A stretch of DNA of 6,964 bases from a virus (Duplodnaviria; Heunggongvirae; Uroviricota; Caudoviricetes). The translations under genes were made by a program, and so were the position numbers. Below the pieces are notes generated by a model, which saw nothing but the letters and a program-made list of their open reading frames with translations, had not been told where the DNA came from and did not search any database. Below are positions 1 through 6,964 of the stretch, piece after piece. Location of the stretch: the IMG/VR virus record IMGVR_UViG_2734482785_000004. One strand, written 5' to 3'. The stretch's first letter is position 1. Every line of letters starts with the position of its first letter.

Positions 1-158
1 CCCGAAATGCGTTTTACTGGCGCTTTGTGGAGCTGGGAACGATAAACATGCCCGCGCATCCGTTCATTCGCCCGGCTTTCGATACGACAGAGGAGCTGGC
101 GGCGCAGGTTGCCATACAGCGAATGAATCAGGCTATTGATGAGGTCTTAAGTAAATGA
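1..158 (+). CDS. 3' end of a phage head-tail joining / tail completion protein (lambda Z-like or HK97 gp10-like); 5' end lies outside the window
   Basis: Frame 3 is open from the window edge to TGA at 156-158, translating ...RNAFYWRFVELGTINMPAHPFIRPAFDTTEELAAQVAIQRMNQAIDEVLSK*. It sits immediately upstream of the tail gene block and its stop overlaps the next start (ATGA at 155-158). Family assignment is from memory of the conserved C-terminal motif, not a search. Confidence 0.45.
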   Translation, partial: RNAFYWRFVELGTINMPAHPFIRPAFDTTEELAAQVAIQRMNQAIDEVLSK

Positions 159-499
159 GGGAAGCCACACTGTATTCCCTGCTGTCTCAACTGGCCGGAG
201 GACAGGTTTATCCTTATGTGGTCCCGCTGACGGAGGGAAAGCCTGCGGTATCTCCGCCGTGGCTGGTGTTTTCTGTGGTGTCTGACACGGCGTCTGATGT
301 GCTTGATGGTCAGGCTGAATCCAGAATTACCGTGCAGATCGATGTCTGGGCAACAGTACCTGATGACGCAGATGATATCCGTGAGCAGGCGCTTGATGCG
401 GTAAGGCAACTGGCACCCTCCGTTATTTCTAAAACGCAGGGGTATGATCCTGACTCCCGTCTGAGCAGAGCCACGCTTGAATTTCAGGTAATAGCCTGA
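155..499 (+). CDS. Small tail protein, probably tail terminator / tail completion (lambda U-like position)
   Basis: 114-aa ORF (MREATLYSLLSQLAGGQVYPYVVPL...). Size and position directly upstream of the major tail protein gene match the lambda U slot; start overlaps the upstream stop. Function inferred from synteny and size only. Confidence 0.55.
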   Translation: MREATLYSLLSQLAGGQVYPYVVPLTEGKPAVSPPWLVFSVVSDTASDVLDGQAESRITVQIDVWATVPDDADDIREQALDAVRQLAPSVISKTQGYDPDSRLSRATLEFQVIA

Positions 500-518
500 G
501 GTCGTTAATGATTTTATC

Positions 519-546
519 CACCCACCGCTGGCGGGTTTTTTATTTT
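519..546 (+). terminator. Candidate rho-independent terminator or attenuator hairpin between the U-like and V-like genes
   Basis: GC-rich imperfect inverted repeat cccaCCGCtgGCGGg (about 521-535) followed by TTTTTTaTTTT (536-546), 20 nt after the upstream TGA (497-499) and just before the RBS of the next gene. Confidence 0.4.
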
Positions 547-547
547 C

Positions 548-552
548 AGGAG
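548..552 (+). promoter_or_regulatory. Ribosome binding site (AGGAG) for the major tail protein gene
   Basis: AGGAG lies 6 nt upstream of ATG 559. Confidence 0.6.
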
Positions 553-558
553 ACGAGT

Positions 559-1263
559 ATGTCCTCTAATTTTGAGCGTTCGCAACTGACGAAAATTATG
601 ATTTCGTCTGCACCGGTAACAGCAGAAACCCTGGATTCTGCCAGCTATCTTGGCCTGAGCTGTACAATCAAAGAGGTGCAGTTTACCGCAGGACAAAAGC
701 AGGATATTGATGTCACCACGCTGTGTTCTGTTGAGCAGGAAAATATTAACGGTCTTGGTGCCGCGTCAGAGATTTCCATGTCAGGCAACTTTTACCTCAA
801 TGCTGCCCAGAACGCGTTGCGCAGTGCCTATGACAATGACACCACGTATGGCTTTAAAGTTATTTTTCCGTCAGGCAACGGATTTACCTTTATGGCAGAG
901 GTGCGTCAGCATACCTGGTCTGCAGGAACTAATGGTGTTGTGGCTGCAACGTTTTCCCTGCGCCTGAAAGGTAAACCTGTGCTGACGACAGAGCCGCTGA
1001 AAGTGAAGGTCGATTTAAACAGCACGCTGCAGGTTTCTGCCGGAGCGAAACTCGAAATGGTGGTTGAGGCTGCCGGTGGTGTGCCGCCTTATTCTTATGT
1101 CTGGAAGAAAGGTAGTTCTCCTGTTTCCGGACAGACGGCGGCAACATTCAGTAAGGCATCAGCAGCATCAGGTGATGCCGGTGCGTATACCTGCGAGATT
1201 TCTGATTCAGCAAGCCCTGTTAACAAGGTGACCTCCACTTCCTGCACTGTAACCGTCAGTTAA
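559..1263 (+). CDS. Major tail (tube) protein, lambda V analogue, with C-terminal Ig-like domain
   Basis: 234-aa product from ATG 559 (MSSNFERSQL...); the track ORF begins at 508, but 559 has the good RBS and lies downstream of the hairpin. N-terminal ~145 aa resemble a tail tube domain (GFKVIFPSGNGFTFMAEV...); C-terminal ~85 aa show Ig-fold hallmarks (PPYSYVWKKG...DAGAYTCEISD...CTVTV). Position directly before the chaperone pair is canonical. Confidence 0.8.
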   Translation: MSSNFERSQLTKIMISSAPVTAETLDSASYLGLSCTIKEVQFTAGQKQDIDVTTLCSVEQENINGLGAASEISMSGNFYLNAAQNALRSAYDNDTTYGFKVIFPSGNGFTFMAEVRQHTWSAGTNGVVAATFSLRLKGKPVLTTEPLKVKVDLNSTLQVSAGAKLEMVVEAAGGVPPYSYVWKKGSSPVSGQTAATFSKASAASGDAGAYTCEISDSASPVNKVTSTSCTVTVS

Positions 1264-1277
1264 TGAGGATGGATGTG

Positions 1278-1649
1278 ATGACTAAAAATATCCGTAATCT
1301 GGCACTGGCAACGATGTCGGGGTTTCGCCATAAAACCGTTGATGTGCCTGAATGGGAGGGAGCATCGGTTGTATTACGGGAACCTTCTGCAGAAGCCTGG
1401 TTGCGCTGGCAGGAGATCGTTAAAGCAAAAGATGATGAGACACCGTTATCCGTTGCGGAGCGCGCCCGCCGAAATCTGGAGGCGGACGTTGAACTGTTCA
1501 TTGATGTTCTGTGTGATACCGGGCTGCAACCCGTATTTTCAGAGGATGATCGTGAACAGGTGATTGCCGTGTATGGCCCGGTGCATGCCCGGCTTCTTCG
1601 CCAGTCTCTGGAACTGATCAGTGATGCCGGAGAGGTTAAAAAAAAGTAG
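1278..1649 (+). CDS. Tail assembly chaperone (lambda G analogue)
   Basis: ORF ending TAG 1647-1649. Start is ambiguous (ATG 1263, ATG 1269, GTG 1275 or ATG 1278); ATG 1278 is preferred because GAGGA at 1265-1269 sits 8 nt upstream. Acidic ~125-aa protein placed between the major tail protein and tape measure genes and ending in a slippery A-run, as in G/GT systems. Confidence 0.7.
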   Translation: MTKNIRNLALATMSGFRHKTVDVPEWEGASVVLREPSAEAWLRWQEIVKAKDDETPLSVAERARRNLEADVELFIDVLCDTGLQPVFSEDDREQVIAVYGPVHARLLRQSLELISDAGEVKKK

Positions 1650-1951
1650 CGCTTCCGGGGATGCGTTTTCTGATGATGCTGGCGCTCAGGATGGGGCGCA
1701 CATTGTCAGAGTTACGCCGGGAAATGTCCGCATCAGAAATCATGATGTGGGCAGAATTTGACAGGTTCAGCCCGCTGGGGGACGAACGGGCTGATATCCG
1801 GGCTGCCCAGATTGTTTCCGCTGTTTACGGTGCGCAGGGGGTCAAAGTACCACTGAATGATGTGCTTCTTCAGTGGGAGCAGGAGCAGACAGAAGGCGCC
1901 TCAGATCCATTTGCCGGGCTGGAAAACGCGCTTTTAACCGTGTCTCAGTGA
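1278..1951 (+). CDS. Tail assembly chaperone frameshift fusion (lambda G-T analogue); join 1278..1646 with 1646..1951 via -1 frameshift
   Basis: Predicted fusion junction ...GEVKKK/VALPGMRFLMMLALRMGRTLSELRREM..., about 224 aa. The downstream ORF (track 1661..1951) has no convincing independent RBS and sits in the -1 frame directly after the slippery heptamer. The G/GT frameshift upstream of the tape measure gene is conserved across long-tailed phages. Confidence 0.75.
1638..1646 (+). other. Programmed -1 ribosomal frameshift slippery site (A_AAA_AAG inside an A8 run)
   Basis: Zero-frame codons GTT AAA AAA AAG TAG. A -1 slip on A_AAA_AAG (1640-1646) continues as GTA GCG CTT CCG GGG ATG..., the frame of the downstream 1661-1951 ORF. 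That -1 frame is closed by TGA at 1622-1624 and open only from 1625, so the slip window is a few codons wide. Confidence 0.75.
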
Positions 1952-1959
1952 GTCAACAT

Positions 1960-1981
1960 AACCGCTTCGGCGGTTTTTTTT
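1960..1981 (+). terminator. Candidate rho-independent terminator or attenuator between the T-like ORF and the tape measure gene
   Basis: Perfect 6-bp stem AACCGC / GCGGTT with TTCG loop (1960-1975), followed by a run of T's to 1981. It lies 9 nt after the TGA at 1949-1951 and just before the tape measure RBS and start. Confidence 0.5.
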
Positions 1982-1991
1982 CGTCCGGAGA

Positions 1992-4900
1992 ATGAGTGTG
2001 GCGACATTACGTGAACTGATTATTAAAATTTCGGCAAACTCCCGGTCATTCCAGTCAGAGATCTCCCGGGCTTCGCGTATGGGGCAGGATTACTACCGCA
2101 CCATGCAGAACGGAGGCCGACAGTCCGCTGCTGCATCCCGTGAAATGCGGCGTGCACTGGCAGAAGTGACGGATCAGATAAATACAGCTAAATCTTCGGC
2201 ACTGAACATGGCGGGGGCATTTGCCGGGGCTTTTGCTACCGGTCATCTTATTTCTCTCGCCGATGAGTGGAATTCAGTCAATGCCCGTCTGAAGCAGGCC
2301 TCACAGTCCAGTGATGATTTTCAGGCATCACAACGTGAATTAATGGCAATCAGCCAGAGAACGGGAACGGCTTTTTCTGATAACGCCAGCCTTTTTGCCC
2401 GCTCTGCAGCTTCCATGCGGGAGTATGGTTACAGTTCTGAGGAGGTACTGAAAGTCACCGAGGCGATCTCCACGGGCCTGAAATTATCCGGTGCCAGTAC
2501 AGCAGAAGCCAGTTCGGTGATCACGCAGTTCAGCCAGGCACTGGCGCAGGGAGTGCTGCGCGGTGAAGAATTTAACGCCGTGAATGAGAGCGGTGATCGT
2601 GTTATTCGTGCGCTGGCTGCGGGAATGGGCGTTGCCCGTAAGGATCTGAAGGCCATGGCGGATAACGGAAAACTGACCGCCGATAAGGTTGTTCCTGCAC
2701 TGATTAGTCAGCTTGGGGCGTTGCGTGATGAATATGCAGCAATGCCTGATACGGTTTCATCCTCTGCAACCAAAGTTGAAAACGCCTTTATGGCCTGGGT
2801 TGGTGGTGCGAACGAGGCAAGCGGAGTGACGAAGACGCTCTCCGGGGTGCTGAATGGTCTTGCAGGCAATATTGACACCGTGGCAACCGCTGCCGGTGCT
2901 CTGGTTGCCGTCGGGGTAGCCCGATATTTTGGCAATATGGCGTCTTCTGCTGGATCTGCAACTGCCGGATTAATTACTGCAGCCAGAAACGAAGTGGCTC
3001 TTGCGGAAGCGCAGCTCCGGGGGACGCAGATAGCAACCGCCAGGGCGCGTGCGGCGGTTTATCGTGCGCAACAGGCGGTCGCGGCTACCCGTGGTACTGA
3101 AAGACAGGCAGCCGCAGAAGCGAAACTGGCTGCTGCCCAGGCATCACTTACCCGTAATATTGCGGCCAGAACAGCAGCACAGACAACGCTGAATACTGTC
3201 ACGTCAGTGGGGAGTCGTCTGTTAAGTGGGGCACTGGGACTGGTTGGGGGTGTGCCGGGGCTTGTCATGCTGGGGGCCGCGGCCTGGTACACAATGTATC
3301 AGAATCAGGAGCAGGCCAGAGAATCTGCACGCCAGTATGCCGCAACAATCGACGAAATTCGCCAGAAAACGTCGGCAATGTCGCTTCCTGAAGCGTCAGA
3401 TAATGAGGAAAAGACGCGGCAGGCACTGAAGGAGCAGAACAGGTTAATTGACGAGCAGAAAAGTAAGATTAAATCCTTACAGGAAAAAATTGCTGGCTAT
3501 CAGTACGTGCTGGCAAACCCGGGCTGGACAACCGATAACGGTTTTATGATTAACCACATGACGTCGGTAAAAACTGTCACAGAAGGGCTTGCCGAAGCAA
3601 CAAATCAACTGGCAGTTGAACAGTCTCGCCTCACTCAAATGCAGGGCAAAGCGCAATCCATTCAGGATGTGCTTGCCGGGCTGGAGGAACGACGGGTGGC
3701 GTTGATCCGTCAACAGGCGGCGGAACAAAACAAAGCGTATCAGTCCCTGTTGATCATGAATGGGCAGCATACCGAGTTTAATCGCCTTCTCGGGCTTGGT
3801 AATGAATTACTTCAGCAGCGACAGGGGCTGATGAATGTACCGTTACGGCTACCACAGGCAACCCTGGATGATAAACAGCAGACCGCACTGAATAACAGTA
3901 AGCGCGAACTGGCTCTGTCCCGCCTGAAGGGGGAAGCGCGTGAGCGTGCCCGACTGGGCTATGCTGCGGATGATCTCGGCTTTGTGGGAGAGGCGTATCA
4001 GACAGCCAGACAGAATTATATCAATAACTCACTGGATGCCTGGCGAAATAACCAGGCAAATAAACCCAAAGCGCATAAAAAGACCGAAGCGGAAAAAACA
4101 GAAGATATTTATAAACGGCTGATTAAACAGCAGAAAGAACAGATAGCACTGGCAGGGCAGAATACTGAACTGGCTAAGATGAAATATCAGGTCAGTCAGG
4201 GCGAATTATCAACCCTGTCAGAAGCGCAGAAAAAAACGCTTTTGCAGAATGCAGCACTCATCGACCAGAAAAAGATTCGTGAGCAGCTTGCCGCGTATGA
4301 AAGCAGTCTGGCGGACAGTAATGCCAGTGCCCGGGCATCTGACGACGCGCAGTTGCTGGGATATGGTGAAGGCTTACGGATGCGTGAACGACTCCAGGAA
4401 ATGTGGAGTATCCGGCAGACGTTTGAGCAGAAAAATAACGAGCTGCTGAGACAGTATCAGGCCGGAGAAATTGAAGAAGCCCTGTGGAAACAGGAGAAAG
4501 AACTGAATAAAAAATATCTGGAAGAGCGTCTCAGCGATCAGCAGGATTATTATGCAAAGGCCGATGCTTTACGTAATAACTGGAATGCCGGACTCCAGGA
4601 GGGACTGACCAACTGGGCAGACAGTGCCACTGATTATGCTTCGCAGGCGGCAGATGCTGTCGTTTCCACGATGGACGGGCTGGTATCAAATATTTCCGAT
4701 GCACTGGCCGGGAATGTTGTGGACTGGAGGAACTGGGGGAGTTCAGTTCTCCGGGAAGTTTCAAAAATTCTGATGAATGCAGCCATTGTTAACGGACTGA
4801 AATCACTCTCCGGTGCCGGAGGGTGGCTTGGTACGGTCGGCGGATGGATTTCGGGGGCAGTGGCAAACGCAAAAGGTGGTGTTTACACATCGGCAAATCT

Positions 4901-5225
4901 GAGTGCTTACAGTAACACTATTGTGGATACACCGACGTATTTTGCTTTTGCGAAAGGTGCCGGGTTGATGGGCGAGGCCGGGCCTGAAGCAATCATGCCA
5001 CTGACACGGGCAGCGGACGGCTCTCTTGGGGTCAGGGCCATTGGAAATGTGAATGGTGGCGGTGGATTTGTTTATTCTCCCGTGTATCACATCAGCATTC
5101 AGAATCAAGGGAGCAATGGCGAGATAGATGCGCGCTCAGCCAGGGGACTGGTGGATCTGATCGACAGCAGGGTTGTGTCAATTATGCAGTCATCGCGTCG
5201 GGATGGAGGATTGTACAGTGCCTGA
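1992..5225 (+). CDS. Tail tape measure protein (lambda H analogue)
   Basis: 1077-aa ORF. N-terminal region resembles the tape-measure N-terminal domain (...GYSSEEVLKVTEAISTGLKLSGASTAEASSVITQFSQALAQGVLRGEEFNAVNESGDRVIRAL...). Two hydrophobic Gly/Ala-rich segments (LVAVGVARYF...; LSGALGLVGGVPGLVMLGAAAWY) are followed by a long Q/E/K/R/A-rich helical region. The C-terminus (...GPEAIMPL...RDGGLYSA) resembles the lambda H C-terminus as recalled. GTG 1998 is an alternative start with better spacing from GGAG 1987-1990. Confidence 0.9.
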   Translation: MSVATLRELIIKISANSRSFQSEISRASRMGQDYYRTMQNGGRQSAAASREMRRALAEVTDQINTAKSSALNMAGAFAGAFATGHLISLADEWNSVNARLKQASQSSDDFQASQRELMAISQRTGTAFSDNASLFARSAASMREYGYSSEEVLKVTEAISTGLKLSGASTAEASSVITQFSQALAQGVLRGEEFNAVNESGDRVIRALAAGMGVARKDLKAMADNGKLTADKVVPALISQLGALRDEYAAMPDTVSSSATKVENAFMAWVGGANEASGVTKTLSGVLNGLAGNIDTVATAAGALVAVGVARYFGNMASSAGSATAGLITAARNEVALAEAQLRGTQIATARARAAVYRAQQAVAATRGTERQAAAEAKLAAAQASLTRNIAARTAAQTTLNTVTSVGSRLLSGALGLVGGVPGLVMLGAAAWYTMYQNQEQARESARQYAATIDEIRQKTSAMSLPEASDNEEKTRQALKEQNRLIDEQKSKIKSLQEKIAGYQYVLANPGWTTDNGFMINHMTSVKTVTEGLAEATNQLAVEQSRLTQMQGKAQSIQDVLAGLEERRVALIRQQAAEQNKAYQSLLIMNGQHTEFNRLLGLGNELLQQRQGLMNVPLRLPQATLDDKQQTALNNSKRELALSRLKGEARERARLGYAADDLGFVGEAYQTARQNYINNSLDAWRNNQANKPKAHKKTEAEKTEDIYKRLIKQQKEQIALAGQNTELAKMKYQVSQGELSTLSEAQKKTLLQNAALIDQKKIREQLAAYESSLADSNASARASDDAQLLGYGEGLRMRERLQEMWSIRQTFEQKNNELLRQYQAGEIEEALWKQEKELNKKYLEERLSDQQDYYAKADALRNNWNAGLQEGLTNWADSATDYASQAADAVVSTMDGLVSNISDALAGNVVDWRNWGSSVLREVSKILMNAAIVNGLKSLSGAGGWLGTVGGWISGAVANAKGGVYTSANLSAYSNTIVDTPTYFAFAKGAGLMGEAGPEAIMPLTRAADGSLGVRAIGNVNGGGGFVYSPVYHISIQNQGSNGEIDARSARGLVDLIDSRVVSIMQSSRRDGGLYSA

Positions 5226-5559
5226 GCCTGAAGTTTTTAACTGGATCCCCCGTGAGGGGATGGAGACGACACGAAAGCCATCAGTTATTACGGTAAAGTT
5301 TGGTGACGGATATGAACAGCGACGGGCTGGTGGTCTGAATGCGGATCTGAAAACGTTTAAACCGGTATTTCGTGTCACAGATGAATATTCCCGTGCCGCG
5401 CTGGACAGTTTTTTATCCCGTCATGCCGGGATTCGTGCTTTTTTGTGGCGTCCGCCAAAACACAACAGGACTGTCCGGGTTGTCTGCAGGGAGTGGAGCA
5501 TTTCGGATAATGCCATGTATACCGATTTTAACTGTACCTTTGAAGAGGTCACTCACTGA
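5218..5559 (+). CDS. Minor tail protein (lambda M analogue)
   Basis: Track ORF 5173..5559 begins at TTG; the likely start is GTG 5218 (GGAGGA at 5205-5210, 7 nt upstream), overlapping the tape measure stop (GTGCCTGA); ATG 5203 is the alternative. Product (M)PEPEVFNWIPREGMETTRKPSVITVKFGDGYEQRRAGGLNADLKTF...FLWRPP... matches the lambda M pattern (KVRFGDGYSQ...GLNANLKT...FLWTPP) as I recall it. Confidence 0.8.
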   Translation: MPEPEVFNWIPREGMETTRKPSVITVKFGDGYEQRRAGGLNADLKTFKPVFRVTDEYSRAALDSFLSRHAGIRAFLWRPPKHNRTVRVVCREWSISDNAMYTDFNCTFEEVTH

Positions 5560-6257
5560 TGCAGGATATACAGCAGGATACACTCAATGAGTGCACTAAA
5601 ACGGAGCAATCCGCGCTGGTCGTGCTCTGGGAAATTGATCTGACAGAGGTCGGCGGAGATCGTTATTTCTTCTGTAATGAGCAGAACGAAAAAGGTGAAC
5701 CGGTTACCTGGCAGGGGCGGCAGTATCAGGCTTATCCCATTCAGGGAAGCGGATTTGAGATGAACGGCAAAGGAGCCAGTGCAAGGCCAACGCTGAAAGT
5801 CTCTAATCTGCACGGCATGGTCACCGGGATGGCGGAAGATCTGCAGAGTCTGGTCGGCGGAACGGTGGTCCGGCGTAACGTTTACGCCCGTTTTCTGGAT
5901 GCGGTGAACTTCGTCAACGGAAACAGTGACGCCGACCCGGAGCAGGAGGTGATCAGCCGCTGGCGCATCGAGCAGTGCAGCGAACTGAGTGCGGTCAGTG
6001 CTTCTTTTGTACTGTCCACGCCGACGGAAACGGATGGCGCTGTTTTTCCGGGGCGCATCATGCTGGCCAACACCTGTACCTGGACCTATCGCGGCGATGA
6101 GTGCGGTTATCACGGTCCGGCGGTCGCGGATGAATATGATCAGCCGACGTCCGATATCACGAAGGATAAATGCAGCAAATGCCTGAGTGGCTGTAAGTTT
6201 CGCAATAACGTCGGCAACTTTGGCGGCTTCCTTTCCATTAACAAACTTTCGCAGTAA
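5559..6257 (+). CDS. Minor tail protein (lambda L analogue) with C-terminal cysteine cluster
   Basis: 232-aa ORF whose ATG overlaps the upstream TGA (TGATG at 5557-5561). Contains the EIDL...YFFCNE...W.G..Y...P...GFE...G...RPTL.VSN motif series typical of L-family proteins, and five C-terminal Cys at codons starting 6075, 6102, 6171, 6180 and 6192 (CTWTYRGDEC...CSKCLSGC). Confidence 0.85.
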   Translation: MQDIQQDTLNECTKTEQSALVVLWEIDLTEVGGDRYFFCNEQNEKGEPVTWQGRQYQAYPIQGSGFEMNGKGASARPTLKVSNLHGMVTGMAEDLQSLVGGTVVRRNVYARFLDAVNFVNGNSDADPEQEVISRWRIEQCSELSAVSASFVLSTPTETDGAVFPGRIMLANTCTWTYRGDECGYHGPAVADEYDQPTSDITKDKCSKCLSGCKFRNNVGNFGGFLSINKLSQ

Positions 6258-6261
6258 ACCC

Positions 6262-6964
6262 ATGACAGAAACAGAATCAGCGATTCTGGCGCACGCCCGG
6301 CGATGTGCGCCAGCGGAGTCGTGCGGCTTCGTGGTGAGAACGCCGGAAGGGGAAAGATATTTTCCCTGTGTGAATATCTCCGGTGAACCGGAGGATTATT
6401 TCCGGATGGCTCCGGAGGACTGGCTGCAGGCAGAAATGCAGGGTGAGATTGTGGCGCTGGTCCACAGTCACCCCGGTGGTCTGCCCTGGCTGAGTGAGGC
6501 CGACCGGCGGCTGCAGGTGCAGAGTGATTTGCCGTGGTGGCTGGTCTGCCGGGGGACGATTCATAAGTTCCGCTGTGTGCCGCATCTCACCGGGCGGCGC
6601 TTTGAGCACGGGGTGACGGACTGTTACACGCTGTTCCGGGATGCTTATCATCTGGCGGGGATTGAGATGCCGGATTTTCATCGCGGGGATGACTGGTGGC
6701 GTCACGGTCAGAATCTCTATCTTGACAATATGGAGGCGACTGGTTTTTACCGTGTCGCACTGACAGCGGCGCGGCCGGGCGATGTGCTGCTGTGCTGTTT
6801 TGGTTCATCGGTGCCGAATCATGCCGCCATTTACTGTGGCGACGGCGAGCTGCTGCACCATATTCCTGAACAACTGAGTAAACGAGAGAGGTACACCGAC
6901 AAATGGCAGCGACGCACACACTCCCTCTGGCGTCACCGGGCATGGCACGCATCTGCCTTTACGG
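6262..6964 (+). CDS. Tail assembly protein (lambda K analogue) with JAB/MPN metalloprotease-like and NlpC/P60-like motifs; 3' end outside the window
   Basis: Hand translation from ATG 6262 is open to the window end (234 codons, no stop); it is absent from the ORF track because it is incomplete. MTETESAILAHARRCAPAESCGFVV...EIVALVHSHPGGLPWLSEAD... carries a JAMM-type H-x-H-x7-S-x2-D motif (nt 6463-6504); downstream ...GVTDCYTLFRDAYH...NHAAIYCGDGELLHH gives an NlpC/P60-like Cys/His arrangement. It directly follows the L-like gene. Confidence 0.85.
   Translation, partial: MTETESAILAHARRCAPAESCGFVVRTPEGERYFPCVNISGEPEDYFRMAPEDWLQAEMQGEIVALVHSHPGGLPWLSEADRRLQVQSDLPWWLVCRGTIHKFRCVPHLTGRRFEHGVTDCYTLFRDAYHLAGIEMPDFHRGDDWWRHGQNLYLDNMEATGFYRVALTAARPGDVLLCCFGSSVPNHAAIYCGDGELLHHIPEQLSKRERYTDKWQRRTHSLWRHRAWHASAFT

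Follow-up and report, generated by a model that had tools for sequence, protein, structure and literature searches.

The stretch of DNA analysed here (the window; 6,964 nucleotides, one strand of the Caudoviricetes virus record IMGVR_UViG_2734482785_000004) carries a run of phage tail genes (Table 1). The gene under study follows the tail completion gene and is itself followed by the G/T chaperone genes and then by the tape measure gene, and the same gene order is seen in HK97 and in the Leclercia prophage L001; together the neighbours make up a complete HK97-type tail module. The encoded protein matches phrog_158, the major tail protein family of PHROG, with an E value of 4e-108, and is without any match in NCBIfam. 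An earlier note on this DNA had proposed that the gene encodes a major tail tube protein with an immunoglobulin (Ig)-like domain at its C-terminus. The identity of the carrier protein is borne out by the PHROG match, by the position of the gene and by the fold of the whole chain, for which the best Foldseek match in the PDB was lambda gpV (7t4f_A, E 8e-9). By homology and gene order, positions 559-1263 can be assigned with confidence to the major tail tube protein of an HK97-like temperate siphophage or E. coli prophage.

Table 1. Features of the tail tube gene and its neighbours, with positions in the window
Feature	Position	Strand	Basis or remark
Tail completion gene, gp17-like	155-499		Pfam profile matches
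Major tail (tube) protein gene, HK97 gp12 orthologue	559..1263	+	234 codons and stop; phrog_158, BLASTP, 705-nt CDS in RefSeq and phage records
Predicted tail tube domain, residues 1-140	559..978	+	Weak Pfam matches, Foldseek, invariant columns, low dN
Inter-domain linker, residues 141-147 (VLTTEPL)	979..999	+	Also the swap junction of P0014; tube-only homologues end here
Predicted immunoglobulin-superfamily (I-set/C2-like) domain, residues 146-234	994..1260	+	Pfam Ig_2, AlphaFold2, Foldseek
Most variable Ig patch, residues 146-172 (predicted strands A, A', B)	994..1074	+	10 of the 17 variable Ig positions, nine alleles
Y180-V181-W182, strand C core tryptophan motif	1096..1104	+	Conservation in 46 homologues
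D206-A-G-A-Y-T-C212, D-x-G-x-Y-x-C motif leading into strand F	1174..1194	+	Conservation in 46 homologues
C229, second cysteine, strand G	1243..1245	+	Conserved in 41 of 46 homologues
Tail assembly chaperone gene, TAC (Phage_TAC_1)	1278-1649		Pfam
T gene	1661-1951		ORF from ATG 1661 to 1951
HK97-type tape measure gene, HK97 TLTM domain	1992-5225		Pfam; M and L genes next

The longest open reading frame at the locus runs from 508 to 1263 on the + strand and would give 251 aa from ATG 508. Since ATG 559 is preceded by AGGAG (548-552), and since HK97 gp12 as well as the RefSeq and phage records of near-identical genes use a 705-nt CDS with the equivalent start, ATG 508 is probably wrong and ATG 559 the likely true start, giving a protein of 234 aa. 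The 251-aa form is used by large database clusters (P0003, with 1,760 members, and P0009). The 17 extra codons of this form overlap a weak hairpin followed by a U-run (519-545), and HK97 has an annotated putative terminator at the equivalent place; a terminator at 519-545 was considered and dropped, as the folding was no better than that of shuffled sequence (z = -0.7). When numbered from ATG 559, positions 994-1260 comprise residues 146-234, in good agreement with the segment of about 145-234 given in the earlier note, and the peptide quoted there (VPPYSYVWKK...TSCTVTV) is residues 175-233 of the frame ending at 1263. A choice of start also arises for the chaperone gene, which could begin at ATG 1263 and overlap the stop codon of the tail protein. 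The start at 1278 is favoured because the match to the Pfam TAC profile starts only at residue 6 of the longer product and because the RefSeq and phage records use ATG 1278. The 3' end of this gene, GTT AAA AAA AAG TAG, contains the heptamer A AAA AAG (1640-1646), a slippery site of the classic -1 type. From this site the -1 frame runs without a stop into the T ORF, so that a G-T fusion product is predicted, like that annotated for HK97 gp13/gp14.

The tube domain is recognized weakly by Pfam. Its matches to Phage_TTP_11, Phage_tail_2 and TTP_12 all fall below the cut-off for the window allele; the cut-off of Phage_TTP_11 is passed by HK97 gp12 and by the homologue P0031. By fold, the domain matches the lambda gpV tube (8k36_A, 7t2e_A and 8k35_L) and the YDC107 tail core (9mfe_A) in Foldseek, with TM scores on the target of 0.56-0.58 and E values of 1e-5 to 3e-5. 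The alignment of homologues contains 45 invariant columns, every one of which lies within residues 1-138. Homologues that consist of the tube domain alone diverge at the linker and end approximately 7 residues past residue 140, and in the AlphaFold2 model, which was built with 64 homologues, the tube strands extend as far as residue 144 and the Ig strands begin at 148, with 145-147 strandless. The domain boundary placed in the earlier note fits both the tube-only homologues and the model, and is right.

When residues 146-234 were searched in isolation, the Pfam profile Ig_2 scored 29.6 bits (E 8e-7), and with the whole protein as query it scored 28.4 bits, still above the cut-off of 27. Ig_3 reached 29.3 bits against a cut-off of 30 and I-set (PF07679) 21.6 bits against a cut-off of 23.7, leaving Ig_2 as the only one of these three profiles to exceed its own cut-off for the window allele. 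The I-set scores of relatives were 22.1 for HK97 gp12, 32.9 for P0021 and 26.0 for P0025, the last two of which pass. Big_2 (PF02368, cut-off 22.8) gave no match to residues 146-234 at E <= 1, and the control, lambda gpV, scored 70.1 bits with Big_2 and had no match to Ig_2, Ig_3 or I-set. The proposal that the domain is not of the Big_2 type is supported by these searches. Furthermore, the segment matches PHROG families described as ‘Hoc-like head decoration’ (phrog_2973, E 2e-21; phrog_4069, E 1.7e-15), and several solved phage Ig domains were found by sequence with E values of 4e-26 to 1e-10. The closest of these are Sf14 gp20 (9c2d, E 4e-26), which is a Hoc-like capsid decoration protein and has three Ig repeats, 9ncf, recorded as an ‘immunoglobulin-like domain protein’, the T5 decoration protein pb10 (8zvi, E 2e-15; 5lxk, E 8e-14) and the tail tube protein gp24 of the Shigella siphophage Sf11 (9occ, E 1.4e-10). 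Taken together, the Pfam, PHROG and structure-database scores lie well beyond what chance would give.

The AlphaFold2 model is all-beta over residues 146-234, with a pLDDT of about 95. Nine beta-strand segments are present in 148-233 and represent seven to eight strands, with B and G each split. The domain superposes on the second Ig domain of MALT1 (Ig-like C2; 3bfo_A) with a TM score of 0.88 and an rmsd of 1.5 A over 89 columns. In the Foldseek search of the PDB it also superposes on titin, Dscam and CD22, which are of the I-set/C2 type, and on the decoration proteins of phages N4, Moo19 and T5, the C-terminal domain of T5 pb10 (5lxk) being 40% identical in the fold alignment. The structure prediction bears out the expected beta-sandwich, with the two cysteines on strands F (C212) and G (C229). 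The narrower description of the domain as I-set-type is in line with the best structural matches, which are I-set/C2; at the profile level the I-set score of this allele is just below its cut-off, and it is Ig_2 that passes. We conclude from the profile searches and the model that residues 146-234 are a genuine immunoglobulin-superfamily (I-set/C2-like) beta-sandwich in frame with the tube domain. The single uninterrupted ORF from 559 to 1263 and the modelled sandwich agree with the in-frame, C-terminal placement originally proposed.

The motif residues by which the domain had been recognized (Y-x-W, D-x-G-x-Y-x-C and the terminal V-T-V) proved to be its most conserved positions among 46 Ig-bearing homologues. 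W182 is kept in 45 of the 46, and Y180 is a tyrosine in 36 and a phenylalanine in seven; D206 is conserved in 40, G208 in 45, Y210 in 41, C212 in 41 and V231 in 40. In the model C212 is carried by the strand at 208-215, which represents strand F. Since C229 accompanies C212 in just 36 of the 46 homologues, no obligatory disulfide between the two is indicated. Strand B (K-L-E-M-V-V-E-A) has no Cys, and the hydrophobic residues M167, V169 and A171 lie at the canonical partner site; position 167 is M, L or I in the homologues, and V169 is V in 45 of the 46. The classical B-F disulfide is therefore absent from the Ig domain of the window. Many I-set domains, for example those of titin, are also without a disulfide, and for this reason its absence is no argument against membership of the superfamily.

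The tube domain alone was then used as the query, and the following figures refer to the 120 matches listed. Approximately 55 of these carry an Ig domain of the window type (233-251 aa, mostly 233-238), approximately 31 have no domain and end about 7 residues past the tube (147-159 aa), and five, of 237 aa, have a very divergent Ig-like C-terminus that is 25-32% identical and without the Y-x-C. The three states share 70-80% identity in the tube. In the 237-aa subgroup (P0073, P0079, P0082, P0090 and P0101) R-Q-V-I-V-T-D replaces Y-x-C and Ig_3 scores only 21 bits; its C-terminus may be an allele that diverged long ago, or an Ig-like domain that was acquired separately. The Leclercia prophage L001 has the same gene order, and its 147-aa tube gene stops 8 nt short of the chaperone gene. 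We considered whether tube-only relatives might produce the domain by frameshifting or from a separate gene, and rejected this since the chaperone starts 8 nt downstream in both L001 and L002. The arrangement shows that the domain is truly absent in L001, neither frameshifted nor split off.

In other relatives the domain has been exchanged. P0014 has a tube 99.3% identical to that of the Stx-phage type P0021, whereas its Ig domain shares 57% identity with P0021 and 92% with the window type, and the identity changes partner across residues 141-150, at the linker. In P0015 the change of partner is inside the tube domain, and in P0007 the replacement is confined to the first half of the Ig domain. 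Across the 1,035 pairs of Ig-bearing homologues the mean identity is 75% for the tube and 53% for the Ig domain; in 98% of the pairs it is the Ig domain that has diverged more, and the two identities are only weakly correlated (Spearman 0.26). The comparison with the tail proteins of relatives shows the domain to be variously present, absent or exchanged, so it is not an integral part of the tube. Its absence from syntenic relatives, its exchange in others and the P0014 swap at the linker all support an accessory, exchangeable domain that moves between tube lineages by recombination, which is in line with the domain shuffling that had been suggested.

Two kinds of altered allele were also observed. 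In approximately 13 of the 120 clusters listed, the Ig half is in another frame, and several lineages break just after W-K-K. The sequence at this site is TGG AAG AAA GG (1102-1112), and the break has occurred independently in E. coli-type and Klebsiella-type lineages; in the window the alternative frame is open for 55 codons (1064-1231). The frameshifted clusters have 1-32 members, compared with 1,760, 673, 3,419 and 1,897 in intact clusters. A programmed shift was considered and set aside, as the variants amount to approximately 1-2% of cluster members, have several break sites and come largely from automated assemblies; they are likely to be sequencing errors or the result of prophage decay. 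The second kind is represented by P0118 and P0119 (NCBI E. coli, 204 aa), in which residues 75-104 are missing. This is the exact interval between the two copies of a 10-nt direct repeat, GTCAGGCAAC, at 780-789 and 870-879, which are 90 nt apart (chance expectation 0.02). The deletion takes out a helix of the tube domain, and the rest of P0119 is 100% identical to the window protein. P0118 and P0119 are probably defective alleles that arose by slippage or recombination between the repeats.

Selection was assessed by comparing the window gene with eight close alleles (Nei-Gojobori). In the tube domain dN was 0-0.003 in seven of the alleles and 0.020 in phi467, with omega of 0-0.1; in the Ig domain dN was 0.01-0.05, with omega of 0.15-0.46. 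The dS values were similar in the two halves, and the frequency of replacement changes was approximately tenfold higher in the Ig half. Among the nine alleles 7 of 145 tube residues were variable, compared with 17 of 89 Ig residues (Fisher p = 7e-4). The Ig domain is kept by purifying selection and tolerates or favours more surface change than the tube. Positive selection acting across the whole Ig domain was considered and is not supported by the pairwise omega values. An omega below 1 together with the extra replacements fits relaxed constraint and adaptive surface change equally well.

Taking these findings together, we propose the following account, which we hold to be very likely as a whole: the protein consists of a tube domain and an exposed, dispensable and exchangeable Ig decoration, which most likely binds weakly to surface carbohydrates. 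Residues 1-140 would be expected to form hexameric rings, one upon another, with the tape measure protein inside. Since the Ig domain shares the reading frame of the tube, ordinary translation should provide every subunit with one copy, which would be displayed on the exterior of the tail. The domain folds separately, joined to the tube by the short linker, and is a dispensable and exchangeable decoration, as the tube of close relatives works without one. Exposure and flexibility on the tail surface can be inferred by analogy: in the cryo-EM structure of the Sf11 tube protein, which is 238 aa long and has a homologous Ig tail, residues 7-161 alone were modelled, and the Ig domain of T5 pb10 is solvent-exposed and mobile. 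Reviews state that tail Ig-like domains are unneeded for tube formation and propose a role in adsorption or mucus binding. For the window protein the most likely job would be a weak, multivalent and reversible binding of surface carbohydrates, the candidate targets being the host cell envelope, gut mucin glycans or both, and such binding would hold the virion near a surface and so improve the odds that the tail tip meets its receptor. This adhesion role is, as rightly worded in the earlier note, a candidate function, suggested by analogy with T4 Hoc and by general arguments. Since many close relatives thrive without the domain, any benefit that it confers would be conditional.

The main rival explanation is that the Ig domain is mainly structural, providing contacts between subunits, assisting folding, solubility or the timing of assembly, or stabilizing a long flexible tail. 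The Ig domain of lambda gpV, the best whole-chain fold match, lies along the tube with a small contact to the adjacent subunit, and its removal is reported to lower activity about 100-fold. Purifying selection on the Ig domain would also be expected of a structural element. However, the domain is fully missing in syntenic relatives whose tubes are 70-80% identical, and swaps have taken place between lineages only 57% identical in the Ig domain, which is hard to square with a co-adapted interface. Variation also peaks in the Ig domain, with next to none in the tube, and the unmodelled Ig domain of Sf11 suggests a flexible tether. The naturally occurring tube-only relatives and the swaps between lineages speak against a structural role, which we regard as unlikely.

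Another explanation concerns the A-A'-B face of the domain, which might be under diversifying selection such that different alleles recognize different glycans (O-antigens or mucins), making the domain a determinant of specificity. The concentration of 10 of the 17 variable Ig positions in residues 146-172 among nine alleles with a nearly invariant tube would be in accord with this, as would P0007, with its replaced first half, and the report that single substitutions in other phage Ig adhesins alter the epithelial surface components that are bound (PMC13370021). Recombination between a few old alleles would nevertheless yield the same pattern, and omega over the whole domain is below 1, so that a specificity determinant of this kind seems rather unlikely. 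The stronger statement, that the A-A'-B variation together with the swaps of whole and half domains represents diversifying selection on a ligand-binding face, tuning E. coli prophage virions to glycans, we consider distinctly unlikely. If true, alleles would match O-antigen or capsule types or gut mucins, and the tube would be a secondary determinant of host range or niche.

That the domain has no current function here, being a neutral passenger spread among prophages by recombination and slowly decaying, could be read from its presence or absence among close relatives, its higher replacement rate and the frameshifted clusters, but is very improbable given that every comparison yields an omega clearly below 1, that the core motif residues are kept in 40-45 of 46 homologues from several genera and that the intact clusters dwarf the frameshifted ones.

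The observation in the earlier note and its reading are both correct, but the domain in the window is already known. A 2022 review (PMC9022992) lists HK97 gp12, BP-4795 ORF64 and PY54 gp12 as I-set tail tube proteins in its Table 3, credits this class to Fraser et al. 2006 and states that approximately 70% of the tube proteins of enterobacterial siphophages bear Big_1, Big_2 or I-set Ig-like domains. In a BLASTP comparison the window protein and HK97 gp12 (NP_037706) are identical at 166 of 234 positions (71%) without gaps (E 5e-128). The locus is an instance of what has been published for HK97 gp12, in an allele that is very common among E. coli prophages: the gene has 96-98% DNA identity to 11 sequenced E. 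coli phages and is found in 870 of 5,426 complete E. coli genomes (about one in six), mostly at 95% identity or more and always on the chromosome. In RefSeq it is commonly named ‘immunoglobulin domain-containing protein’, in hundreds of genomes. With the domain class, its placement on an HK97-type tube and its proposed role on record since 2006 and taken up again in present-day reviews, the finding has little value as a discovery. The family does, however, offer a handy system for testing the role of tube Ig domains, as its natural variants (tube-only, Ig-bearing, Ig-divergent and swapped) occur on tail modules that are nearly identical.

The closest of the known systems is HK97, whose gp12 has the same length of 234 aa, the same two-domain layout and the same Pfam pattern, with Ig_3, Ig_2 and I-set near their cut-offs. 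Its gene neighbourhood agrees as well, down to the G/T -1 frameshift and the HK97-type tape measure protein. HK97-type relatives, P0027 included, are approximately 80% identical to the window allele in the tube and about 59-60% in the Ig domain. One difference is that HK97 has a moron, gp15, between T and the tape measure gene, where the window has none. In L001 the moron at this place encodes a 62-aa YebO-like protein (7181-7369). In the window, T and the tape measure gene are 40 nt apart, and this interval (1952-1991) is taken up by a terminator-like hairpin, AACCGCTTCGGCGGTT, at 1960-1975, followed by a T-run.

Lambda gpV shares the architecture of the window protein, and its Ig-like domain is, according to the literature, likewise dispensable for tube formation. 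That domain is a Big_2 domain, however, and belongs to a different superfamily; the sole BLASTP match between the two proteins is weak, covering 32 residues in the tube domain. The Ig domains of T5 pb10 (5lxk, 8zvi) and Sf14 gp20 (9c2d) are homologous to that of the window; they fold independently, are exposed to solvent and can be dispensed with in the laboratory, but they are carried by a capsid-binding domain, at another copy number and position in the virion, and Sf14 gp20 has three of them in tandem. In Sf11 gp24 (T1-like, 9occ) the homologous domain is on a 238-aa tube protein, with residues 114-231 of the query aligning to residues 126-237 of the chain; the tube domain is of a different family and only the C-terminal part aligns with the window protein. 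Finally, SPP1 gp17.1* also has an accessory Ig-fold domain at the C-terminus of its tube protein which is unneeded for infectivity. This domain is an FN3 gained by a programmed +1 frameshift, whereas that of the window is of the immunoglobulin superfamily and in frame, and the same uninterrupted ORF, with no frameshift needed to reach the Ig domain, is found in HK97 and in all of the close alleles.

What the first reader, a model, noticed from the sequence alone, without database searches (positions are those of the whole stretch)
1625..1663. Programmed -1 frameshift site (A_AAA_AAG in an A8 tract) producing a G-T-type chaperone fusion
The chaperone ORF ends ...GTT AAA AAA AAG TAG, and the downstream ORF lies in the -1 frame with only a 7-codon open overlap (1625-1646) centred on the heptamer. 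Lambda itself uses G_GGA_AAG, so this phage uses the dnaX-type heptamer instead. The A8 run could in principle also support transcriptional slippage, so the mechanism (ribosomal versus polymerase) is open. The predicted fusion is ...GEVKKK/VALPGMRFLMML... (about 224 aa).
Basis: partly seen in the sequence, partly recalled or inferred. Interest (0 to 1): 0.55.

Follow-up and report, generated by a model that had tools for sequence, protein, structure and literature searches.

The report
Phage tail chaperone G-T frameshift site
This is the ordinary programmed -1 ribosomal frameshift that long-tailed phages use to make a small amount of a fused "G-T" tail-assembly chaperone, here in an HK97-like E. 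coli prophage that uses the A_AAA_AAG slippery sequence; it is a well-known mechanism that public annotation of this prophage misses.

Summary
The core observation holds. The G-like chaperone gene (1278-1649) ends GTT AAA AAA AAG TAG. The T-like reading frame (to 1951) lies in the -1 frame. A -1 slip on A_AAA_AAG (1640-1646) gives a 224-aa fusion, ...GEVKKK-VALPGMRF....

One detail is wrong. The -1 frame has a TAA at 1637-1639, so the two frames overlap by only the 7 nucleotides of the heptamer, not 7 codons.

The G part is HK97 gp13-type (PF06222; PDB 2OB9). The T part is lambda-T-type (PF06223). HK97 gp14 (224 aa) is the annotated frameshift product at the homologous position.

Across about 15 diverged lineages the -1 layout and a Lys-AAG slip site persist. 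The motif varies: A_AAA_AAG with A6, A7 or A8, G_GGA_AAG, G_GAA_AAG, A_AAA_AAC and N_GCA_AAG+stop. That pattern points to ribosomal slippage rather than polymerase slippage.

I found no dnaX-like stimulators: no SD-like element at 9-14 nt and no conserved downstream structure. ATG 1661 is not conserved and has no ribosome-binding site.

Verdict: a new member of a known kind. The frameshift is unannotated in this E. coli prophage clade (about 17% of complete genomes). Interest is low.

The parts
1278..1649 (+). G-like tail assembly chaperone gene (123 aa, HK97 gp13 type). The ATG at 1278 has a good SD (GAGGA at 1266-1270).
   Evidence: PF06222 Phage_TAC_1, E=3.7e-58, full length. PDB 2OB9 'Tail assembly chaperone', E=3.7e-49. 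SD duplex -8.5 kcal/mol. Annotated at the same start in relatives.
1640..1646 (+). Slippery heptamer A_AAA_AAG, with AAA in the P site and AAG in the A site. It is the only place where a -1 shift can join G to T.
   Evidence: The 14-nt string TTAAAAAAAAGTAG is invariant in 83 of the 84 loci then held (all but lambda) and in 112 of 115 homologous loci of a second IMG/VR scan that overlaps them. Literature on A_AAA_AAG: PMC5009743.
1638..1645 (+). A8 homopolymer that contains the heptamer. It is a possible minor site of RNA polymerase slippage and a hotspot for length change (A7 alleles occur).
   Evidence: A8 at 1638-1645. (3 of 115 relatives have A7). PMC6260861.
1637..1639 (+). TAA stop in the -1 frame, immediately 5' of the heptamer. 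It sets the 5' limit of the shift window.
   Evidence: translation ...CRRG*KKVALPGM. (overlap 7 nt).
1647..1649 (+). TAG stop of G in the 0 frame, immediately 3' of the heptamer. It sets the 3' limit of the shift window and may act as a 'shifty stop' stimulator.
   Evidence: A stop directly after the slip codon recurs in 10 of about 15 lineages.
1646..1951 (+). T-domain coding sequence in the -1 frame (101 codons, then TGA at 1949-1951). It is translated only as the C-terminal part of the 224-aa G-T fusion.
   Evidence: PF06223 Phage_tail_T, E=5e-20. phrog_14766 positions 129-221. ATG 1661 has no SD (-1.0 kcal/mol) and is replaced by ATT, GTG or other codons in relatives.
508..1263 (+). Context: major tail tube protein with a C-terminal Ig-like domain. 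It is the expected binding partner of the T domain.
   Evidence: Pfam Ig_2, Ig_3, Phage_TTP_11 and Phage_tail_2. Annotated as major tail subunit in relatives.
1992..5225 (+). Context: tape measure protein, which probably starts at GTG 1998. It is the expected binding partner of the G domain.
   Evidence: ORF list. Annotation of relatives. GGAG at 1987-1990 lies 7 nt before GTG 1998.

Best explanation
Most ribosomes translating the G-like chaperone gene stop at TAG 1647 and release the 123-aa chaperone. A small fraction slip back one nucleotide on A_AAA_AAG (1640-1646). E. coli's single tRNA-Lys re-pairs from AAA/AAG to AAA/AAA, and the ribosome continues in the -1 frame through GTA GCG CTT CCG GGG ATG... 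to the TGA at 1949-1951. The result is a 224-aa G-T fusion.

By analogy with lambda gpG/gpGT, the G parts coat the tape measure protein and the rare T domain recruits the major tail protein. The frameshift rate therefore fixes the G:GT ratio needed for tail assembly.

Shown here: the sequence anatomy, the homology of both halves, and the conservation of the -1 layout and slip site. Inferred: that the shift occurs, its few-percent rate, and its role in assembly.
For: 1. Anatomy. The heptamer sits in register in the only 7-nt overlap of the two open frames.

2. Homology. G matches PF06222 (E=3.7e-58) and PDB 2OB9. T matches PF06223 (E=5e-20), the family that also matches lambda T. The fusion matches both. 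phrog_14766, a 224-position profile, covers G at 1-121 and T at 129-221.

3. Annotated precedent at the homologous site. My junction rule reproduces HK97 gp14 NP_037707.1 exactly.

4. Comparative evidence. The -1 frame extension of 91-105 aa is kept in 24 of 25 genome loci, with one further locus truncated at 68 aa. The slip motif varies but always provides a Lys (or Asn) slip codon at the aligned position:
- A_AAA_AAG with A8: this clade.
- A_AAA_AAG with A6: BP-4795 and the Burkholderia phages.
- A_AAA_AAG with A7: Proteus, Vibrio, Rahnella, Xenorhabdus.
- G_GGA_AAG: lambda, mEp390 group, SW-37.
- G_GAA_AAG: HK97 group.
- A_AAA_AAC: Salinicola, Halomonas.

5. No independent start for T. ATG 1661 has no SD (-1.0 kcal/mol, against -8.5 for G). 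It is ATT in BP-4795 and GTG or ATT in near relatives.

6. Literature. A_AAA_AAG is the most shift-prone heptamer in E. coli, and G-T frameshifting at about 30:1 is conserved in long-tailed phages (PMC5009743).
Against: There is no direct product evidence; everything is comparative.

No recognised stimulator was found. The SD-like GGAGAGG (1629-1635) lies only 4-7 nt upstream, whereas 9-14 nt is needed, and it reads GGCGAGG or GGTGAGG in most relatives. RNAalifold finds no consensus structure downstream. The window's own MFE hairpins are only 55-60% maintained in homologues and show no compensatory changes among 15 distinct near-relative sequences. The efficiency is therefore unknown.

The A8 tract means that a polymerase contribution cannot be excluded, and it would give an identical protein.

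PGAP and most phage records annotate T as a separate gene.
Confidence: 0.88

Rival explanations
1. Transcriptional slippage. RNA polymerase inserts one extra A in the A8 tract, producing A9 mRNA. Standard translation of that mRNA then gives the same ...KKKVALPG... fusion, and this route, not the ribosome, is the main source of G-T.
For: The tract is 8 As. Eight is the shortest A run at which E. coli RNA polymerase slippage becomes detectable (PMC6260861). Some IS elements appear to use A8 (PMC1088944). The A8 length is kept in two E. coli sub-clades, GTT AAA... and ATT AAA....
Against: Homologues keep the same -1 layout with A6 (BP-4795, phi1026b, phiE125, Bcep176), with A7, or with G_GGA_AAG / G_GAA_AAG, none of which can support polymerase slippage. 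E. coli polymerase gave only 0.39% insertions at an A7 run and favours T runs over A runs. The usual threshold is 9. The tract ends in G, in the exact register of a ribosomal heptamer.
Confidence: 0.05
2. A variant of the ribosomal mechanism. The effective event is a single-tRNA slip of peptidyl-tRNA-Lys from AAG to AAA (the A_AAG tetramer) while the slowly decoded TAG sits in the A site ('shifty stop'). On this view the adjacent stop, rather than the first half of the heptamer, is the stimulator. The G:GT ratio would then respond to RF1 termination efficiency.
For: In 10 of about 15 lineages the slip codon is followed directly by the 0-frame stop. Among those lineages that use AAG the invariant core is A_AAG_TAR, while the preceding codon varies: AAA, GGA, or GCA in Klebsiella, Raoultella and Pantoea, where tandem slippage is not possible. 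The A_AAG tetramer is a recognised minimal -1 site, used by IS1222 at G_CGA_AAG (PMC5009743).
Against: HK97, Xenorhabdus, Burkholderia-phage and lambda lineages have the stop 12-33 nt away, and the mEp390 group has it 3 nt away. The base after the stop is also constrained by the -1-frame codon. The full heptamer is present here and is sufficient by itself in E. coli. The protein product cannot tell the two apart.
Confidence: 0.25
3. No recoding occurs. T is made on its own from ATG 1661 (96 aa) or ATG 1673 (92 aa, the PGAP call), and the heptamer is incidental.
For: PGAP and several phage records annotate a free-standing T gene. A weak SD-like GGGG lies about 12 nt before ATG 1673 (-5.7 kcal/mol). 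The Met of the FLM motif is widely conserved.
Against: ATG 1661 has no SD and is not conserved. The GGGG element is not conserved in BP-4795, HK97 or Proteus. The -1 register, with a slip motif in the overlap, is conserved across lineages that share only 28-70% identity, which independent initiation would not require. In lambda the T sequence is reported only as part of gpGT (my knowledge of Levin et al. 1993, which is cited in PMC5009743).
Confidence: 0.03

Closest known systems
HK97 gp13/gp14 tail assembly chaperone pair (annotated -1 frameshift; gp13 structure PDB 2OB9)
   Same: Same Pfam families (PF06222 + PF06223). Same gene position between the major tail and tape measure genes. Same 224-aa fusion length. 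The slip codon sits at the aligned position. G is 64% identical.
   Different: HK97 uses the imperfect G_GAA_AAG, with the stop 15 nt downstream and a 49-nt overlap. Here the site is a perfect A_AAA_AAG within an A8 run, squeezed into a 7-nt overlap that abuts the stop. HK97 also has a moron (gp15) between T and the tape measure gene, which is absent here.
Lambda gpG/gpGT programmed -1 frameshift (Levin 1993; Xu 2004, 2013, 2014)
   Same: Same logic and gene order. The T domain is homologous (PF06223 matches both). The downstream frame is -1. The expected role is to set a G:GT ratio of about 30:1.
   Different: Lambda G belongs to a different Pfam family (PF06894), and the alignment puts it at 20% identity. 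Its heptamer is G_GGA_AAG, its overlap is 61 nt, and its T part is longer.
E. coli dnaX gamma/tau frameshift cassette
   Same: Identical heptamer A_AAA_AAG, decoded by the same single tRNA-Lys (PMC5009743).
   Different: The dnaX stimulators are missing. No SD-like element lies 9-14 nt upstream, no conserved stem-loop lies a few nt downstream, and there is no Rfam match. A low efficiency is therefore expected, rather than about 50%. Here the shift extends the protein, whereas in dnaX it truncates it.
Burkholderia phages Bcep176 (69/69'), phiE125 and phi1026b, and Stx phage BP-4795: G-T sites with A_AAA_AAG
   Same: Same chaperone family and the same A_AAA_AAG heptamer in the -1 overlap. Bcep176 already carries an annotated join.
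   Different: They have A6 rather than A8. In the Burkholderia phages the stop is 30-33 nt downstream and the overlaps are long (175-490 nt).

Membership tests
G/GT-type tail assembly chaperone with programmed -1 frameshift (lambda/HK97 paradigm) | Two ORFs lie between the major tail protein gene and the tape measure gene. | tested here: met
   Order: major tail 508-1263, G 1278-1649, T to 1951, tape measure 1992/1998-5225. The same order is annotated in relatives.
G/GT-type tail assembly chaperone with programmed -1 frameshift (lambda/HK97 paradigm) | The downstream ORF is in the -1 frame, overlaps the 3' end of the upstream ORF, and has no start site of its own. | tested here: met
   The -1 frame is open from 1640 and G stops at 1647. 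ATG 1661 has no SD (-1.0 kcal/mol) and is not conserved. A weak SD-like element before ATG 1673 cannot be fully excluded.
G/GT-type tail assembly chaperone with programmed -1 frameshift (lambda/HK97 paradigm) | A slippery X_XXY_YYZ heptamer lies in register inside the overlap. | tested here: met
   A_AAA_AAG at 1640-1646, with 0-frame codons AAA and AAG.
G/GT-type tail assembly chaperone with programmed -1 frameshift (lambda/HK97 paradigm) | Both halves are homologous to known chaperone and T families. | tested here: met
   PF06222 at 3.7e-58, PF06223 at 5e-20, 2OB9 at 3.7e-49, and phrog_14766 spanning both.
G/GT-type tail assembly chaperone with programmed -1 frameshift (lambda/HK97 paradigm) | The frameshift layout is conserved in diverged relatives. 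| tested here: met
   24 of 25 genome loci and 13 diverged phages whose junction could be read keep a -1 extension of about 91-138 aa, with a slip motif at the aligned position.
G/GT-type tail assembly chaperone with programmed -1 frameshift (lambda/HK97 paradigm) | Two products, G and G-T, are made in a fixed ratio, and both are needed for tail assembly. | not testable with these tools
   This needs protein analysis and genetics. It is known for lambda (PMC5009743).
dnaX-type frameshift cassette | A_AAA_AAG heptamer. | tested here: met
dnaX-type frameshift cassette | An internal Shine-Dalgarno-like stimulator lies 9-14 nt 5' of the shift site. | tested here: not met
   GGAG ends 7 nt and GAGG ends 4 nt before the heptamer. 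The element reads GGCGAGG or GGTGAGG in most relatives and is absent in BP-4795 and Proteus. The spacing rule comes from PMC5009743.
dnaX-type frameshift cassette | A stimulatory stem-loop lies a few nucleotides 3' of the shift site. | tested here: not met
   The window's MFE has hairpins (z = -2.3 and -2.95). The strong one starts 16 nt downstream. RNAalifold gives 0 consensus pairs. Only 55-60% of cells are paired in homologues. Near relatives show no compensatory changes. There is no Rfam match to any frameshift element.
Programmed transcriptional slippage sites (Thermus dnaX, IS elements, Shigella mxiE/spa13) | A homopolymeric A or T run is long enough for efficient polymerase slippage, typically 9 or more. 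| tested here: inconclusive
   The run is A8, at the detection threshold for E. coli polymerase (PMC6260861) and one short of the usual 9 (PMC1088944).
Programmed transcriptional slippage sites (Thermus dnaX, IS elements, Shigella mxiE/spa13) | The long run is conserved in homologues that keep the two-ORF layout. | tested here: not met
   Homologues have A6, A7, G_GGA_AAG, G_GAA_AAG or N_GCA_AAG.
Programmed transcriptional slippage sites (Thermus dnaX, IS elements, Shigella mxiE/spa13) | The mRNA population is heterogeneous in run length. | not testable with these tools
   Needs cDNA sequencing.

The most novel reading that the evidence does not exclude
The A8 tract works at three levels at once.
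- It is a ribosomal -1 site whose output is boosted by the abutting TAG, a 'shifty stop' that would make the G:GT ratio sensitive to RF1.
- It is a low-level RNA polymerase slippage site.
- It is a replication-slippage hotspot that switches prophage tail assembly off. A7 alleles give no access to T. A9 alleles give fused G-T only.

On this reading, homopolymer length in this very common E. coli prophage would act as a contingency switch on tail production.
Probability: 0.08. Interest if true: 0.4.

Novelty: new member of a known kind. Interest (0 to 1): 0.15.

Why it matters
The main value is for annotation. This prophage tail module occurs in about 900 of 5,426 complete E. coli genomes. RefSeq/PGAP and most phage records there list 'tail assembly protein T / DUF4035' as a free-standing 92-96-aa gene and omit the 224-aa frameshift product.

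The locus is also a very clean natural example. The shift window is reduced to the bare heptamer, with stops on both sides and no detectable stimulators. That would make it a convenient minimal reporter for intrinsic A_AAA_AAG slippage and for testing the effect of an adjacent stop codon.

It does not change what is understood about G-T frameshifting.

Tried and rejected
1. dnaX-like stimulators. The SD spacing is wrong and the element is not conserved. Downstream structure is not conserved: 0 pairs from RNAalifold, 55-60% pairing in homologues, and no compensatory changes in 15 distinct near-relative sequences. There is no Rfam frameshift-element match. Only sub-threshold hits appeared, such as isrK at 18.7 bits against a gathering score of 50.

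2. Independent initiation of T. Rejected on SD energies and on the non-conservation of ATG 1661.

3. The +1-frame ORF (1618/1621-1761). Its length is not conserved in homologues (3-82 aa), so I treat it as non-coding.

4. Fetching DNA behind the 224-aa in-frame proteins in NCBI (CDK90654.1 and others). A BLAST of an A9 version of the commonest flank found no exact A9 allele among 899 complete E. coli genomes.

5. The profile of all 11 chaperones was too divergent for locus finding, so I repeated the search with 7.

6. Xu et al. 2004 could not be read. Its content is cited only through PMC5009743 and PMC10885494.

7. NCBIfam had no model for either protein.

Full report
**What is in the window**

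The window is the tail-assembly part of a lambdoid, HK97-like siphophage or prophage of E. coli. The genes in order, all on the + strand, are:
- a tail completion protein (155-499; PF11367);
- a major tail protein with a C-terminal Ig-like domain (508-1263);
- a 123-aa chaperone (1278-1649; PF06222 Phage_TAC_1, E=3.7e-58);
- a T-like reading frame ending at 1951 (PF06223 Phage_tail_T, E=5e-20);
- the tape measure protein (1992/1998-5225);
- homologues of lambda M and L.

The G-T segment is 96-97.5% identical to 11 E. coli phage records. It is also 96-97.5% identical to prophages in about 900 of 5,426 complete E. coli genomes, always on the chromosome.

**Checking the observation**

The chaperone ORF ends GTT AAA AAA AAG TAG (1635-1649). 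The A run is 8 long (1638-1645). The heptamer A_AAA_AAG occupies 1640-1646 in the correct register. The downstream ORF is in the -1 frame. A -1 slip gives ...GEVKKK-VALPGMRFLMML... and a product of 224 aa.

One statement is wrong. The -1 frame reads ...DQ*CRRG*KKVALPGM, so there is a TAA at 1637-1639. The two open frames overlap only over the 7 nucleotides of the heptamer, not over 7 codons. The site is therefore bracketed by a -1-frame stop on its 5' side and the 0-frame TAG on its 3' side.

The heptamer by itself is not statistically unusual in 7 kb: 2 were found against 1.14 expected. Its occurrence in register in the single permissive slot is what is unusual. The comparative data below show that the slot is under selection.

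**Homology**

The G part is of the HK97 gp13 type. It matches PF06222 and the solved HK97 chaperone 2OB9 at E=3.7e-49. Lambda's own gpG belongs to another family, PF06894. The T part belongs to the same Pfam family as lambda T.

A PHROG profile of 224 positions (phrog_14766) matches G at positions 1-121 and T at positions 129-221. Fusions of exactly this type and length are therefore already in phage databases.

HK446 and Burkholderia phage Bcep176 (69/69', 'lambda T equivalent') carry joined CDS features. I applied one junction rule: translate through the AAG slip codon, then step back one base. Applied to HK97, this reproduces NP_037707.1 exactly. That validates the rule used for the window.

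**Comparative evidence for the mechanism**

I read the junction in 14 phage loci and 25 bacterial genome loci from Enterobacter, Klebsiella, Raoultella, Xenorhabdus, Proteus, Pantoea, Kluyvera, Rahnella, Salinicola and others. The chaperones are 28-70% identical to the window's.

A -1-frame extension of 91-105 aa beginning ...FLM.LALR.GRT... is present in 24 of the 25 genome loci; in one of them (Xenorhabdus kozodoii) it is cut to 68 aa. The exception is a Leclercia locus that looks disrupted. A slip motif lies at the aligned C-terminal '..A.KK' position. The motif itself varies:

| Motif | Lineages |
|---|---|
| A_AAA_AAG, A8 | this clade and a second E. coli sub-clade (ATT AAA AAA AAG TAG) |
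| A_AAA_AAG, A6 | Stx phage BP-4795; phi1026b, phiE125, Bcep176 |
| A_AAA_AAG, A7 | Proteus, Vibrio Pm34, Rahnella, Xenorhabdus |
| G_GGA_AAG | lambda, mEp390 group, Salmonella SW-37 |
| G_GAA_AAG | HK97 group |
| A_AAA_AAC | Salinicola, Halomonas (A9 run in the Halomonas phage) |
| A/G_GCA_AAG + TAA | Klebsiella, Raoultella, Pantoea |

This is the signature of selection for a ribosomal slip codon read by tRNA-Lys, not for a long homopolymer.

Within the window's own clade, the 14-nt string TTAAAAAAAAGTAG is invariant while flanking bases vary. Position 1631 is A, C or T. Positions 1650 and 1652 vary. ATG 1661 becomes GTG or ATT.

**Ribosome or polymerase**

The review PMC5009743 states several relevant points:
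- This is because the single tRNA-Lys pairs weakly with AAG.
- It is the dnaX site.
- G_GGA_AAG is also highly shift-prone.
- The tetramer A_AAG is a minimal -1 site.

For polymerase slippage, PMC6260861 found no detectable activity of E. coli RNA polymerase on fewer than eight As. It measured 0.39% insertions at an A7 run and a preference for T runs. PMC1088944 places the usual threshold at nine.

Inserting one A would give mRNA encoding exactly the same ...KKKV... protein, so the two routes cannot be told apart at the protein level. However, homologues with A6, A7 or G_GGA_AAG keep the layout, which makes the ribosome the primary agent. I put polymerase slippage as the main mechanism at about 5%. 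A small additive contribution is possible.

**Stimulators**

None of the dnaX stimulators is present.
- The SD-like GGAGAGG (1629-1635) lies 4-7 nt upstream, whereas -1 stimulation needs 9-14 nt. It reads GGCGAGG or GGTGAGG in most relatives and is absent in BP-4795 and Proteus.
- The window folds into hairpins with modest z-scores of -2.3 and -2.95. The A tract sits in the loop of a weak one, and the stronger one starts 16 nt downstream.
- RNAalifold finds no consensus pairs in 13 diverged homologues.
- The window's structure is only 55-60% maintained in those homologues. The one well-kept 6-bp stem coincides with the conserved LALRMGR peptide and shows no covariation.
- Fifteen distinct near-relative sequences show broken pairs and no compensatory changes.
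- Rfam has no match to any frameshift element.

A low, lambda-like efficiency is therefore expected. This is inference.

One feature may matter. The 0-frame stop directly abuts the slip codon in 10 of about 15 lineages. The two lineages with a non-slippery first codon (GCA) both have it. This fits a 'shifty stop' P-site slip on A_AAG_TAR as a contributing or alternative ribosomal route. I rate that at about 25%.

**Independent translation of T**

ATG 1661 has no Shine-Dalgarno complementarity (-1.0 kcal/mol, against -8.5 for G). It is not conserved. ATG 1673, the PGAP start, has only a weak and poorly spaced GGGG that is not conserved. I rate free-standing T at about 3%.

**How it compares with what is known**

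This is the G/GT frameshift described for lambda and shown to be conserved among long-tailed phages (Levin 1993 and Xu 2004, as cited in PMC5009743 and PMC10885494). The closest characterised case is HK97 gp13/gp14.

It differs from HK97 in three ways. The heptamer is perfect rather than imperfect. The overlap is the minimal 7 nt. The stop is adjacent.

It differs from lambda in the G family and the heptamer. It shares only the heptamer with dnaX. A_AAA_AAG in this chaperone family is already annotated in Bcep176.

What is not in the public records is the frameshift in this particular, very common E. coli prophage clade. There, G and T are annotated as separate genes.

**Verdict**

It is a new member of a known kind, and interest is low (0.15). 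Confidence in the ribosomal -1 frameshift is about 0.88.

Noticed in passing
window 1638-1645; loci L130, L143, L190: Three of 115 homologous IMG/VR loci carry A7 instead of A8. This puts T out of reach of a -1 shift and extends G by a 37-aa +1-frame tail. They may be real replication-slippage mutants (dead tail modules) or homopolymer sequencing errors.
   Followed up: partly
proteins P0001 and P0002 (NCBI CDK90654.1, KZP42445.1, STQ49536.1): The exact 224-aa fusion sequences predicted for near relatives already exist in NCBI, ENA and Logan as ordinary single-ORF gene calls on 12 and 6 contigs. This implies assemblies with an in-frame tract (probably A9). No exact A9 allele was found in 899 complete E. 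coli genomes. The DNA could not be fetched.
   Followed up: partly
L089, L103, L104, L105 (Klebsiella, Raoultella) and L115 (Pantoea): These homologues have a non-canonical site, AAA/GAG GCA AAG TAA, in a 7- to 13-nt overlap in the Klebsiella and Raoultella loci (103 nt in Pantoea). Tandem slippage is impossible on GCA. Only the A_AAG tetramer plus the adjacent stop is available, which suggests single-tRNA 'shifty stop' frameshifting in those phages.
   Followed up: partly
window 1960-1983: A strong intrinsic-terminator-like hairpin (AACCGCTTCGGCGGTT followed by T8) sits between the T stop (1951) and the tape measure start (1992/1998). HK97 has an annotated putative terminator at the equivalent place, after its gp15 moron, but no moron is present here. 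A sub-threshold Rfam isrK hit (1896-1980, 18.7 bits against a gathering score of 50) overlaps it and probably reflects only the terminator.
   Followed up: partly
window 1992-2000: The tape measure gene probably starts at GTG 1998 rather than ATG 1992. GGAG at 1987-1990 lies 7 nt before it, and this matches the annotated start in phage vB_EcoS-640R1.
   Followed up: partly
L003 (E. coli S1-IND-02-A, NZ_CP145646.1): In one E. coli genome an IS2 element has inserted into the G chaperone gene of a related prophage. It leaves a truncated G and an intact slip site and T.
   Followed up: no
L092 (Halomonas phage H4907) and L120 (Salinicola): The Halomonadaceae relatives use A_AAA_AAC (Asn codon, A9 run in the Halomonas phage) instead of ...AAG. 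This may reflect a different tRNA-Lys repertoire in those hosts.
   Followed up: no
L122 (phage vB_EcoM-606R7, ON470580.1): In this 96%-identical phage record the T region is annotated as two short 'tail assembly chaperone' CDSs (138 and 207 nt). This suggests an indel or a sequencing error inside T.
   Followed up: no
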